NCBI GenBank assembly: GCA_964610875.1
Contig: CAZSWP010000015.1
Location: forward strand, 1-64,000
Reading direction: 5' to 3'
Length of the DNA: 64,000 bases
Origin: an uncultured archaeon
Lineage (GTDB): Archaea > Asgardarchaeota > Thorarchaeia > Thorarchaeales > Thorarchaeaceae
In this document: positions 1-64,000 of the stretch, in pieces
Layout of the letters: every line of letters starts with the position of its first letter
Position numbering within the stretch: the first letter of the stretch is position 1
Made by a program: the position numbers and the translations under genes
The notes under the pieces: model-generated
What the model was told of the DNA's origin: nothing
The model's input: only the letters and a program-made list of their open reading frames with translations
The model's database searches: none

Positions 1-94
1 TCACACTCCATAATCCTTTTATTCACTCTCAATTCGGACACACTGCCTCAGCACTTTCAGCTGAAAGACCAATTTACGAACAAGGTGAAGAATC

Positions 95-637
95 ATGGCA
101 AAGAGACCCGGACATTGTTACAGGGAAGCAGACAGGCCTCCATTTACTCGCAAGCGTTATATTCATCGTAGACCCGCCAGCAGGATAGTCAGTTTTGACA
201 TGGGTAATACGTCAGGTGAATTTGAGGTACAGATATCTCTAATGGGTCTTGAGCGATGCCAGATTCGACATCAGGCACTTGAAGCAGCACGTATCGCTAC
301 TAATCGTCATTTGACCAAGTACGTAGGCAGACGTAATTATCATCTCAGAGTGCGTGTCAAACCATATCATTACTTACGAGAGAATAAAATGATTGCCGGT
401 GCCGGCGCAGACCGTGTTCAGGATGGAATGCGTAGGGCATGGGGTAAAGTGATCGGTTCTGCTGCACGAGTCAATCCCAGACAGCCGCTGATTACAGTTC
501 GTTGTAACAGGGCTCATATTAAACAAGCAAGAGCTGCTCTCAAGAAAGCTGCTCCAAAATTACCAACTCCATGCAAGATAGTCTTCGATGAGATAGATCC
601 TGATTTGAAGCGGAAACTTGGTTATGGTATTGATTAG
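95..637 (+). CDS. rpl10e: 50S ribosomal protein uL16 (L10e)
   Basis: RP..CYR start, QIRHQALEAARI, LRENKM..GAGADRVQDGMRRAWGK motifs; AAGGTGA SD upstream. Confidence 0.97.
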   Translation: MAKRPGHCYREADRPPFTRKRYIHRRPASRIVSFDMGNTSGEFEVQISLMGLERCQIRHQALEAARIATNRHLTKYVGRRNYHLRVRVKPYHYLRENKMIAGAGADRVQDGMRRAWGKVIGSAARVNPRQPLITVRCNRAHIKQARAALKKAAPKLPTPCKIVFDEIDPDLKRKLGYGID

Positions 638-718
638 ATTCTAGAGCACCAACTTCGCGGAATTCCTTTGTACAAAAGAGTAGTATCTCTAAATATATTT
701 TCATTATTTTATTCTAGT

Positions 719-1480
719 CTATTCCTCAGGATTATCTATCAATGCTCGAATCTTACGAACAGTTCCTGCAAGAGTATGTATTTCCCTACCAGTGATAAAG
801 GCCCTTTGTATCAGATTGCGCATCACTTGTTTGGCTATAGGTTTACGAAAATCTTTGATTGTTGTGAGATCTATGAGTTCATCATAGAATTTTGCAACCA
901 CTTCCTTTTCATGAGGTGTAGCTGGGCGTATATCTGTTGAAGTTCTCTCAGGAGTTATTCCATAGTTCTTGTGTAACTCATAGAGAGTAACAGCAATTGC
1001 ATGACTCAGATTCATGCTTGGATAATTGTCAGACGTGGGAATCTTGAATGCAAGATCGCACATGGTTACTTCATCATTCGTCAATCCGTTTGATTCGCGT
1101 CCAAAGACCAGTGCCACATTGCCATTTCTTGACATCGGGTCTGGTAGCTCTTCCAATGGTACAACTGCCCGTGTGACACTATGATTACTACCTGAACGCG
1201 CGGTGGCCGCCCACGCATTCTCCACATCACTCAAGGCAGTACCCAGATCCTGAAAGATTTCTGCATTGTCCAAATTTTCCTGTGCGTTCACTGCAAAGAT
1301 TCTAGCAAATTGGTCATTCGTTGGATTATTACCTACTATTCTAAGTTTATCAACACCAAAATTTGCTAACACTCTAGCTGAGAATCCAATATTTCCTGGA
1401 TTTTCAGGTTCTACCACCACTACAATGACATTTGGAAGTCCAAGAATTTGGTCTTGTTCATCCTGATCAGTTGAAGTCAT
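719..1480 (-). CDS. trmJ: TrmJ/TrmH-family SPOUT RNA 2'-O-methyltransferase
   Basis: VEPENPGNIG, LVFGRESNGLTNDE, IPT..YPSMNLSHA motifs. Confidence 0.88.
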   Translation of the reverse strand: MTSTDQDEQDQILGLPNVIVVVVEPENPGNIGFSARVLANFGVDKLRIVGNNPTNDQFARIFAVNAQENLDNAEIFQDLGTALSDVENAWAATARSGSNHSVTRAVVPLEELPDPMSRNGNVALVFGRESNGLTNDEVTMCDLAFKIPTSDNYPSMNLSHAIAVTLYELHKNYGITPERTSTDIRPATPHEKEVVAKFYDELIDLTTIKDFRKPIAKQVMRNLIQRAFITGREIHTLAGTVRKIRALIDNPEE

Positions 1481-1496
1481 GTGATTACTCCTCTTA

Positions 1497-2672
1497 CTAT
1501 CTATGTGTGAGTTGGATTACATCTCCCTCTTGGAGTGGGTAATTCAGACCAACTGTGCGTCTCTGTATCTTGTCGTTCTCTCTTAGAATGACTGCCGCCT
1601 TGAATCTTTCAACAAAGAGCTCTTTGTGCACCTTTGCTGCAGCATCTTCAACTACTGAACCAATAGGGAGTACTATCGGCTTATCCTCCCTCTTTCTTCC
1701 TGGGATTTTTGTGTATATTCTGAGGATGTCGAGATGATCATAGAACGCCCAGCTCATTCCATCAAGATTTTCTTCCCTCTTTGCTGATGTTGGGATTATT
1801 TCAAATCTGTCTCCATATTTCTCCTCTAATTCTTGAAAACGTTCCTTAGAACCCTGTACATCTCCCTTTGTCGCCACTATTAGTGATCTTACATATGCTA
1901 CACTTGAATCCATGGCATCGATCATGTGCTGGAATGTTGCTTGTTTCTGGAACCTGACAATTATGTTTGTTATTCTTCGCCCTTTAAGATACTCGATCAC
2001 ATCTTCTTTCGTTCCTTCATAGTTATGGATTCCATAAATCATATGCCCTCCGAGACCAGTACGTTCTATTCTGACTACTGACTTCTCTCTATTCAAACGT
2101 ATACGTGCCCTATCAAGCTCTTTTAGAATAGTATGCATTTGCATATCAATGTCTTGTGACAAATCAATTACAAGTGCGATACAATCCGTATTCCTTGCAA
2201 CAGCAAGTGATTGTCTTCCAATACCTGAATCGTAGCTATCCTCGAAGACTCCGGGAAGCTCCACCAACTGGATGTTGATATCTTGTAATTCAAGCATGGC
2301 AGGCGTTGGTAATGGAGTTGTAAAGGGATAGTCTGCCACATCAAATTCCGCATTTGTTACAGCATTGATTAGACTTGATTTCCCACTATTTGTGACTCCA
2401 AGAAGACAAATTTGACCTGCACCTTCTTTTCTTACTACACCTTCTTCTTCTCCACCACGTCTTCTCGCACGTTCTTCTTCCTTTGTTTTTTCCAGTTTTG
2501 CTTTTAGCTGGGCTAGTTTTTTGCGATAGTCCATCACCATTCTCTCAGCACCCTTATGTTTGGGTGCAAGAGAGAGTAGTTTTTCCAGCTCTACTATCCG
2601 CTGCTCGAGGTCATCTGTATCCTCGTATATCTGCCGCTGCTTGTCAAATTCTGGGGTTACATTGGTTGGCAA
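1497..2672 (-). CDS. DRG/OBG-family GTPase with TGS domain
   Basis: MPTN start, PKHKG, GVTNSGKSS P-loop, YPFTT, C-terminal TGS (IYTK...VH...GDVIQ). Confidence 0.92.
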   Translation of the reverse strand: MPTNVTPEFDKQRQIYEDTDDLEQRIVELEKLLSLAPKHKGAERMVMDYRKKLAQLKAKLEKTKEEERARRRGGEEEGVVRKEGAGQICLLGVTNSGKSSLINAVTNAEFDVADYPFTTPLPTPAMLELQDINIQLVELPGVFEDSYDSGIGRQSLAVARNTDCIALVIDLSQDIDMQMHTILKELDRARIRLNREKSVVRIERTGLGGHMIYGIHNYEGTKEDVIEYLKGRRITNIIVRFQKQATFQHMIDAMDSSVAYVRSLIVATKGDVQGSKERFQELEEKYGDRFEIIPTSAKREENLDGMSWAFYDHLDILRIYTKIPGRKREDKPIVLPIGSVVEDAAAKVHKELFVERFKAAVILRENDKIQRRTVGLNYPLQEGDVIQLTHR

Positions 2673-2740
2673 AGCTGGTCCTCTATTATGTTATTCACAA
2701 ATATCTCATGAATGGATAGATTATGAAGATTTCTTCGTGT

Positions 2741-3307
2741 TCATTTTGATATATCTCTTTCATCAAACCAGTTATTCACATCTAAAATAAAGCGTTCAGG
2801 ATATTTTGGACGCGGTAGCTCGATAGCACCAGTTACCTCTAACGACTCTGATGTACTGTAGATAAAGAGTGACTTCTCTGAAATGTCTTGGTAATCTTTT
2901 TGAAGATAAGGAATTTTCCTTGAGAGGTAAATGCAATTTGGCTTCCACTCTTCTAGTAAATCCCCAACAGTTTTTTTCTCAAGGATTATATTGTTGGGCA
3001 TTTGCGTAGACTCTCCAACTGTTATATCCTTAAGTGATCTTTTAGCTTTTAGAAGAAAGAACGATATTGATCTCTCATCTGGTGATACTCTCTTTATTTT
3101 CGATGCAGGAAAAGAAATGACCTCAAAAATGGCATTTTTACGAATTGCTATGCTGATAATTACATCTCTTCGAAGATTTCCTGACAAGAATAAAGCTACA
3201 TTTACGCTCCTACATGCCATCACTACATCTTTTGAGCTCGTACCGCGTTTCACATCTGGTTCATTTAGATCTAGTTTCTCAAATAACACTAAGAACCTCC
3301 GAACCAT
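2741..3307 (-). CDS. TrmY-like (tRNA m1-psi54 methyltransferase family) SPOUT protein, divergent
   Basis: RRFLV start, CRSVNVALFLSGNLRRD, PDERS motifs; C-terminal knot poorly conserved. Confidence 0.65.
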   Translation of the reverse strand: MVRRFLVLFEKLDLNEPDVKRGTSSKDVVMACRSVNVALFLSGNLRRDVIISIAIRKNAIFEVISFPASKIKRVSPDERSISFFLLKAKRSLKDITVGESTQMPNNIILEKKTVGDLLEEWKPNCIYLSRKIPYLQKDYQDISEKSLFIYSTSESLEVTGAIELPRPKYPERFILDVNNWFDERDISK

Positions 3308-3329
3308 TGAGTAAATCGCTCCCGCTCCA

Positions 3330-4679
3330 CTACATGCCTGGAAGGCCTGGAATTGGAAGTCCGCCTCTACCTCTACGACGTGACTTGCCCATCTGTTTCA
3401 TCATTTTCTTCATAGCATCATATTGCTTGAGCAGTTCCCGTACATCCCTCTCTGATGTACCCGAACCTTTTGCTATCCTTTTAACTCTGGATGATTTAAT
3501 GACCTTAGGCTCATCTAGTTCTTTTTTGGTCATGGAATTCATGATGACCTCAAACTTCCTCAAGTTCTCCTCTTGCATTTCTGCCATATTATCTGGCAGT
3601 TTATACTTGAACCCTAACATCTCCATGACTTTTCCGAGTGGTCCCATTTTCTTCAACTGTTTTAGTTGTGCCATCATGTCTGTTAGTGTGAATTGCCCCT
3701 TCATGAGGCGCATTGCTGCATCCTCATCAACCTCGATTTGTGCTTCTTTGACCTTATCAATCAGTCCTTTGATATCAGCCATTCCTAATAATCGCCCAAC
3801 AAATTTGGTCGGGTTAAACGGCTCAATGGCATCCATTCCTTCACCAGTGCCTATGAACTTGATTGGAGCTCCTGTTGCTGCTACAGCTGATAGGGCACCT
3901 CCTCCTTTTGCACTGCCATCGAGTTTGGTGACCATTATTGAACCAATATCCGTTGCATCTCTGAATGCTTTTGCTTGAACTGCAGCTTGCTGACCTAATG
4001 TTCCATCGATAACAAGCACGATCTCTTGGGGCTTCACCGCTTTTGAGATATCTTTCATCTCCTTGATTAACCCCGTTTCTTCTCTATGCCTGCCTGAGGT
4101 ATCAAGAAGAATTAGTTCAATTCCTCGCTTTTTCATCTCATCATAGCCTTTCTTGGCTAGTTTGACGGCGTCTTTCTGTGCTTCATCACCATAAAATGGC
4201 ACATTGGATTGCTCTGCTAGTTGTTTTAGTTGGCTATAAGCACCTGGTCTGAAATTATCCGCACAAATAACACCCGTCTTTATTCCACGTTTCTGATAGT
4301 ATCGAGCTAGTTTGCCTATCGTCGTGGTCTTTCCTGAGCCTTGAATACCAATCATCATGACCAGATTTGGTTTACCTGGCTTGATTGTGAATGAAGCCGA
4401 TTTTTCACCCAAGAAGTATGCAAGAGTGTCCCAAACAACTTTGACAATATGTTCTCTACGGGATATCCCTCTGGGCAATGTTTCATCAAGTGCTTGTTCT
4501 TGTACTCTCTCTGTGATTGCCATGACTAAATTAACATCTACATCCGCCACTAGTAATGCTCTTTGAATATCGCGTACTAGCTCTTTGACGAGTTCTTCAT
4601 CAACTACACTTGCGCCAAATAATCGTTTGAGTGCGGAATTGAGAGATTTACCAAGACTTTCCAAGACCAACGTATTCAC
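3330..4679 (-). CDS. srp54: Signal recognition particle protein SRP54
   Basis: GIQGSGKTTT, DTSGRH, TKLDGSAKGGGALS, Met-rich M domain with RIAKGSG. Confidence 0.98.
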   Translation of the reverse strand: MNTLVLESLGKSLNSALKRLFGASVVDEELVKELVRDIQRALLVADVDVNLVMAITERVQEQALDETLPRGISRREHIVKVVWDTLAYFLGEKSASFTIKPGKPNLVMMIGIQGSGKTTTIGKLARYYQKRGIKTGVICADNFRPGAYSQLKQLAEQSNVPFYGDEAQKDAVKLAKKGYDEMKKRGIELILLDTSGRHREETGLIKEMKDISKAVKPQEIVLVIDGTLGQQAAVQAKAFRDATDIGSIMVTKLDGSAKGGGALSAVAATGAPIKFIGTGEGMDAIEPFNPTKFVGRLLGMADIKGLIDKVKEAQIEVDEDAAMRLMKGQFTLTDMMAQLKQLKKMGPLGKVMEMLGFKYKLPDNMAEMQEENLRKFEVIMNSMTKKELDEPKVIKSSRVKRIAKGSGTSERDVRELLKQYDAMKKMMKQMGKSRRRGRGGLPIPGLPGM

Positions 4680-4799
4680 CGTATCTAAAGCCTAGCTCTC
4701 AGCTCAACATATCAACCTTCGCCTACCAGCGAATATCTACGATGGGAAGTGCTAAAAACAGGTAATGTTGGAACGATGATTCAGAAACAGGTGATTTCG

Positions 4800-5285
4800 T
4801 TGAGTGACACAGAAAAGGTTTCAGGGGTCAGAATTGTAAAAATTCAGGATGGTACAGTGATAGATCATATTGCTGCAGGACATGCGTTAGATGTGCTCCA
4901 AATTCTGGGAATCACTGGGAAAGAGGGCAGCATTGTCACACTTGCAATGAACATTACAAGTAATCGTATTGGAACGAAAGACATTGTGAAACTTGAGAAT
5001 AGATTTCTTATGGAGTCAGAAGTAGCCAGAATCGCTCTTGTTGCTCCAGAGGCAACAATCAATACTATTCGCGACTCAAAAATTGAGAAGAAGAATCGTG
5101 TGGCACTGCCAGAAACCATCACAAATGTTATCATTTGTCCAAACGGAAGATGTGTGACCAATAAAGAACGTGAACCCATAACACCAAAATATGAGGTTCT
5201 TAACCAAAAGCCAATCAAAGTAAAGTGCAAATATTGTTGGACCATTATTGAAGAGGAAGATATAATCTCACAATTCACAGATTGA
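4800..5285 (+). CDS. pyrI: Aspartate carbamoyltransferase regulatory chain
   Basis: GTVIDHI, KDIVKLE, CPNGRCVT...CKYC Zn site; TTG at 4800 after AGGTGA preferred over ORF start 4749. Confidence 0.95.
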   Translation: MSDTEKVSGVRIVKIQDGTVIDHIAAGHALDVLQILGITGKEGSIVTLAMNITSNRIGTKDIVKLENRFLMESEVARIALVAPEATINTIRDSKIEKKNRVALPETITNVIICPNGRCVTNKEREPITPKYEVLNQKPIKVKCKYCWTIIEEEDIISQFTD

Positions 5286-5340
5286 TATCATAAGGCTGTT
5301 TGCAAATCCTTTTTAGCCCTATACTGGTTTTTGCTGGTTT

Positions 5341-5673
5341 GTGGGTCTAATGGTCAGTGAAAAGATTGCAGTTATTGGTGACCGGGACACAGTCACTGGA
5401 TTTCAAATGGTTGGTGTTAGTGAAGTTTCTGTCCCCAAAGACCCTGAAGAAACCCAAAGAGCCCTTCTGGATTATTTTCGAAATCCTCAGATGGGCTTGA
5501 TTATTATCACAGAACCTTTGGCAATGAAGGTTGAAGATACAATTCTCGAACTCTCTGAAGCCCCTGTACCAGTTATTCTCTTGATTCCTGATAGACTAGG
5601 TTCAACAGGTGCTTACGAGTCTGTTCTTAAAGAGCTCATTCGTCGTGCTGTAGGTATTGAGATTAAGATGTAG
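5341..5673 (+). CDS. atpF: A/V-type ATP synthase subunit F
   Basis: KIAVIGDRDTVTGF, IRRAVGI; directly upstream of subunit A. Confidence 0.93.
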   Translation: MGLMVSEKIAVIGDRDTVTGFQMVGVSEVSVPKDPEETQRALLDYFRNPQMGLIIITEPLAMKVEDTILELSEAPVPVILLIPDRLGSTGAYESVLKELIRRAVGIEIKM

Positions 5674-5694
5674 TCCGCAAAGGAGTAATTAGAA

Positions 5695-7497
5695 ATGACT
5701 GAATCAACTGGAAGAATTGAGAGTATTGCAGGACCTGTTGTTAGATGTTCTGGAATTCCAGCTGTGAGAATGTATGAAGTTGTACGTGTCGGTGATGACC
5801 AGCTTATAGGTGAAGTGATTGAAGTTCGAGATGACGAGTTTACTACTCAGGTCTATGAAGAGACCTCTGGTCTTGCACCAGGTGAACCAGTTGTGGCTAC
5901 CGGTGATGCTCTCTCTGTCGAACTTGGACCCGGTTTACTAGGTTCAATCTATGATGGAATTCAACGTCCACTCCCGGAATTGAGGGAATTGTCTGGCGAT
6001 TTCATTAGTAGAGGTCTGTCAGTTGATGGTCTTGATAAAGAAAAGAAATGGCTTTTCAAACCACTTGCTAAGGCCGGGGACAAAGTAGAACCAGGTGTTG
6101 TGATAGGGGAAGTACCGGAAACCGGAATCATCACATCAAAGATTCTCATTCCCATAGGAATCGAGGGAGAAATTACTGAAATCGTGTCTGAAGGCGAATA
6201 TACAGTCGTAGAAACAATATGCAAGGTGAAGGATGAACAAGGTGGCATTCATGACATTATTATGATGCAGAAGACCCCGGTACGAATCGGTAGGCCTTTC
6301 AAAGAACGCGTACAATTAGAGGTACCTCTAATTAGTGGACAACGGGTGATTGACACATTTATGCCTCAGGCAAAAGGTGGAACTGGTGCTATTCCAGGTG
6401 GCTTTGGTACCGGTAAGACTGTGACATTGCATCAATTTGCTAAGTGGGCTGATGCACAAGTAGTGGTTTACGTAGGTTGTGGAGAGCGTGGTAATGAGAT
6501 GACTGAAGCCTTGGAAGAGTGGCCCGAACTCAAGGACCCGAAGTCTGGGAGACCACTGATGGAACGCACAGTTCTCATTGCTAATACGTCCAATATGCCT
6601 GTGGCAGCAAGGGAAGCTTCAATTTATGTTGCTGTTACAATTGCAGAATATTTCAGAGATCAGGGATATGATGTCGCTCTTATGGCTGATTCAACTTCTA
6701 GATGGGCTGAAGCACTCCGTGAAATCTCTGGAAGACTCGGTCAGCTTCCTTCTGAGGAGGGTTACCCCGCTTATCTTGGCTCAAGACTCGCTCAGTTCTA
6801 TGAACGTGGTGGTCGAGTCGAAACATTAGGTCAAGATGAGCGAATTGGATCGATAACTCTATGTGGTGCAGTATCACCACCAGGTGGTGATTTTTCCGAA
6901 CCAGTGACTCAAGCAACCCTTCGAATTGTTAAGGTGTTCTGGGCACTGGACAAGGACCTTGCAGCACGAAGATTCTTTCCTGCAATTAACGTTCTTACAA
7001 GCTATTCTCTGTATCATAGCAATTTGCAGAAATGGCATCAAGAGCATCTTGGTGACGATTGGCCTGATTTAGTAAGAGAGGCTATGGCTTTGTTGCAGAA
7101 GGATCAAGAGCTCCGAGAGATAGTACAGCTTGTTGGACCTGATGCTCTACCAGAAACCGAGAGGGCAACTCTTGAAGCGGCGCGAATGATTAAGGAGGAC
7201 TTTCTTACTCAGAGTGCATTGCATGAGATTGATACTTACTGCCCAATCGAGAAGACCTATCGCATGTTAAGAATAATCATCAGTTTCTCAAAGAAAATGG
7301 CAGAAGCTGTGGGTATGGGTGTGAGTGTCAGACGTATTCTTGAATTCAGTTGTCTTGATAATATTGCCAGAATGAAGATTGCTCCATGGGATTCGTATGA
7401 AAAGACGATGGATGCAATAGAAAACAAGTTGGAAGCAGAATTCAAGGCTCTCTATAGAGAACTCTCAGAAACAGGAGTCATTCTATCTGGTATCTAA
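5695..7497 (+). CDS. atpA: A/V-type ATP synthase subunit A
   Basis: GGFGTGKT Walker A, GCGERGNE, DSTSRWAEALRE, EEGYPAYL; 600 aa, no intein. Confidence 0.98.
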   Translation: MTESTGRIESIAGPVVRCSGIPAVRMYEVVRVGDDQLIGEVIEVRDDEFTTQVYEETSGLAPGEPVVATGDALSVELGPGLLGSIYDGIQRPLPELRELSGDFISRGLSVDGLDKEKKWLFKPLAKAGDKVEPGVVIGEVPETGIITSKILIPIGIEGEITEIVSEGEYTVVETICKVKDEQGGIHDIIMMQKTPVRIGRPFKERVQLEVPLISGQRVIDTFMPQAKGGTGAIPGGFGTGKTVTLHQFAKWADAQVVVYVGCGERGNEMTEALEEWPELKDPKSGRPLMERTVLIANTSNMPVAAREASIYVAVTIAEYFRDQGYDVALMADSTSRWAEALREISGRLGQLPSEEGYPAYLGSRLAQFYERGGRVETLGQDERIGSITLCGAVSPPGGDFSEPVTQATLRIVKVFWALDKDLAARRFFPAINVLTSYSLYHSNLQKWHQEHLGDDWPDLVREAMALLQKDQELREIVQLVGPDALPETERATLEAARMIKEDFLTQSALHEIDTYCPIEKTYRMLRIIISFSKKMAEAVGMGVSVRRILEFSCLDNIARMKIAPWDSYEKTMDAIENKLEAEFKALYRELSETGVILSGI

Positions 7498-7563
7498 GAA
7501 TCAACAACCCAGAAGACATAGTAACGACGATGCTTTATAGCACTATACTCTTATTCATTTGAG

Positions 7564-8115
7564 ATGAACCGTAGAAAAGAGATAAAGGCTCTCCACTCGG
7601 AGATAAGAGACTGCACCAAGTGCCCTCTACACAAGACAAGGAAGAATGCAGTGCCAGGTGAGGGTCCCCTCAATCCACAATTGATGTTTGTCGGAGAAGC
7701 CCCTGGTGCAACAGAAGATGAAACAGGGCGACCATTTGTTGGTCGTTCTGGTGAGCTTCTTGTCCAACTCATTGAAGGAATTGGTTTCTCAAGAGAGGAT
7801 GTTTTCATAACGTCGATTCTAAAATCCCGTCCTCCAGAAAATAGAACTCCGAAGAAGTCTGAGAGGAATGCTTGTCTTCCCTATCTTGAGAAACAGATTG
7901 AGCTTGTGCAACCTCTGATAATAATACTACTCGGAGGTGTAGCTATCTCTACGATGATTGGTCCGTGCAAACTATCTGAAGCTCATGGACGTTTCTACGA
8001 AGCAGAGGGACAAACCTTCTTTATGACATATCATCCCGCTGCGGCATTGAGATTTCCTAAAACAAGAGATTTGATGAAAGAAGATTTTCAGACTCTAAAG
8101 GAAGAACTCGAATAA
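7564..8115 (+). CDS. udg: Uracil-DNA glycosylase family 4
   Basis: CTKC, VPGEG, FVGEAPG, PFVG, YHPAA motifs. Confidence 0.9.
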   Translation: MNRRKEIKALHSEIRDCTKCPLHKTRKNAVPGEGPLNPQLMFVGEAPGATEDETGRPFVGRSGELLVQLIEGIGFSREDVFITSILKSRPPENRTPKKSERNACLPYLEKQIELVQPLIIILLGGVAISTMIGPCKLSEAHGRFYEAEGQTFFMTYHPAAALRFPKTRDLMKEDFQTLKEELE

Positions 8116-8150
8116 GTGGTCATTATATTATCTATCGCATACTTCACTAT

Positions 8151-8669
8151 GTGAATCATATGTTCATATTGCCAATTCTCTTGCAGATAACTCCTCCTTT
8201 CGAGGGTCCAGGATTTGAGATGTGGCAAGACATCATGGAGAATCTTCTCAATCTCTTCTTCGTTTTCTCTCAGAAAGGGTATATTTTCCTACTCATACTG
8301 GGATTCATGGTATATGCTACAACCCTAAGCGATTCTTCTGCAAAGACACTCGTTGGTTTCTCTGTGTTCTTCTATTTTGTTGGTCCCTTGATTGTAGACC
8401 TTTTAGCTAACAGTGCAGGACTCTCAATCATGACTATTGACGAAGCCGCAATTATGTGGCTTCATACTTTTGGATTGACAGACTCGGAACTTCTGTATGT
8501 GGTACTAGCAATAGGCGATTTTGTAGCTGCAGTTGCTATACTCATAGGGGCAATCCTCTACTTCAATCCCACTTCAAATGATTTGAAATCAAAGGGGCAC
8601 TCTCTAATCGTCAGAGGCTTCATTCTTCTCCCTGTCCTTGCATTTGTATATCTAATACCATGGGCTTGA
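8151..8669 (+). CDS. Hypothetical multi-pass membrane protein (possible tandem pilin-like repeat)
   Basis: About 4 hydrophobic segments; C-terminal half resembles the protein at 59356-59616. Confidence 0.7.
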   Translation: MNHMFILPILLQITPPFEGPGFEMWQDIMENLLNLFFVFSQKGYIFLLILGFMVYATTLSDSSAKTLVGFSVFFYFVGPLIVDLLANSAGLSIMTIDEAAIMWLHTFGLTDSELLYVVLAIGDFVAAVAILIGAILYFNPTSNDLKSKGHSLIVRGFILLPVLAFVYLIPWA

Positions 8670-8767
8670 AACCGTTGTTATCCCTCCACAGATACACTTC
8701 GCAAGTCTTAAATCCGCATTACAGGTAGGCTCGTCTGAGGTTGAGTCATTAGCCCGGGACGGATTTT

Positions 8768-10171
8768 TTGATGTCTAAAGAATCGTCGATTATGTATCGT
8801 ACTGTATCTGATGTGAGTGGTCCTCTTCTGATTGTAGAGAACACTCATGACGTTGCGTATAACGAAGTTGTAAAAATCCGCGCTCCTAATGGCGACCTTC
8901 TCACTGGTACGGTTCTTGAAACTGGAAGAGGAAAAGCTGTCATTCAAGTATTTGAGGGTACAAGTGGTCTTGATGCCGATTTGACTGCAGTGCGATTCAC
9001 CGGCGAAACCATGAAACTTCCTGTTTCATCTGAGATCCTAGGCCGTGTCCTTGATGGTGCTGGAAAACCAATTGACAAAGGTCCAATTCCCACAGCAGAA
9101 GACCATTGGGATATTTATGGCTCCCCAATCAACCCCTACGCAAGGCAATACCCACGCCAACCAATACAAACCGGTCTGTCTGTCATAGATGGTCTTAACA
9201 CACTAGTAAGAGGACAAAAACTCCCTATTTTTTCCGGTTCAGGATTGCCACACAACCGAATTGCTGCACAGATTGTTAGACAGGCTAAAATTCCGGGTGA
9301 AGAGAGTGATTTTGCCATTGTATTTGGTGCAATGGGAATTACAGCAACTGAGGCACAGTATTTCATTAACTCCTTCGAAGAAACAGGAGCTTTAGAGCAT
9401 ACCACGTTATTTCTTAATCTTGCTAATGACCCTGCGATTGAACGTATTATCACACCTCGTGCTGCACTTACCGCAGCTGAGTATCTTGCATATGAATCAG
9501 AAATACACGTCCTAGTGATTCTCACTGATATGACAAACTATGCAGAAGCATTGCGAGAGATTAGTGCTGCCAGATCGGAGATTCCTGGCCGAAGGGGATA
9601 TCCTGGGTATCTCTATACCGACCTCAGCCTGATATACGAACGTGCAGGACGGATTAATGGCAGAAAAGGTACAATCACTCAAATGCCAATACTCTCTATG
9701 CCCCAGGATGATATGACTCATCCAATACCTGACCTCTCTGGATATATCACTGAAGGTCAAATGATTGTTGGAAGAGGCCTTCATCGAAGAGGAATCTATC
9801 CTCCAATAGACCCAGGTCCGTCACTTAGCAGGCTAATGAAAGAGGGAATTGGTGAAGGAATGACCCGCTTTGACCATAAAGAAATTCAAGCTCAACTATA
9901 CTACGCCTATTCAGAGGGACGTGACCTACGTGATCTTGTTGCTGTAGTGGGATCAGAGGCACTAACGGACCGTGATCAGAAATATCTCAAATTTGCAGAC
10001 CGCTTCGAGGAAGACTTCATCGGTCAAGGAGAATTTGAGGACCGGTCTTTTGATCAAACCTTAGATATTGGTTGGGAACTTCTGAGTGAATTTCCAGAGC
10101 GTGAATTGAAACGTTGTGATCCATCTACTATCCAATGGGCTAAGGAACGTGGTGCGTATCGTCCTGTCTAG
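8768..10171 (+). CDS. atpB: A/V-type ATP synthase subunit B
   Basis: [44 protein letters not shown]. Confidence 0.98.
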
Positions 10172-10688
10172 GATATTTTTCAAGGTCCTCCACCAGTTTT
10201 TCCACAAAAAACCACCTTGTTGCATATGTATAACCATAACCATGAAGCCCTCTAATGCTTCCAAAAGCATCTCTCCATGCAGGCCACAGGATCATAAGAT
10301 GATGATGTGGCGTCAGAAAATAACATGAATACCGGTCAAGTTCTTTCTCTATTAGGAATCGTTTGAGTCTAGCTTTGAATATATCTGCTTGACCCTTTAT
10401 TCTCCATAGTGCTCCTGGTGGATAGTTATAATCTGGATAATCGTAACGTGAATATGGTATAATTGTCATCGGTTCTGATAGAATAAGTAAATCGCAATTA
10501 TCTCTAAATCTATGAAATAGTTGTTTATGTGAAACTGATTCCTGAATAGGCTTGGATTTTGAACAGGGAACGAAGAGAATTGGTTTTCCTGTAGGTTGCC
10601 ATGACTGTAGAACGGACCTTGTGAAATCAATCACATCTGGATGCTCAAAGAGATGAGATACCTTCATTTTCCTACACAAAGGCGCCAT
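10140..10688 (-). CDS. Stand-alone DUF5591 / archaeosine synthase (ArcS) core-like protein
   Basis: [14 protein letters not shown] matches the ArcS signature PC-x3-KPY-x2-S-x2-H (Y->I); LSEP..IIP and Y.YPP also present; 13 bp downstream of dpdA. Confidence 0.75.
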
Positions 10689-10701
10689 CCTTATACGAAT
10701 A

Positions 10702-11925
10702 TTAGAAATCTTCGAGGGTGGCTTGAGACGTAGATGGTTCTTCTTGGAGTATCCTCTTCAATTCGTTATAGAAGACATATGTATTATGAAATCCTCTTCT
10801 TCTATTGCGATTATTCCCTCTAAAAATAATCACTTCAATTCCTATTTGTTTACATATTGCACAATCACACTGTTTCCATGGTTTATCTTCAAGTGTTTTC
10901 TTATACAAGTCTGCATGGTCACGTGTATCTCCCATGAGTCTATCATACCAGAGAAGTGCTTCTAACACTTCATCAATATCCGCATCACCTCTATCAAAAG
11001 CCCGGAGTAGCGTCATGCATCCTCTCTCATATGCGGCAAGTTCTTCATACTCTATCTTTCCCGCTTCTACAATCTTCTTTGCACGAGGACTCTTGTCAGA
11101 TTGAGGGACTCGTAGGGCAGCATAGCCTTTATCCCCGGAAAGAATGTAGTTGGACCTAGCTCCTAACCATGAACGTCGTAGGTGAGATGCGGAATCAAAT
11201 GAAGACAAGCCAAGTTCTTGAAGAGTACGAAGTGCATTGATTCTGGCCACACCAAAGAGATGTACTTTGATATCATCATCGTGCTTTTCAATCACATCAT
11301 GAACTGCTCGCATAACCTTGAGAATGTTCGATGTCTGAGCGCGAGTGAGCCCTCCTATTGCAATATACTTGTATCCCATATCGAGAAGAGCCTTGACTGC
11401 ATCCTGATATGATGAAGGATTCCAACCTTGTGCTGCACCTATGGGTACGTAAGAATACGCTCTTTCTTGATGACGTTTCAAAAAAGATTCAGCATTTTTC
11501 ATGGTTAAATCAAAACGATACTGTTTCTCATCTTCCACTGCAGGTACAATGAGATGGTCTACACTGACTCCATAGTCAAATCCTAATGCGTTGTAATAAT
11601 CCGCTATCTCGACTGGAGAGAAGGGTGGGTCACGGTCATTGATATAACCATATGCTCCACAATCACCAAATACAGGTCCCTTGAAATTGAGATGCTCATG
11701 AATACCGCTTTTTTGTACTCGACGGAGATTCTTTTTGTTCTCTTCTATCTTGACCTTTGAAACAAGAATTCCGTCATAAGGTGCAGTTCCATATATCTCA
11801 TGAGATGTTACCTTTAATCCATCAGTAGGAGTATCATTGATGAAATCATAATTCAAATCCACTAAGTCATCCCACCAAGGGATGAAATACATGATGTCTC
11901 TCTTTTGTGGTTGACTTTTGGACAT
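10702..11925 (-). CDS. dpdA: DpdA-type 7-deazaguanine transglycosylase (TGT paralogue acting on DNA)
   Basis: YFIPWWDDLVD, YDGILVS, GDCGAY, GFDYGVSVDH, QGW, AIGGL, HLFGV, FDSAS, PWKQCDCAIC...FRGNNRNRRRGFHN are characteristic of DpdA rather than tRNA TGT; no PUA domain. Confidence 0.88.
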   Translation of the reverse strand: MSKSQPQKRDIMYFIPWWDDLVDLNYDFINDTPTDGLKVTSHEIYGTAPYDGILVSKVKIEENKKNLRRVQKSGIHEHLNFKGPVFGDCGAYGYINDRDPPFSPVEIADYYNALGFDYGVSVDHLIVPAVEDEKQYRFDLTMKNAESFLKRHQERAYSYVPIGAAQGWNPSSYQDAVKALLDMGYKYIAIGGLTRAQTSNILKVMRAVHDVIEKHDDDIKVHLFGVARINALRTLQELGLSSFDSASHLRRSWLGARSNYILSGDKGYAALRVPQSDKSPRAKKIVEAGKIEYEELAAYERGCMTLLRAFDRGDADIDEVLEALLWYDRLMGDTRDHADLYKKTLEDKPWKQCDCAICKQIGIEVIIFRGNNRNRRRGFHNTYVFYNELKRILQEEPSTSQATLEDF

Positions 11926-12014
11926 GGAGTAATCCTCTACCGTTTCTTTGTTTTTTGACTACCTTATCAACACATCCCTTTTATCGGGACACCAACCTGC
12001 TTGATGTGGTCGAT

Positions 12015-12737
12015 ATGAGAATATGTGTTGTTGGAAGCTGCGGAAAGAGAAAAGCGACCTCCAGTCCACAATCTCCCACTTGTAAAGACATACCCTCGAA
12101 AGAGGCCCTTGTAAAATGGCAAAAAAAGCTAAAACATCTCTGTCGTCCAGCTCGTGACTTATATGTAGGCTCTCAACCCACAGAATTGACAAAAGGCGTA
12201 TCTCTTCTAAGACAGGCTGATGGTGTATCTGTAGACTACTATATCATATCTGCAGGATTTGGTTTCTTGAGAGAAGATGAGCTTGTTCCTCCCTATGAAT
12301 GCTCGTTTGCTGGCATGTCAAAATCTAGAATCGTATCAAGGGCTGATGCATTATCAATACCCAATGATTTTGAAAAAGTCGTAAGAACTGGATATGATAT
12401 TCTGTATCTTGCTTTAGGTAAGAACTATCTCACTTCTCTGGGTACTTCTTGGGTTGATTTACTTAATGGGACAGTAGTAATTCTGTTTGGTGCTACTTGT
12501 CCGTCTGATAACATCATAAGTCTACCCTCAGACAATGCCATTGTACGAAGATTTTCACAGAGTGGGTATAAGATACATGGTGCAGTTGGGTTCAAAGGAG
12601 ATCTCTTCAGGATTCTTGCAAGCAGTGTTATGAGTTGTAGTGATCCACATAGCGAGCTAATGGGATGGTTGGAACCTACTTATTTCAAACAAGTCTTTTC
12701 TGACATGACATCTGCTAGACAAACATATTTGTCATAG
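12015..12737 (+). CDS. DUF6884/YaaA-like protein of the type often found with dpdA
   Basis: VVGSCGKRK, PARDLYVG, YIISAGFG...VPPYECSF; ATG at 12015 avoids overlap with dpdA. Confidence 0.7.
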   Translation: MRICVVGSCGKRKATSSPQSPTCKDIPSKEALVKWQKKLKHLCRPARDLYVGSQPTELTKGVSLLRQADGVSVDYYIISAGFGFLREDELVPPYECSFAGMSKSRIVSRADALSIPNDFEKVVRTGYDILYLALGKNYLTSLGTSWVDLLNGTVVILFGATCPSDNIISLPSDNAIVRRFSQSGYKIHGAVGFKGDLFRILASSVMSCSDPHSELMGWLEPTYFKQVFSDMTSARQTYLS

Positions 12738-13601
12738 TGTGATTTTCTCTCTCTCCAATTCTACTTTAGCGTGTTGTCCCTTTTCAGTATCATCATAATA
12801 GATAACACAACTAATGGTAAATGAATTCACTGGCTTTGCCATCGTTACTGTGACCATACACTCTGTTTCATATGGTTCTGGGCTTAGAGATGCCTCAATA
12901 AAACCAATGATAATTCTATTTTGTTTAGGGTCGTATGAATACGGTTTGACGTGTTTAATCTTGAAGTTAGGACCAAGTTCTAATTCAAGTTCCACATTTT
13001 GATATGGATGTAGGATATTATTAGTTAGACCTATAGTCAAGAGAATTTCATCAGTTCCCTTCCTCTCAATTCTTTTAACCAATGTAGCCATGGGTGGAAC
13101 ATACTTTTTCTTCTGCGATTTTCGTCCACGTCGACTCTTCGTTGCTTTGCGCTTTTCAGCCGGTAGAGCTTTCCTTCCCTCATATGGCCCTTCTTCCAGT
13201 TTTGATGGGTCTTCATCCCATTTAAGTAGAGTTCGAAAAGTAGCCACTTTAAACGTGTTTAACTTGCCTGACTCAATCCTTTGTTCGCTCTGTGCCTCAC
13301 GTACCACTTCCACAATCTCATCACGTAGGGCTGCCATTTTTATTTTCTCGAGATTTTCATCAGCCCTCAAAGTCTTTGCCCAAGTATCAATAAATTTGAT
13401 GATTTTCTTTCCAGTTGGTATTTTCTCTTCATTCTCTGCAAACCAAGCTTTTCTAGTGGTTCTTGAATAATCAAAAGGCGAAAACCGCGTACAGGCTTTC
13501 TGCCATTCCTTTAGATCTTGCTTTGCGAGATCACCCCTCAGCAATTCTCTGATGTATTTCTTTTTCTTGGGTGAAATCTCAACCTTTTTCTTCTCTGACA
13601 T
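12732..13601 (-). CDS. Hypothetical protein: helical N-domain, basic linker, C-terminal Ig-like beta-sandwich
   Basis: Long ORF; alternating hydrophobic strands in last ~120 aa; start at MSEKK chosen. Confidence 0.7.
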   Translation of the reverse strand: MSEKKKVEISPKKKKYIRELLRGDLAKQDLKEWQKACTRFSPFDYSRTTRKAWFAENEEKIPTGKKIIKFIDTWAKTLRADENLEKIKMAALRDEIVEVVREAQSEQRIESGKLNTFKVATFRTLLKWDEDPSKLEEGPYEGRKALPAEKRKATKSRRGRKSQKKKYVPPMATLVKRIERKGTDEILLTIGLTNNILHPYQNVELELELGPNFKIKHVKPYSYDPKQNRIIIGFIEASLSPEPYETECMVTVTMAKPVNSFTISCVIYYDDTEKGQHAKVELEREKITL

Positions 13602-13837
13602 GAGTTTTACATCCCCCTGAGTGTGACACTCAAAATTCTGCATCATTCTATTAGAGGGAACACCAATATAAATTCTTCCGCAATAGATATTCTGTATATC
13701 ACTTGCAACATTTACTTCAAACTAATTAGTACTGTACAATCTTATATAAAGTCCTAGAAGCCATAGAAAAATCAGATATACTTGAAAATAATCCCTTTTC
13801 CAAGAACTGGATATGAGACCTTTAGAACACAAAGGAA

Positions 13838-14179
13838 CTATTCCGATTCTATTCCAAATTTCAGATAATGTCCTTTTTCCTTTTTAGTACCAAAGCTCCT
13901 GAGGCCCTCTGATTTGAGTTGCCTCTTGATGTCCCTGGCCATTGAGTTTGTGAGTTCGCCACTCTTTACAAGATATTCTAAAATCTCCAAAGCTTGAGAA
14001 ACCGTATCACATCTTCTAATGTAATCAACAACACTAGGAATGTAGGTCCTTGGCTCTGATGGTTTGTCTGAATCTTCTGACATAACTCGGACCCCATCTA
14101 TCTGGTATTCTTGCGTTTCGCTAGACTCCAGCTCCTTCGCCAATGCAGGATAGTTTTTTCGGAACTCTTCGTCCTTCAT
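13838..14179 (-). CDS. DUF2095 family protein
   Basis: FRKNYPALAKEL, P.VVDYIRRCDT, GLRSFG.KK..G.Y. Confidence 0.85.
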   Translation of the reverse strand: MKDEEFRKNYPALAKELESSETQEYQIDGVRVMSEDSDKPSEPRTYIPSVVDYIRRCDTVSQALEILEYLVKSGELTNSMARDIKRQLKSEGLRSFGTKKEKGHYLKFGIESE

Positions 14180-14266
14180 AGTGTATCTCCTGTTAGGCCG
14201 TAAGGATGGTCAGGCATACGCAAGGACAATCTCTCAGACTACTCTTATAATCCATTTGATGACGCC

Positions 14267-15817
14267 CTAGTTATTGATGAATTTCCAAGGGAGTGTAGCT
14301 TTGTTCCTGTTTTCTTGGCTTGCAATCTCAAAAAATGGGATTCCAGTGTTCTTTTCTGCTCGTCTCCATCCCCCCAATCCTCCATATTTAGCTGCTTCAA
14401 TTATGACACGACCTAATGTTCTGTCACCAATTGAGAGAGCGGCTTGAATTCGAGCATTTCTTGGGTCTAGAAATTCTGTCTTTACTCTTGAAACATTCTT
14501 TAGTTCATCTTCTATCTGCTTGAACTTACTTCGCATCTCACTTAGAGTCGGTTGTGGCTTAGTTTCCCATCTCGTTTGTGCCTTTGGAATGAATGGATTG
14601 ACATTCGCAACCACACGTAAACCTGAAATCTCAGCTATTGCCTTGGACATTTCTGCAATAGATGAAACATCATCTACAGTTTCACCAGGAAGACCTACAA
14701 TGTAGTATGCCTTGATCGAAAGGTATCTGGTTTCAGCGGCAAGCTCTGCAGCTTTAAAGATGGCATCATCCGAGAGACCTTTCCCTAGGTCTCTTCTCAG
14801 CCTTGCAGAGCCAGTTTCAGGTGCAATTGTAAGAGTCCTCTGCCCTCCTCTATGCAATGCATGTAGGAGTTCCAAAGTCACAGTGTCTGCTCTGAGAGAA
14901 GGTACTGAGAGTTCAAGTTCTTGATCCACAATCCATGTGGATAGCGAATCCAACGAATCTAAATCACCAAGCGAAGATGCAATGAGTGAAACTTTTCTAA
15001 CTGGTGTTTCTTGAAGCCCTTGTTCGATAATATCTATCAATCTTTGCAGACTTCGGACACGTCTGGGTCTACAGACATGACCAATTAGGCAGAACTTGCA
15101 GGAATGACCACAACCCCGACTTACTTCTACGAGAAGCGACCTACCAAAGACAGAATCTAGCTTCTGTTCTTCATCTTCGAAAGGAATCACCTGTGCGGTT
15201 GGATGAAAGAGTGGGTCTACATCTTGGATTATTAGACGCTTGACATGTGTCGAAACATCTGGTACATATACACCTTCCAATCCTGCCAAACTTAGTATAC
15301 TTTCATCGCGACTTTTGGAATTCTTCACAATCTCAATTATCTCACTAATCACCAAGTCCCCTTCACCAATAACAAACACATCAACAATATCCGCGTATGG
15401 TTCAGGATTTGCGCTTACAGCTGGACCCCCTACAAGAACAATGGGATCGTTTGCCCGTCGCGACTTTGATTCAGCTGAAATGCCTGCTTGAGTAAGCATC
15501 TGAACGAGATTGATTATATCTTCCTCATAGGTCAAAGAAAAGCCAACAATATGATTATCTTCGAGCTTTCTTGCTGTTTCTACAGAATGTACCGCAGATG
15601 GAACATCATATCGAAAATACCTCTCACAAGATGTATCTTCTCGCTGATTGAGAATTGAATAGAACAGATGACTTGCGAGACCTGTCATACCTGCCCGATA
15701 AGTCGAGGGGTAACAGTAGCCAAAAAGAACATCGACACGACTAATGTCCTTCCGAACTGCATTATATTCTCTGAGGACCTTCCCGCGCAAGATACCCCCC
15801 TCAATCAGTTCCATCAA
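14267..15817 (-). CDS. Radical SAM protein (B12-binding-like N-domain, YPxxYxxGM class)
   Basis: YPSTYRAGMTGL, EVSRGCGHSCKFC, SLRAD, TIAPETGS, FIPKAQT. Confidence 0.88.
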   Translation of the reverse strand: MMELIEGGILRGKVLREYNAVRKDISRVDVLFGYCYPSTYRAGMTGLASHLFYSILNQREDTSCERYFRYDVPSAVHSVETARKLEDNHIVGFSLTYEEDIINLVQMLTQAGISAESKSRRANDPIVLVGGPAVSANPEPYADIVDVFVIGEGDLVISEIIEIVKNSKSRDESILSLAGLEGVYVPDVSTHVKRLIIQDVDPLFHPTAQVIPFEDEEQKLDSVFGRSLLVEVSRGCGHSCKFCLIGHVCRPRRVRSLQRLIDIIEQGLQETPVRKVSLIASSLGDLDSLDSLSTWIVDQELELSVPSLRADTVTLELLHALHRGGQRTLTIAPETGSARLRRDLGKGLSDDAIFKAAELAAETRYLSIKAYYIVGLPGETVDDVSSIAEMSKAIAEISGLRVVANVNPFIPKAQTRWETKPQPTLSEMRSKFKQIEDELKNVSRVKTEFLDPRNARIQAALSIGDRTLGRVIIEAAKYGGLGGWRRAEKNTGIPFFEIASQENRNKATLPWKFINN

Positions 15818-17084
15818 TCTGAATCGTTTCTTGTTGCTGTTTAGCTATCACAAGTGTGTTTGGGGCAATATCTTTGTCAACTATAACACCAACACCCGTC
15901 CTTGCACCTTTATGGAGTACCACTCCCGGTGCAAGTGATGTACCGATTCCTGTTTTTACATCGTCCGCGATAATAGCACCTAATTTACGTCTTCCTGAGC
16001 TGACCCGTTGTCCTTTCACAGAAACTCGTACATCTGCATTATCATGACGGAGATTTGCAGTGATGGTTCCTGCCCCAAAATTTGAATGCCGCCCGATGAT
16101 AGAGTCCCCCACATATGAGAGGTGTCCCACATTTGTATCTCTCATTATGATACTGTTCTTTATTTCAACAGCATTTCCAATCTTTACTTTTCTCTCCAGA
16201 GCAGTATACGCTCTGATATAGCAATTTGGCCCCACTACACACTCAGGACCAATATATACGGGGCCTTCGATATAGGCACCACTCTTTATCAATGCCGAAG
16301 GCTCAATAATTGTGTTTCCTTTAATCACTGCGCCTTCTTCAACTATTCCCTCTACTCTCCTCACTGCAGTACTCATAATTTGCTTATTCGCACGTAACAA
16401 GTCCCAAGGTTTTCCAATCTCAAGCCAGTATGATGAGATTTGATATGCACCAACATTACCATTCTTGATAAGCATCATCACGGAATCGGTGAGTTCGTAT
16501 TCTCCACGTTTCGACAGTTTCGTTTGTTCTATTGCATTCCATATCCTCTGACTGAATGCATAGACTCCAGCATTGGCTAGGTTACCCATCTCCTGTTCGG
16601 GTGAGGGCTTCTCATAGAGGTCTACTGCTTTCCCATCCTCTACTTTGAAGACACCATATGCTGCAGGATTATCAACAGGAAAGACAGTGACCGTGGCTTT
16701 GTATTGACCCTGCTTGTGTGCCTTGATAGTACCAGCAAAGTCGTCACTAGATATCATGATGTCTCCATTCAAGAGTAGTATTTCATCATCACCCGCAAAC
16801 TCTCTTGCATGACCTGCTGCATGTGCTGTTCCCTTTCGTTCCTCTTGGAGGATGTATGAGATTGTCATCTCTCCCCAGTCTTCAGCGTCGATGGTTTCCC
16901 GAAGGAGGTCACCATGGTAGCCATAGATGATCAAGGTCTCTTTGATGCCTGCATCTCGCAACGCCCAAAGAGTATGAAATAGCATTGGCTTTCCAGCAAT
17001 TGGAAGAAGATGTTTTGGTTGATTAGCTGACAGGGGGAGCATTCTTGTAGACTGTCCCGCTGCCATTATTGCAGCCTTTTTCAT
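15801..17084 (-). CDS. glmU: Bifunctional sugar-1-phosphate nucleotidyltransferase/acetyltransferase (archaeal GlmU)
   Basis: AAGQSTRMLPL..PK, hexapeptide LbH repeats, HLSYVGDS, GRRKLG; start at MKKAAIM (17084). Confidence 0.92.
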   Translation of the reverse strand: MKKAAIMAAGQSTRMLPLSANQPKHLLPIAGKPMLFHTLWALRDAGIKETLIIYGYHGDLLRETIDAEDWGEMTISYILQEERKGTAHAAGHAREFAGDDEILLLNGDIMISSDDFAGTIKAHKQGQYKATVTVFPVDNPAAYGVFKVEDGKAVDLYEKPSPEQEMGNLANAGVYAFSQRIWNAIEQTKLSKRGEYELTDSVMMLIKNGNVGAYQISSYWLEIGKPWDLLRANKQIMSTAVRRVEGIVEEGAVIKGNTIIEPSALIKSGAYIEGPVYIGPECVVGPNCYIRAYTALERKVKIGNAVEIKNSIIMRDTNVGHLSYVGDSIIGRHSNFGAGTITANLRHDNADVRVSVKGQRVSSGRRKLGAIIADDVKTGIGTSLAPGVVLHKGARTGVGVIVDKDIAPNTLVIAKQQQETIQIDGTD

Positions 17085-17539
17085 GACGAGACGCTGATAG
17101 AGAGTCCCCTTAATGACTTTCTCGGTAGAAGTGTTATTACCAAAATCGGAAGGCATCCGACTAGTTTTGGTGCAACTCATATTCATGGCAACACCATACG
17201 AACTATTGTTAACCATAATTGAGATGTTACGTAGATTAACTGTTTCATATCCTGCGTTATATAGTCAAGTCTTTTGTTCTAGATGCTCACGATGGAAATT
17301 TGTGAATATGAAATACGTGTTTTAGTGCTTTGGATTGACTCCTTATCCAGGTTGCCTAATTCAAACGAACGCATATATATTCAAAAGACCATTCGATTGG
17401 CGCGGTGTGGTACTGCGACATGTAAAATTTAGACGGCGATAGATTAATAAGGGTCGTTGTAACAGTAATAAGATGTGGTTAGAGGCAAATCGAAAATTAA
17501 AGCCTCTATTACAATAACATAAAGGTTGGACCAAGTAAA

Positions 17540-17785
17540 ATGATGAGTGACAAAGAACTACAAGAAGAGCTCAAGACGATGAAGCTCACTAAAAGTCAGA
17601 TGATTGTCCTCGATATTCTACGCAGCAGTGGTAAGAACGGTGTTACGCCTAAGCAACTACTGGACAAGGTGTCCTTTGCACCAAGAACAGTACGTTACGC
17701 CTTGAGAAAACTTCTCAAAAAGCAGTTGATCAAGCGCGTGCCATGCCTGCAGGATATGAGGCAATGGATATACGTACCAGCGTAA
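17540..17785 (+). CDS. Small winged-helix DNA-binding protein (MarR/TrmB-like)
   Basis: LTKSQMIVLDIL...APRTVRYALRKL...DMRQWIY. Confidence 0.85.
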   Translation: MMSDKELQEELKTMKLTKSQMIVLDILRSSGKNGVTPKQLLDKVSFAPRTVRYALRKLLKKQLIKRVPCLQDMRQWIYVPA

Positions 17786-17881
17786 TAGCGACACATTTTT
17801 TCGCGGTCGCAAGAGAAACGATTAATATTGACACACCTGTGACTGGAAGCCTCAGGGCTCCTGGTTTCAGGAGGGACTTCA

Positions 17882-18607
17882 TTGTACGATTCTGAACACA
17901 TATTTAGTGAGGAGAGACAATTCATGCAGGGCCCAAGAGCAATGGATACACTGAAGATACTCACCGGTGATGAAGCAATTGATGCTGTCAAAGCTCTCAA
18001 CGATGAGAATCGTCGTCAGATACTCCATGCACTGAGAGCACGTAGCATGACCACCTCTGAATTAGTTGATTTCCTATCTAGCCAAGACTCAGAAAAAGAA
18101 GTGAAGCCACAAACAGTTCGCTATCATGTCAAAGAATTAGAAAAATGTGGCTTGGTGGAACAAGATGGCTATGAACCCACAGGAAATGGCGATAGTCATA
18201 TTATGCAAAAGAAATGGAAAGCAACTGCTGAGAATGTGTTCATTGCAACAGGTGATATGGACAATCTCCCTGAGAGAGCATCCTATGACTTGGATCGAAC
18301 ACTAGATATTGTTGAAACCATGCGACAGCTTGGCCTCGAACTCAAAGACGATGATGAGATGAAGAGTGTTGCAGAGGACTTTGTGAAACGTGATAAGTTA
18401 TACATGAAAGGCCTCGAACTGGCTAAAGAAACATTGAAAGATGTGTGTGAGTTGGACCCAAAACTCTACGTCGTCTTCAGAAGAATTCTGAGTGTTGTGA
18501 GACTCAATGATGCTGACTACAAGGATTACTGGAAGTTGAGTCGCAGAATCACAGATATTCTACGAGAAGCATATCGCAGAGGTCATGGTAACCCAGAGGT
18601 ATACTAA
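17882..18607 (+). CDS. ArsR-family HTH transcriptional regulator
   Basis: KALNDENRRQILHAL...QTVRYHVKELEKCGLV; true start may be ~17924-17942. Confidence 0.82.
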   Translation: MYDSEHIFSEERQFMQGPRAMDTLKILTGDEAIDAVKALNDENRRQILHALRARSMTTSELVDFLSSQDSEKEVKPQTVRYHVKELEKCGLVEQDGYEPTGNGDSHIMQKKWKATAENVFIATGDMDNLPERASYDLDRTLDIVETMRQLGLELKDDDEMKSVAEDFVKRDKLYMKGLELAKETLKDVCELDPKLYVVFRRILSVVRLNDADYKDYWKLSRRITDILREAYRRGHGNPEVY

Positions 18608-20925
18608 TCCTCTTCATCCTTTTTCTTTCTTTTATGGTCTGGATATTCAACGTTCAATAGTCTTCGAATCCTTCCTGCAATCTTAGGACCTACACCTTTG
18701 ACCTTCTGAAGATCCTCTTTCTTCGCTGAGAAGATATTCTCTAGGGTACCAAATTCGGTAAGAATCGCACGAGATGTCACCGTATCAACGCCAGGAAATC
18801 CTGAGAGTATATATTCCAAAGTTTCTGCATCAGTACCTTTCACATCACCACTTCTGGTTCTCAGCGTCTTTCTCTCGTCAATCTGCTCCATCTTTGCAAT
18901 CCTATATAGAACATTAGCGGTCTCTTCTGCATTCTTAGTCCATATTATTGGCACTTGAATTCTAATAGCAATAGATGCCAATGCGCCATATATTGAAGCA
19001 GGATTGACCGCTCTGAAACCTGTGATTTGCTCTCCTTCAATTATTAGAACAGGTCTTCGGTATGCTAAACGCAATGCACTCAGTTGACTGAAGAGTCTCC
19101 CATCAATCATCGATTGGATAAAATCGTTCGATTCTTTTCGCTCGATGGCCACATCCTCTGAAGCAATATAATCTCCAATCTGTAGACTCTCTCCGGATAT
19201 TTGGATATCCAATCGTGCAAGTTCGCGTGCGACAGCAGTTGGAAGTTCACGTGAGTCGACTATCATTCTGATGCGTTCATCTCCTTCTTGAGATTTGAAA
19301 ACTGGAACAGTTTCTATCTCTTCACCACTATCATCTGATTCAAACTCATCCAGACTCGTTTGACTCTCATCAGGTGCTCGCTCCGCATCTTTCAATGCTT
19401 TTGGCATCTTCTTCAATTTCCTCAACACACTCCAGTGATAGAATTCATCATGTGTCTTCTTTGCTACAAAAATCACCACTCGTCCAGGGGCGTGTCTTCC
19501 TGTACGACCACGACGTTGTATATATGGTACAACAGATGGCACACAATCATAGAAAATAACGAGATTGCACTCGGGGATATCTAATCCCTCTTCTCCAACT
19601 TGTGTTGCGACCAGTACATTGAACTCATTATTTCTGAATCCATCAAGAACCTCTATCTGTTTCTTCTGAGAGAAGCCTTTGTCAGAACCTCTCGAACTTT
19701 GGCCAACAAACCGACTTATTCTTACATCGTCCAATTCTTCAAGTGTTTCCGTTACTTCTGCAGCAGTATCACGAAAACGGGTGAAGATTAGAATCCTAGA
19801 GTCCAAATCTACTGAAAGCTGTTCGCTTACAATCTCTAATAGCAAATCCGCCTTCGGATGTTTATATCCCTTCTTGATCAGTGCTTGTAAAAGACTCTCA
19901 AACTGTTTGAATTCCGCACGGGATATGAGATCTTTAACACCCTTTGAGCTCTTCTTGTTTCTGACCTTTTCATATAACCCCTGAACATACCGGTGGGTTG
20001 GTGCAAGACCCTGTGTTCCTATGAACTCAACAAGATGTACTATTCCCAATGCTGCTGTAAGGTTTCGAATGAGATAGAATAGTTTGGAGGGTGGTTTTGT
20101 ATGACTTCCAATTTCCTTTCTTACTAATTGTAGTACTCTTAGGACCTCTTTCTTACTCATACGTCTACTATTGGGCAGGGAGAATCCATAATCTAATACA
20201 GGTGAAACATAGTCATCTAATAGTGAGTATAGAATGTCTCGTAAGACCTCTATCTCAGAGGTGAGTCGTACATACCGCACATCTGACTCAACTGAAACGA
20301 TGTATTTCTTCACATCCGGACTCTTCTCGGTACGCACTTCAACTCTATGGAGCCGTAGGTTTTGACAAACTGTTCTAATCTTATTTACGTCATGACCTGG
20401 TGAAGCTGTCAAGCCTAGTGATCGGATATTCTTCCCTTGTTTTTCGTATAGTTCTGCAATGAATGTGTAAGCATAGTCTCCTACACCACGGTGAGCTTCA
20501 TCATAGACTACCAATGACACCTCTGAGAGGTCATAGCTGTTCTGTACCAAGTCGTTCTGAAGTGATTGTGGAGTCATGGCTGCGACTCGTATACTCTTCC
20601 ATGCTTCTTTCCTCTTTTCGGGTCCATCAGTACCAGTCAAGCAAACAACTTGCTCCTTCTCCAGATCCAATACTCTCCTCAGAAAACGGGCTTGTTGGTC
20701 TGCAAGAGGTCTTGAAGGAGCAAGGAACAATACTTTGGACTCTGGGTATTTGTCAAGACGTAATGCAGTCGCAAGTACTGCTATGACCGTTTTTCCCAGA
20801 CCTGTACTTAACACAACTAAAGTATCCTCTTTACTAGAAATTTCTGCAAGATTGACCTGATACTCTCTGAAACCAATGGAGTCTTCTCGTATCAAAGGCC
20901 ATTGTGAGAGTTTGTTCTCTTGCAT
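18604..20925 (-). CDS. hef: Hef helicase-ERCC4 nuclease (FANCM/XPF-like)
   Basis: TGLGKT, DEAH, TASPG, QRRGRTGR, VDSRE, GDY..ERK, HhH tail. Confidence 0.96.
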   Translation of the reverse strand: MQENKLSQWPLIREDSIGFREYQVNLAEISSKEDTLVVLSTGLGKTVIAVLATALRLDKYPESKVLFLAPSRPLADQQARFLRRVLDLEKEQVVCLTGTDGPEKRKEAWKSIRVAAMTPQSLQNDLVQNSYDLSEVSLVVYDEAHRGVGDYAYTFIAELYEKQGKNIRSLGLTASPGHDVNKIRTVCQNLRLHRVEVRTEKSPDVKKYIVSVESDVRYVRLTSEIEVLRDILYSLLDDYVSPVLDYGFSLPNSRRMSKKEVLRVLQLVRKEIGSHTKPPSKLFYLIRNLTAALGIVHLVEFIGTQGLAPTHRYVQGLYEKVRNKKSSKGVKDLISRAEFKQFESLLQALIKKGYKHPKADLLLEIVSEQLSVDLDSRILIFTRFRDTAAEVTETLEELDDVRISRFVGQSSRGSDKGFSQKKQIEVLDGFRNNEFNVLVATQVGEEGLDIPECNLVIFYDCVPSVVPYIQRRGRTGRHAPGRVVIFVAKKTHDEFYHWSVLRKLKKMPKALKDAERAPDESQTSLDEFESDDSGEEIETVPVFKSQEGDERIRMIVDSRELPTAVARELARLDIQISGESLQIGDYIASEDVAIERKESNDFIQSMIDGRLFSQLSALRLAYRRPVLIIEGEQITGFRAVNPASIYGALASIAIRIQVPIIWTKNAEETANVLYRIAKMEQIDERKTLRTRSGDVKGTDAETLEYILSGFPGVDTVTSRAILTEFGTLENIFSAKKEDLQKVKGVGPKIAGRIRRLLNVEYPDHKRKKKDEED

Positions 20926-21073
20926 TCAGTTTTCCTCTATATTGTCTTCTTTAATCACATAATTTTGAATGGTCCTTAAGTCTTCATCTACAACTCGGTC
21001 TTGCTATCTATTAGAGTAATACACACTGTAAAAAGCTCCTGCCACTCATGAATAGACTAGGAGCCGACAACAT

Positions 21074-21406
21074 ATGAGCGATAAGGACTCTATGCCCACA
21101 ATTGAAGCTGAACTGTATGAGCTCAGTATGCCTGGAAGAATACTTGGAAAAGAGGTACTCGATAGTAGGGCCAAGCGTATTGGTATTGTGAGAAGTATCA
21201 GAATATCGTTGAATCCTACACGTTCTGAGCTAATTGTAAAAGGCGCTGAAGTTGAATTTCCTGTAGATTTCAGTAAAGTTGATGCAGTCGGCACGGTAGT
21301 TCAACTCAACTCTGTAGTCAAAGACGCAGAAGAGATTGAGATTCATGATGTAATGCGCCTTCAAAAAGAGGTATTGGATGACATCCGAAGTTATCTCGGC
21401 GGATGA
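21074..21406 (+). CDS. PRC-barrel domain protein
   Basis: ILGKEVLDSRAKRIGIV...VDAVGTVV. Confidence 0.75.
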   Translation: MSDKDSMPTIEAELYELSMPGRILGKEVLDSRAKRIGIVRSIRISLNPTRSELIVKGAEVEFPVDFSKVDAVGTVVQLNSVVKDAEEIEIHDVMRLQKEVLDDIRSYLGG

Positions 21407-21477
21407 TGATATAGATTATCTCCTTCCGAAGGTGTTAATAACTCCGGCATTGTTTTCACATGGTCGGAGTGATTCCC

Positions 21478-22299
21478 ATGGATGTCACAGTGGAACAGCT
21501 CGCTCAAATGATTGATCACACCGTTTTGAAACCTGAAACGACACGGAGTAAGGTCAAACAGATTTGTGACGAAGCACTCGCCTACAATTTTGGAGCAGTC
21601 TGTATCAATCCTGTTCAAGTGAAGTATGCAGCTGAACTGCTTGAGGGCTCTTCTGTAAAGGTGTGTTCGGTCGTTGGATTTCCTTTGGGTGCAAGTCTTT
21701 CTGAAACAAAAGCATTCGAAGCAAAACAGGCAGTCAAACAAGGTGCTCATGAAATAGACATGGTCATGAACATTGGTGCTTTCCGTGATGGCAATTACGA
21801 ACTGGTGCAGAGTGATATTGAAGATGTTGTGTCTGCGTCTGGTGATACACACGTAAAAGTGATTCTGGAAACAGGTTATTTGATAGATGAAGAGAAGGTG
21901 AAAGCCTGCCTAATTTGTAAGGATGCGGGAGCTGATTTTGTAAAGACTTCAACTGGCTTTGGACCGATGGGTGCCACACCGCATGATGTCCGGTTAATGC
22001 GAGAAACCGTTGGTCCGAAAATGGGTGTAAAAGCTGCTGGTGGGATACGAAACTTCAAAGATGCAATAAAAATGATTGAAGCCGGTGCTACCCGTCTTGG
22101 AGCCAGTGCAGGAGTTGCCATAATTGAGGATTACAGGTGGGCAAAATACTCTGACGCTTGGATGACCCCCGACAAGCCGTGTTGGGATTGTCCAAGTAGG
22201 CATGCTAATATTGGTAAGCAACCAAAGGATGTCTATTTGTGGTATAAACAGCGTTGCATAACCTGTCCACATAAAGAGCACAACATATTCAATGACTAG
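21478..22299 (+). CDS. deoC: Deoxyribose-phosphate aldolase with C-terminal Cys-rich extension
   Basis: [49 protein letters not shown]. Confidence 0.96.
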
Positions 22300-22311
22300 G
22301 AGGAGTATGAA

Positions 22312-24102
22312 TTGGCTGAAACAAAATCCAACATAACCGACGCTTCAATATTATTCATTTCACTTACTGATAGAAGCTATCGTACTGAACCCATTTCCAA
22401 AGACCTATTGAAACAGTTCCTTGGTGGTCGTGGGCTTGGAGTCAAGATGCTCTATGATTCGCTTCCTCCAAAGACCGATTCTTTATCTCCTGAAAACTCA
22501 TTGATTTTTGCTGTCGGGCCTGTCACATCAATGCCTGTACCGACTGCAGGGCGATTGGCTATAATCACAAAATCACCTCTAACTGGGACTGTTGTTGATT
22601 CAAATGTAGGCGGATATATTGGTAATCAAATACGCAGAGCAGGATATCTTGCCATAGTGTTTGAAGGAAAGGCAAACAAACCTGTTTACGTTTGGATAAA
22701 TGATGGTGCAGTTGAGATACGTGATGCAACAAAAGTGTGGGGTACGGAGGTTTCAGAAACAACAGATATTCTCCTCAAGGAAACAAGTGATAATGCACAG
22801 GTTGCATGTATTGGTCCTTCGGGAGAAAACCTGGTGCCACTCGCAGCTATTATGACCGACAAACATCGTGCTGCTGGAAGAGGCGGAGTTGGTACGGTCA
22901 TGGGTTCTAAAAATCTGAAGGCTGTAGTCGTTCAAGGTTCTGGTAAAATAGAAGCAGCAGAACCTGAGGCTCTATCGGAGGTTACTAAACGTGCAAGACA
23001 TCTCATCAAGAAGAATGGAGTCACCAGTAAGTCACTACCCGTATATGGTACTGCAGTATTGGTGAACGTCACTAACGAGCTAGGTATGTTACCCACGCAC
23101 AATTTCCAAGAAGGCACCTTCAATGATGCAGAAGGTGTTTCAGGAGAAAAATTGTTAGAACGGCTATCAATTCGGACCTATAATTGCTACGCATGTCCCA
23201 TTGGCTGTGGAAGAATAAGTAAGATCAAGGAGAGAGAAGTTGGTGGCCCTGAGTATGAAACCATATGGGCATTAGGCCCACAATGTGGCATTAGTGATTT
23301 GGAGTGGGTCACTGAAGCAAATGATAGATGCAATGAATTGGGAATGGATACAATATCTGTTGGAAGCACCATCGGGTGTGCAATGGAGCTTGCAGAGAAA
23401 GGGAATATGAAGGAACAATTGAAGTTTGGAAAGACGGAGGGACTTCTCAGAATAATTGAAGACATGGCACACATGCGTGGAATAGGTGCTGATTTGGCTC
23501 AAGGGTCAAAGAAATTATCAGAGAAATATGGGGCACCAGAACTTGCTATGCATGTCAAAGGATTAGAAATTCCTGCATACGACCCTCGTGGTGTCCAAGG
23601 GCATGCTTTAGGATACGCCACGTCCAATCGTGGGGGCTGTCATCTGCGTTCATATTTGATAGGACCTGAAGTATTAGGCTCTCCTGTGCTTGTTGATAGG
23701 GATAAGACAGAAGGAAAAGCGAACTTGGTCATTCTCTTTCAAAATCTGTCTGCTGCTATGGACTCGATGGTAGTCTGCAGATTCACCAACTTTGCTTGGA
23801 CTGTTGATGACTATGCTGACATTGTTTCTGCAGGGACTGGATTAGATATTAACGGTGAGGAGTTATTGAAGATTGGAGAGAGGATATGGACCCTTGAAAG
23901 ACAGTTCAATAAACGTGAGGGGTTCACATCAAAAGATGATACTCTCCCATCTCGATTCTTTGAACCACTTCCTGAAGGTGGCTCACGTAGTCGGGTAGTC
24001 CATCTGGATGAAATGAAGGATGAATATTATAGGCTGAGAGAATATGATGATCATGGACATCCTACTGATGCACTCTTGAAGAGATTAGAGCTTGGTACAT
24101 AA
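22312..24102 (+). CDS. aor: Tungsten aldehyde:ferredoxin oxidoreductase
   Basis: LGGRGLG, KSPLTG, GRGGVGTVMGSKNLKAV, C..CPIGC, PEYET, GMDTIS, YDPRG, RGGCH. Confidence 0.95.
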   Translation: MAETKSNITDASILFISLTDRSYRTEPISKDLLKQFLGGRGLGVKMLYDSLPPKTDSLSPENSLIFAVGPVTSMPVPTAGRLAIITKSPLTGTVVDSNVGGYIGNQIRRAGYLAIVFEGKANKPVYVWINDGAVEIRDATKVWGTEVSETTDILLKETSDNAQVACIGPSGENLVPLAAIMTDKHRAAGRGGVGTVMGSKNLKAVVVQGSGKIEAAEPEALSEVTKRARHLIKKNGVTSKSLPVYGTAVLVNVTNELGMLPTHNFQEGTFNDAEGVSGEKLLERLSIRTYNCYACPIGCGRISKIKEREVGGPEYETIWALGPQCGISDLEWVTEANDRCNELGMDTISVGSTIGCAMELAEKGNMKEQLKFGKTEGLLRIIEDMAHMRGIGADLAQGSKKLSEKYGAPELAMHVKGLEIPAYDPRGVQGHALGYATSNRGGCHLRSYLIGPEVLGSPVLVDRDKTEGKANLVILFQNLSAAMDSMVVCRFTNFAWTVDDYADIVSAGTGLDINGEELLKIGERIWTLERQFNKREGFTSKDDTLPSRFFEPLPEGGSRSRVVHLDEMKDEYYRLREYDDHGHPTDALLKRLELGT

Positions 24103-26116
24103 CAATAAAACGATATTCAAAACATATCCGGATTTCTTTATCATAGATGGAGTCTTGGTTCAACTGGCACGAAAAAGAAGGAAAGGCAAAAGATTTCGAA
24201 GAAGCCATGCCCCCTATTTAGCAAAGATACGTTTCTATTGGTGTGACACATGTAATGTCCCTAGAATAGCTGATACCTCATGTAGTATATGTCATGCACA
24301 ACCAAGAGAAGTTCAACTTTCCCCACCTGGCGATCCGTTTCCAGCTATGGATGGTCATCTTGAAAATACTATTTTCACAATAGATGCACAATTCGGTAGA
24401 GGTGTTGGCGAAAAAATCCTTCCTCCTAACAAGACCATTGTAATGAATAAAGTATCATCCCTTGATGCAATGTATGAGGTTATTCTTGATGGACAGATAA
24501 TTGGACGATTACGCTATGACATTCCCAAAAAAAGGTACAAGTTCATTCTCTCATTGGAAGGCGGAAGGAGAATTGGCGAAATAAGCCACCAAAAATGGGT
24601 CACTTGTGATGATGGTGTACTGAAATTTTTAAAAAATGGCGCTAATCTACTAGTACCAGGAATCATTGGCTGTGACTCTGAGATAGAGGTAGGGGATGAA
24701 GTATGGGTCACTGATACAAATGGTGTTGTTATTGCCGTAGGTATTGCTAGAATGACTGGTTCAGAAATTGCTCAGAGTGAGAAAGGATTTGCAATAAAAA
24801 TCAGAGAGGTTGATGACCCGAGACCTCCAAATAGTAACAACACACTGGCATCATGGGATGTTGTAGTTACTGCCAATACACATGACTTGGATAAAATTGA
24901 GAGCGAAGCAATGGGATTTGTAAAGAAAATCAGCTTTAAGAACCCAGGAAAAATAGTAGTTGGATTTAGTGGAGGTAAAGACTCACTAGCAACATATCTT
25001 GTCGTTGAAAAGGCATTAGAGGAAACCCCAAAGCTATTCTTTGTAGATACTGGTATCGAACTTCCTGAAACGGTCGAGTATATTCGTGAATTTGCCAAGA
25101 GTCGGGGGGTCGAAATCATCGGAGAAGAAGCAGGTGAGCGATTTTGGGAATCTCTTGCTACATTCGGTCCACCTGCAAGGGACTTTCGATGGTGTTGTAA
25201 AGTATTGAAACTCGGACCCGCTGCGACATCCATCTCTGAGAAGCTAGATGGTGAAACACTCTCATTCATGGGTCAAAGAAAACTGGAGTCATTCAAACGT
25301 TCTATTGAGCCGCGTGTCAGTTCCAATCCTTGGGTACCTGGACAGAAATCAGCTAATCCAATCCAAAACTGGAATGCCCTCGAAGTCTGGCTCTATATCT
25401 TCAGAGAGAAAGCTCCGTTTAATCCACTATACAACCAAGGGTATCACAGAATGGGTTGCTATCTATGTCCCTCGTCCCCCCTTGCAGAACTTGACCGACT
25501 CAAAAAAAGCCATCCTGCATTATATCAGAGGTGGCGATTAAGTCTTCTAGAATGGGCTGAAAAATTCGGTTATCCAGAAGAATGGGTTGATCATGGATTT
25601 TGGCGATGGAAGAAATTACCTCAAGGGCAATTGAAAGTCATCAACAAAATGGGACTTGATATCGCATCAGAAAGGGGATCGACCGTAGAACGGTTAGAAT
25701 TGGATACTGCACAGGGAGTTGCTCCTTGCACATCTACAACTTATAGTCTGGAGGGACAATTCAATCAAGGCCTTGATTTGAATAGGGTCTCGAAAATTAC
25801 TCCAATCTTTGGGAAGTCCCGAATGTCTGAGGAGTTAGGCGCACTCAAAATAAATGCGGGTGAGAATACAATCTCTCTTTTCAGTTCTGGATCTCTGGTA
25901 ATTCGTGGTGAAGATGATAAATTAATAACCATGACTGCTGAACGTATTGAGAGGGCAGTTAAACGTGCACTCTTTTGTCAAGCATGTGGGTCTTGTGTAC
26001 CACAATGTGAACAAGGCGCATTATCCCTTACAGACGGAAAGATTTGTGTGGATAAAGAGAAATGTACGGGCTGTTTACAGTGTGATAATTGGCCCTGTCC
26101 AACATATCTCACCTAG
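24092..26116 (+). CDS. PAPS-reductase/PP-loop family protein with Zn ribbon, PUA and C-terminal 4Fe-4S domains
   Basis: WCDTCNVP, PUA (NGANLLVPGI), FSGGKDS, RWCCKVLK, GCYLCP, CQACGSC/CTGCLQC; start uncertain. Confidence 0.88.
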   Translation: MVHNNKTIFKTYPDFFIIDGVLVQLARKRRKGKRFRRSHAPYLAKIRFYWCDTCNVPRIADTSCSICHAQPREVQLSPPGDPFPAMDGHLENTIFTIDAQFGRGVGEKILPPNKTIVMNKVSSLDAMYEVILDGQIIGRLRYDIPKKRYKFILSLEGGRRIGEISHQKWVTCDDGVLKFLKNGANLLVPGIIGCDSEIEVGDEVWVTDTNGVVIAVGIARMTGSEIAQSEKGFAIKIREVDDPRPPNSNNTLASWDVVVTANTHDLDKIESEAMGFVKKISFKNPGKIVVGFSGGKDSLATYLVVEKALEETPKLFFVDTGIELPETVEYIREFAKSRGVEIIGEEAGERFWESLATFGPPARDFRWCCKVLKLGPAATSISEKLDGETLSFMGQRKLESFKRSIEPRVSSNPWVPGQKSANPIQNWNALEVWLYIFREKAPFNPLYNQGYHRMGCYLCPSSPLAELDRLKKSHPALYQRWRLSLLEWAEKFGYPEEWVDHGFWRWKKLPQGQLKVINKMGLDIASERGSTVERLELDTAQGVAPCTSTTYSLEGQFNQGLDLNRVSKITPIFGKSRMSEELGALKINAGENTISLFSSGSLVIRGEDDKLITMTAERIERAVKRALFCQACGSCVPQCEQGALSLTDGKICVDKEKCTGCLQCDNWPCPTYLT

Positions 26117-26200
26117 ATTTTTCTGACAAAAGAGTTAATTGTCACTCGCGCTCAGCATTCACCTAAGTACCAAATCCAATATCTCTGCGAGGTCTGAAAC

Positions 26201-27544
26201 ATGCTACGCTCGATGTCGTTCAAAATCCATGAGATGCGGCGATATCTTATCCTTAGTCTAGTAGTATCAATGATTGCTATTCCAATTGCAGACTCGCTTG
26301 TCATTCAAAGAGATAGAAATCGGAATGAGATGTATGGCGAAGGTTTCTGGATATACGGGTTCCAAGTCTATGAAATGACCGACAGTGAACTTTCTGAGAA
26401 GATGGGTCCTCCCTACAATGACGGTGATCATACTCTCCCTGATTATCTTGGCAATATCACGTACGAATATCCTGTCTTCGGACTCATATTCTTCGCCATC
26501 GCTACGTGGTTATATCCGGGAGTGGGAGGTTTTCAGCCGCTTTGGTTGAATTTCATTCTTGTACTCGTATTCAACCTGAATCTTGTATTGATTGCCATTC
26601 TTCTTCGCGATAAAATTTACAATGTACGTTGGGCAAGACTATTCTTTGCAGGATACTTCATCTATGGTCTAATAATGTCCGCAGGTGGCGGAAAACTCGA
26701 GCCTATCACTGACTGTCTACTCTTAATGGCTCTAGTACTTCGACAAGAGGAACAAAATGGCAAAGCAATGTTCACACTCGGTCTATCAGTTCAGACTAAA
26801 ATCTATCCTGTAGTGGCATTACCGATCCTCTTTCTTGCTGCCCCTACCTCAATAATCTGGTTTCTCGTTTCAACCCTTCTCACTGTCATCCCGTTTCTGT
26901 TTCTTGATGTAGGGTTTGATTCCCTATTAGAGCACTTTCTGAATACATCAAACTACAGCACTTATACAGTCAATCCTATGTATCCAGGGTTAGGTTTCTC
27001 AACAAGAGACTTATCCTCTGCAACTTCATCTTTCTACCTTTGGCCCCCTGCATTCATTCCTTTGGTCATCTATGTGGCATTTATGCTCTACACGATACAA
27101 ATATACTTACCACAATGGTCTAAAATCAAGCAAGAAAAAACGTGGCTTGAACGTTTCAGGAAGCTGATACCACTCTATGTGTACTGTATTCCAGCTATTC
27201 TTTTCCTATTCAGATGGGTCATGCCGTGGTACCTTTTCTGGTTTGGCATATTCATATTTCTCTTTGATGACGACGAACGGTCAATAGGATATCTCAAGGA
27301 GATAACAATAGTAGGTTTTGTGTATACATTCGGTGTCATCTGTAACTGGATATATTTCTCCACAGGGCCTCTAATTGATTTCGCGGAACATTTCATTCTA
27401 GGATGGTGGACTATTCCTCGATTGGGTCTTCTTGTTGTTATAGCAGCATGCATCTTCTTTGTATGGAAGTATACCTTTGATTATATTGAGAACCGAGCTC
27501 GAGTCTTACATGAGGCTGAATCTAGAGGAGAACTCGTTATCTAG
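26201..27544 (+). CDS. Polytopic membrane protein, GT-C/GT87-like glycosyltransferase
   Basis: About 11 TM segments; YEYP, KIYP and PWY motifs typical of GT87/DUF2029. Confidence 0.65.
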   Translation: MLRSMSFKIHEMRRYLILSLVVSMIAIPIADSLVIQRDRNRNEMYGEGFWIYGFQVYEMTDSELSEKMGPPYNDGDHTLPDYLGNITYEYPVFGLIFFAIATWLYPGVGGFQPLWLNFILVLVFNLNLVLIAILLRDKIYNVRWARLFFAGYFIYGLIMSAGGGKLEPITDCLLLMALVLRQEEQNGKAMFTLGLSVQTKIYPVVALPILFLAAPTSIIWFLVSTLLTVIPFLFLDVGFDSLLEHFLNTSNYSTYTVNPMYPGLGFSTRDLSSATSSFYLWPPAFIPLVIYVAFMLYTIQIYLPQWSKIKQEKTWLERFRKLIPLYVYCIPAILFLFRWVMPWYLFWFGIFIFLFDDDERSIGYLKEITIVGFVYTFGVICNWIYFSTGPLIDFAEHFILGWWTIPRLGLLVVIAACIFFVWKYTFDYIENRARVLHEAESRGELVI

Positions 27545-28007
27545 CTCGACCATTCTCCCTGTAATAATCAATAATCCTTTTTCTTATCAAGGTTGAAGAA
27601 CATAGACCATCAGCATCTCTCTTTTCCAACCTCGCAATCTCCACATCAAGACCCCTATTAATGAGAGATTTCTGAAGCTCATTGGTGTCCTTCATTTGGT
27701 CATAGCCAAGAGCAAGAATATCTGGTTGAATATCCGCAATAATTTGAGAAGGGTCTTGTGTGTTATATCCAAGAACAGCTCTATCAACAATAGCAAGAGC
27801 TTCCACAATTCTTCTTCTTTGGGAATCTGGAAATACCGGAGGAGCTCCTCTCTCACGTTGAATTGTTTCGTCCAGTGCAATCACGACAACGAGTTCTCCA
27901 TCATGCCCCGCCAGTTCACGTGCCTGTTCGAGATATGCGATATGTCCTAGATGAAGAATGTCGAACTTGCCAGCTGCTAATACTCTCTTTTTTACCAAGT
28001 CTCCCAC
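27537..28007 (-). CDS. ribL: FAD synthase (cytidyltransferase family)
   Basis: AGKFDILHLGH, PDILALGYDQ, SSTLIR. Confidence 0.85.
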   Translation of the reverse strand: MGDLVKKRVLAAGKFDILHLGHIAYLEQARELAGHDGELVVVIALDETIQRERGAPPVFPDSQRRRIVEALAIVDRAVLGYNTQDPSQIIADIQPDILALGYDQMKDTNELQKSLINRGLDVEIARLEKRDADGLCSSTLIRKRIIDYYRENGRAR

Positions 28008-28028
28008 ACATCCTAGGAGTCGAGAATA

Positions 28029-28289
28029 CTAATCCTCATCGACTGCCAAGAATTCATGTCCTTCAGTGATTACTTCTATTCGTCTTTTTGTTTTAGTAAT
28101 TTGACTGACATGTACCAGTCCATTTATCTCCAACTGAAGGAGCGCAGAATTCAGTTCTGCGTCACTTGGTTCTGATCCTATCTCCTTTTTTAAGGCTCTT
28201 ACAAGTTCATCATCTAATATGACTCCACGTCTCTTCTGGAGAACAGTCACAATCAAATTTCGAAGGGGCATTGCATTCCATGGTGCCAA
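28029..28289 (-). CDS. Conserved small winged-helix-like protein downstream of cdc48
   Basis: ELNSALLQLEINGLVHV pattern; AAGGTGA SD. Confidence 0.75.
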   Translation of the reverse strand: MAPWNAMPLRNLIVTVLQKRRGVILDDELVRALKKEIGSEPSDAELNSALLQLEINGLVHVSQITKTKRRIEVITEGHEFLAVDED

Positions 28290-28306
28290 TTGAATTCACC
28301 TTGATT

Positions 28307-30511
28307 TTATCCATAGTATGTTTGTTCCGCTGTAACCATTGCGGTTTTTCGCATTTCTTGATGCATCTTCTCATACCTGTCAATTATTTCCTTACTTATA
28401 GATGGATTCATTGATTTGAGAGCTAGTTCAAAATGACGCCATCCTATTTTTTCTATGTCTACATCTTCTCGAAGTGCTCTCATCCCTGCTTCTCGACAGA
28501 GAGCTTCAATATCTCCCCCTGTGAAGTTCTCAGTTTCTTCAACAAGACGATCCAAATCTACATCATCATCTAAGGGCATATCTTTGACATAGATTGCAAA
28601 AATCTTCCTTCTGCTATCTTTGTTTGGCGCTCCAACATATACGAATCTATCAAATCGTCCAGTTCGTTTCAATGCCGGGTCGATGAGTTCAGGTCTGTTT
28701 GTTGCGGCAACTACAATAATGTCCTTCATTGATTCAAGTCCATCCATCTCCGTTAAGAGTTGGCTTATCACTCTCTCAGTCACATGACTGTCACCAGCAC
28801 TTCGTCCACGTGTTGGAGCAAGAGCGTCAATCTCATCAAAGAATATTATCGCTGGAGCGGCGGTTCGTGCTTTGCGAAAGACTTCTCGTATTGCTTTTTC
28901 ACTCTCCCCAACCCATTTTGAGAGTAATTCTGGGCCCTTCACACTAATGAAGTTGGCATCACTCTCAGTAGCTACAGCACGAGCAAGCAATGTCTTTCCA
29001 CATCCAGGAGGACCAAATATTAGCACTCCTTTTGGTGGGCTTATACCTATCCTAGAGAATGAATGGGGTCTTTGTAATGGCCATTCAACAACCTCAATGA
29101 GCTCTTCTTTTTCTGCCTCAAGGCCTCCTATGTCACTCCATTTCACATCAGGGATTTCAACAAAAACCTCTCTAACAGCTGAAGGTTGGATTTCTCTCAT
29201 TGCACCATGGAAGTCTTCGAAATTGACTTCGAGTTCGTCAAGAACATCTTGAGGGATTTCTTCATCTTCAAGATTGATATGTGGCAGGTATCGTCGAAGT
29301 GCTTTCATTGCAGCTTCTCTACATAACGCTTGAAGGTCCGCACCAACAAAACCGTGAGTGATTTTAGCTATATTCTCAAGACTGACCACATTTTTTCCTT
29401 CCGTTGTAAGTGGCATACCTCGAGAATGAATATGTAGAATTTCTAATCTCCCAATCTCGTCCGGAACACCAATCTCAAGCTCACGGTCAAATCTTCCAGG
29501 ACGTCTCAATGCTGGATCGAGAGCATTTATTCTGTTTGTTGCACCAATAACAATGACCTGCCCTCGTGCTTTTAGACCATCCATTGTTGCTAGTAGTTGT
29601 GCAACTACTCGTCGTTCAACTTCTCCTTGGACATCTTCTCGTTTTGGTGCAATGGCATCAAGTTCATCTATGAATATAATACTTGGAGCATTCTCTTCTG
29701 CATCTTCAAAGATCTTCCTTAGTTTCTGTTCAGATTCACCATAAAACTTGGACATGATCTCGGGACCATTGATATGAATGAAGTTTGCTTCGGACTCTGT
29801 GGCAACTGCCTTTGCTAAGAGAGTCTTTCCTGTGCCTGGAGGTCCATGCAAGATAAGTCCTCTTGGTGGATCAATTCCCAAACGTTTGAATATCTCTGGG
29901 TGACGCATTGGAAGCTCGACCATCTCTCTAATTCTCTGAATTGGTTCTGATAATCCTCCAATCTCTTCGTAAGTGACTTGTGAAGTGCCTGCTGTTTCAC
30001 CTGTTGGTTTCTCAGCTATCGTCAAAATGGTTGAGTGTTGAACAACAACAGTACCTGCGGGTTTTACAGAGGTCACCTTGAATGGAATTGCTCTACCAAG
30101 AATTGGTATGAAAACCGTGTCCTGCAGAGTCACAGGACAGTTCAATAATTTCCTTTTGACAAACTCTTCAAATCTTGGTTCTGGACGAATCGGAACTGAA
30201 GTTGGCGCAAGTGTAACATTCCTTGCAGGTTCTTCATTTGCTTTTGAAACAGTGACTTTCTCGCTAAGACTAATTCCTGCATTTCGGCGAATTCTACCAT
30301 CCATGCGAATAATCTCTCTACCCTTGTCTCCTTGATATGCTGGCCACGCAATCGCAGCTGTCACTCGCTTTCCTTTTATTTGAATGATGTCACCTGTTCT
30401 GACACCAAGTTTCTCCATAGATACCGCATCTATTCTAACGATGAATCTACCTATGTCCCTATGCTCGGCTTCTGCCACCTTTAATACAACTTCGACCACT
30501 TGCGATCGCAT
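28307..30511 (-). CDS. cdc48: CDC48/VCP/VAT AAA+ ATPase
   Basis: N-domain, two AAA modules ([23 protein letters not shown]), C-terminal TYYG. Confidence 0.97.
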
Positions 30512-30745
30512 CCTCCAGACATGTATGTCTGATATTCAAGAAGTAGAGACGTTATTTCTATATGTGTTTACGTCTCCAACAGAATCTCGGAATATCATAT
30601 TTTTGTAGTGTTTTAACCATTTAACTAACTACCAAGATGCTGCTTCTTTCATAAAATCCCTTAACAGCTTTGGATATAAAACATGAGTCTGTTGCATTTT
30701 CTCGCGCCAAGACGATTTTTTCATCAAATCTCAGTAAATCAATGT

Positions 30746-31012
30746 TTACATCCTTGAAACCATCTCGACTTCTACTTGAGATATTCCCTCAATACCACCA
30801 ATAGCTTTTTCGATGTCGTCAGTACCGCCCATTGATTCTTCTCTTGCAACATTTAGTCTGAGTGCTTTAAGCCCAAAAGCAACTGGAATAATTTCATTAG
30901 CTCTGACATCTGTGCCCTCCGGAATGATTTTCTTAATTTTGTCTAACAAATCCTCTAAATCAACATCTACGTCTTCAGGCATTATCTTCAGTGTAATTAC
31001 TACCCTTGCCAT
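30746..31012 (-). CDS. ef1b: Elongation factor 1-beta
   Basis: KIMPEDVDVDL, PVAFGLKAL, GGTDDIE. Confidence 0.95.
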   Translation of the reverse strand: MARVVITLKIMPEDVDVDLEDLLDKIKKIIPEGTDVRANEIIPVAFGLKALRLNVAREESMGGTDDIEKAIGGIEGISQVEVEMVSRM

Positions 31013-31029
31013 TATTCTCTCTCCCATGT

Positions 31030-31215
31030 TTATGGTCCTTCAAAGCCACAGTTCGGACATGTATATCTATTCGAGAAGCGTCTGCATGATTCACAACGCC
31101 ATATCGTAAAACCACCACAATTCGGACAGTCCATTTTAACACTGTTCTCCTTTGGTGATATGGAACCGTGACATGATGTGCATCGTATAGCTTTCATACT
31201 TGACAAATCATTCAC
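31030..31215 (-). CDS. Zn-finger protein (DUF1610/HVO_2753-like)
   Basis: CTSC, CPNCG, RCESCR, YTCPNCGFEGP; typical position upstream of EF-1beta. Confidence 0.92.
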   Translation of the reverse strand: MNDLSSMKAIRCTSCHGSISPKENSVKMDCPNCGGFTIWRCESCRRFSNRYTCPNCGFEGP

Positions 31216-31348
31216 CAGAGTGTATTTTTTGAGATTCGCTCTTGGCCTCCCAGCGGAGTGGAATTATAAACTTACCGAAGGGCACGTAATTATAAAACCC
31301 AATTGATATATCTTGGCAGTATTCAACACTTTATCTGGAGAGGATAGT

Positions 31349-32383
31349 TTGGGAACAAAACTAAGTGATATAATGAATGCGGAAACAATCAGTCTAAAAG
31401 ATCTCTCTGGACGGGATATTGCAATAGACGCATTCAATACTCTCTATCAATTCTTGTCCACAATCCGACAACCAGATGGAACACCTCTGAAGGATAGAAA
31501 AGGGGGGTTTACAAGTCATCTATCAGGTCTGTTTTATCGAAATCTGAATTTACTTGAGATTGGAATTAACCCTGTTTTTGTTTTTGACGGAGAGCCTCCT
31601 GAATTAAAATCCGAAGAGGTTCAGCGACGCCGTGAGAAAAGAGAAAAAGCACATGAAGAATGGCAAAAAGCTAAGGAAGAAGGAAGAATTGAAGATGCTA
31701 GGAAAGCTGCACAAGCGTCCTCACGCTTGACTGATGATATGGTGACTGAAAGTAAGGAGCTACTCGAAGCGCTTGGAATTCCTGTTATTCAAGCCCCGTC
31801 TGAAGGTGAAGCTTTGGCAGCACAGATGGCTAGAGAGAAGCTTGTATGGGCCAGCGCAAGTCAGGATAACGATTCGCTTCTATATAACTGTCCAAGGATG
31901 GTGCGTAACCTCTCTATATCTGGAAGGCGCCGAATGGGCAGGTCTAAAACCTACAAGACGATACATCCCGAGATTATTGATTTAGACATTAATCTCAGAT
32001 TACTGAAAATAACACGTGAACAGCTAATTGACATTGCTATACTTGTAGGAACCGACTATAATGACAAAATCCCTGGCGTTGGACCAAAAACTGCACTCAA
32101 ACTGATAAAGAAACATGGCACATTTGAGAAAGTCATAGACGCAAAGGGTTATGAAGTTGATTTTCCGTACGAGGAAATTCGTGATATATTCTTGAATCCT
32201 CCAACGGTTGATCTCAAGAAGCCCATATGGAACGACCCTGATTATGATAGGATTATGAAGATTCTTCATGAACAACATGATTTCAGTGAGAATAGAGTGA
32301 CCAGCTCACTTGAAAGACTTGAAAAGGCGCTAGAGGAGATTCGTGGTTCTACACAACAAAGCTCATTGTCCGATTTCTTCTAA
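31349..32383 (+). CDS. fen: Flap endonuclease 1
   Basis: IDAFNTLYQFL, PVFVFDG, EGEA, GTDYN, GVGPKTA, PIP box QSSLSDFF. Confidence 0.97.
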   Translation: MGTKLSDIMNAETISLKDLSGRDIAIDAFNTLYQFLSTIRQPDGTPLKDRKGGFTSHLSGLFYRNLNLLEIGINPVFVFDGEPPELKSEEVQRRREKREKAHEEWQKAKEEGRIEDARKAAQASSRLTDDMVTESKELLEALGIPVIQAPSEGEALAAQMAREKLVWASASQDNDSLLYNCPRMVRNLSISGRRRMGRSKTYKTIHPEIIDLDINLRLLKITREQLIDIAILVGTDYNDKIPGVGPKTALKLIKKHGTFEKVIDAKGYEVDFPYEEIRDIFLNPPTVDLKKPIWNDPDYDRIMKILHEQHDFSENRVTSSLERLEKALEEIRGSTQQSSLSDFF

Positions 32384-32451
32384 TGTATGACTAGAGTCTG
32401 GACTTCCGAGAACTCTAAAAGGGACTGCACTGAAGAGCTTTTGAAACAGGT

Positions 32452-33168
32452 GTGCCTCTTATGCGAGAAAGAATGACTGCAATCAGAGTTAATGCTGTGG
32501 ATATTGTTAATGGTGATTTTGGAAATGATAATGGTCCTAGAATCATATCCCCATCAGGTGTTGAATTAAGACGAGTCATGCTCGTGGGAAATATTGTAGA
32601 GGCTCAGTACTATGAGAAGAAACCAACCGAAGGCAAAGAGAGTTTTGTCAGAATAATTTTGGATGATGGTTCAGAAACAGTAAGAGTACAAGCATGGGGT
32701 GCTGAAGCAGACCTAATGAGCGGAGTCCGACCATCAAAACTCGCTCTTATCATCGGGAAGGTGCAACAATACAAAGATGATGTCTTTGTAAAACCTGAAA
32801 CTATCAAAGAACTTGATGATGCAAATATAATGACTGTGCACAAGCTGGACCGAATGCTTACAATACTTCGAAATGGCGGAGATGTTTATGCATCGACAGA
32901 ACCTGATGTTTCCTTGGATGATTATATCGAACCGTCCACGGGAGAAAAGAGCTCTGACTCTGTAAGTTCTTCTCTACCTCGTCTTCAAAAACGAATCTAT
33001 GAATTTGTTTGTGAGAATGACTCTCTTCAAGGTGTCAGTAATACGATAATTGCAGACGCACTCGCGAATGGTGAGATGGATAAGGTAAAAATCGATATGG
33101 AGCTCATTGAATTAGTTGAGAAAGACATGATTTATGAAATTCAGACCGGTGTCTATCGCCCAACCTAG
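32452..33168 (+). CDS. RPA32-like OB-fold protein with C-terminal winged helix
   Basis: RVMLVGNIV, LDDGSETVRV, IIGKV OB fold; acidic linker; wH ending GVYRP. Confidence 0.8.
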   Translation: MPLMRERMTAIRVNAVDIVNGDFGNDNGPRIISPSGVELRRVMLVGNIVEAQYYEKKPTEGKESFVRIILDDGSETVRVQAWGAEADLMSGVRPSKLALIIGKVQQYKDDVFVKPETIKELDDANIMTVHKLDRMLTILRNGGDVYASTEPDVSLDDYIEPSTGEKSSDSVSSSLPRLQKRIYEFVCENDSLQGVSNTIIADALANGEMDKVKIDMELIELVEKDMIYEIQTGVYRPT

Positions 33169-33228
33169 GATTTCATTCATTATAGTGCAAACAGAAGCTT
33201 CAATAACCATCAGGAGAAGAACTGAATC

Positions 33229-33642
33229 ATGGACGATTACGAGAAACTATTGGATAGAGCAAGAAGCAGTGTACCAGAGGATGCCTTCAAGCGATCGGGT
33301 GAAAGATTTCAAGTACCAAACGTAGAACTAATTGTACAAGGAAATAGGACCATTTGGCAAAACTTTCAGGAAATAATTACAGTACTCAATCGTCCAGGCA
33401 AAGAAGTTCTCAAATATATTTCCGGACAACTAGCTACAGCAGGGAATATTGAAGGTGGAGGTGCTGTATTCCAAGGCAAATTCGCTCCTGAGATTGTTGA
33501 TGATGTTCTAAGTCGTTATATTGATGCATATGTCATTTGTCCTGTATGTGGCCGTCCTGACACTCATATGCAGAAGGAATCAAACGCTTACTACCTGAGT
33601 TGTACAGCATGTGGTGCTAGCACAGCGATTCGTCCTGTTTAG
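33229..33642 (+). CDS. eif2b: Translation initiation factor 2 beta
   Basis: YEKLLDRA, RF.VP, CPVCGRPDT, CTACGA. Confidence 0.96.
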   Translation: MDDYEKLLDRARSSVPEDAFKRSGERFQVPNVELIVQGNRTIWQNFQEIITVLNRPGKEVLKYISGQLATAGNIEGGGAVFQGKFAPEIVDDVLSRYIDAYVICPVCGRPDTHMQKESNAYYLSCTACGASTAIRPV

Positions 33643-33656
33643 GAGGGTTCTTTGAT

Positions 33657-33956
33657 TTGGCTTCGGTATATCTACGGATTCGTGAAACCCACGATCATGT
33701 AGTGGTTGCTGTATGCGATGAACAACTACTGGGAAAGACTTTGACAGAAGGAGCAATCATCTTCAAGGTCAGTGAAGAGTTCTATGGTGGAGACCTCGTT
33801 GACATGGACACATGTCTCAAATACCTGAAGACTGCAACCATAGCAAATATGGTTGGTAATGATACTGTAGAAGCAGCGAAAAGTGCAGGCATTGTTCATG
33901 AGAATGCAGTTCTCTATATTCAAGGGCACCCTCATGCACAGTGGATGAAACTCTGA
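33657..33956 (+). CDS. DUF424 family protein
   Basis: VAVCDEQLLGK, FYGG, ANMVG, PHAQ. Confidence 0.9.
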   Translation: MASVYLRIRETHDHVVVAVCDEQLLGKTLTEGAIIFKVSEEFYGGDLVDMDTCLKYLKTATIANMVGNDTVEAAKSAGIVHENAVLYIQGHPHAQWMKL

Positions 33957-33964
33957 GTTTTTCT

Positions 33965-34363
33965 TTAGTGTTTCTGTGCTCCACCGCCACAGAGGTTTCT
34001 CTGACCCAATTGCTGACAATCTCCATTGAGATACATATGAATGACGTCCTTTGCAGTGTTTCCTATACCATACAGAACTGTAAGACCTGCCTGTTGTGAG
34101 AACATGAAAGGCCTCATTCCCATACCACTTGCAATAAGGACATCGACACCATTTTGTGAGAGGAGATTTATTGGGTCAGCACAACTACTATGACCCGTAT
34201 TCCTAATCGTTTCGGTTGATGTTATTTTGCCATCTTCTACAGTACTGACAAGAAATGCATGACAGTGACCGAAGTGTGCGCTTATGGGACTATCCAGTCC
34301 ATGCTCTGAATCTATTGGTACTGCAATTCTAACTCTACTCATTATGTTTTTCACCTTTGTCAA
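33965..34363 (-). CDS. NifB/NifX-family FeMo-cofactor-binding-like protein
   Basis: RIAVP, ISAHFGHC, GVDVLIASGMG. Confidence 0.88.
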   Translation of the reverse strand: MTKVKNIMSRVRIAVPIDSEHGLDSPISAHFGHCHAFLVSTVEDGKITSTETIRNTGHSSCADPINLLSQNGVDVLIASGMGMRPFMFSQQAGLTVLYGIGNTAKDVIHMYLNGDCQQLGQRNLCGGGAQKH

Positions 34364-34560
34364 TACGATATCTTTGCTTGTGAAGGTAAAGCTTAGACCT
34401 GCTGAGCTGTGTATCTATAAAAGGATTGCATAATGTCCACTGGAAGAGATTCCTTGTATGACTATCACAACTACCTTTTTTGCCTTAGCCTTAGCCTTAT
34501 CAACAATCTAAATTGAAATGATAGGTGCAATTAGTTAGTAAACACCCGGACGGAATTAAA

Positions 34561-35646
34561 ATGCCTGCACCATGTTACATCTGTGGCGCTGATGCGGAGA
34601 TTGAGAGTCTTTGTACAGAATGCTACAATAAAGAGCATCCCCTTGCTACAATCCAATCCGTTGTGTCCATTACTATCTGTAAGAAATGTGGTGCAATCAA
34701 AGTTCCTGGCGGATGGAAGACAATAGATGATGAAACTCAAAGTGATTCCGCAAGAGAAACTTATGTTGGTTATATTCTTCAAAAGGAGCTAAAGGTGACT
34801 GGAAATGATGTAGAGCTCTCAATTTTGGAGTCTAATCGCCTTGACCGCGTCTTACAACTTGAATTGATAGTCACAGGTCACTCTCATCCTGATATTTCTC
34901 CTCATACGGAAACACTACCATTAGAGGTTCGTTTTAACTATGCCACATGTGATACCTGCTCTATGATGAGTGGAGGCTATTATGAATCAACGCTTCAAAT
35001 AAGAGCTCAAGATCGTTTACTCTCCGATGATGAAAAGATACAGATTATCGAGATTGCACGAGAGAAGACATATGCAGAGTATGGTCGTGATGCAAAGGCT
35101 TTCATTTTGCAAATTGATGAGATTAAATTTGGTCTGGACCTGTTCATAGGATCTGAATCACTATGCAAAAAAATAGCAGATGAGATTCAGGCCTTGTTTC
35201 TTGCAGAACGGCAAGAAAATTACAAGCTAATTGGTCAAGAAAAGGGTGGTAAGGACAAGTTTCGAATTACTATTGTTCTCAGGTTGCCACGATTTTCAAT
35301 TGGCGACATTATCAAAGTCAAAGGCAATCTCTGCGAAGTGAGGGACCTTGGCAAAGGTGGACTCTCGTGTTTTGACCTAGAAAACAAGGGGATTTTTACA
35401 ATCTCTCAAAAGAGTGCAAAATGGAAGACAGTAGAGTTTGTTATGCCACAATCCGAGAAAAGAAAGTTCATGGTTGTTTCTAATGTATATGGGCAACCTG
35501 TTCAAATAATGGACTCGATGACTTATGAAACACGAGAAATACAGGTTGATGAATCCCATCGAGATAATTACGAGAACGGTTCAATAATAGAAGTTATAGA
35601 ATTTGAAAATCGAATATATCCAATACGTATGATTCCTAGAAAATGA
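34561..35646 (+). CDS. nmd3: NMD3 ribosome maturation protein
   Basis: CYICG, LCTEC, CKKCG, CDTCS, GYYESTLQIR. Confidence 0.92.
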   Translation: MPAPCYICGADAEIESLCTECYNKEHPLATIQSVVSITICKKCGAIKVPGGWKTIDDETQSDSARETYVGYILQKELKVTGNDVELSILESNRLDRVLQLELIVTGHSHPDISPHTETLPLEVRFNYATCDTCSMMSGGYYESTLQIRAQDRLLSDDEKIQIIEIAREKTYAEYGRDAKAFILQIDEIKFGLDLFIGSESLCKKIADEIQALFLAERQENYKLIGQEKGGKDKFRITIVLRLPRFSIGDIIKVKGNLCEVRDLGKGGLSCFDLENKGIFTISQKSAKWKTVEFVMPQSEKRKFMVVSNVYGQPVQIMDSMTYETREIQVDESHRDNYENGSIIEVIEFENRIYPIRMIPRK

Positions 35647-35743
35647 CCCACTATTCCGTGGTTTCGTTACTCTTAAATGGCTAGTCTATCACCTCATGTT
35701 AGATGCTGGGTAATACTCAGTTTTTACCAATTGGAGGATTATT

Positions 35744-36064
35744 TTGTCAAGAAGAGGTAAACAAACAGGAAATACAGAAGAGCTCACAAGAGTCCGAACA
35801 CCACGTAGAAACGAAGGTGAACTCTTTGGAATTATCATTCAAATGTTAGGACATGACCGTGTAAGAGTTCGTTGTGAAGATGGTAATATCCGAATTGGTA
35901 GAATTCCTGGTAAGTTCAAGAAAAGAGTCTGGATGCGCGTAGGCGATACAGTTCTAGTTGTACCCTGGGACTTTCAGACTGATGAAAAAGCAGATGTTGT
36001 ATGGCGCTACAGGAATAATGAAGTTGATTGGTTGAAAAAACGTGGCATCTTAAAGATGTTTTAA
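35744..36064 (+). CDS. eif1a: Translation initiation factor 1A
   Basis: MLGHDRVRVRCEDG, RIPGKFKKRVW, PWDFQ. Confidence 0.96.
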   Translation: MSRRGKQTGNTEELTRVRTPRRNEGELFGIIIQMLGHDRVRVRCEDGNIRIGRIPGKFKKRVWMRVGDTVLVVPWDFQTDEKADVVWRYRNNEVDWLKKRGILKMF

Positions 36065-36130
36065 ACCTTTTATCAACAAATTGTTCTATTATCATTGGTC
36101 AATTAATTGAGACCAAGGTGAAATCCCTAG

Positions 36131-36919
36131 TTGAAACGCGTTGAAACCAAGAAAAGGGTCATCGATGACGAGATTGAACGCCGTAAGATGAAACGGCGAT
36201 ATGACGTTGATGAGTTTAAAGTAGTTGAAGGAGTAATTGATCCTCCAACCCTAAAAGTATTGTACAAACTACTGAATAAGGGAACTTTACGAGCTGTTCA
36301 TGGAGTGATAAGCACAGGAAAGGAAGCAAATGTGTATCGTGGGGAAAACTTGGACCGAGAAGCGGTTGCTGTCAAGATTTACAGAATGTCAACTGCCGAA
36401 ACAGACTTCATGCGTGAATATATTGTAGGAGATCCACGTTTCAAACGAGTCGGAAAGAAAAACAGAGTTTTAATTCCTCAATGGGCAATGAAGGAATATA
36501 GGAATCTCAAGAGATATTTTGAATCTGAGGTAAAGGTTCCTGAACCCATTGACATCGAACGAAATGTTGTAGTAATGGAGTTTATCGGCGACTTGGAATC
36601 TAATCAACCCGCACCACTTCTGAAGAATGTAGTCTTGGAGGACCCTGTGGATGTCTTTGATGAGATTATTCATATGATTGATCTCAGCTATAACGAAGCA
36701 GGTCTGGTTCATGCTGATCTTAGTGAATTCAATATACTCTGGAACGGTGGCCCTGTCTTTATTGATGTTTCACAATCGGTTTTGACAATTCATGAGAATG
36801 CTAAAAGGTACCTCTATCGAGATATTCAAAACATAGTGTCTTATTTTACTAAGCTCGGAGTCGAAAAAGTAGACCCACTTGAAATTGCGAAACACATCAT
36901 ATCAAAGAGTGAAGAATAA
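36131..36919 (+). CDS. rio1: RIO1 serine protein kinase
   Basis: ISTGKEANVY, AVKIY, LVHADLSEFNIL, IDVSQ. Confidence 0.95.
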   Translation: MKRVETKKRVIDDEIERRKMKRRYDVDEFKVVEGVIDPPTLKVLYKLLNKGTLRAVHGVISTGKEANVYRGENLDREAVAVKIYRMSTAETDFMREYIVGDPRFKRVGKKNRVLIPQWAMKEYRNLKRYFESEVKVPEPIDIERNVVVMEFIGDLESNQPAPLLKNVVLEDPVDVFDEIIHMIDLSYNEAGLVHADLSEFNILWNGGPVFIDVSQSVLTIHENAKRYLYRDIQNIVSYFTKLGVEKVDPLEIAKHIISKSEE

Positions 36920-36920
36920 C

Positions 36921-37484
36921 ATGTATTTCCACGAAACCGTCAGAGTTCCAATGGAGCGTCTTGGTGTAATTGTAGGCCGAAATGGACGAGTACGAAAAAG
37001 AGTCGAAAAGCTAACAAACACCAAGCTTGACATATCTTCAGAGGGCATGGTTACAATAACGAGCCCAGAGAGTTCTGAAGATCCAGTATTAGCATGGAAA
37101 GCACGCGATATTGTTCGTGCAATGGCTAGGGGATTCAGCCCAAAGAAAGCTCTGAATCTCATCGACGAAGAAACACGCTTGATTGTGATTTCGTTACGTG
37201 AAATGGTGGGTAATTCGTCAAGTCAGTTGAAAAGAGTATCTGGACGAATAATTGGGGAAAATGGACGAACACGTCGGGTCATAGAACAAACTGCAGGCGT
37301 TTATATATCAATTTATGGAAAAACAGTTGCTCTTATTGGCATGGACCCTGGTCTGGATTATGCAACCAGAGCTGTTACTATGCTTATTGATGGAGCACCA
37401 CATTCTGCAGTCTACAAATATCTAGAGAAATCTCGAAGAAGGATGAACCGTCAAGAGGCAGAGCTCTGGGAAGACTCTCTATAG
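36921..37484 (+). CDS. KH-domain pre-rRNA processing protein (Dim2/Pno1)
   Basis: RLGVIVGRNG, RGFSP, GRIIGENGRTR, GAPHSAVY; aIF1A-Rio1-Dim2 synteny. Confidence 0.92.
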   Translation: MYFHETVRVPMERLGVIVGRNGRVRKRVEKLTNTKLDISSEGMVTITSPESSEDPVLAWKARDIVRAMARGFSPKKALNLIDEETRLIVISLREMVGNSSSQLKRVSGRIIGENGRTRRVIEQTAGVYISIYGKTVALIGMDPGLDYATRAVTMLIDGAPHSAVYKYLEKSRRRMNRQEAELWEDSL

Positions 37485-37540
37485 CTCAATGTAATACGCG
37501 CTCTGAAATGAGCTTATTGCTAACTAGTCTTGAATGTCTT

Positions 37541-39061
37541 ATGACCAGTTATTCGACGCGATATGAAATATACGATAGTATCTCCCCTGCAGAGTTTTTT
37601 TACAGAAATAAGCAGATGGCAGGCTTCAGTAATCCCTCACAAGCACTCTATACAACAGTCAGAGAACTTGTAGAGAACAGTCTTGATGCCTGCGAGGCTG
37701 CAGCTGTTTTCCCTGAACTTCAGATTAGCATTATCAGAAAAACATCTGATGAAATCAAAGTTCGTGTGGGTGATAATGGTTCAGGAGTTCCAGACGAACA
37801 AGTAGCATCTGCTTTTGGTCGAGTCCTCTATGGCAGCAAGTTCGAATCACGACAACGGAGAGGTACTTTCGGTCTTGGTGTCACAATGGCTGTTCTATAC
37901 GGTCAGATAACAACAAATCAGGCTGTTTCGATTCATACTAGGACTAAAAACACACTAGGCCAAAAATATACGCTCTTTATAGATATTGAAGCAAACAGAC
38001 CTATTCTCGATTCAAAAATACAACTGAAACGAAGAGAAACTGGAACTACAGTTTCCTTGTCGATGGTAGGTGACTTAGCCAGGTCAAAAGATCGGATTAT
38101 TGATTATTTACGGCTAACGACAGTTTCAAGTCCTCATGCAATGATAAAGCTAAACATAGATGATGGGGAACCCTTTATTTTTGGGTGCTACTCCTCCGCA
38201 CTCCCAAGCATTCCCCTTAGTACAAAACCGCATCCTCGTTCTGCTGATACTGAAACCATCAGAAGATTGGTAGATGAGAACCCTGGTCTAAAATTGAGAG
38301 ATTTCCTCATGCAATCATTTCAACAAGTAGGTAGAAAGGGGGCATCCCAATTTCTTCGATTCTATGGATTCGAACCAAGCAAAGTTGTTTCCCATTTGAG
38401 TCGGAAACAACTAACCCGGATATCTAATGCACTCCAACAATATGACAAATTTGGCCGTCCTGATGCCACATGTCTGAGTCCTATTGGAAAGAAGAACATC
38501 CAACAGTCGATAAAATCCCTGTATAACACTGATGTGGTGTACTATTCTTCCAGAGTACCAGCTGAATGGAGTGGTTGGCCATTTATAATTGAAGGCGCAC
38601 TAGTTATAGACAAGAGTTTACCTGCACAGGATTTTCCAACATTATACCGTTTTGCGAATCGTGTTCCCCTTCTATACGATACAAATGATGATATTCTTTA
38701 TCGTGCTTTGAAGAAAATATCCTGGAGCCGATATGGATTGGATTCTGATCATCCTACTGCAATATTTGTTCATTTTTGCTCAACAAGAGTACCCTACAAT
38801 GGTGCAGGGAAACAATCTATGGCATCGATGCCAGAGATTGAAACTGAAGCATCTCTCCTATTCAAAGAATTAGGCCGCAAGATGAAACGTGCCATTTCTA
38901 AACATCGGAATCTACAACGTGACAGAAGTCGCATGCTTCGCTTTGAGAAGAGCTTTAAACTGGTGGCTAAATACAGCTATCAACTTGCAGAAATTAGGAA
39001 ACGGCCTGATACTGGTGATATGATTACAAGTCTATTTAGGGATGATCAAGATGACAACTAA
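37541..39061 (+). CDS. top6B: DNA topoisomerase VI subunit B
   Basis: SPAEFFYRN, ELVENSLDA, DNGSG, LYGSK, RG..GLG, RFANRVPLLY. Confidence 0.93.
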   Translation: MTSYSTRYEIYDSISPAEFFYRNKQMAGFSNPSQALYTTVRELVENSLDACEAAAVFPELQISIIRKTSDEIKVRVGDNGSGVPDEQVASAFGRVLYGSKFESRQRRGTFGLGVTMAVLYGQITTNQAVSIHTRTKNTLGQKYTLFIDIEANRPILDSKIQLKRRETGTTVSLSMVGDLARSKDRIIDYLRLTTVSSPHAMIKLNIDDGEPFIFGCYSSALPSIPLSTKPHPRSADTETIRRLVDENPGLKLRDFLMQSFQQVGRKGASQFLRFYGFEPSKVVSHLSRKQLTRISNALQQYDKFGRPDATCLSPIGKKNIQQSIKSLYNTDVVYYSSRVPAEWSGWPFIIEGALVIDKSLPAQDFPTLYRFANRVPLLYDTNDDILYRALKKISWSRYGLDSDHPTAIFVHFCSTRVPYNGAGKQSMASMPEIETEASLLFKELGRKMKRAISKHRNLQRDRSRMLRFEKSFKLVAKYSYQLAEIRKRPDTGDMITSLFRDDQDDN

Positions 39062-40109
39062 CCAAGATGCAATTAGCAGGTTACAAGCCTTTGGAGTGGA
39101 AGTGGCTTCCAAGATTCAATCTGGTGAGTTTCCTGCAGTTGAAATTCCGGATAGGAATACAAGTAACATTGTTTATGATACAAAATTAGAGCAGTATGTA
39201 TTAGGGCCAAAAAAGAGTAGAAGGGAATCGGCAAATATCAGGCATGTTCATAGTTTTGCTCAGCTTACATGGGTTGCTGCATTTGCTAAAGACTTGCTTA
39301 TTTCTGGGAGAACAAGTTCTCTAAGGGACCTATACTATTCAAGTGAAGCATATGGTCTCAAATTCAAAGACCAACCTGAATCCAACCGAGTGGTTTCAGA
39401 TTTGGAATGCTTACTAGATATGTCCAGAGAAGACTTTGGTATTTTTCCTGAAGAACACTCTTCAATTTATGGAGAAGTCATAATGGAATATACGGTATCA
39501 GGATACGAGGGACGTAAAGTTGACCTCACAGTGAGTCCTGATGGTCTTCCCATCGGTCGTGCTCTAATGACAGCAAAACCTGTGTCAACAAATGCCAAAA
39601 TCATCCTAGCTGTTGAGTCTGGAGGCATGTTCTCACGCTTGATTGAAACTGAATCTTGGAAGGATATGAGCGCAGTACTGGTACATCTAGGTGGTCAGGC
39701 GCCTAGATCAACAAGACGCTTGCTGAAGTGCTTACATACAGAACTGAATTTGCCTGTCTATGTATTTACTGATGGCGATCCATGGGGTATGCACATTGCA
39801 CGAGTTATTATGTCTGGAAGTGCAAATGCTGCTCATGTTAAGGGTCTGTCCATACCGACTGCTAGGTGGATTGGAGTTACTGCCGCGGATATAAAGAAAC
39901 ACAATCTTCCAACAGAAGATATGAGTGACTATGATCTAAGAAGATTGGATGAGCTAACTAATGATATTCGATACTCATCAGAATTCTGGCAAAATCAGAT
40001 ACATAAATTCAAACAACTAAGAAAGAAAGCCGAACAGCAAGCTTTCAGTAGACATGGCATTGATTATGTGGTTGATTCATACTTGACCGATAAACTCTCT
40101 GCATTTTAG
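39042..40109 (+). CDS. top6A: DNA topoisomerase VI subunit A
   Basis: LRDLYY (catalytic Tyr), AVESGGMF, TDGDPWG, KAEQQA. Confidence 0.93.
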   Translation: MIKMTTNQDAISRLQAFGVEVASKIQSGEFPAVEIPDRNTSNIVYDTKLEQYVLGPKKSRRESANIRHVHSFAQLTWVAAFAKDLLISGRTSSLRDLYYSSEAYGLKFKDQPESNRVVSDLECLLDMSREDFGIFPEEHSSIYGEVIMEYTVSGYEGRKVDLTVSPDGLPIGRALMTAKPVSTNAKIILAVESGGMFSRLIETESWKDMSAVLVHLGGQAPRSTRRLLKCLHTELNLPVYVFTDGDPWGMHIARVIMSGSANAAHVKGLSIPTARWIGVTAADIKKHNLPTEDMSDYDLRRLDELTNDIRYSSEFWQNQIHKFKQLRKKAEQQAFSRHGIDYVVDSYLTDKLSAF

Positions 40110-40129
40110 TGCTTATAGGTTGTTAATTA

Positions 40130-41167
40130 TCATATCAGACCTGAGTTAAATGGATATGCGAACAGAAGCAGAAACAAACCCCCATACGCTATTAACGCCT
40201 GAAGAATCAGTAGAAGCATGACATTCTTCTTTTCAGTAATATTATCTGATAGCCATGGGAATAACCAATACATTGTGAATGGTCCTTCCACCTCCATAGT
40301 CCCATCATCTCTGGGCTTTGCGAATTTGACCCACTCTTTGCCTTTCCTTTTCACATAAACTCTGTATACCAAATACATTAGAAAATTGATACCAAAAGTG
40401 AAGTAAAGCACTATTGCCAGTCTGTCAAAGTTACCAAGAACAAGTGCTACTGCCATAGCTGCTCCAATTGGCAGTCTTCCTACATCTCCTGGCAAAACCT
40501 TTGCGGGATATCTGTTGAATATATAGAATGCCACAGTTGCCCCAAGCAGTGCTGCAGCAACGGTTGAAGCATCAATCTGGCTGGAGGAAATCTCTGCTCC
40601 TGTCATGACCGGTATCAGAATCACATAGATCACTAGAGATGAGGCATTTATAGCAGCAAGACCTGTTTCTAAACCATTCATTCCACCATACATGTTAGTA
40701 GAGTCAATAATGAACGTCATTATGAGTGGGACAATCACCAGTGGATATAGTATCCCTAAATCCAAGGTACCAATTATTGGAATGGACATTGTTGTTGTAC
40801 CAACATTCAATGCCATCATTGGAATTGAGGCAATGAGTGGCAATACTACCTTGGTTCTATTGCTAAAGTCTAAGGTGTCGTCCAATAATCCAATCATCCC
40901 CGCCATGAGTATTGAAACCAAAGCCGCAAGCAATCCTGGATTGATAATTAATTCCAAACCAAAAGTCCGTATTCCTATGCATACGAGAAGACTGGATACT
41001 ATTGCAAATAGCAGGATGTATCCTGCACCCTTCGGGACTTCAGGTCTATCTGGTTTATGAACATCAGTACCAGTTATCCCCTTTTCCCTGAGGGCCCTTA
41101 TGGTACCAGGCATTAGTAGAATTACCAATACAAATGAGAAAATCAATGCAATAGCAACTGTTATCAT
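40130..41167 (-). CDS. UDP-GlcNAc:dolichyl-phosphate GlcNAc-1-P transferase (GPT/Alg7/AglH type)
   Basis: GTDVHKP, GLLDD, NMYGGMNGLE, FNRYPAKVLPGDVG; multiple TMs. Confidence 0.88.
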   Translation of the reverse strand: MITVAIALIFSFVLVILLMPGTIRALREKGITGTDVHKPDRPEVPKGAGYILLFAIVSSLLVCIGIRTFGLELIINPGLLAALVSILMAGMIGLLDDTLDFSNRTKVVLPLIASIPMMALNVGTTTMSIPIIGTLDLGILYPLVIVPLIMTFIIDSTNMYGGMNGLETGLAAINASSLVIYVILIPVMTGAEISSSQIDASTVAAALLGATVAFYIFNRYPAKVLPGDVGRLPIGAAMAVALVLGNFDRLAIVLYFTFGINFLMYLVYRVYVKRKGKEWVKFAKPRDDGTMEVEGPFTMYWLFPWLSDNITEKKNVMLLLILQALIAYGGLFLLLFAYPFNSGLI

Positions 41168-41361
41168 TTCTATGACGCCTCTAGTTAGAGTTCTTTGACA
41201 TCAAACCCGTTTTACACTTTTCGGGAATTGTTTGTTAAAGGTTACAGTACATTATCTATTCTAACGGAAACTCTTTTAACGTCCCTGAAGCTGGACCGCA
41301 TCGTTCATGGGTCTGAGGCAATAGAATAACTCAGATTTATACCATCACATGGTGATTTGTA

Positions 41362-44322
41362 TTGAGCCTGCTGCATAGAAGAATCGCAACAATCGTGTTA
41401 CTGGCACTCTTTGTAACAAGTGGTGTCATGACAGCTTTTCCAGTAGTGGACTCTGGGGATTCCATACTTGCCACTAATGATATGAAACAAAACAGTATAC
41501 CATCCCAGTCAGTACTGAACGCATCTATCCCATATGTAGATGAGCATTATGGATATGCTGATGGAATAATTGATCCCACAGAGTATGCCTACACGTATAC
41601 TGATCTGGTATCTGGAATTACAGTATACCTTGAACATAATTCTTCTATTCTCTTTGTAGGCCTCTCTGCAAGGACTTCAGGCTGGATTGGAATCGGTTGG
41701 AAGAACTACACAGATGACTTCACCACTGAAGGTCTGAATGGTAGTGATTTAATATATGGCTATGCCCCTGGAACCCCTCATTCTCCAGTTATTAGAGTGA
41801 CAGGAGATGAACCAATCACCGTTCATTACATTCTCAAACTTAGAAATGGAACTGTTCTTGAAGAAGGTGATGTTCCAAATGATGAATCAACTACCCCCTT
41901 CAAAGAAGAAACGCTCTTATTACCGGATTATATTGATAACATTCTCGGAATGCGAATTGGTGAAATACGTAACTTCATAATTCCTGCTGAGATTGCATAT
42001 AATCAATCCACCCATCCATTGTATGGTGAAGATCTGGAATATATCGTAAAAGTGACGCGAATTGCCGAGTCTTTCCAGAATCCCGCAGACGCTAGTGAGA
42101 TCATATACAGTGAAGAATACGGGATTAGCACTTATCAACACCAAACCGATGACAATCAAAGTCAGGTTTTAGCATCTGGTGGTTCAGATGATGGCACAAA
42201 TACTCAACTTGAATATTTCATACAGATGAATTCCACAGACATCCAAGACGTTCCACTTCTGAATGATAGTGAAATTAGTTATCCCCTTATGCTGCTATAT
42301 AGTGATAGTGAGGATATAACGCAAATACCCACACAACACAATGATTGGGCAAATCCACTTGGAGTCATATTCATTCCAAATGCAGCTCCTGAGATCACAT
42401 TCGAGACCCCGATTCAAGATGGCACATATGACTGGATTTTGAAAATATCTGCAAATGTTACTGACAATTCATGGATTCGAAGGGCGTTCTATAAAGTTGA
42501 TGATGAAAACTGGACGGAGATCTTCTATAAATTCAAAACTGACCTCTGGGAAACACAAATTGACCTCTCCAGTTATGTCACTGGATTACACACTGTGTGG
42601 CTTAATGCAACAGATCCTTCTAATGTGACAAGTATTAACAGTGTGAATATATCCGTCGACCGACCTTACCAACCCCTTCTTGGAATGAGGCTTGATGTTG
42701 TTCGAACAGTATATACTAAACTCTATCATCTGACAGAGATTGTTGATACTTTTACCATAGAAAACAACGGATCTGTAGTGATTAATTCAATTGACATATA
42801 TCTTCCAGAGAACTGGTATAATTACCAAATGTCAATCTCCGCCGAGGGTGAAGATGAAACTGTTCTAAAGATACTGGATTTGGGTTTGGAAAATGGGATG
42901 AGGAATTGGAAAATATTCCTTGCTGAAGGCGTCAATTTTGGCGAGTCTTATACACTAACCATCGTAACATTCTACCACTCTCTCCATACACTTACTGACT
43001 ATGATAATGAAATCTATGAGGTTTGTTACCTTCGATACCCTGTGGTTCCATATGTCTTACGCCGTGCTCAGTTAGGTGTTGAATTCAGAAGTGGTGATAG
43101 TCTAAATGGCGAAAGTCCTGAAGGTCTTGAAACCAACATTGCACCAATGGAGGTTGAGGAGGTAACAATGTCTATCAAGTCATTTACGCCTGTAATAGTA
43201 GCTGATCGTCACACTGAAGTAAAAATTGACCCATGGGGTTGGTTAAACTACCACGAAACAATCACGCTTCGAAACATAGGTCCTACAAGAGAGCTCACGT
43301 TATCCTTCAATATACCTGAAGGTTCTACTACCATCAAGATATATGATAAGGTAGGAATTCTTGCGAAATCTCAACCTGGTGGTACATGGTACACAAATGA
43401 AACGGTTACTCTGCAAATCGACCTTAGAAGCGATCGTTTTGGGCAGGATGCTCTCTTACCCAATTATCAATACACATTCAACATCGATTATACCATGGAA
43501 CTCTCAACTTATCAAACTCCTGTAATCTCTGGCACAAAACTGAATCTACCAATGGCAACACTTGGGGAAGTCCTGATAGAGAAGCACATTGTTGATGCCA
43601 TATTATCATATTCTGTAGCAACAGTTGAAGCTAGTGATGGTTATCGACTGTTATATGGTGTATTTGACAACACTCTTCGTTATACATACCATAATACCAC
43701 CAACCAGAATCCTCCCGATATCTACATTGTTTACCAAACCTCTTTGTTGTCCAGTTCCCGTCCATTAGCTTTTAGCCTAATTTTTGGTCTAATTGCTATC
43801 ATCTATGTCGGATATAGAGCGTTCAACCCCCCTGTTGATAAGAGTCTAATCAGTAGAAAGGATGACGAAGATGAGGTTGGTCGCGTGAGTGGAGCTCCCC
43901 CTGACCTTCTCAGCACTTTCGCTAGTTTATATTCTAGAAAAACTGCACTTAATTTGGACATGGAAAAACTTGAAGCTTCCAGACGTCGTGGTAAAGTGAG
44001 TAAGAAAGAGTATATGATTCGTGAGCGTGATTTGAAATCACAGATTGATGAAGTGGAATCGGAATTGCCAGAGATGAAAGAGAAGCTGATATCTTATGGT
44101 CCTAAATACCGTGACATGATTGCACAACTCGAGCTCCAAAATGAGCGCATTGAAGGTGCTAAGGCTGGACTTAGACAACTGCTACTCCGCAAGAAGAAAC
44201 AGAAAATCAGTCGTGTAGCCTTTGAAAAGTCACGTCAAGACTATCTCAAGACAATCAAGAAAGCAACAAGTGCAACGGATAGAATGCTTCTTTCCATCCA
44301 AGAAGAAGCAGGAGACATATAA
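41362..44322 (+). CDS. Ribophorin I (Ost1)-like membrane protein fused to DOMON-like, FKBP-like and Ig-like domains
   Basis: Signal peptide; GWIGIGW/GSDLIYGY (DOMON); ITVHY..L.NG...LGMRIGEIRNFIIPAEIAY...LYGEDLEYIVKV (FKBP); RHTEVKIDPWGWLNYHETITLRN (ribophorin I-like); single TM; cytosolic coiled coil. Confidence 0.75.
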   Translation: MSLLHRRIATIVLLALFVTSGVMTAFPVVDSGDSILATNDMKQNSIPSQSVLNASIPYVDEHYGYADGIIDPTEYAYTYTDLVSGITVYLEHNSSILFVGLSARTSGWIGIGWKNYTDDFTTEGLNGSDLIYGYAPGTPHSPVIRVTGDEPITVHYILKLRNGTVLEEGDVPNDESTTPFKEETLLLPDYIDNILGMRIGEIRNFIIPAEIAYNQSTHPLYGEDLEYIVKVTRIAESFQNPADASEIIYSEEYGISTYQHQTDDNQSQVLASGGSDDGTNTQLEYFIQMNSTDIQDVPLLNDSEISYPLMLLYSDSEDITQIPTQHNDWANPLGVIFIPNAAPEITFETPIQDGTYDWILKISANVTDNSWIRRAFYKVDDENWTEIFYKFKTDLWETQIDLSSYVTGLHTVWLNATDPSNVTSINSVNISVDRPYQPLLGMRLDVVRTVYTKLYHLTEIVDTFTIENNGSVVINSIDIYLPENWYNYQMSISAEGEDETVLKILDLGLENGMRNWKIFLAEGVNFGESYTLTIVTFYHSLHTLTDYDNEIYEVCYLRYPVVPYVLRRAQLGVEFRSGDSLNGESPEGLETNIAPMEVEEVTMSIKSFTPVIVADRHTEVKIDPWGWLNYHETITLRNIGPTRELTLSFNIPEGSTTIKIYDKVGILAKSQPGGTWYTNETVTLQIDLRSDRFGQDALLPNYQYTFNIDYTMELSTYQTPVISGTKLNLPMATLGEVLIEKHIVDAILSYSVATVEASDGYRLLYGVFDNTLRYTYHNTTNQNPPDIYIVYQTSLLSSSRPLAFSLIFGLIAIIYVGYRAFNPPVDKSLISRKDDEDEVGRVSGAPPDLLSTFASLYSRKTALNLDMEKLEASRRRGKVSKKEYMIRERDLKSQIDEVESELPEMKEKLISYGPKYRDMIAQLELQNERIEGAKAGLRQLLLRKKKQKISRVAFEKSRQDYLKTIKKATSATDRMLLSIQEEAGDI

Positions 44323-44407
44323 TTCTCCTGTTTCCACTTTCTTTACCATATCAGGAAGTCTTATCAAACTATAAGAAGTAGGTTTCAGCCCTCAAGGGGA
44401 TTACTTC

Positions 44408-45250
44408 ATGAATGATCAAGATATTAAACGAGATGAAATAAGTGCAAAAGAATTTCTGAAAACTAGCACAAAAGCATTAGAGATGTATCAATACCTCAGT
44501 GGCTCTCCCCGTGTACAATCATATCTCAGAACAGCAAATCGAATGGCGGTATCTAGGTTAGGTTATACTGACCATGGTCCTGTTCATGCAGAAGTCGCAA
44601 CTTGGTATGCTCTAAAAGCATTTGATATCCTTGATGAAACATTCATGCCAAATGTAGTGGCAGAAGGTATTGGTGACACAGATGATGCCAGATTAGTAGT
44701 ACTCTCATCTACATATCTCCACGACATTGGCATGGTTATTCACAGAACAGAACATAATCAAGGTGCTATACAGCTTGCAGCACCAATTTTAGAAAAGAAA
44801 CTGAACCAACTCTATGATAATCCTGGGACAGCAACTGACATTCTATCAGCTATCTTTCATGGCATATTTGCTCATGATGATGACACACAATGTCTGACCT
44901 TCGAGGCAGGTATAACGAAAATCGGGGATGGTTGTGATATGACAAAAGGAAGAACGGTAGTACCTTTCCAGCAAGGAAAAGTTGACATCCATAGTGTGAG
45001 TGCTATGGCCATACGAAATGTGCATCTCGAAAAAGGTGAGAACATTCCCTTAGAGATAACAGTCGCAATGGATAATCCAGCTGGTGTTTTTCAAGTTGAA
45101 GCCGTTCTTATGAAGAAACTATCTACAAGTGGTTTAGAGGACCACGTAAAAGTTAAGGTGCAAGTCAATGGCGAGCGTCTCTTACTGTCCCAGGTAAAAC
45201 GCTTGCATCGTGACAAATTGGAAGCAGTAGTAGCTGAGTCCAGAGAATAG
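44408..45250 (+). CDS. HD-domain phosphohydrolase
   Basis: LGYTDHGPVH, YLHDIG, AHD, D..DMTKGR, DIHSVS. Confidence 0.88.
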   Translation: MNDQDIKRDEISAKEFLKTSTKALEMYQYLSGSPRVQSYLRTANRMAVSRLGYTDHGPVHAEVATWYALKAFDILDETFMPNVVAEGIGDTDDARLVVLSSTYLHDIGMVIHRTEHNQGAIQLAAPILEKKLNQLYDNPGTATDILSAIFHGIFAHDDDTQCLTFEAGITKIGDGCDMTKGRTVVPFQQGKVDIHSVSAMAIRNVHLEKGENIPLEITVAMDNPAGVFQVEAVLMKKLSTSGLEDHVKVKVQVNGERLLLSQVKRLHRDKLEAVVAESRE

Positions 45251-45272
45251 TACTATTGATTAATATAAGAAA

Positions 45273-45411
45273 TGGTAGCCCCGCCAGGACTCGAACCTGG
45301 GTCGCAAGGAAACTCCACCGAGGAGAACTTGAATCTCAACGATTCCAAAACCTCGCATGATGGACCGTTTCGCACAAGCTCGTACTGCTACTTGTTCTAC
45401 ACTACGGGGCT
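45273..45411 (-). tRNA. tRNA-Gln(TTG) with two introns (D-loop and anticodon loop)
   Basis: AGCCCCG/CGGGGCT acceptor stem + ACCA, CGAGG-TTTTGG..-CCTTG anticodon arm, GGTTCGAGTCC T arm; inserts at 45368-45396 and ~45310-45344. Confidence 0.9.
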
Positions 45412-45551
45412 AGTTTTACGAACGCATTTTCCATCCCATTCTTTTCTCGCTTAAAGGTATCGTTTGTATACGTCTCATATCAAAGATTTTGAATAATGAT
45501 TTCAAATCTCGCTATAATGGAGTGGTCAGCTAGATTTGACAGACTGAATTG

Positions 45552-45810
45552 TTAACTCAGTCTCAAGTTGTGAAGGACCACTTTGGTCAGTAACTCGCGT
45601 CGCTATTCCTTATATCTCCTTGAACTCGAACTCCCCGTGAATCGTACTCTCATCACACTGAACATGATTTCCACAAGACTTTGTCTTTCGTACTCATGAG
45701 TACATTTTCCACTTCTCTGGGTTTCTTAGATACTCTGTTAGCAATCGTTTGAATGCTGCGTAGCTCCTTGGCTTCACTTTCATCCTCTGACTAGGCTTCA
45801 TAGCCGCAGA
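45552..45810 (-). pseudogene. IS5/IS4-superfamily DDE transposase C-terminal remnant
   Basis: Manual translation: AMKPSQRMKVKPRSYAAFKRLLTEYLRNPEKWK, frameshift, EYERQSLVEIMFSVMRVRFTGSSSSRRYKE*RRELLTKVVLHNL, resembling the YxxRxxVExxFS..K/R..F...E...KV..HN signature. Confidence 0.72.
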
Positions 45811-46109
45811 CAGAAAGAAATTCATCGAATCAATCGATAACGAAACAATAGAATCCTACAAAAAGCTAAAGACTGAGATAGAAAAATTGTTACACGAATG
45901 GATGGGAAGAGGGGCAAAGTTCATGACAATTCGGATGACTCCGGTCAGATGCATGCTGGTGACAGTAGTCATGAGAAAGGCAGAACACAGGAGTTTCTTG
46001 CAGTTCACTCACATTGTAAGAAATAGGTTTTTAATGCCTCTCTGTTGGATGAGCTGACTCTTACAGCTTTTAGGGGCAAGGCAAGTAGGAATCAATTCCT
46101 TTTTGAGCT

Positions 46110-46424
46110 TTAGAGCATGATACCAAAAGGTTTGCCTTGCTCTAAAACCTCTTTTGGTATTCGTTCTTGCCAGCGTTCTAGGAATTTTGTTTCCTCAGTA
46201 CGTTGTTTTCCAGTGACTCTATGTTCATCAGGAAGCATACATGCGATGCCATCTATTACTGGGTACCAACGACCACATTTTGGACAGGTTATAAGCGCTG
46301 CATCAATCTCCTCAATCTCTTCGTCATCTAACTCAATTTTGTGTGACTCGTAAACATCAAGATTGAGTTCACTTCTGCATTCTTTATCAGGACAAGCAAG
46401 AATGTCCATTAGCCAACGTTTCAA
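46110..46424 (-). CDS. Trm112 family methyltransferase activator
   Basis: LMDILACP..C, CPKCGRWYPVIDGIACMLPD. Confidence 0.9.
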   Translation of the reverse strand: MKRWLMDILACPDKECRSELNLDVYESHKIELDDEEIEEIDAALITCPKCGRWYPVIDGIACMLPDEHRVTGKQRTEETKFLERWQERIPKEVLEQGKPFGIML

Positions 46425-46565
46425 GATGCTATCACCTTTGTGATAGCGATTTTGTTATGTGACTTAAAAACCATTTTGGAGAACTCAATGTGACGAATGA
46501 AAAAGGCTAATTGGAGGTCATATCTGGTTGTCGCTCATACGATACTCGGGTTGGAGTAAAAGAAG

Positions 46566-47963
46566 ATGAAATGGAAACATCCTTGGATTCCGATGACAGA
46601 TGCAATACAAAAAGACATGTTGAAAACAATCGGAAAGAAGGAATTTGAAGACCTTTTTTGTAACATTCCTGAAAAATTCATACTCAAAAAAGAATTAGAC
46701 CTACCTGACTCACACTCAGAAATTGAAGTTATGAGAAGGATTCAGGAGCTTGCTTCTACGAACAAACCTGCTGATAATGGGAGAGTCTTCATGGGCGCTG
46801 GCGTTGGACTTCATTACGTTCCATCCGCAGTGACAGAACTGGCAACACGATCTGAATTTGTCACATCGTATACTAGCTATCAAGCTGAAATTAGCCAAGG
46901 TATGCTTCAAACATTGTTTGAATACCAGAGTTTACTAGCTGAATTGCTCGATATTGATTTAGTCAATAGTAGCATGTATGATATGGCTACTGCTCTTGCT
47001 GAAGCCGTACGAATGGCCGTCCGTGTAAAAAAACGTAATCGCTTTCTCGTTCCTGGCACACTCAATCCTGAACATATGAATGTTACACAGACCTACACTG
47101 AACCTGCAGACATCGTAGTTGAACAAGTAGACTATGATAAGAAAACTGGATTGTTGTCCCTTTCAGACCTTGATAATCGAATTAGTGATGATGTTGCAGG
47201 AGTCTATATAGAAAATCCGAGTTATTTGGGATTCATTGAGAGTCAAGTTGATGAGATTGAGAAGATTGTACATGAAAATGGCGCACTCTTCGTAGTCGGT
47301 GTGGACATTCTCTCTTTGGGACTTCTACGAGCTCCAGGGAATTATGGTGCTGATATTGTCATATCTGAAGGACAACCCTTGGGTGTTCCAATGACCTACG
47401 GTGGCCCTCTTCTAGGAATCTTTGGGTGTCGTGATGAGAGAAAGCTGATCTATCAAATGCCCGGTCGTCTTGTAGGACTGACTCGTACCGAGGAGGAACC
47501 ATATGAACCTGGATATGTATTGACTATTAGTGCACGAGAGCAGCATATTCGTCGTGAAAAGGCAACAAGTAACATTTGTTCCAACCAAGCATTGATGGCT
47601 GTAACAGCTGCAATCTATGTATCCCTCCTTGGAAAATCAGGCTTCTCAGAATTAGGTGAAACAATTGCTTACAAATCGAATTACATGGCCAAGAAGCTGA
47701 ATGAGATTCCTGGAGTCATAGCCCCATCTATTGGTGGGACCATCTGGAAAGAGTTTGTTGTGAGTTTTGAAGACATGAAAGTTTCAGAGGTGCATGATGC
47801 CTTATTGAAGCATAGTCTTCATGGTGGCAAGATGATAAAGAAAGAATTCCCTGATTTGGGAGAATCAATGTTAGTTTCTGTTACAGAATTACACGAAAAA
47901 GAAGTGATAGACGAATTTGTGGAAATAGTGAGAATGGCAGTATCTAAAGGAGGGAAAAAGTGA
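46566..47963 (+). CDS. gcvPA: Glycine dehydrogenase subunit 1
   Basis: FMGAG, SYQAEISQG.LQ..FEYQ, NSSMYD, REQHIRREKATSNICSNQ. Confidence 0.97.
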   Translation: MKWKHPWIPMTDAIQKDMLKTIGKKEFEDLFCNIPEKFILKKELDLPDSHSEIEVMRRIQELASTNKPADNGRVFMGAGVGLHYVPSAVTELATRSEFVTSYTSYQAEISQGMLQTLFEYQSLLAELLDIDLVNSSMYDMATALAEAVRMAVRVKKRNRFLVPGTLNPEHMNVTQTYTEPADIVVEQVDYDKKTGLLSLSDLDNRISDDVAGVYIENPSYLGFIESQVDEIEKIVHENGALFVVGVDILSLGLLRAPGNYGADIVISEGQPLGVPMTYGGPLLGIFGCRDERKLIYQMPGRLVGLTRTEEEPYEPGYVLTISAREQHIRREKATSNICSNQALMAVTAAIYVSLLGKSGFSELGETIAYKSNYMAKKLNEIPGVIAPSIGGTIWKEFVVSFEDMKVSEVHDALLKHSLHGGKMIKKEFPDLGESMLVSVTELHEKEVIDEFVEIVRMAVSKGGKK

Positions 47964-49513
47964 TGGTCAGAATGACAAAGAGGTATAGACAAGCTAAGTG
48001 GGATGAGCCACTTATCTTTGAGTTGTCAGAACCTGGATTTATTGGACACTCGTTTCCAAAAGTTGAGGATGAAATATTGGAACACTTGGGTGATGTTAAG
48101 GCACTAGTGCCAAAGGAAATGATCCGCAAAGAAATTCCAGAACTCCCCGAAGTGACCGAACCCTCCATAATCCGCCACTATACAAGATTATCTCAGATGA
48201 ATTTCTCTGTGAGTACAGGTACCTATCCATTAGGCAGTTGTACAATGAAATACAATCCCACTCAGAACAACTGGGCGGCTAGCCTGCCTGGTTTTGCATG
48301 GTTACATCCCTATCAAGATGAGTTTCAAGTACAAGGTGCAATGGAACTCATTTGGGAACTAGAACAGTGGCTAGCTGAAATAACTGGTCTAAAAGAGGTG
48401 ACCTTACAACCAGCAGCGGGTGCACAAGGGGAATTCACTGGAGTTCTCGTAATTCGTGAATATCACAAATGTGTAACAGAAGAATGTGAGCAGCGTAATG
48501 AAATGCTGATTCCTGATGCGGCACATGGAACTAATCCGGCTTCTGCAGCTATGGCTGGCTACAAGGTAGTTGTTCTACCCAGTAATAGTGAAGGGCTAGT
48601 AGATATCGATGCTGTAAAAGAAGCAGCTGGTCCAAATACTGCTGGTCTGATGTTGACAAATCCAAACACTATTGGTGTCTTCGAGAAAGAGATTGAAGAG
48701 GTAGCAGGGACCGTTCATGATGCTGGGGGTCTTCTATATTATGATGGTGCGAACTTCAATGCAATTGCAGGTATTGTTCGTCCTGGGGATATGGGTTTTG
48801 ACGTTGTCCATCTAAATCTACACAAGTCTTTTTCAACACCACATGGAGGTGGTGGACCCGGGGCGGGACCTGTGGGTGTCACTGAGGAATTATCTCAATT
48901 CTTACCAGTACCTCGAGTACGAAAAACTGACGATGGTTCTTTCTTCTTTGATTACGATTTGCCAAGATCCATTGGAAAAGTGAAATCTTTCTATGGTAAT
49001 TTTGGCGTACTGGTTAGGGCTTATGCTTACATCTATGCACTAGGTCGACAGGGACTCAAGAGAGCATCGGAAGTCGCTGTACTAAATGCAAACTACATTG
49101 CATATCATATTAGCAGAATCAAGGGTTTCAGTCTTCCTTACTCAAAAGATGCACCAAGAATGCATGAATGCGTCATTTCAGCTGGAACACTGAAGGATGA
49201 AACAGGCGTTACTGCAATGAATGTTGCCAAAAGATTACTTGATTTTGGCATTCATGCTCCTACAGTATACTTCCCGATGATTGTTGATGAAGCTTTGATG
49301 ATTGAACCAACGGAATCAGAGTCGCGTCAGAACCTTGATACAATGATACAAGTCTACCAACAGATATCCGATGAAGCATATTCAAAACCGGAATTGGTCA
49401 TGCAGGCTCCTCATTCTACCTCCCGGTCATTATTGGATGAGTACCGTGCTGGACATCCAAAAACCATGGCTCTCTCATGGAGGATGAAACAGGAACAAAG
49501 AATTGACGAGTGA
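47960..49513 (+). CDS. gcvPB: Glycine dehydrogenase subunit 2
   Basis: YPLGSCTMKYNP, QPAAGAQGE, HLNLHKSFSTPHGGGGPG, EPTESE. Confidence 0.97.
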   Translation: MMVRMTKRYRQAKWDEPLIFELSEPGFIGHSFPKVEDEILEHLGDVKALVPKEMIRKEIPELPEVTEPSIIRHYTRLSQMNFSVSTGTYPLGSCTMKYNPTQNNWAASLPGFAWLHPYQDEFQVQGAMELIWELEQWLAEITGLKEVTLQPAAGAQGEFTGVLVIREYHKCVTEECEQRNEMLIPDAAHGTNPASAAMAGYKVVVLPSNSEGLVDIDAVKEAAGPNTAGLMLTNPNTIGVFEKEIEEVAGTVHDAGGLLYYDGANFNAIAGIVRPGDMGFDVVHLNLHKSFSTPHGGGGPGAGPVGVTEELSQFLPVPRVRKTDDGSFFFDYDLPRSIGKVKSFYGNFGVLVRAYAYIYALGRQGLKRASEVAVLNANYIAYHISRIKGFSLPYSKDAPRMHECVISAGTLKDETGVTAMNVAKRLLDFGIHAPTVYFPMIVDEALMIEPTESESRQNLDTMIQVYQQISDEAYSKPELVMQAPHSTSRSLLDEYRAGHPKTMALSWRMKQEQRIDE

Positions 49514-49542
49514 CCAACAACCTCAAAGCAGAAGAAGGGATA

Positions 49543-49932
49543 ATGGTATTGTTGAAACCAATGAAGATAGTAAGCACTATCAATGGTCATGAGTTAGTAT
49601 TGGAAGCTACTTTTCTAGGCAAAGACATATCCGTTCTAATCTATGGCGGCGATGAACATCATATAGGAGGCATTGCACTAGCTTATCCTACAAGAAGTCA
49701 TTATCGAGATGCAACCACTATAAGTGTCAGTACGATTACCGCTCCCGGACATAAAGACTATGTTGTGGCTAACTCAGCAGCAGAGAAAATCAGTAAATCG
49801 TTAAACACTACTGTAACGGTATCTGTAGGAATTCATGTTGATAATGCCTCCAAGGAGATGATTCAACAAATACTTGATAGTGTCGAGTCAATGACGGATG
49901 AGTTCCTATCGTCCTATCAAAAGGCTGAATAG
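49543..49932 (+). CDS. LpdD/PAC4-like small protein
   Basis: G.D..V.IYGG..HIG, PGHKD, V.VGIHVDNAS pattern. Confidence 0.65.
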   Translation: MVLLKPMKIVSTINGHELVLEATFLGKDISVLIYGGDEHHIGGIALAYPTRSHYRDATTISVSTITAPGHKDYVVANSAAEKISKSLNTTVTVSVGIHVDNASKEMIQQILDSVESMTDEFLSSYQKAE

Positions 49933-49960
49933 CTATAAACTAATCAATCACCAAAGTACC

Positions 49961-50242
49961 ATGAGAGTCACGTTCAAGTCATTTGGTCTCTTGAGGAGAA
50001 TAATTGGAAAACGCGTCATTGAAATCCATGTGGCTGATGACGCCACAATTAGCGATGTGCTCGATTATATCGTAGACGAGTGGGGAGAAGAAGCAAGCAA
50101 TCTAATAATGGACAATGGAAAAATTAGTGGAAATCTAATAATTCTCCTAAATATGAAAGATATCGATACCTTGGAAGGAGAGCGAACGTTAGTAAAGGAA
50201 AATGATCAAGTTGCAGTTCTTCCTCATGTCCAAGGAGGATAG
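49961..50242 (+). CDS. MoaD/ThiS/SAMP ubiquitin-like protein
   Basis: Beta-grasp pattern ending D.VAVLPHVQGG. Confidence 0.9.
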   Translation: MRVTFKSFGLLRRIIGKRVIEIHVADDATISDVLDYIVDEWGEEASNLIMDNGKISGNLIILLNMKDIDTLEGERTLVKENDQVAVLPHVQGG

Positions 50243-51541
50243 GTGAAACCTACCTTGGGAATTGAATTCTACATTGAAACTTACGGATGTGCTTTGAACA
50301 CATCGGACTCTGACATAATAAGTAGTAGATTGTCCAGACTGGGACACTCTAGAACCGATACTATTGATGATGCTGATGTTCTAATAATCAATACATGTGG
50401 AGTAAAAGAACCTACTGAAGACAAAATTATTGCTAGACTGGAACATCTATCGTCCGTTAATTCACCTGTAATTGTTGGTGGGTGTCTTCCAAGAATCTCA
50501 CTTGACCGGATAATAAATGCAATACCAAATTATGCGGCTATAGTTGGCCCTCAATCAATTACCACACTTGTTTCTATTCTTGAACGTGTAATTTCTGGAG
50601 AACAAGGAATCATCCATCTAGACACCGATGTGGATTCCAAATTGAAATACTTTGAAGGCCCTCCTGCAAGCACCATTGTTACTGTTCCTATCGCTGAAGG
50701 CTGTCTAGGTAATTGTACCTATTGTGCTGTGAAATTCGCTAGAAATACCCTTAGAAGTTATGAAATTAATGAGATAGTTTCAGTTGTCAAGAGATGTGTT
50801 CATCTGGGTTACAAGGAAATTCGGTTGACTGCTCAAGACACAGGTGCTTTCGGAAGAGATACCAGTACTAATCTTGTAGAGCTATTGACTTCCGTCGAAG
50901 CTATTCCTGGAGAACACAGAATCCGACTAGGTATGTTTAACCCCAATTTAGTAACCGACTCCATTCATAAGATGCTGCAAATAATGAAGTCAAAAAAATT
51001 CTACGAATTTTATCACATTCCGTTACAATCCGGAAATGATCAAATTCTACATGAGATGAACCGCCAGTACTCAGTTCAAGAGTGGAAAGATACCGTAGTA
51101 GCTATAAGAGATAGTTTTTCTAATGCCACGATTGCAACCGATATTATAGTCGGTTATCCTGGAGAAACTGATGTACAGTTTCTTGACACTATAGAGTTAA
51201 TTCAGGACGTAAAACCTACAGTTGTCAATATTTCAAAATATGGTGACCGCCCTAATACTAAGGCTTCCATGTCTGATGAAAAGGTTGATACCTTTGTAAA
51301 GAAAGAACGAAGCCGAAGCTTAACAAAATTGGTAAATCGCTTGCTTTTAGAGGCAAACAGTGCCATGCTTGGTTGGACAGGGCGCGTTTTGATTACCGAA
51401 CCAGCTTCTCGTGGTGGATCATTGGCAAGAACACAACAGTATCGACCAGTAATTATTGAAAAATCCTATAATCCTGGCACTTGGATTGATGTAGAGATTA
51501 CCAAAGCTAGTAAATCCTACATTCTAGGCATTGAAATCTAA
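50243..51541 (+). CDS. mtaB: tRNA t6A37 methylthiotransferase (archaeal MtaB/CDKAL1-type)
   Basis: ETYGCALN, NTCGVK, GCL, EGCLGNCTYC, TDIIVGYPGET, TRAM domain. Confidence 0.9.
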   Translation: MKPTLGIEFYIETYGCALNTSDSDIISSRLSRLGHSRTDTIDDADVLIINTCGVKEPTEDKIIARLEHLSSVNSPVIVGGCLPRISLDRIINAIPNYAAIVGPQSITTLVSILERVISGEQGIIHLDTDVDSKLKYFEGPPASTIVTVPIAEGCLGNCTYCAVKFARNTLRSYEINEIVSVVKRCVHLGYKEIRLTAQDTGAFGRDTSTNLVELLTSVEAIPGEHRIRLGMFNPNLVTDSIHKMLQIMKSKKFYEFYHIPLQSGNDQILHEMNRQYSVQEWKDTVVAIRDSFSNATIATDIIVGYPGETDVQFLDTIELIQDVKPTVVNISKYGDRPNTKASMSDEKVDTFVKKERSRSLTKLVNRLLLEANSAMLGWTGRVLITEPASRGGSLARTQQYRPVIIEKSYNPGTWIDVEITKASKSYILGIEI

Positions 51542-51542
51542 A

Positions 51543-52532
51543 TCAGATTGTTATATCTACAATACTTGCATCTGTTGCACTTTTTCTTGCTGCTTCAACA
51601 ATCTCGAGTGCTCTTACGCCATCTTTTAATCCAACAACTGGCTCTTTCCCTTTCTCTATTGCCTCTAAGAAATCTTCGTGTACTTCTCTTATTGGCTCAC
51701 CATACACTTTGATAGTAGCACCACGTTCAGGTAATCTGATGATTCTATCACTTGCCGATGGCTCTTGGTCTAAGTCTTTCACTCGAATAATCTGAGCAAA
51801 CAGATCGAGATGGAGTGATCCTTTGGTTCCTGACACATCCATGTATCTCTCCCTACCTGCATAATGTCTTGAAAGATGGAATACGTGTTCAGCACTGGTT
51901 TTGAATTTAACAAGCACTACTGCACTATTGAAGATACCTCCCTCTGAAATACACTGGGCATATAGCTTTGCTGGACCTTTGCTTACTCTGGTCATGATGT
52001 CAAAATCATGAACACCTAAATCTTCAAACACATCTCCAAGAGATGGGATTCGTGATGGTTGAACAAATCCTCTTCTATCATGAATTATTGTTCTTGGTAT
52101 GCCAATGGCCCCATCATGAATCAAATCAATGGCTCTATTCACAATAGGATTGTAAATCTCTGTATGAGAAACTAATGCTATCTTCCCACTCTTTCTAATT
52201 ATTTCAGCAACTCTTTGAGCGTCTTTCAATGTACTAGCAAGTGGTTTTTCTATGAGTATTGCTTTGATTGTGTCATAATTTTTTGCAATATCCTCCGCGA
52301 TAGAAGCATGTGATATTGTTGGTGTGGATATTACTACTGCATCAAGTTTTTCAGTTCTTATCATTTCATCATAATTATCATAAGCTTCTACGCCATGAAC
52401 ACCCGCAATCTGTTTTGCGCGTTCAAAATCAGTGTCTGCAACCGCAGCTAATGTACGAATGCTTCTTAGAACGCGTGCATGAATACGTCCCATATTTCCT
52501 GTACCTATTATTCCAATGCGCGGTGCAGTCAT
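51543..52532 (-). CDS. Gfo/Idh/MocA family oxidoreductase
   Basis: GIIGTGNMG, LIEKP, DLGVHDFD. Confidence 0.92.
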   Translation of the reverse strand: MTAPRIGIIGTGNMGRIHARVLRSIRTLAAVADTDFERAKQIAGVHGVEAYDNYDEMIRTEKLDAVVISTPTISHASIAEDIAKNYDTIKAILIEKPLASTLKDAQRVAEIIRKSGKIALVSHTEIYNPIVNRAIDLIHDGAIGIPRTIIHDRRGFVQPSRIPSLGDVFEDLGVHDFDIMTRVSKGPAKLYAQCISEGGIFNSAVVLVKFKTSAEHVFHLSRHYAGRERYMDVSGTKGSLHLDLFAQIIRVKDLDQEPSASDRIIRLPERGATIKVYGEPIREVHEDFLEAIEKGKEPVVGLKDGVRALEIVEAARKSATDASIVDITI

Positions 52533-52709
52533 AACCAGTTACCTCTTCATCCGCACTCGTTTAGTACCATCCTAAATAGATTGTGTTACTTGAGCAATTA
52601 TTGCCAATGAGTTTCAACAATCCTTTTTGCCATTTTTTGACACTCTTCCCGCAAAATATAGAGGATTCTATCATTACGACCTTATATGAATGAGAGCATA
52701 CTCATTATT

Positions 52710-52859
52710 GAAACCTCAAGAGATGGATTGGGCGTGTGTCGCCCTCCAACCGAGCAACCTTGTTTGGCACGAATTTGCCACACATCCTCCCGTGGGGTTC
52801 GCCCATACTGCCTGCCTCCCTCCTATTGGGCGGGCCCCCTCAATTAAGTCAGCTTTTTT
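52710..52859 (+). ncRNA. Candidate structured small RNA
   Basis: GC-rich island with three hairpins, TATA-like TTATATG at 52682 and T6 tract at 52854-52859. Confidence 0.5.
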
Positions 52860-52924
52860 GCCAATGATCTATGAGGTAAAGTCTATATCTTTTCACGTAG
52901 AAACTTACTCAAGGGGAGAAACTG

Positions 52925-53164
52925 ATGTTATTGGTATTTTTCATTGGTGCTGTGACATTTGCTGTAATTCTCATCTATATAGGTCCGAGGTTGTCAAAGA
53001 ATCGTGGCTACTCTCCTTCTGGAATCGATCGAGAAGTCGACTCAATTGACTACTCTTCAATTAGGCCTAAGGATGACCGTGGTACAAAAGATGGAAGGTA
53101 TGAGTCACAAGTCAGAAGAATGAGTAGACTCTCTAGGGAAAATGATAATGAGCTAGCTCCATAA
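52925..53164 (+). CDS. Small single-TM hypothetical protein
   Basis: GGGGAG SD, N-terminal hydrophobic helix, charged tail. Confidence 0.6.
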   Translation: MLLVFFIGAVTFAVILIYIGPRLSKNRGYSPSGIDREVDSIDYSSIRPKDDRGTKDGRYESQVRRMSRLSRENDNELAP

Positions 53165-53192
53165 CCAACTGATGAATTAAGTATGTTTTTGA

Positions 53193-53498
53193 TTGGTGAT
53201 TCTTTTGGTCGCAAAAGACATCCTGCAAAAAGTCAGTTATTATTTTGGAAGTGAGAATCTTCAAATTATCAAATCCAAAATAGAGGAGTTTACAGGTGAG
53301 TTTGGACGTGTTTATCGTGATAAGCCAAGTAATAGAATAATTCGATGTATCATTCATTTGGCTTCAGGAGATGTCAACAAGATGGAACAGCTGTTTCAGG
53401 TTGCATTGAAAGATTGGCGTGACGTGATTTTGTGGGCTGAATATGATGAACACGGTAACAGAGTGTTTTATGGTCATCAACGGTTCACATTCAAATGA
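53193..53498 (+). CDS. Hypothetical protein
   Basis: Helical ORF with RCIIHLASGD...DWRDVILWAEYD; start uncertain. Confidence 0.65.
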   Translation: MVILLVAKDILQKVSYYFGSENLQIIKSKIEEFTGEFGRVYRDKPSNRIIRCIIHLASGDVNKMEQLFQVALKDWRDVILWAEYDEHGNRVFYGHQRFTFK

Positions 53499-53511
53499 AT
53501 GAAAGATTAAT

Positions 53512-53940
53512 CTAATCAGATAAAAGAAGGGCACGAAATCTAATCCAATAGTACAAGTCCAGTACGAATAGGAAAGCTCCTTGGATTATCACACCAATAC
53601 CATTGCCTGCGACAAATGGATTCTGCCAAAAGAAGACTAGCAGCAGAATCCCAATTATTTGATAAACAATGTCCAAACCTGTATTAATGCGGAGAATATT
53701 AGCTAGTTTTTCAATTGGCTGCTCGTTATTTTTTCGTAGTGTGAATACTGCAATTACTAAATCAATAACTCCCCACAACATTGCCTGTAATCCAATACCT
53801 TGAATCAAGGGGATTGAGGTAAAATATAACATAATCCCAACGACCGAACTAGAAATACTCCAGAGTAGTAATCTCTTTCCAAGCCCTTGTGCCAACTTTG
53901 TTTTTGTTTCCACAATACTCACCTGCCATTCACCCCGCAA
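53512..53940 (-). CDS. Four-TM membrane protein (DUF6992-like)
   Basis: WGVID, NTGLDIVY, G.G.GVIIQGAFLFVLD. Confidence 0.7.
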   Translation of the reverse strand: MRGEWQVSIVETKTKLAQGLGKRLLLWSISSSVVGIMLYFTSIPLIQGIGLQAMLWGVIDLVIAVFTLRKNNEQPIEKLANILRINTGLDIVYQIIGILLLVFFWQNPFVAGNGIGVIIQGAFLFVLDLYYWIRFRALLLSD

Positions 53941-53999
53941 AACAATATCGAAAATTGCTCATAAAACAGATGATATGTCTTTTTTTTGTGATAATTGAT

Positions 54000-54551
54000 T
54001 TAATCCAGTGGAATATACTCCTCAAATATTTGTGGCAATCTGATCTTCAGGAATTGAAGGGCATGCAGGAACCTAGCTGCTTTTTCAGCTGTGTATTGCT
54101 CAATTCTCTGGTACTGTTTTTGCATATACCACTCAGGTACCTCAGTGTTTGGCAGGTCTTTATGAACCAACCAATCCAGAGTTGCTCCTTTGAACGTTCC
54201 TTTGTTCATCATGATTAGAATGCTCTTGATATCGACACGGGGTAGCCGGTAGTGAAGCCACTCGTCGCTAAGATCATACTTCAACACTTTTCTCATTCGT
54301 GATTGTAAGAAAAATAGTTCAAACCGTAGATTATATCCTACTGGCACAAAGTCCCATACATCATCTGGATTGAGTACATCAAGGAATTCTTTGAGAATCT
54401 CTCTCTCTGATGATTCCCACTCCTTTAGCATAGTGAGTGATCCCATTGGTTTACCAGTTTTTGAGTTCAATCTTCGATATTGTATTGTGATGATTTTGTC
54501 TTTGTTAGGATCAAATCCAAATGTTTCAAAATCTAGATAGAAGTCTGTCAT
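54000..54551 (-). CDS. RNase H-fold DEDD 3'-5' exonuclease-like protein
   Basis: YLDFET (ExoI), VGYNLRFE (ExoII); ExoIII degenerate. Confidence 0.72.
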   Translation of the reverse strand: MTDFYLDFETFGFDPNKDKIITIQYRRLNSKTGKPMGSLTMLKEWESSEREILKEFLDVLNPDDVWDFVPVGYNLRFELFFLQSRMRKVLKYDLSDEWLHYRLPRVDIKSILIMMNKGTFKGATLDWLVHKDLPNTEVPEWYMQKQYQRIEQYTAEKAARFLHALQFLKIRLPQIFEEYIPLD

Positions 54552-54614
54552 CTCTCTCCCTAGTAGAAAGCGTATGACGAAATCCATGATTAGTTCTTTG
54601 GTGATGAATAGAAA

Positions 54615-54702
54615 TGGTGCGGAGGGCGAGATTTGAACTCGCGAATCACTACTGAACTAGGCCCTCAACCTAGCGCCTTTGGCCAGGCTTGGCAACCTCC
54701 GC
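54615..54702 (-). tRNA. tRNA-Leu(GAG)
   Basis: GCGGAGG...CTAGG-TTGAGGG-CCTAG, long variable arm, GTTCAAATC, encoded CCA. Confidence 0.96.
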
Positions 54703-54798
54703 ATATGGGGGCAAAATGAGTGCCTTGATGTTACGCCATCCCGAGTCGCTTTTTACCTTTTCGGGAGTGACATAATATGCGTTTGCTGGACAAGAGCA

Positions 54799-55885
54799 TT
54801 TGCTGGACAAGAGGCATTTTCAGAGCCTGAAACTCGCGTCTTCAGGGATTTTTCACTCGAACATAGTTTCGCTATGGCATATTCCTTACACACTGGTATC
54901 AATGCAACAATTGTTGTGACTGGGTTCGATGGAAATTGGAATGAAGGACAGTTATAATCTCAGATGTGGAGTGACTATGAGGATATCCTTCCTCCAAACT
55001 TCACCTATTACCTTGATTATCCAAATCTTGTGGACAACATAAGAAGACCTGCAATACTGTCTGGTGGTTGGGACGAATGGTTGTATCACGAGCGTGACTG
55101 CATCGCACCAATCACTTTCGAGATTTTCACCAATGCGACTGCTGAAGCTCCTGACTTCTATTTTGATTATGAGGAGAATTCAACTCATTTAATCAAACAA
55201 TGGAATGGCATCTATGAATACTTCAGTCCAACAGTGGAGTATATTGACAATCTTTGGCTAGAACTAATACTATCCTTTGAGTATCTTCTTGATCAGACTC
55301 CCCGTCTGAGTGTAGGTCCTCAAGCTACTGCGTTTGAAGAATCACAAGTCACAGCTGTGCTTTCCACAACGGATAGGAGTCCTCGAATTGAAACAATAGA
55401 TGGTATTGAAATTAGACTGACTGATGGAACAAATCTCGATGTTGTGGATAAACTGCTTGCAAGCGCTTCTCGTCAAGACACGGTTACTCTCGATTTATCA
55501 TCAACAAGTGATGAGGTATCAGTTGAAGTTGATAATAACTTTACAGGATACTCTAGATTCATTATCACCTTCGAAGAAGAGCCATTGGTTGATCCCGTCT
55601 TAGTCGTAACCGTTCATTGTAACTTGTACAAACTTGGACACCAGAGTGATGTACCTCCATAAACGGTAATGGATCGTACTCTGTGAGGTTATTCTATGTG
55701 TCTGGTCAACCTCACAATACTATGATTATCTTTTGCTATACAAAGACCTACAGATGTACATTCTTTATTCAATCATTCACTAAAGAAATGTCCAACTTTG
55801 ACCAGATCTCTTGTAACTGTTGGCAACCCTTTCAATAGCAGTGATTGCAATTGTGGTAGTCTGTATAATCAGAAAACAACAATAA
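54799..55885 (+). pseudogene. M14 zinc carboxypeptidase, membrane-anchored, pseudogene
   Basis: AGQEAFSEPETRVFRDF...SLHTG, GGWDEW, TFEI; N-terminus missing, in-frame TAA at 54955-54957, TM anchor split by an insertion. Confidence 0.78.
55615..55812. mobile_element. MITE-like insertion
   Basis: Flanked by GTAACCGTT/GTAACTGTT (55606-55614, 55813-55821); subterminal IR CAAACTTGGACA (55629-55640) / TGTCCAACTTTG (55789-55800). Confidence 0.55.
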
Positions 55886-55898
55886 TTGATTAATGAAC

Positions 55899-55936
55899 TC
55901 TGCAGTAGAGATACTACTGCAGACTCACATTTTTTT
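55899..55936 (+). terminator. Hairpin plus T-tract
   Basis: TCTGCAGTAG-AGATA-CTACTGCAGA followed by T7. Confidence 0.55.
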
Positions 55937-56010
55937 GGTAGTGATTCTAAGAATTAGCTGGAGAATCAGAGGGGATTTGCCCCGTGATTCTATTTAATTT
56001 TATAGATGCT

Positions 56011-56100
56011 CTATCTGGTAGCAGCCGCAAACCACTCAAAAGGAGGACGCTGCTGTTCTTTTTTCTTATCCTTTTTCGAACTGTTTTCTTTATTTGACAT
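56011..56100 (-). CDS. Candidate 29-aa microprotein MSNKENSSKKDKKKEQQRPPFEWFAAATR
   Basis: GAGGTGA SD 5 nt before ATG; below the ORF-track size cutoff. Confidence 0.55.
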   Translation of the reverse strand: MSNKENSSKKDKKKEQQRPPFEWFAAATR

Positions 56101-56185
56101 ATAATTCACCTCTTACCACAATAACTCTGTGTATTTTCATTGATAATGTTGATGCTATCTGCACAAGTATTGGAGCGAGTAAAAG

Positions 56186-56261
56186 TGGAGCCCCGGGCGG
56201 GATTTGAACCCGCGACTTTCTGCTTACGAGGCAGACGCTATAGCCCCTAAGCCACCGAGGC
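56186..56261 (-). tRNA. tRNA-Thr(CGT)
   Basis: GCCTCGG...TCTGC-CTCGTAA-GCAGA, GGTTCAAATCC, encoded CCA. Confidence 0.96.
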
Positions 56262-56376
56262 ATGATTTCGCATCTCCCTTTGATTTTCTAATAAAGATAT
56301 ACCTGAACCGCATCATGAAGTCAGTGACAAAGACTTATCTCAATGATGATAAGTCTATCAATCTCGAGGCTGGAAG

Positions 56377-57378
56377 ATGAAGACCGGTGAGCTAGGTGAA
56401 CGCGCCTTTCTAAAAAAAATCGCTCATTATGTCGGTCGATTGCCAGGGGCTAAGTTACTCTTTGATGAAGACGCATCAGATATTCCTCTCAGTGATGGTA
56501 ATCATCTCATAGTCAATGTAGATACCTTTGTTCAGGGTACTGATTGGTTACCCGGTATGACTGCAGCTCAAGCTGGTAGAAAGACCGCGGTCATGACATT
56601 GAGTGATATTATTGCAAAAGGTGCATCTCCTAGTGTATCAATGATGTCTCTATCGGTTCCGAAGAATTTTGATTCCCAAGAAGCTTCAGAGATTATTCGG
56701 GGCTTCTCTCAATATTGCTTGAAGAACGGAGTTCGTTATCTTGGCGGAGACCTCGGTTCTACATGTGAGGTTGTTATCACTGGAATTGGATTTGGAGTCA
56801 TTGACCCAAATAAAATAGTAACACGTTCGGGGGCGAGAAACGGAGACATCATTGCTATAACTAACAAATTTGGCCTCACCTCAACTGCTTTTGAAATTCT
56901 TCTCAATGATAGAGAGGCAAAAGACTCTCTCAAAAAACGTGCACTGCAAGCCGCGTACAAACCTGAGATCCATTTCGATTTCATTTCCAATCTGGTTGAA
57001 GAGGGGGCTATCACAGCTTCTATGGACAGTAGTGATGGTCTTGGTATCACCCTTCATACCATGGCGAATCTTAGCAAAGTTGGATTTGTTATTGAAGACA
57101 TACCTGCATCTCCAGATGTGATTTTCTTTTCACGAAACAACTATCTTGATGAAAAGAAGATGGTCTTTGGTGGTGGCGAGGAATTTATTCTTGTAATAAC
57201 CATTCCTGAGGATAAATTTGATGTGGCCACAGAGGTTGCAAGAGAGAGTAAAATACCACTCTGGTCAATAGGATATGTAACAGAAGGTGAAGGTGTTATG
57301 CTCGAAACCTCTGAGGGGTATCTCAAGCTTCCACCGTATGGCTATGACAGTTTCTTGGAGTGGGATGATTCTGGATAG
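56377..57378 (+). CDS. thiL: Thiamine-monophosphate kinase
   Basis: LGERAF, EDA, NVDTFV, SDIIAKG, GGD, DSSDGL, GGEEF. Confidence 0.93.
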   Translation: MKTGELGERAFLKKIAHYVGRLPGAKLLFDEDASDIPLSDGNHLIVNVDTFVQGTDWLPGMTAAQAGRKTAVMTLSDIIAKGASPSVSMMSLSVPKNFDSQEASEIIRGFSQYCLKNGVRYLGGDLGSTCEVVITGIGFGVIDPNKIVTRSGARNGDIIAITNKFGLTSTAFEILLNDREAKDSLKKRALQAAYKPEIHFDFISNLVEEGAITASMDSSDGLGITLHTMANLSKVGFVIEDIPASPDVIFFSRNNYLDEKKMVFGGGEEFILVITIPEDKFDVATEVARESKIPLWSIGYVTEGEGVMLETSEGYLKLPPYGYDSFLEWDDSG

Positions 57379-59086
57379 AATAGTTATTGTTGATGGATAT
57401 GTAGATGAACCAACCTGTTTGGGTGTCCCTCCCTATGTCAGTATATATCCTCGTTATATTGCAGGTGCAATATGGACTCAATCTCCCTCTACAGAAATCA
57501 CCTATCAGACTATTGATCAAATACGACTATCCAGAGGGAATCATGTACCCCTCTGGCAAAGTGTTGACCTGATTATCTTGATTGCAGGAATGATAGTTCC
57601 TGGCAAATATCTTGGTGGAACCCCTATCTCAGTAAAAGAGGCTAAGCGATTCTTTTCAGACCCTCGTCTATCTGATACCACAAAAGTACTAGCTGGACCT
57701 TGGGCGAGCTTTGGTTGTGCCACGGAGGGTGGACAGATTGCATTAGGTTCAGAGGTACTATCTCCTCCTTTTCACTACATCATCACGGGAGATGCCGATC
57801 TTATTCTCTCAGAGATGCTAGAAAAACAAACACCAATGGATCATTTGGATCTAACTAAAAAATGGGAATCCTTTGAGAAGCTGGAGGAGTTCATAATCAA
57901 AGGATCAGGAATTGTGAAACTTCATCCTAGTTATAGTCGCCGACATTTGATATGCGAGATTGAAACTTATCGTGGTTGCCCACGGTATCTCACTGGTGGG
58001 TGTTCATTCTGTGTAGAACCATTACATGGAGTGCCTCGACAACGAACACCTGAATCTATTGCTCGTGAAGTTGGTGCTCTTAAATCTCATGGAATCCGGG
58101 CTTTTCGACTAGGGCGACAAGCTGACCTTTTTGTTTTAGGTTCCAAAGAGATTGGCGAAGAAGAATTTCCTAAACCTGAACCAACAATCATTAAGAAACT
58201 GTTCTCATCGATTAGACACATAGCTCCTGGTATTGATGTTCTTCATATTGACAATGTAAATCCAGGGACATTGTTTCATCATCCTGAAGAGTCCCGTGAC
58301 GTTGCTAAGATTATCATGAAGTATCATACTACTGGTGATGTTGCTGCTTTTGGTGTGGAGTCTTTTGACCCAGAAGTCGTTAAACGAAATAATCTCAAAG
58401 CTGATGCCGAGGAGATACTAGCTGCGGTGCGACTTCTCAATGAAGTGGGTGCTATCCGTGATAAGGATGGCATGCCACATTTACTCCCAGGATTGAACCT
58501 CCTCTATGGGCTCCCTGGAGAAAGCAAGAAGACACTGGATATCAATATGCATTATCTTCAATTGATACTTAACGAGGGACTCCTGTTACGTAGAATCAAC
58601 ATCAGACAAGTCATTGGATTCAAAGAAACAAGAGTGGTGGAATCGAAGTCTAAGAAGATCAAAAGGAACATGTTTTTCAGACATAAAGAAGCGATACGCA
58701 ATACAATTGATGTTGAGATGATGAAGCGTGTTGTACCAGCAGGCACTGTAATCCGACAGGCTTTTCTAGAGGGTTCAGATGGGGGTCGCTATCTGCTACG
58801 TCCCTTGGGAACATATCCACTTCTGTGTTATATGCCATCAGGAAAATCAATCAATGAAATTATGAACGTGATGGTAGTGAGTCATGGACCTCGCTCAATC
58901 AGCGTACTTCCATATCCGTTCAATCCCAAAGATGCGTCGATTGCACAATGGAAGAGTATTCCCGGTCTCGGGGCAAAACGAGCTGCGCGACTAATGAGCG
59001 AACCCCTCTCATCTTTAGAAGATATTCAGAACGTGTTAGATACATCCCTTCCTGATTGGTTAGTAAAAGCTATAGAGATAGAATAA
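57365..59086 (+). CDS. Archaeal radical SAM protein with C-terminal HhH
   Basis: VDGYVDEP..LGVPPY, ETYRGCPRYLTGGCSFCVEP, LHIDNVNP, RRINIRQV, IPGLGAKRA. Confidence 0.88.
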   Translation: MILDRIVIVDGYVDEPTCLGVPPYVSIYPRYIAGAIWTQSPSTEITYQTIDQIRLSRGNHVPLWQSVDLIILIAGMIVPGKYLGGTPISVKEAKRFFSDPRLSDTTKVLAGPWASFGCATEGGQIALGSEVLSPPFHYIITGDADLILSEMLEKQTPMDHLDLTKKWESFEKLEEFIIKGSGIVKLHPSYSRRHLICEIETYRGCPRYLTGGCSFCVEPLHGVPRQRTPESIAREVGALKSHGIRAFRLGRQADLFVLGSKEIGEEEFPKPEPTIIKKLFSSIRHIAPGIDVLHIDNVNPGTLFHHPEESRDVAKIIMKYHTTGDVAAFGVESFDPEVVKRNNLKADAEEILAAVRLLNEVGAIRDKDGMPHLLPGLNLLYGLPGESKKTLDINMHYLQLILNEGLLLRRINIRQVIGFKETRVVESKSKKIKRNMFFRHKEAIRNTIDVEMMKRVVPAGTVIRQAFLEGSDGGRYLLRPLGTYPLLCYMPSGKSINEIMNVMVVSHGPRSISVLPYPFNPKDASIAQWKSIPGLGAKRAARLMSEPLSSLEDIQNVLDTSLPDWLVKAIEIE

Positions 59087-59194
59087 TGGTGGGCCCGGCG
59101 TGATTCGAACACGCGGTCTCTAACTTAGAAGGCTAGCGCCCTATTTGTCCTAAAGAGAAGAATTCTCTCCACGTCCAGACTAGGCAACGGGCCC
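59087..59194 (-). tRNA. tRNA-Arg(TCT) with 30-nt D-loop intron
   Basis: GGGCCCG acceptor, CTAGC-CTTCTAA-GTTAG, GTTCGAATC, CCA; hairpin intron ~59144-59173. Confidence 0.93.
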
Positions 59195-59355
59195 ATCAGT
59201 GTATTCTTGCTCGATATTTTGTAGACATAAAGGTTTCCGCATAGTAGTTCTAGATGAAGAGAAGAAGTGCTCGGGGAGCCAGTCCTTCCCCGAGCTGGAT
59301 GCAAGTGTGTGTGAGACCCACGCATCCATTTGAATGTGTATCCCAAGGCCCTGTT

Positions 59356-59616
59356 CTAAGACGCTATGAATGAAGGTGGATAAAGGACAAAATACTGCAC
59401 GACAATTGATAGGATTATTCCGCTAGCTACTAACCCTTTCCCTCGTTTAGTATTAACATCAGTGAACCAGAGTATAGCCCCTACAAGAACAATGATTACC
59501 CCTGAAACAGTCCCAATGAAAATCAAGAAATCCCAGATCTCTATGAAATAGGCAGAAATCAGTGTAACGAAGTCTGAAAGCGGGCTTAGAACATTGAGCG
59601 GCACTGTAATCCACAC
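59356..59616 (-). CDS. Small two-TM protein, TrbC/VirB2/CedA1 pilin-like pattern
   Basis: SGVIIVLVGAILWFT...KRGKGLVASGIIL. Confidence 0.65.
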   Translation of the reverse strand: MWITVPLNVLSPLSDFVTLISAYFIEIWDFLIFIGTVSGVIIVLVGAILWFTDVNTKRGKGLVASGIILSIVVQYFVLYPPSFIAS

Positions 59617-59679
59617 CTACTCTTTCTCTCTTATTGTACAATTTAAACACATCAAAGATGAATTGAACAGGTGCCAGTA

Positions 59680-60462
59680 CTATCTGCCCTGCAGTCCCTC
59701 GCAGAATGAAAGTACATTCTTTCCAAGGTCTTCAAAATTGTATCCGCCTTCAAGAATTCCAAACCTACGTCCGTCACATTTTGCTTGAGCAAATTCGAGC
59801 ATCATATTACCAATCTCATTGAATCCTTTTGTGGAAACATTTCCTCCCCAGTCGTGGATGTATTGATCAAAGCCTGCTGATGCACCAATGATATCCACAT
59901 CGGGACTCCTGTCCAGTGCGCTCTTCACATCCTCGAGATAATCCTCATCGTTTCCTCCCTGAGGATTGTAGATAGTAAAGTGCTTATCATCGCCAAGAAT
60001 ATTTAGGGTTCCATCACCAACATGTAGGTCAAAGTCTAGTACGAATGCAGATTGAATAATCCCTCTTGCCCGAAGATTAAGTAATGCTAATGCCATATTA
60101 GAGAAATAACAGAATCCCCAATAGCTATCTCTTGATGCGTGATGTCCAGGAGGACGTAATAATCCAAAAGCAGGATCACCACTACATGCTATCTCTGCAG
60201 TCTGTATTGCTCCTCCTGCAGCTAATAATGCCAACTCATACAAAAGTGGTCGCCCATACGACTCACTCTCCTTTTTGACCCGTTCATATACTCTCCTAGT
60301 GTGTGCCCGAAGGATATCCTCTTCCGAGGCAGGCGTAGGTTTAATGAACTCATAGTCGCTATGTTTTTCTAGGATTGCAACAGCTGAGTCTATTCTACTA
60401 GGTGCTCCTGCAGGAGTGCGATCATAGCTTTCCATCATTTTCGGATGATATACAATTTTCAC
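59680..60462 (-). CDS. Histone deacetylase family protein
   Basis: RPPGHHA, GFCYF, DFDLHVGDGT, SAGFD, LEGGY. Confidence 0.93.
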   Translation of the reverse strand: MKIVYHPKMMESYDRTPAGAPSRIDSAVAILEKHSDYEFIKPTPASEEDILRAHTRRVYERVKKESESYGRPLLYELALLAAGGAIQTAEIACSGDPAFGLLRPPGHHASRDSYWGFCYFSNMALALLNLRARGIIQSAFVLDFDLHVGDGTLNILGDDKHFTIYNPQGGNDEDYLEDVKSALDRSPDVDIIGASAGFDQYIHDWGGNVSTKGFNEIGNMMLEFAQAKCDGRRFGILEGGYNFEDLGKNVLSFCEGLQGR

Positions 60463-60558
60463 AATATATCCATTATACGAACTAGGATATGATTCTGTGG
60501 GTTTTTAATAGAGTATTCTCTCAGCTCTCATGAAATAAAGAATAAAAAGTAATGTCTA

Positions 60559-60590
60559 CGGGTTGATGGGATAAGTTCCCATCAAACCCG
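60559..60590 (-). terminator. Stem-loop downstream of the r-protein operon
   Basis: CGGGTTGATGGGA-TAAGT-TCCCATCAAACCCG; T-tract follows on the minus strand. Confidence 0.55.
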
Positions 60591-60619
60591 CATATTCTTC
60601 AGATTGTAGACTTGAAGAT

Positions 60620-60925
60620 TTAACCAAAGAGACTACCGAGTCCTTCTGTTGCCTCTTCTTCCTCTTCCTCTTCTTCTTCTTCCTTCTTTTCCTCTGCTGC
60701 TTCAGCCCCTGCTGCTCCACTTGCTGCGGGAGCGGCGGCGACTGGCATTGCAGCAGCGCTTGTTAGGGCCTCATCAATATCTACACCATCAAGAGCAGCG
60801 AGTAGAGCTTTAATTCTACCTTTCTCGGCTTTTACACCTGCTGCGGTGAGTACTGCTTCCATGTTCTTATCACTTAGGTCCTGACCTGCTTTGTGGAGCA
60901 GAAGTGCTGCGTATACGTATTCCAT
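60620..60925 (-). CDS. rpl12: Ribosomal stalk protein P1/L12
   Basis: [11 protein letters not shown]...acidic tail GLGSLFG. Confidence 0.97.
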
Positions 60926-60945
60926 TATGTTTACCTCACTATTAC

Positions 60946-61977
60946 TTATCCGAACAGGCCTCCCATGCCTGCTACTGATTCTTCTTCCTCTTCGTCCTCG
61001 TCTTCTTCCTCTTCAGCAGAGGTTGTATCTGCTGTTGTAGTTTCAGCGGCTGCGGCAGCAGATGCTGCAGCTTTGACTTGTCCAAGAACTTCGGAGGGGA
61101 TTGCTTCAGGGTCTTTCTCAGAGATGACTGCCGCTAGTGCGAACGCCTCTGAATTTGCTTTAGCCAAAAACTCGTTGAGCATCTCTGGGACAAAGAATCC
61201 TACATTTATTGCTAGACTCTTGGCTTCCATATTGGCTTTGGCGATGATTAGCGGAATCGTGTCTGCTGTTGGATAGCTAGCATTTACTGAGAGATTGATA
61301 GCATATTGATGACCTGCAATGACTGATTGGAATAGAGCATCTAGGTCAACTTCAAAGCTATCCTGAGTCATAACGGCGCCATCTGTATAAGCCGCAATCA
61401 GCTTGAGTTGAAGTTCCATTGGTTCAATTCCCAGACGTCCAAGCATTTGTGCCATGGCATTGGAAATCACTTCTCCTGCTTCTACAGCAACGGTGTCTTC
61501 TGTGACGTGAATAACGCCACCCTTGACCCGTGATGGTATCTTCAACGCTGCAAGTTCGCTGATGAAAGGACCTGGTGCCACGCCTGTATTCATGGCTGGC
61601 ACAATGATTTCCTTCGGAGAGACTTGCCCTCCTTTGGCAGGAGCTGCAGCTTTATTCTCACTGAGAAACTTGCTTAATACAAAGGGGTCTTGATTGCTAA
61701 ATACGAATGCAATTGGGCCTCTCACATGTTCATTGAGTTTCTCTATCCCCTTCAGACCAGATTTTTCAATTGCTCTGGTCATCAGAGTGTTTCTAGCCAT
61801 TTTAATGGTAGCAGATCCTCTGAGGCTATCTCTGATACCTTGGAGTTGTTTTGCACCAACTCCCTCTACATTGACAAGGCCAATCATCTTACTCGACTTG
61901 ATGGTCTCAGCAAGATCATTGACCGTGTCAATCTTCCATTGAGGGATTTCGCGTTCATACACACTCAATATTTTCAC
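60946..61977 (-). CDS. rplP0: Ribosomal protein uL10 (P0)
   Basis: IPQWK, MARNTL, TGVAPGP, acidic tail GMGGLFG. Confidence 0.96.
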
Positions 61978-61979
61978 CT

Positions 61980-62636
61980 CTAGAGGGATATTGTTACAGA
62001 TGGTCCCATGGTGGTCTTCACCATGACACTTCCTACTCTTTCATAGAGTTCTTTGTTATTAACAAAGTTCAGAATTGCAACAATATTCTCCGCAATCTCC
62101 TTGTCACTCATTTTGACGTGACCCACTTTAACGTGGAAGGTTGGGGTATTTCGCATTCTAATCCTCACTGTTCGCTGATATTGTTCAACAGCTCCAGAAA
62201 GGTCAGCCTGCGGTGGAAAAGGTCTTGGCATCTTACCACGGGGTCCAAGTGCTTGTCCAAGATATCTACCGACAAGAGGCATAGAGTCTGTAGATGCAAT
62301 AAAGAAATCATACGTCTTTGCTAATGATTTCGTACTCTTCTTCTCTTCAGCTATCTTGGCGATGTCGTCTTTGGACACAACCTGCTCAACGCCAGCCGCT
62401 CTTGCACTCTCAGCAAATTCTCCATCACCGAAAGCACATACTTTTGCTGGTGGATAGAGATAGTTTGGAAGAACCACTTCTTGGTTCAGACGATTCTCAG
62501 GCTTTGACAAATCAAGCTCTTTTCTTCTAAAGTTCACAGCAATATCAAAACTCTGTTCGAAATTGATACCTCGTTCGGTACCCTTGGTTCGAGCTTCTGC
62601 GACTGCTGCTTCAATAGCATCCATGTCATACGACAT
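61980..62636 (-). CDS. rpl1: Ribosomal protein uL1
   Basis: NFEQSFD, LGPRGKMP, KTTMGP. Confidence 0.96.
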   Translation of the reverse strand: MSYDMDAIEAAVAEARTKGTERGINFEQSFDIAVNFRRKELDLSKPENRLNQEVVLPNYLYPPAKVCAFGDGEFAESARAAGVEQVVSKDDIAKIAEEKKSTKSLAKTYDFFIASTDSMPLVGRYLGQALGPRGKMPRPFPPQADLSGAVEQYQRTVRIRMRNTPTFHVKVGHVKMSDKEIAENIVAILNFVNNKELYERVGSVMVKTTMGPSVTISL

Positions 62637-62637
62637 T

Positions 62638-63153
62638 TTAATCGTCCTCCCTCAGAGGCTCATCCAGTTGAGCGTCCCAAACTCCCTGGCGGACTTCCTC
62701 TTGGAACTCCTTTGGAGTCTTCCCTTCAATAGTGACACCTAGAGAAATACAAGTGCCTGATACAATCATTACAGCAGTCTTCATTTCCAGAGCTGTGAGA
62801 TCCTTTGCCTTTGCTTTGGCAACATTCTTCAGCTGGCCAATCGTAAGATTGCCGATTATGTTCTCATTTGGAGTACCAGAACCCTTTGGCGCATCAATCT
62901 CTTTGAGTATGAGTGCGCTTGTTGGTGGAATACCAACAACTATCTCGAATTGCTTGGTGGCTGGGTCAACAATGATGTCAACTGGGACTTTCAACCCAAC
63001 AAATGACTGAGTAGCTTCGTTGATGGCAGTGACAACCTGAAAGATGTTCACTCCTGTTGGACCAAGTGCTGGACCAATTGGAGGACCACCGGATGCCTTT
63101 CCGCCTTCCACTAGTGCAGATACAGTAATCTTTTCTTCACTCAATTTATTCAC
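62638..63153 (-). CDS. rpl11: Ribosomal protein uL11
   Basis: GGKASGGPPIGPALGP, PPTSALI, GTCISLG. Confidence 0.97.
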   Translation of the reverse strand: MNKLSEEKITVSALVEGGKASGGPPIGPALGPTGVNIFQVVTAINEATQSFVGLKVPVDIIVDPATKQFEIVVGIPPTSALILKEIDAPKGSGTPNENIIGNLTIGQLKNVAKAKAKDLTALEMKTAVMIVSGTCISLGVTIEGKTPKEFQEEVRQGVWDAQLDEPLREDD

Positions 63154-63385
63154 GGCTCCTGATGCAGTAACAAAAACCCATCATTTGATGGATTGGACTT
63201 GTCGACCATACGGAGAGAAATAGTCCAACATCCAATATGGTCTACTGCATACAATATCATTCCGTTTTCACCCCTGACATAGATGTCAATGCTCTATGTC
63301 CATTTAAGGAGATGATACGATGCCCTCAAAGTTATGTTAAAAGCATTACGGACTGGTAGAATATGAAATGAAGCCTTTAAATTAT

Positions 63386-64000
63386 TCAATCATGTGTCCA
63401 GAATGAGTCTTCGTCATCAAAGGCGTCAGAGTCAAATATCTCGTCCTCTTCTTCGCCCTCTTCTTCTTGGACACCTTCCTCCGGTCGTGCTTTCTCTACA
63501 ATCTTTGCAAAGTCTGCGTGAGTTCTCAGAGGTATTGTATGAGGGCTATCAAGTAATTCTACAATGAGTTCTTCTTTCGCAGTATCGACTCTGGTGACTT
63601 TGGCTCTCTCACCTTTGAATGGACCAGATGTCAATTCTACAACATCACCTACATTGATACCCTCTGCTGCAGGTTTTGGTACAAGCCATTTGTCAATCTC
63701 ATCAAAGGTAACCTTTCCACCCACTCGTCCTCTAACATGAGGAACTCCTGAGATTGCAATCTCTACATCTCGGAACTCCAGAGTTTCTAAGAACACATAC
63801 CCTCTGAGTGTTTCAGGTACTAGGATGGCTTTTACTCTACCAAGAAGCTGGTTTTGAGATACAAGTTTCGGTTTGCGGTCGTCTTTTTTCTTCTTCTTTT
63901 TACAGGTCTTCATGTGCTTTATTACAATCGCTTCTGATGAGAACTCGCTTGTACAAAATGGACATTCCCAGACATCTTCCTGACCGATTACAGCTGTAGT
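63386..64000 (-). CDS. spt5: Transcription elongation factor Spt5/NusG (5' end beyond the window)
   Basis: AILVPETLRGYVFLE (NGN), GDVVELTSGPFKGE (KOW); frame stays open to position 64000. Confidence 0.93.
   Translation of the reverse strand, partial: TTAVIGQEDVWECPFCTSEFSSEAIVIKHMKTCKKKKKKDDRKPKLVSQNQLLGRVKAILVPETLRGYVFLETLEFRDVEIAISGVPHVRGRVGGKVTFDEIDKWLVPKPAAEGINVGDVVELTSGPFKGERAKVTRVDTAKEELIVELLDSPHTIPLRTHADFAKIVEKARPEEGVQEEEGEEEDEIFDSDAFDDEDSFWTHD

Follow-up and report, generated by a model that had tools for sequence, protein, structure and literature searches.

A four-gene chromosomal island in Asgard archaea as a probable DpdB-independent 7-deazaguanine DNA-modification module

Introduction

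Do archaeal cells, like bacteria and viruses, write 7-deazaguanine bases into their chromosomes? To our knowledge, 7-deazaguanines in DNA are established only for bacteria (the Dpd systems, in which the DUF6884 protein DpdC converts dPreQ0 to dADG) and for viruses. The question is raised by a locus in a member of the Thorarchaeaceae, one of the Asgard archaea, which are the closest prokaryotic relatives of eukaryotes. The window analysed here comprises 64,000 nucleotides (positions 1–64,000 of contig CAZSWP010000015.1, assembly GCA_964610875.1). An earlier note on this DNA had described a cassette at 10140–12737 made of a DpdA-type transglycosylase gene, a stand-alone ArcS core and a divergent DUF6884 gene, and had proposed a virus-style module drawing on the host preQ0 pool. 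The three genes are indeed found there. We consider it rather probable that the island, which is chromosomal, vertically inherited and made of four genes, is a DpdB-independent, restriction-less 7-deazaguanine DNA-modification module. It unites parts known separately from bacteria and viruses.

Results

The transglycosylase gene (10702–11925, minus strand) encodes 407 residues, predicted to form a DNA-guanine transglycosylase. The NCBIfam DpdA model NF041059 scores it at 418.4 bits (cut-off 200), compared with 55.8 bits for arcTGT (TgtA) and 21.8 bits for bacterial Tgt, so that the HMM placement among these families that had been advised as a check favours DpdA. The PADLOC DpdA model gives 381 bits, and DpdA of Salmonella Montevideo (PDB entry 7UI4) matches with an E-value of 2.8e-73. 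The equivalents of Asp95, Asp130 and Asp256 (Salmonella numbering; Asp95 and Asp256 are catalytic there and Asp130 binds the base) and of the CxCxxC...H zinc site (Cys3His in Salmonella) are kept, so that the catalytic and zinc motifs are intact as first reported, and the island DpdA shares its 7-deazaguanine pocket with the Salmonella enzyme; Gln stands in place of His181 and Tyr in place of Phe99. Across the 11 Asgard DpdAs compared, D88, D123, D244, C353, C355, C358 and H380 are invariant. A domain search found none of the RNA-binding domains C1, C2 and PUA in the island transglycosylase. The nearest non-Asgard DpdA sequences are bacterial (42–51% identity), and by sequence comparison the island DpdA is of the bacterial type, not the phage type. 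The description of the module as virus-style thus holds for the pairing of DpdA with an ArcS core, as in viruses, but not for the DpdA itself.

Only 13 nt separate the dpdA stop from the start of the ArcS-core gene (10140–10688, minus strand; 182 residues), so the two are likely to be co-transcribed. This product was rightly recognised as a stand-alone protein with an ArcS signature: it matches Pfam PF17884 (DUF5591, ArcS2-type) at 39.1 bits (cut-off 26) and carries the signature ([14 protein letters not shown]) at residues 41–54. The PC-x3-KPY-x2-S-x2-H motif is present with Y replaced by I, and P41, C42, K46, P47, S51 and H54 are the same in STSV2 ArcS2 and in the C1 domain of the host ArcS. 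No TGT, C2, PUA or other domain was found in it beyond DUF5591, and the model for full tRNA ArcS (NF040592) reaches 33.1 bits, below its cut-off of 440, over the C1 core only. The fold predicted by AF2 (pLDDT 87.7; best structural match AF0587/2Q07, Z 13.9) resembles the ArcS C1 domain. The island adjoins atpB with the overlap at its 3′ end noted before; this convergent overlap of 32 bp (10140–10171) is real and touches only a tail of the ArcS-core protein that is not conserved and is modelled with low confidence. A related stand-alone DUF5591 protein adjoins a TGT-family gene on an unrelated 76-kb contig.

Opposite dpdA, the DUF6884 gene with its SCGKRK motif was confirmed on the plus strand (12015–12737; 240 residues). 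The frame is open from a GTG at 11907 (11907–12737) that overlaps dpdA; the ATG at 12015 is the likely start, which leaves a divergent intergenic region of 89 bp (11926–12014) where the promoters are presumed to lie, with a TTTTAT-like stretch about 30 nt before the ATG. With SCGKRK and IISAGFG, the protein carries both DUF6884 motifs (CxxxK and LSAxxG); C9, K13, I77, S79 and A80 are invariant and G83 nearly so. The Pfam DUF6884 score is 26.7 bits, below the cut-off of 30 (relatives score 31–85), and the PADLOC DpdC model matches with an E-value of 1.4e-9 over model positions 5–115 of 312 only. Residues 1–230 align, at 28–33% identity, with the N-terminal half of bacterial DpdC::DpdA fusions; such a fusion of a DUF6884-type domain with DpdA is seen in 66 of the 80 closest DpdA loci, all bacterial, and in about 17 of 19 Asgard DpdA loci a DUF6884 gene is found no more than about 4 kb from DpdA, mostly as its immediate neighbour. 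By sequence, the island gene is therefore DpdC-like, and the earlier statement that dpdC is missing was wrong. The suggestion that the two Cys-x3-Lys proteins are related is strengthened by hhalign, which aligns DUF5591 with DUF6884 at a probability of 91–94% (E-value 1.6e-7) with C-x3-K and (I/L)(I/L)S in register.

The cassette consists of four genes, not three. The fourth, orf304 (12732–13646, minus strand), has no family match; its AF2 model (pLDDT 84.8) comprises a helical domain, a Lys/Arg-rich linker and a C-terminal β-sandwich with only generic likeness to GAE/appendage/ApaG-type folds. It belongs to the island: DUF6884 fusion proteins of 521–533 residues that adjoin DpdA in two other Asgard families carry a homologue of it as their C-terminal half (E-values 1.9e-12 and 4.7e-6). 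It also adjoins the cassette in every Thorarchaeota locus examined.

The island lies between atpB and a DUF2095 gene, at the same site in four genera, and a B12-type radical SAM gene and a GlmU-like gene are further neighbours. Among the annotated neighbours (approximately 5.7–17.2 kb) there are no restriction-type, integrase or preQ0 genes, in line with what had been claimed, and no linked dpdD–K restriction genes; mobile-element or defence neighbours are likewise absent from the island, which occupies a fixed housekeeping site. The cassette order recurs in five other genomes from three other genera, and dN/dS values of 0.029–0.121 for the four island genes (DpdA 0.029 and ArcS core 0.062; atpB 0.042) indicate purifying selection. 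Given this recurrence and these values, the arrangement goes far beyond chance, and the conservation of neighbouring genes that had been proposed as a check is borne out. The cassette genes nevertheless diverge faster than atpB (50–66% versus 86–96% identity).

Within the family, DpdA occurs in only seven of 86 genomes. The ArcS core is found in seven of the 86: the six with an intact DpdA (the window's genome and five relatives, in all of which it adjoins DpdA, as it does in STSV2) and one more with an ArcS-core copy cut by a contig end. In one relative (G324) the ArcS core is frameshifted, and in another genome (G385) DpdA is reduced to a 75-residue fragment. Every DpdA in the family has the DpdC-like gene as a neighbour. 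That gene occurs in 31 of the 86 genomes, compared with seven for DpdA, and its motifs are preserved where DpdA is absent. Since it persists intact together with orf304 in about 24 family genomes that lack DpdA and the ArcS core, the pair has a DpdA-independent role, and to call DUF6884 simply a tailoring enzyme was too narrow.

Where would the base come from? Among the 86 genomes of the family, only one has a QueC above its cut-off, and searches of five DpdA-bearing genomes found no QueE, QueT or YhhQ; a host preQ0 pool, as first assumed, is not inferable from these genes. The claim that dpdB is missing stands for the window's genome, where neither PDLC02811 nor PF14072 matched; the same result was obtained for four other cassette-bearing genomes (these 96–99% complete), in searches whose PADLOC model matched no control and whose Pfam model matched Bacillus subtilis. 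The window's genome, the one genome checked for arcTGT, encodes the tRNA archaeosine enzymes arcTGT, ArcS and RaSEA away from the island, with a full ArcS (364 bits) and RaSEA paired on contig C37; no RaSEA gene is linked to the island. As these three are encoded separately, the island is not needed for tRNA archaeosine, and as the host arcTGT needs the same base, some supply must exist.

Discussion

The case for a module of this kind draws directly on family memberships, intact catalytic motifs, synteny, gene fusions and purifying selection. Its substrate, DNA target, order of steps and product are read by analogy with characterised systems, from which the most likely activity of the island enzymes would be to replace guanine in the host's own DNA with a 7-deazaguanine base that is then chemically completed. 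DpdA would remove guanine from double-stranded DNA and insert the new base, by analogy preQ0, which would have to be salvaged because no synthesis genes are detectable. Its partner would be the DpdC-like DUF6884 protein, together with orf304, rather than the ParB-like ATPase DpdB. The two Cys-x3-Lys enzymes, remote homologues of each other, would then act on the nitrile of the inserted base. Addition of an amine by the ArcS core would yield an amidine, namely 2′-deoxyarchaeosine, or a lysine adduct if there is no RaSEA-type cleavage. The DpdC-like protein may turn the nitrile into the amide (dADG) by hydration, may make the base accessible to DpdA, or may do both. In the ArcS reaction lysine is attached to the nitrile of preQ0, and the bare preQ0 nucleotide serves as a substrate, so that tRNA context is not needed (PMC11298593), and DpdA2 and ArcS2 of phage nt-1, for which alone dG+ formation by ArcS2 from dPreQ0 in DNA is demonstrated, yield dG+ in Escherichia coli (PMC10516641). 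Since no restriction partner is linked, the product would be an orphan self-mark.

Several observations count against this module. DpdB, which Salmonella DpdA requires, was not detected; the match of the DpdC-like protein to DpdC models covers no more than their first third; the DpdC-like gene and orf304 are also kept intact in the roughly 24 genomes without DpdA and the ArcS core; DpdA is present in few family genomes, and one relative has the frameshifted ArcS core. The absence of QueC from 85 of the 86 genomes leaves the source and identity of the base uncertain. In Thermococcus, ArcS needs RaSEA to complete archaeosine (PMC11298593), and none is island-linked. STSV2, with the same enzyme pair, has dCDG in its DNA, not dG+ (PMC10516641). 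A more detailed proposal is correspondingly tentative, and we regard it as possible but doubtful: that some Asgard chromosomes carry archaeosine-type or lysine-amidine 7-deazaguanine, written from a salvaged precursor by a DpdB-independent DpdA/DUF6884 pair without a linked restriction enzyme; that DUF5591 and DUF6884 are two branches of one preQ0-nitrile-activating Cys-Lys family, making amidines and amides, respectively; and that DUF6884/orf304 has a second, DpdA-independent job.

The breadth of the DpdC-like gene, in 31 family genomes against seven for DpdA and with intact motifs where DpdA is missing, would suit another explanation, in which the DUF6884/orf304 pair is the core of an island for DNA maintenance, recognising or processing bases that are damaged or unusual, a role proposed for YaaA and YfjM, and DpdA and the ArcS core are accessory; instead of setting a programmed mark, the island would then serve repair or the tolerance of damage. 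DUF6884 is predicted by its Pfam authors to bind DNA and flip bases (PMC11701544), and in one other Asgard family a UvrD helicase, EndoIII and a NUDIX protein accompany DpdA/DUF6884. We judge this unlikely: DpdA is a base-exchange enzyme whose 7-deazaguanine pocket is conserved, queC/D/E-like genes accompany the bacterial fusions in their defence islands, and the weak UDG/SMUG1/YaaA-like structural matches of the ArcS-core model that would also favour repair (Z about 5.8) are within the noise range. Moreover, the ArcS motif is specific to preQ0 nitrile chemistry. ArcS-type enzymes natively act on RNA, the host uses 7-deazaguanine in tRNA, and the DpdC-like gene persists where the tRNA route is the only expected supply of preQ0 in nucleic acid (arcTGT having been checked in the window's genome only). 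A second archaeosine-type pathway acting on tRNA or another RNA is nonetheless highly improbable, because the transglycosylase scores 418 bits as DpdA against 56 as arcTGT and lacks C1, C2 and PUA domains, the ArcS core lacks PUA, the complete tRNA pathway is encoded elsewhere and characterised DpdAs all act on DNA (PMC10516641).

The island could also be directed at foreign DNA, recognising, rewriting or removing viral 7-deazaguanine marks. Such an anti-virus device would explain the stand-alone DUF6884/orf304 pair and the absence of a linked restriction enzyme, and it would agree with the patchy distribution, the repeated loss of DpdA and the ArcS core, the faster divergence of the cassette genes than of atpB, the best match of short DUF6884 proteins to a PADLOC candidate-defence family, the defence islands around the bacterial relatives and the DpdA/ArcS2 genes of archaeal viruses. 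The island's fixed housekeeping location, free of mobile-element and defence neighbours, the lack of a linked effector nuclease and an activity that would be without precedent make it quite unlikely. Very unlikely, too, is that the DpdA/ArcS-core half is a decaying relic, no longer working because a substrate or partner is missing. In its favour, searches turned up no genes for preQ0 synthesis or known import, most of the family has lost the pair, and there are the fragment and the frameshift described above. Against it, the dN/dS values of both genes are as low as that of atpB, all catalytic residues are invariant across four genera, and the host arcTGT implies some supply of the base.

If the island is indeed a DNA-modification module, an inherited and selected Asgard system would extend 7-deazaguanine DNA chemistry to archaeal cells, and Asgard DNA might bear marks with consequences for restriction, sequencing signals and virus–host conflict. 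The remote homology of DUF5591 and DUF6884 would offer a testable common mechanism, and the family-wide lack of QueC alongside arcTGT, ArcS and RaSEA (as seen in the single genome examined for them) makes one ask how the base is acquired.

Compared with the Salmonella Montevideo Dpd system (DpdA/DpdB/DpdC; PDB entry 7UI4; PMC10164549), the island has a homologous DpdA with the same catalytic aspartates and zinc site, adjoined likewise by a DUF6884 (DpdC-family) gene. It differs in having no detected DpdB (a ParB/DndB-like ATPase) and no linked dpdD–K, in a DpdC-like protein that covers the first ~115 of 312 DpdC model positions, in the His181 substitution, in the added ArcS core and orf304, and in its archaeal host. 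Closer are the bacterial DpdC-like::DpdA fusions (670–716 residues; for example in Desulfosporosinus fructosivorans, Paenibacillus tyrfis and many cyanobacteria), of which we found no published description: they contain the closest non-Asgard DpdAs and a DUF6884 partner at 28–33% identity over about 230 residues, and no DpdB is found at the fusion loci examined. They form one polypeptide, whereas the island encodes the two proteins in separate, divergent genes and adds an ArcS core, and the defence islands of the fusions hold a 400-residue protein, a HerA-type ATPase and queC/D/E-like genes, neighbours that the Asgard island lacks. Together, these abundant fusions and the island point to DpdB-independent base insertion.

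With the ArcS/RaSEA tRNA pathway (PMC11298593), the ArcS core shares the catalytic core fold and motif, without the N-terminal TGT-like, C2 and PUA domains and without a linked RaSEA. Its viral counterparts are found in STSV1/STSV2 (STSV2_15/16) and Vibrio phage nt-1 (PMC10516641), where a stand-alone DUF5591 core with PC-x3-KP-x3-S-x2-H directly follows DpdA; the Sulfolobus viruses STSV1/2 have the same DpdA-then-ArcS-core order as the island, their ArcS2 gives the only viral matches to the island protein (25% identity, E-value 1e-4), and the STSV2 host is likewise without detected deazaguanine synthesis genes. Relative to these, KPY reads KPI/V, the island DpdA is of the bacterial type (STSV2 DpdA has 291 residues and is not retrieved at E ≤ 1e-5), and a DpdC-like gene and orf304 are also present. 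The island thus joins a bacterial partner, the DpdC-like protein, and a viral one, the ArcS core, in one locus that, unlike the viral pairs, is cellular, chromosomal and inherited at a fixed site.

The island and its setting

Between atpB (8768-10171, forward strand) and a DUF2095 gene (13838-14179, reverse strand) lie an ArcS-core gene encoding 182 aa with a DUF5591 domain (10140-10688, reverse), which starts 13 nt past the end of dpdA (10702-11925, reverse; 407 aa), a DpdC-like DUF6884 gene (12015-12737, forward; 240 aa, its frame open from a GTG at 11907) and orf304 (12732-13646, reverse; 304 aa). The earlier note described a cassette of three genes; there are four, as orf304 is a conserved neighbour at the compared loci and shares homology with the C-terminal half of each of two proteins of 533 and 521 aa (E = 1.9e-12 and 4.7e-6). 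The N-terminal half of these proteins is a DUF6884 domain, and in two other Asgard families their genes immediately precede DpdA. Orf304 has no family match in Pfam, NCBIfam or PADLOC. In its model (pLDDT 84.8) a Lys/Arg-rich linker joins a helical domain to a beta-sandwich that has generic Foldseek matches only; no ParB-like fold was seen in it.

The GC content of the island is not distinct from that of the remainder of the window, and those homologues of the 182-aa protein that bear a name come from MAGs labelled Thorarchaeota or 'Lokiarchaeota', which marks the organism as a Thorarchaeota-type Asgard archaeon. The DNA of the window is present in microbial-mat metagenomes (the matching runs are all DNA and come from one microbial-mat study), and no RNA sequencing run containing the stretch was found. 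A B12-type radical SAM gene beyond the DUF2095 gene (14267-15817) was considered as a RaSEA and rejected. Two further genes lie between atpA and atpB (7564-8669), one for a uracil-DNA glycosylase of the family-4 type (PF03167, E = 6.5e-36) and one for a membrane protein of 172 aa; the same pair splits the ATPase genes of other Thorarchaeota genomes (clusters c5 and c18; loci L055-L057).

A bacterial-type DpdA and its DpdC-like partner

The 407-aa protein reaches 418 bits with the NCBIfam DpdA model (cut-off 200) and 381 bits with the PADLOC DpdA model, whereas the arcTGT and bacterial Tgt models give 56 and 22 bits, which upholds its assignment as a DpdA rather than a tRNA TGT. The sequence of the Salmonella Montevideo DpdA crystal structure (7UI4) matches it with an E-value of 2.8e-73. 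Asp95, Asp130 and Asp256 of the Salmonella enzyme, shown or proposed to be essential (PMC10164549), correspond in the alignment to D88, D123 and D244, which, like the CxCxxC...H zinc ligands, are invariant in all 11 Asgard DpdAs aligned, and His181 of Salmonella DpdA is replaced by Gln in the same 11. The nearest non-Asgard relatives in species-representative genomes are bacterial (42-51% identity), and a search of 50,697 phage records gave a single match, an unannotated contig. The window DpdA is therefore of bacterial type and not one of the phage types DpdA1-4. In a FastTree phylogeny the Thorarchaeota DpdAs form one clade (support 99) near the base of a clade of bacterial fusions; since its deep nodes lack resolution, no direction of transfer is claimed.

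The 240-aa protein carries CxxxK and LSAxxG, the motifs by which DUF6884 is defined (PMC11701544), and the literature places DpdC in this family. The PADLOC DpdC models match it with an E-value of 1.4e-9 over the first ~115 of 312 positions only. When the best 80 DpdA loci from 185,579 species genomes are compared, its aa 1-230 align, with 28-33% identity, to the sequence immediately before DpdA in 74, and in 66 of the best 80, all bacterial, a single ORF of 670-716 aa joins the DUF6884 sequence to DpdA; in one such fusion PADLOC recognizes a DpdC-like region (13-118) and DpdA (290-679). The gene can thus be classed, on sequence, as DpdC-like, and the earlier statement that the window lacks dpdC does not stand. 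The fusions (L079:5128-7173, L081:5170-7182 and 64 more among loci L079-L152) occur chiefly in cyanobacteria, Bacillota, Chloroflexota and Pseudomonadota. No DpdB was found at the fusion loci examined; a 400-aa protein and a HerA-type ATPase take its place at both loci annotated with PADLOC (n = 2), and clusters with the size and placement of queC/D/E recur in other fused loci.

Across six Asgard families, ~17 of 19 DpdA loci have a DUF6884 gene, short (150-165 aa) or long, within ~4 kb of DpdA and mostly directly adjoining it. In one of the other families a QueT-type transporter gene (PF06177; L047:12004-12561, L046:4057-4614, L058:4119-4703) lies ~1.6 kb downstream of the DUF6884-DpdA pair, which suggests base salvage in that family; a conserved 402-aa protein without a family match is also encoded downstream of the pair at these loci. 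In a further family (L050, L051, L060, L061) DpdA has a NUDIX gene before it and, after it, genes for a short DUF6884 protein, a UvrD-type helicase (its best PADLOC match is GajB), a protein with gelsolin repeats and an EndoIII-like glycosylase; this neighbourhood is DNA-repair-like or defence-like.

The ArcS core and its kinship with DUF6884

The 182-aa protein scores 39 bits with DUF5591 (cut-off 26) and matches the C1 core alone of the ArcS models (33 bits; cut-off 440). P41, C42, K46, P47, S51 and H54 are invariant among its Thorarchaeota homologues, ArcS2 of virus STSV2 and the host's own ArcS, and the Tyr of the published motif is Ile or Val. Its AlphaFold2 model (pLDDT 87.7) is closest to AF0587 (PDB entry 2Q07; Foldseek E = 3e-5, Z = 13.9). 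All other structural matches have Z of 6 or less, among them E. coli YaaA (Z = 5.8), which alone is within noise. A predicted complex with DpdA scored 0.01 and is uninformative either way.

With alignments that are deep (160 sequences for DUF5591, 80 for DUF6884), hhalign relates the two families with probabilities of 93.9% (local) and 90.6% (global) and an E-value of 1.6e-7, superseding the 15% obtained with shallow alignments. In the global alignment PCSKSKP stands opposite SCGKRK and LILSEP opposite IISAGF, so that the motifs are in register. The two Cys-x3-Lys proteins of the island are thus related, in line with the related motif pointed out in the earlier note.

Searched exhaustively with a profile, 1.84 billion representative proteins yielded no more than 204 ArcS-core relatives with E <=1e-3, of which 26 reach E <=1e-10. 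The closest outside Thorarchaeota is P0019 (L068:146-1708; 43% identity, aa 208-343), a marine-sediment protein of 520 aa that is rich in Asn and Lys, in which the core region is embedded between N- and C-terminal regions without family assignment. Most contigs bearing remote stand-alone DUF5591 proteins are too short to inform on context; one such relative, on an unrelated 76-kb contig, adjoins a 394-aa TGT-family gene.

Distribution and selection

Across the phylum, 25 of the 400 genomes have a DpdA. In the window's family the site between atpB and DUF2095 occurs in three states: a full state (atpB, ArcS core, DpdA, DpdC-like, orf304, DUF2095), whose gene order recurs in other family genomes, a reduced state, in which the DpdC-like gene lies 60-100 bp after atpB and is followed by orf304 (at times its helical domain only), and an empty state, in which atpB adjoins DUF2095. 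Of the 86 family genomes, 31 have a DpdC-like gene, seven a DpdA (six intact and one 75-aa remnant) and seven an ArcS core, one of which is at a contig end and one frameshifted just past its motif. Every intact DpdA of the family is flanked by the ArcS core and, on the opposite side, by the DpdC-like gene. The 75-aa C-terminal fragment (genome G385; L029/L054) adjoins an orf304-like gene at a different locus; the frameshift (genome G324; L057:10100-10720) directly follows PCSKYKPIQES and reflects either a true pseudogene or a fault in the MAG assembly. In two congeneric genomes with unsaturated dS (0.48-0.67), dN/dS is 0.029 for DpdA, 0.062 for the ArcS core, 0.069 for orf304 and 0.121 for the DpdC-like gene (0.042 for atpB): all four island genes are under purifying selection.

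The DpdC-like gene often occurs without DpdA or the ArcS core, and copies from DpdA-less genomes keep both motifs. Loci L174, L175, L178, L183, L188 and L189-L198 carry it intact with orf304 (full or helical domain only), and no DpdA or ArcS core was found elsewhere in their genomes; nor were traces of either found at reduced sites. This persistence without DpdA shows that the DpdC-like/orf304 pair has an independent role too. It also keeps alive two other readings of the island, a function in DNA maintenance, which we consider improbable, and one against viruses, to which we give even less credence.

The tRNA pathway and the source of the base

The tRNA archaeosine pathway of the window's genome is separate from the island: contig C1 carries arcTGT (495 bits), and contig C37 carries ArcS (364 bits) and, immediately after it, RaSEA (356 bits). 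Directly upstream of ArcS-RaSEA lies the gene of a MrfA-like helicase (DEAD + MZB, 773 aa; L156, C37:10000-29000), and a NurA-like/HerA/Mre11/Rad50 operon starts ~3 kb past RaSEA. The HerA of this operon and the one encoded with the bacterial DpdC::DpdA fusions share 41% identity; we nevertheless rejected the HerA and NurA-like genes as a hidden effector because they are part of a HerA/Mre11/Rad50 repair operon.

DpdB/DndB was not found in five cassette-bearing genomes, in agreement with the earlier note, which had also supposed that the system draws on the host preQ0 pool. The latter is not supported: none of these five genomes, and only one of the 86 of the family, has a QueC match above the cut-off, and QueE, QueT and YhhQ were not found in the five tested. 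The best 'QueC' and 'QueE' matches were rejected as LarE and NrdG, and a QueD-like gene adjoining an MptA/FolE2-type cyclohydrolase, which falls short of the QueD cut-off and may belong to pterin synthesis, was likewise set aside. The window's genome nevertheless has arcTGT, ArcS and RaSEA, and as its arcTGT needs the same base, some supply would have to exist.

Comparison with known systems

The best-supported explanation, and in our view probably the right one, is that the island is a DpdB-independent module that writes a 7-deazaguanine base into DNA. DpdA would carry out the base exchange together with its DUF6884 partner, and the ArcS core, perhaps with the DpdC-like protein, would process the nitrile. 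We found no description in the literature searched of a chromosomal archaeal DpdA/DpdC-like/ArcS-core island or of bacterial DpdC::DpdA fusions, and the BREX-related TGT/HerA system (PMC12839542) was rejected as a different system. ArcS of Thermococcus adds lysine to preQ0, including the bare nucleotide, and needs RaSEA for completed archaeosine (PMC11298593). The C1 domain of ArcS is encoded alone in some archaea, DpdA2 and ArcS2 of phage nt-1 yield dG+ in E. coli, and the DNA of STSV2 contains dCDG (PMC10516641). Candidate products are dG+, a lysine amidine and dADG, and, given the case of STSV2, an unexpected product may also be made. The only viral matches to the ArcS core are the ArcS2 proteins of the Sulfolobus viruses STSV1, STSV2 and STSV4 (25% identity), and in STSV2 the ArcS2 gene directly follows DpdA, the same order as in the window.

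Follow-up and report, generated by a model that had tools for sequence, protein, structure and literature searches.

In one whole lineage of Asgard archaea, ribophorin I, a eukaryotic signature protein of these organisms, has been extended by a foldase-type domain and a putative ligand-binding sandwich. The gene described here, from a Thorarchaeial genome, lies within a stretch of 64,000 nucleotides that has been analysed as a whole (the window) and encodes a protein of 986 aa, of which residues 436-986 constitute a complete ribophorin I with two extracytoplasmic β-sandwiches, a TM helix and a cytosolic four-helix bundle. Behind the signal peptide and ahead of this unit, the lineage has acquired an extracytoplasmic extension that comprises a DOMON domain with an FKBP domain in one of its loops (DOMON[FKBP]), followed by an Ig-like spacer. 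The gene is the sole ribophorin I/OST1 orthologue of its genome. Literature searches for a ribophorin-DOMON[FKBP] fusion have found no paper describing it, and the nesting of an FKBP within a DOMON is a domain architecture that has not been remarked before. The features of the locus are given below; those elements that the original prediction, made from the sequence alone, had already listed have been found within a few residues of where it had placed them.

41362..44322, + strand: whole gene, DOMON[FKBP]-Ig-ribophorin I/OST1, 986 aa, single uninterrupted ORF
41362..41442, + strand: N-terminal signal peptide or anchor, residues 1-27 (hydrophobic stretch, homologue N-termini)
41521..41781, + strand: N-terminal half of the DOMON domain, residues ~54-140 (VIA-align structure matches, BLASTP to Asgard DOMONs)
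41782..42075, + strand: FKBP-type domain nested in a DOMON loop, residues ~141-238 (Pfam FKBP_C, family profile, structure)
42076..42378, + strand: C-terminal half of the DOMON domain, residues ~239-339 (the same structural matches resume past the FKBP)
42379..42666, + strand: Ig-like (Big_7-type) domain, residues ~340-435 (Big_7 in family members, structure)
42667..43743, + strand: ribophorin I/OST1 lumenal region, two β-sandwiches, residues 436-794, with a conserved DPWGW motif (Foldseek, Pfam of family members, profile search)
43744..43824, + strand: single transmembrane helix, residues ~795-821 (AF2 model helix at model residues 360-386, hydropathy scan)
43900..44307, + strand: cytosolic four-helix bundle, residues ~847-982, homologous to the ribosome-binding C-domain of OST1/RPN1 (8WHN)
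40130..41167, - strand: AglH/Alg7-type polyprenyl-phosphate GlcNAc-1-P transferase (GT4 family), divergently transcribed (Pfam Glycos_transf_4, E 3.5e-28)
41168..41361, no strand: divergent intergenic spacer of 194 bp, common to both genes (sequence read)

Reading frame and ribophorin I part

The reading frame opens with a TTG codon at 41362, a start that is supported by the homologues, whose N-termini read MSLLHRRIATI; the gene as called in the database (P0002, 975 aa) begins 11 codons downstream of it. The signal peptide that had been predicted corresponds to a hydrophobic N-terminal segment at residues ~7-27, and the one predicted TM segment has been recovered both as a helix of the AF2 model and in the hydropathy scan. 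The protein shows type I topology, with an N-terminal signal, one TM segment after the lumenal region and every N-x-S/T sequon placed N-terminal of it. The abundance of these sequons, which had also been pointed out, stands against shuffled sequence: 17 have been counted, all in the ectodomain, compared with 7.6 +/- 2.4 after shuffling, where 17 has been reached in 0 of 2000 cases. Of the 17, 12 are kept in 90 or more of 121 homologues. Heavy N-glycosylation of the protein itself is probable.

The assignment of the C-terminal part to ribophorin I, which the original prediction had made by resemblance, has been obtained by several routes. When a 551-aa C-terminal model (pLDDT 87) has been submitted to Foldseek, the best 8 matches have been chains of human RPN1 or yeast Ost1, with E from 3e-30 to 2e-19, and the next fold has followed at E 5e-8. 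A mixed profile of Thor and canonical Asgard sequences (A3) matches human RPN1 over residues 35-604 with E 6.5e-37, and the family profile aligns end-to-end with canonical Asgard ribophorins of 550-620 aa. Pfam Ribophorin_I (PF04597) is reached, colinearly and over profile positions 14-437, by 5 of 31 family members that are ~50% identical to the query. A Thor-only profile (A1) run against the PDB has reached 8WHN alone and not the lumenal part of RPN1; the query itself, searched against Pfam and NCBIfam, has returned only FKBP_C above threshold, with Ribophorin_I and DOMON silent, and PF04597 has found nothing in the genome as a whole. Since the family and structure searches do find ribophorin I, the missing PF04597 match in query and genome is a limit of sensitivity and not an absence of the protein.

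The cytosolic tail had been described as a coiled coil of ~150 aa, a description that has to be replaced: the model shows a bundle of four helices (847-875, 881-910, 914-946 and 951-982), which is homologous to the tail of Prometheoarchaeum OST1 (8WHN; E 1.8e-6 for the sequence searched alone and 2.4e-10 for the profile of the family). For the C-terminal domain of MK-D1 OST1, ribosome binding has been shown (PMC11417166). The ribophorin unit as a whole is strongly conserved, with a mean column identity of 61%, and the tail is its most conserved part. Residues 436-986 are colinear with the whole of human RPN1, yeast Ost1 and MK-D1 OST1, with which they have the P-W-G motif in common; the matched RPN1 and Ost1 chains differ from the present protein in being without the ~410-residue DOMON[FKBP]-Ig extension, and it has not been found in the canonical ribophorins (566-710 aa) of the other Asgard families sampled. 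A search of the genome for a second ribophorin homologue has found none.

DOMON domain with a nested FKBP

Foldseek has given muddled results for the three-domain N-terminal model owing to multi-domain Ig matches, and the domains have been resolved by VIA-align; a feature search of the ESM Atlas has given no usable match. The DOMON-superfamily matches span model residues 27-312, with 140-177 residues aligning to uninterrupted structures, and include the EBDH gamma subunit (Z 16.0), NxrC (Z 15.0), the dopamine β-hydroxylase (DBH) DOMON (Z 13.4), CBM9 (Z 12.8) and the CDH cytochrome (Z 12.6); a DOMON cluster of the ESM Atlas aligns over 164 residues with an rmsd of 2.1. By BLASTP, DOMONs from other Asgard genomes that are uninterrupted and pass Pfam DOMON are 30-40% identical (E 5e-11 and 7e-13) and align with both halves while skipping the FKBP; the gap between the halves, ~20 residues in the uninterrupted DOMON of L019, amounts to ~126 residues here. 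Pfam DOMON (PF03351), silent for the query, is reached below threshold by 7 of 31 family members (best E 5.8e-5). The protein resembles the DOMON superfamily (PF03351; DBH DOMON, CDH cytochrome, CBM9, EB_dh) in its β-sandwich fold and differs from it in two respects, namely that an FKBP of ~100 residues interrupts the domain and that the Met of a motif found in its relatives is Leu or Ile.

For the inserted domain, Pfam FKBP_C (PF00254) scores above its cut-off in the query (E 3.2e-5, 24.6 bits vs 21.1) and matches 31 of 31 sampled family members, and the family profile finds FKBPs in the PDB with E 1e-7. The structure of the insert is matched by SlyD (Z 12.1) and FKBP2 (Z 11.2), with rmsd of 2.0-2.1. 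A DOMON-like domain that is split by an insert folding as an FKBP, as originally proposed, has thereby been borne out on both sides of the gap. The core of the insert is close to SlyD and the archaeal short FKBPs, being 33% identical to Thermus SlyD over 84 aligned residues (rmsd 2.0); it differs from SlyD in being extracytoplasmic, in the absence of the IF (insert-in-flap) domain and in a reversed nesting, with the FKBP placed as guest inside a DOMON host. The Ig-like domain that follows, also correctly anticipated, has structural Z of ~10-11 to Ig, FN3 and PKD-like modules; Big_7 (PF17957) matches 25 of 31 members (best E 4.7e-9), and the query itself has E 0.14.

The canonical pocket of FKBP12 is formed by Y26, F36, D37, F46, V55, I56, W59, Y82 and F99. 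The equivalents of Y26 and Y82 are invariant in the family, while F36 is replaced by L or I, D37 by Q or E, W59 by an invariant Y and F99 by Y; the alignment around F46 is ambiguous. Across 121 homologues Y156, Y190, Y213 and the stretch G196-M-R-x-G-E201 have been found invariant, and position 227 is Y in 115. The suspicion that active-site residues had been substituted is justified for several positions, yet the pocket is strictly conserved within the family. As the pocket departs from that of FKBP12, PPIase catalysis by the insert is uncertain.

Distribution and genomic neighbourhood

A survey across Asgard archaea, which had been proposed along with the original prediction, has located the long form as a single copy in 73 of the 76 genomes sampled from the gene's own GTDB family and in one genome of a sister family, as uninterrupted frames of 985-1034 aa that are equally obtained with the ribophorin part. 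Each sampled family genome holds one ribophorin homologue. In every other sampled Asgard family with ribophorin I the canonical form of 566-710 aa has been found, and a search of 224 other Asgard genomes for the N-module has returned single-domain matches only. That the fusion unites two separate genes by an error of assembly or gene calling, a concern already voiced with the original prediction, is next to impossible, and nothing has been found in its favour: the frame recurs unbroken in those 73 family genomes and the sister-family genome, which rules an artefact out, and the full-length homologues form more than 200 clusters in the protein database (47-58% identity, mostly from Thorarchaeota MAGs), on contigs of up to 1.5 Mb. 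Because other Asgard genomes carry canonical ribophorins, the extension is best read as a lineage-specific gain, which parallels the in-trans recruitment of malectin and FKBP11 by eukaryotic ribophorin I/OST-A. The idea that it could be a precursor of ER-type glycoprotein folding control is not supported by this distribution, in which the full-length extension has been found only in the family and in one genome of a sister family.

Outside Thorarchaeota, the search for a free-standing N-module has given only fragments and a TM-anchored paralogue family. The same genome encodes one such paralogue (P0305), in which DOMON[FKBP]-Ig sits on a plain TM anchor, and further TM-anchored copies exist; the presence of the cassette on such anchors speaks for an extracytoplasmic unit that is complete in itself. 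On simple anchors it occurs together with additional Ig/PKD-like domains. A tree of the N-module, in which many forks are unresolved, places the TM-anchored paralogues, on long branches, within the long forms of the family, and the sister-family long form outside.

The divergently transcribed transferase finds human DPAGT1 as its best match in the PDB (E 2.3e-17), ahead of MraY (1e-9), and its head-to-head order with the long ribophorin gene is kept in two distant homologue loci. Within the common spacer, TTTATA is present at 41336-41341, ~24 nt upstream of the TTG, and is a resemblance to consensus only. STT3 and OST3/6 are encoded in the genome on another contig than the ribophorin gene, the STT3 gene being split in this assembly between two contig ends (C32 and C89). 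A downstream gene of 280 aa has been considered as an OST partner and rejected, as it is soluble and has a weak, sub-threshold match to an HD domain.

Possible roles of the extension

We lean slightly towards a reading in which the protein is an OST-linked ribophorin I with a tethered FKBP foldase/holdase extension. Following the arrangement of eukaryotic OST-A and Prometheoarchaeum MK-D1, a ribosome engaged in translation would be kept at the Sec/OST site by the cytosolic bundle, and the lumenal ribophorin domains would pack on AglB/STT3. The extension would then bring the peptide-binding pocket of the FKBP, next to a ligand-binding β-sandwich, to the outer side of the membrane, at the point of exit and glycosylation of nascent chains, where it could assist secreted and surface glycoproteins as a tethered foldase or holdase. 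A PPIase joined to a substrate-binding domain by domain insertion is also known from other foldases, namely SurA, PrsA and trigger factor. The DOMON ligand would more probably be a glycan or a polypeptide than haem. The coupling of OST to prolyl isomerisation or chaperoning and to sugar binding, as put forward originally, is plausible. A more specific version, in which Thorarchaeia would possess a co-translocational folding station with an active FKBP (catalytic or chaperone) and a glycan- or peptide-reading DOMON within a ribosome-holding OST subunit, is possible and is put forward tentatively.

The extension could instead belong to a ribophorin I orthologue as a non-foldase module, that is, a non-catalytic scaffold or adaptor in which the FKBP is merely a surface for protein-protein interaction; it might recruit another factor, touch the S-layer or cell envelope, or simply lengthen the subunit. 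The substitution of several canonical pocket residues, the richness of the module in sequons, as in surface proteins, and its recurrence on simple TM anchors with further Ig/PKD-like domains are all in line with this, and so is the mammalian precedent discussed below. The pocket, however, is among the most conserved positions of the family, with its three invariant and one near-invariant tyrosines, and the insert is 33% identical to SlyD, an active PPIase-chaperone. We judge such a scaffold rather unlikely. Less probable still is a descendant of ribophorin I that has parted from OST and works on its own at the cell surface, for instance as an adhesin or a receptor, with the ancestral fold preserved. 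The gene is indeed unlinked to STT3 and OST3/6, and an extracellular extension of this size is unusual in an OST subunit; but it is the only ribophorin homologue in its own and in each sampled family genome, the whole ribophorin unit has been strongly conserved down to its ribosome-binding tail, and its conserved neighbour encodes the first enzyme of N-glycan assembly.

Among the readings of the extension, the one in which the DOMON is a haem-b cytochrome domain of the cellobiose dehydrogenase or ethylbenzene dehydrogenase gamma type, which would make the extension an extracytoplasmic redox module, has been given the lowest probability and is very improbable. Its appeal lies in the best structural matches being haem-binding (EBDH gamma, NxrC and the CDH cytochrome) and in some conserved His (H92, H260 and H326), but the DBH DOMON and CBM9, which are non-haem members, score similarly. 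The Met of the 'MDG(S/A)N' motif of uninterrupted Asgard DOMONs, which we take to be the axial haem ligand as in cytochrome-type DOMONs, has been replaced in 121 of 121 homologues (Leu in 108, Ile in 12, Val in 1), and the motif site has become a conserved N-glycosylation sequon, with N126 in 117 of 121.

For the favoured reading of a tethered foldase or holdase, comparisons are offered by the ER. FKBP11 sits at the mammalian Sec61/OST-A translocon (PMC12804085; PDB 9N9J/9YGY), where its authors argue that it is an adaptor with a buried site and not an isomerase (PMC12804085), a point which bears on the scaffold version as well. Both systems combine an FKBP domain, lumenal or extracytoplasmic, at the OST-translocon with a cytosolic element that contacts the ribosome, here by homology, and the FKBP11 structure is among the structural matches of the N-module (Z 10.2). 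FKBP11 is a protein in its own right, with a single membrane pass, and associates non-covalently; the FKBP described here lies inside a DOMON and belongs covalently to the ribophorin I chain. We regard the resemblance as an analogy that does not indicate common descent of the arrangement. Malectin binds ribophorin I in the ER quality control of animals and plants (PMC9144812) and likewise pairs a β-sandwich ligand-binding domain with ribophorin I on the lumenal side, glycan binding by the DOMON being putative here; in contrast, it belongs to another fold family and binds in trans. The long form may be regarded as a natural counterpart, in cis, of the associations between FKBP11 and OST-A and between malectin and ribophorin I, and it gives rise to a testable hypothesis for archaeal ribophorin I, namely that it handles nascent glycoprotein substrates beside the catalytic subunit. 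If the folding-station version is true, a prokaryote would link translocation and N-glycosylation physically to assisted folding, as an independent in-cis solution to the task for which the ER brings malectin to ribophorin I and FKBP11 to OST-A. In public databases the long-form proteins are annotated as 'FKBP-type peptidyl-prolyl isomerase' or 'Ig-like domain-containing protein', and because of these names, surveys based on names or on Pfam thresholds could score Thorarchaeia as being without ribophorin I or could overlook the fusion.

Layout of the gene and its ribophorin I part

The gene comprises a single uninterrupted ORF of 986 codons, and the following positions mark its start region:
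41336–41341: TTTATA, ~24 nt 5' of the TTG; the transcript may be leaderless or nearly so
41362–44322 (+): the ORF, beginning at TTG
The TTG at 41362 is the correct start, since full-length homologues begin with MSLLHRRIATI, matching the residues that follow it. The public gene call P0002 (975 aa) uses GTG 41395, 11 codons further on, and would thereby truncate the signal peptide. A hydropathy scan of the 986-aa protein has revealed two hydrophobic segments, the N-terminal signal (~7–27) and a TM segment (~795–821). The ectodomain carries 17 sequons, compared with 7.6 ± 2.4 expected, the cytosolic part none, and 12 of the 17 are each kept by 90 or more of the 121 homologues; the protein is probably a heavily modified glycoprotein itself.

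A complete ribophorin I/OST1 makes up the last 551 residues of the protein. Its AlphaFold2 model, for which 31 family sequences were used, reaches pLDDT 87 and consists of two beta-sandwiches, one TM helix and, after a short disordered linker, four long helices. In a Foldseek search against the PDB, its best eight matches are RPN1/Ost1 chains, i.e., ribophorin I, of human and yeast oligosaccharyltransferase (OST) structures (8B6L, 6S7O, 8PN9, 7OCI, 6EZN, 8AGB, 6S7T, 6C26; E 3e-30 to 2e-19), and the first non-ribophorin fold is an integrin at E 5e-8. The cytosolic tail matches 8WHN (E 1.8e-6 as a single sequence, 2.4e-10 as a family profile). That crystal structure shows the cytoplasmic domain of OST1 from Prometheoarchaeum MK-D1, which is a four-helix bundle that pulls down ribosomes (PMC11417166). 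What had been read as a coiled coil is therefore a four-helix bundle. In a Pfam scan the query itself lies below the reach of Ribophorin_I, which 5 of 31 family members (~50% identity) attain, colinear over profile positions 14–437. The family profile has found 431 proteins among 1.8 billion representatives, the majority 550–620 aa long and matched end-to-end; the sampled ones belong to MAGs of Odinarchaeia, Heimdallarchaeota and Promethearchaeota, with 8 of 10 passing Pfam Ribophorin_I. The alignment with these canonical Asgard ribophorins is colinear throughout and retains the P-W-G motif singled out in the original prediction, and a profile of the joint alignment matches human RPN1 over residues 35–604 (E 6.5e-37). 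Together, the Foldseek, tail and profile matches uphold the ribophorin I assignment of the original prediction.

The N-terminal DOMON[FKBP]-Ig module

The N-terminal ~410 residues form a DOMON[FKBP]-Ig module. A structure model of residues 28–440 (pLDDT 82.5) aligns to the DOMON superfamily, namely to ethylbenzene dehydrogenase gamma (Z 16.0), NxrC (Z 15.0), the dopamine beta-hydroxylase DOMON (Z 13.4), CBM9 (Z 12.8) and the CDH cytochrome domain (Z 12.6). The matches extend over model residues ~27–312, with only 140–177 of them aligned, and leave out model residues 114–211, which align to SlyD (Z 12.1, 33% identity, rmsd 2.0) and to FKBP2 (Z 11.2), as foreseen for an FKBP nested within a DOMON. 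Model residues 313–408 resemble Ig/FN3/PKD-like modules (Z ~10–11). The top ESM Atlas match is a DOMON cluster (164 residues, rmsd 2.1, over residues 31–314). FKBP_C exceeds the Pfam cut-off in the query and in 31 of 31 sampled family members, Big_7 matches in 25 of 31 and DOMON in 7 of 31, all sub-threshold; the family profile matches PDB FKBPs at E 1e-7. The overall predicted layout is thus borne out by models, Foldseek, structure alignments and Pfam on family members.

The nesting is also visible from sequence alone, since uninterrupted, Pfam-positive DOMON proteins of other Asgard genomes align to both DOMON halves with 30–40% identity, the halves lying ~20 residues apart in one of them (L019) vs ~126 in the fusion. 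These proteins, secreted and with one or two uninterrupted DOMONs (L018:949-2664 in genome G102 and L019:958-2130 in genome G025), resemble the split DOMON most closely in sequence.

Full-length clusters at 47–58% identity number more than 200; most carry a Thorarchaeota label, and the names given are "FKBP-type peptidyl-prolyl cis-trans isomerase" and "Ig-like domain-containing protein". A search of the phylum, covering 301 species-representative genomes, has found the complete module in 73 of the 76 genomes of the window's GTDB family and in the single sister-family genome, with frames of ~985–1034 aa in every uncut case; outside these two families, the 301 genomes yielded single-domain matches only. 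The ribophorin part is present in 211 of the 301 genomes, with long frames only in the two families and frames of 566–710 aa in the remaining ones. It is found once in the own genome and once in nearly all sampled family genomes, the few double matches being fragments at contig ends. Given this distribution, the fusion is real rather than an artefact, old at order level and lineage-specific, which argues against its proposed ancestry to the ER system. A literature search has found no published description of a DOMON[FKBP]-ribophorin I fusion.

The own genome also holds a paralogue without ribophorin I:
C23:20695-21873 (locus L005): P0305, 595 aa, 39% identity in the N-terminal module
It is ordered as signal peptide, DOMON[FKBP], Ig, PKD-like domain, Thr/Ser-rich linker and C-terminal TM anchor. 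P0294, P0295, P0297, P0300 and P0307 are similar proteins. The architecture is shared by at least five more clusters and occurs in only 2 of 77 sampled family genomes; a tree with long branches and poor resolution places such proteins among the long forms. As they carry the cassette on a plain TM anchor, it seems to be a self-contained extracytoplasmic unit.

Putative ligand sites and possible role of the extension

The FKBP domain is under strong constraint within the family: Y156, L158, P172, Y190, G196-M-R-x-G-E201, A209, Y213, G222 and L225 show no change across 121 sequences, and Y221 is kept in all but one of them. Family positions have been placed by HMMER alignments on the FKBP12 pocket. 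Equivalents of Y26 and Y82 are retained, F36 has changed to L/I, D37 to Q/E, W59 to an invariant Y and F99 to Y, which agrees with the suspected replacement of aromatics; the F46 region aligns ambiguously. The substitutions are conservative and fixed, and are consistent with a working peptide-binding pocket without establishing catalysis. In the DOMON, the Met of the "MDG(S/A)N" motif of uninterrupted relatives is replaced by L (108), I (12) or V (1) (n = 121), and a sequon now occupies this site, N126 being conserved in 117 of 121. If cytochrome-type DOMONs use this Met as their haem ligand, as we assume, haem binding is unlikely; a glycan or peptide may be the ligand.

The fusion protein is this lineage's ribophorin I, extended by a DOMON[FKBP]-Ig ectodomain. 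By analogy with OST-A, the cytosolic tail would tether the ribosome and the lumenal sandwiches would pack on the catalytic subunit AglB/STT3, so that the extension may position the FKBP pocket and the ligand-binding sandwich beside emerging, newly glycosylated chains; a role as tethered foldase or holdase is plausible. Eukaryotes show that FKBP and ligand-binding accessories are useful at the OST site, as FKBP11 attaches to the Sec61/OST-A translocon (PMC12804085) and ribophorin I is a binding partner of malectin (PMC9144812). These act in trans, whereas in the Thorarchaeial fusion the accessories are covalently attached, and the parallels are analogies rather than homologies of arrangement. 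The module may instead act as a non-catalytic scaffold, a less likely reading that gains weight from the FKBP11 work, whose authors favour an adaptor over a catalytic role (PMC12804085).

Genomic neighbourhood

The ribophorin gene shares a 194-bp spacer with a divergent, head-to-head gene directly upstream, which encodes a GT4-family transferase of AglH/Alg7 type; among solved structures human DPAGT1/ALG7 matches it best (E 2.3e-17), with MraY behind (1e-9). The conserved order is NMD3-eIF1A-RIO1-KH-TopoVIB-TopoVIA-(GT4, opposite strand)-ribophorin-288-aa gene, and it has also been found in a 1.5-Mb Thorarchaeial contig and around the gene for the divergent long form P0271. Further features are:
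44408–45250 (+): 280-aa soluble protein, 86 bp 3' of the ribophorin gene, with a weak HD-domain match (E 0.019)
C32:40311-40631 (L020): OST3/6-like match
C32:44722-45216 (L001): STT3/AglB fragment, 196 aa, 3'-open
C89:5679-6476 (L002): STT3/AglB fragment, 739 aa, 5'-open
The place of the 280-aa gene is taken by a 288–289-aa gene at two distant homologue loci. The STT3/AglB gene is apparently divided between two contig ends of the own genome (C32, C89). The OST3/6-like match lies upstream of the C32 fragment at a distance of ~4 kb, so STT3 and OST3/6 form a cluster apart from the ribophorin I gene. The stretch 34525–40109, 5' of the glycosylation gene pair, encodes NMD3, a putative eIF1A-like protein, RIO1 kinase, a KH/KRR1-like protein and topoisomerase VI B and A, an order also retained in distant Thorarchaeial contigs.
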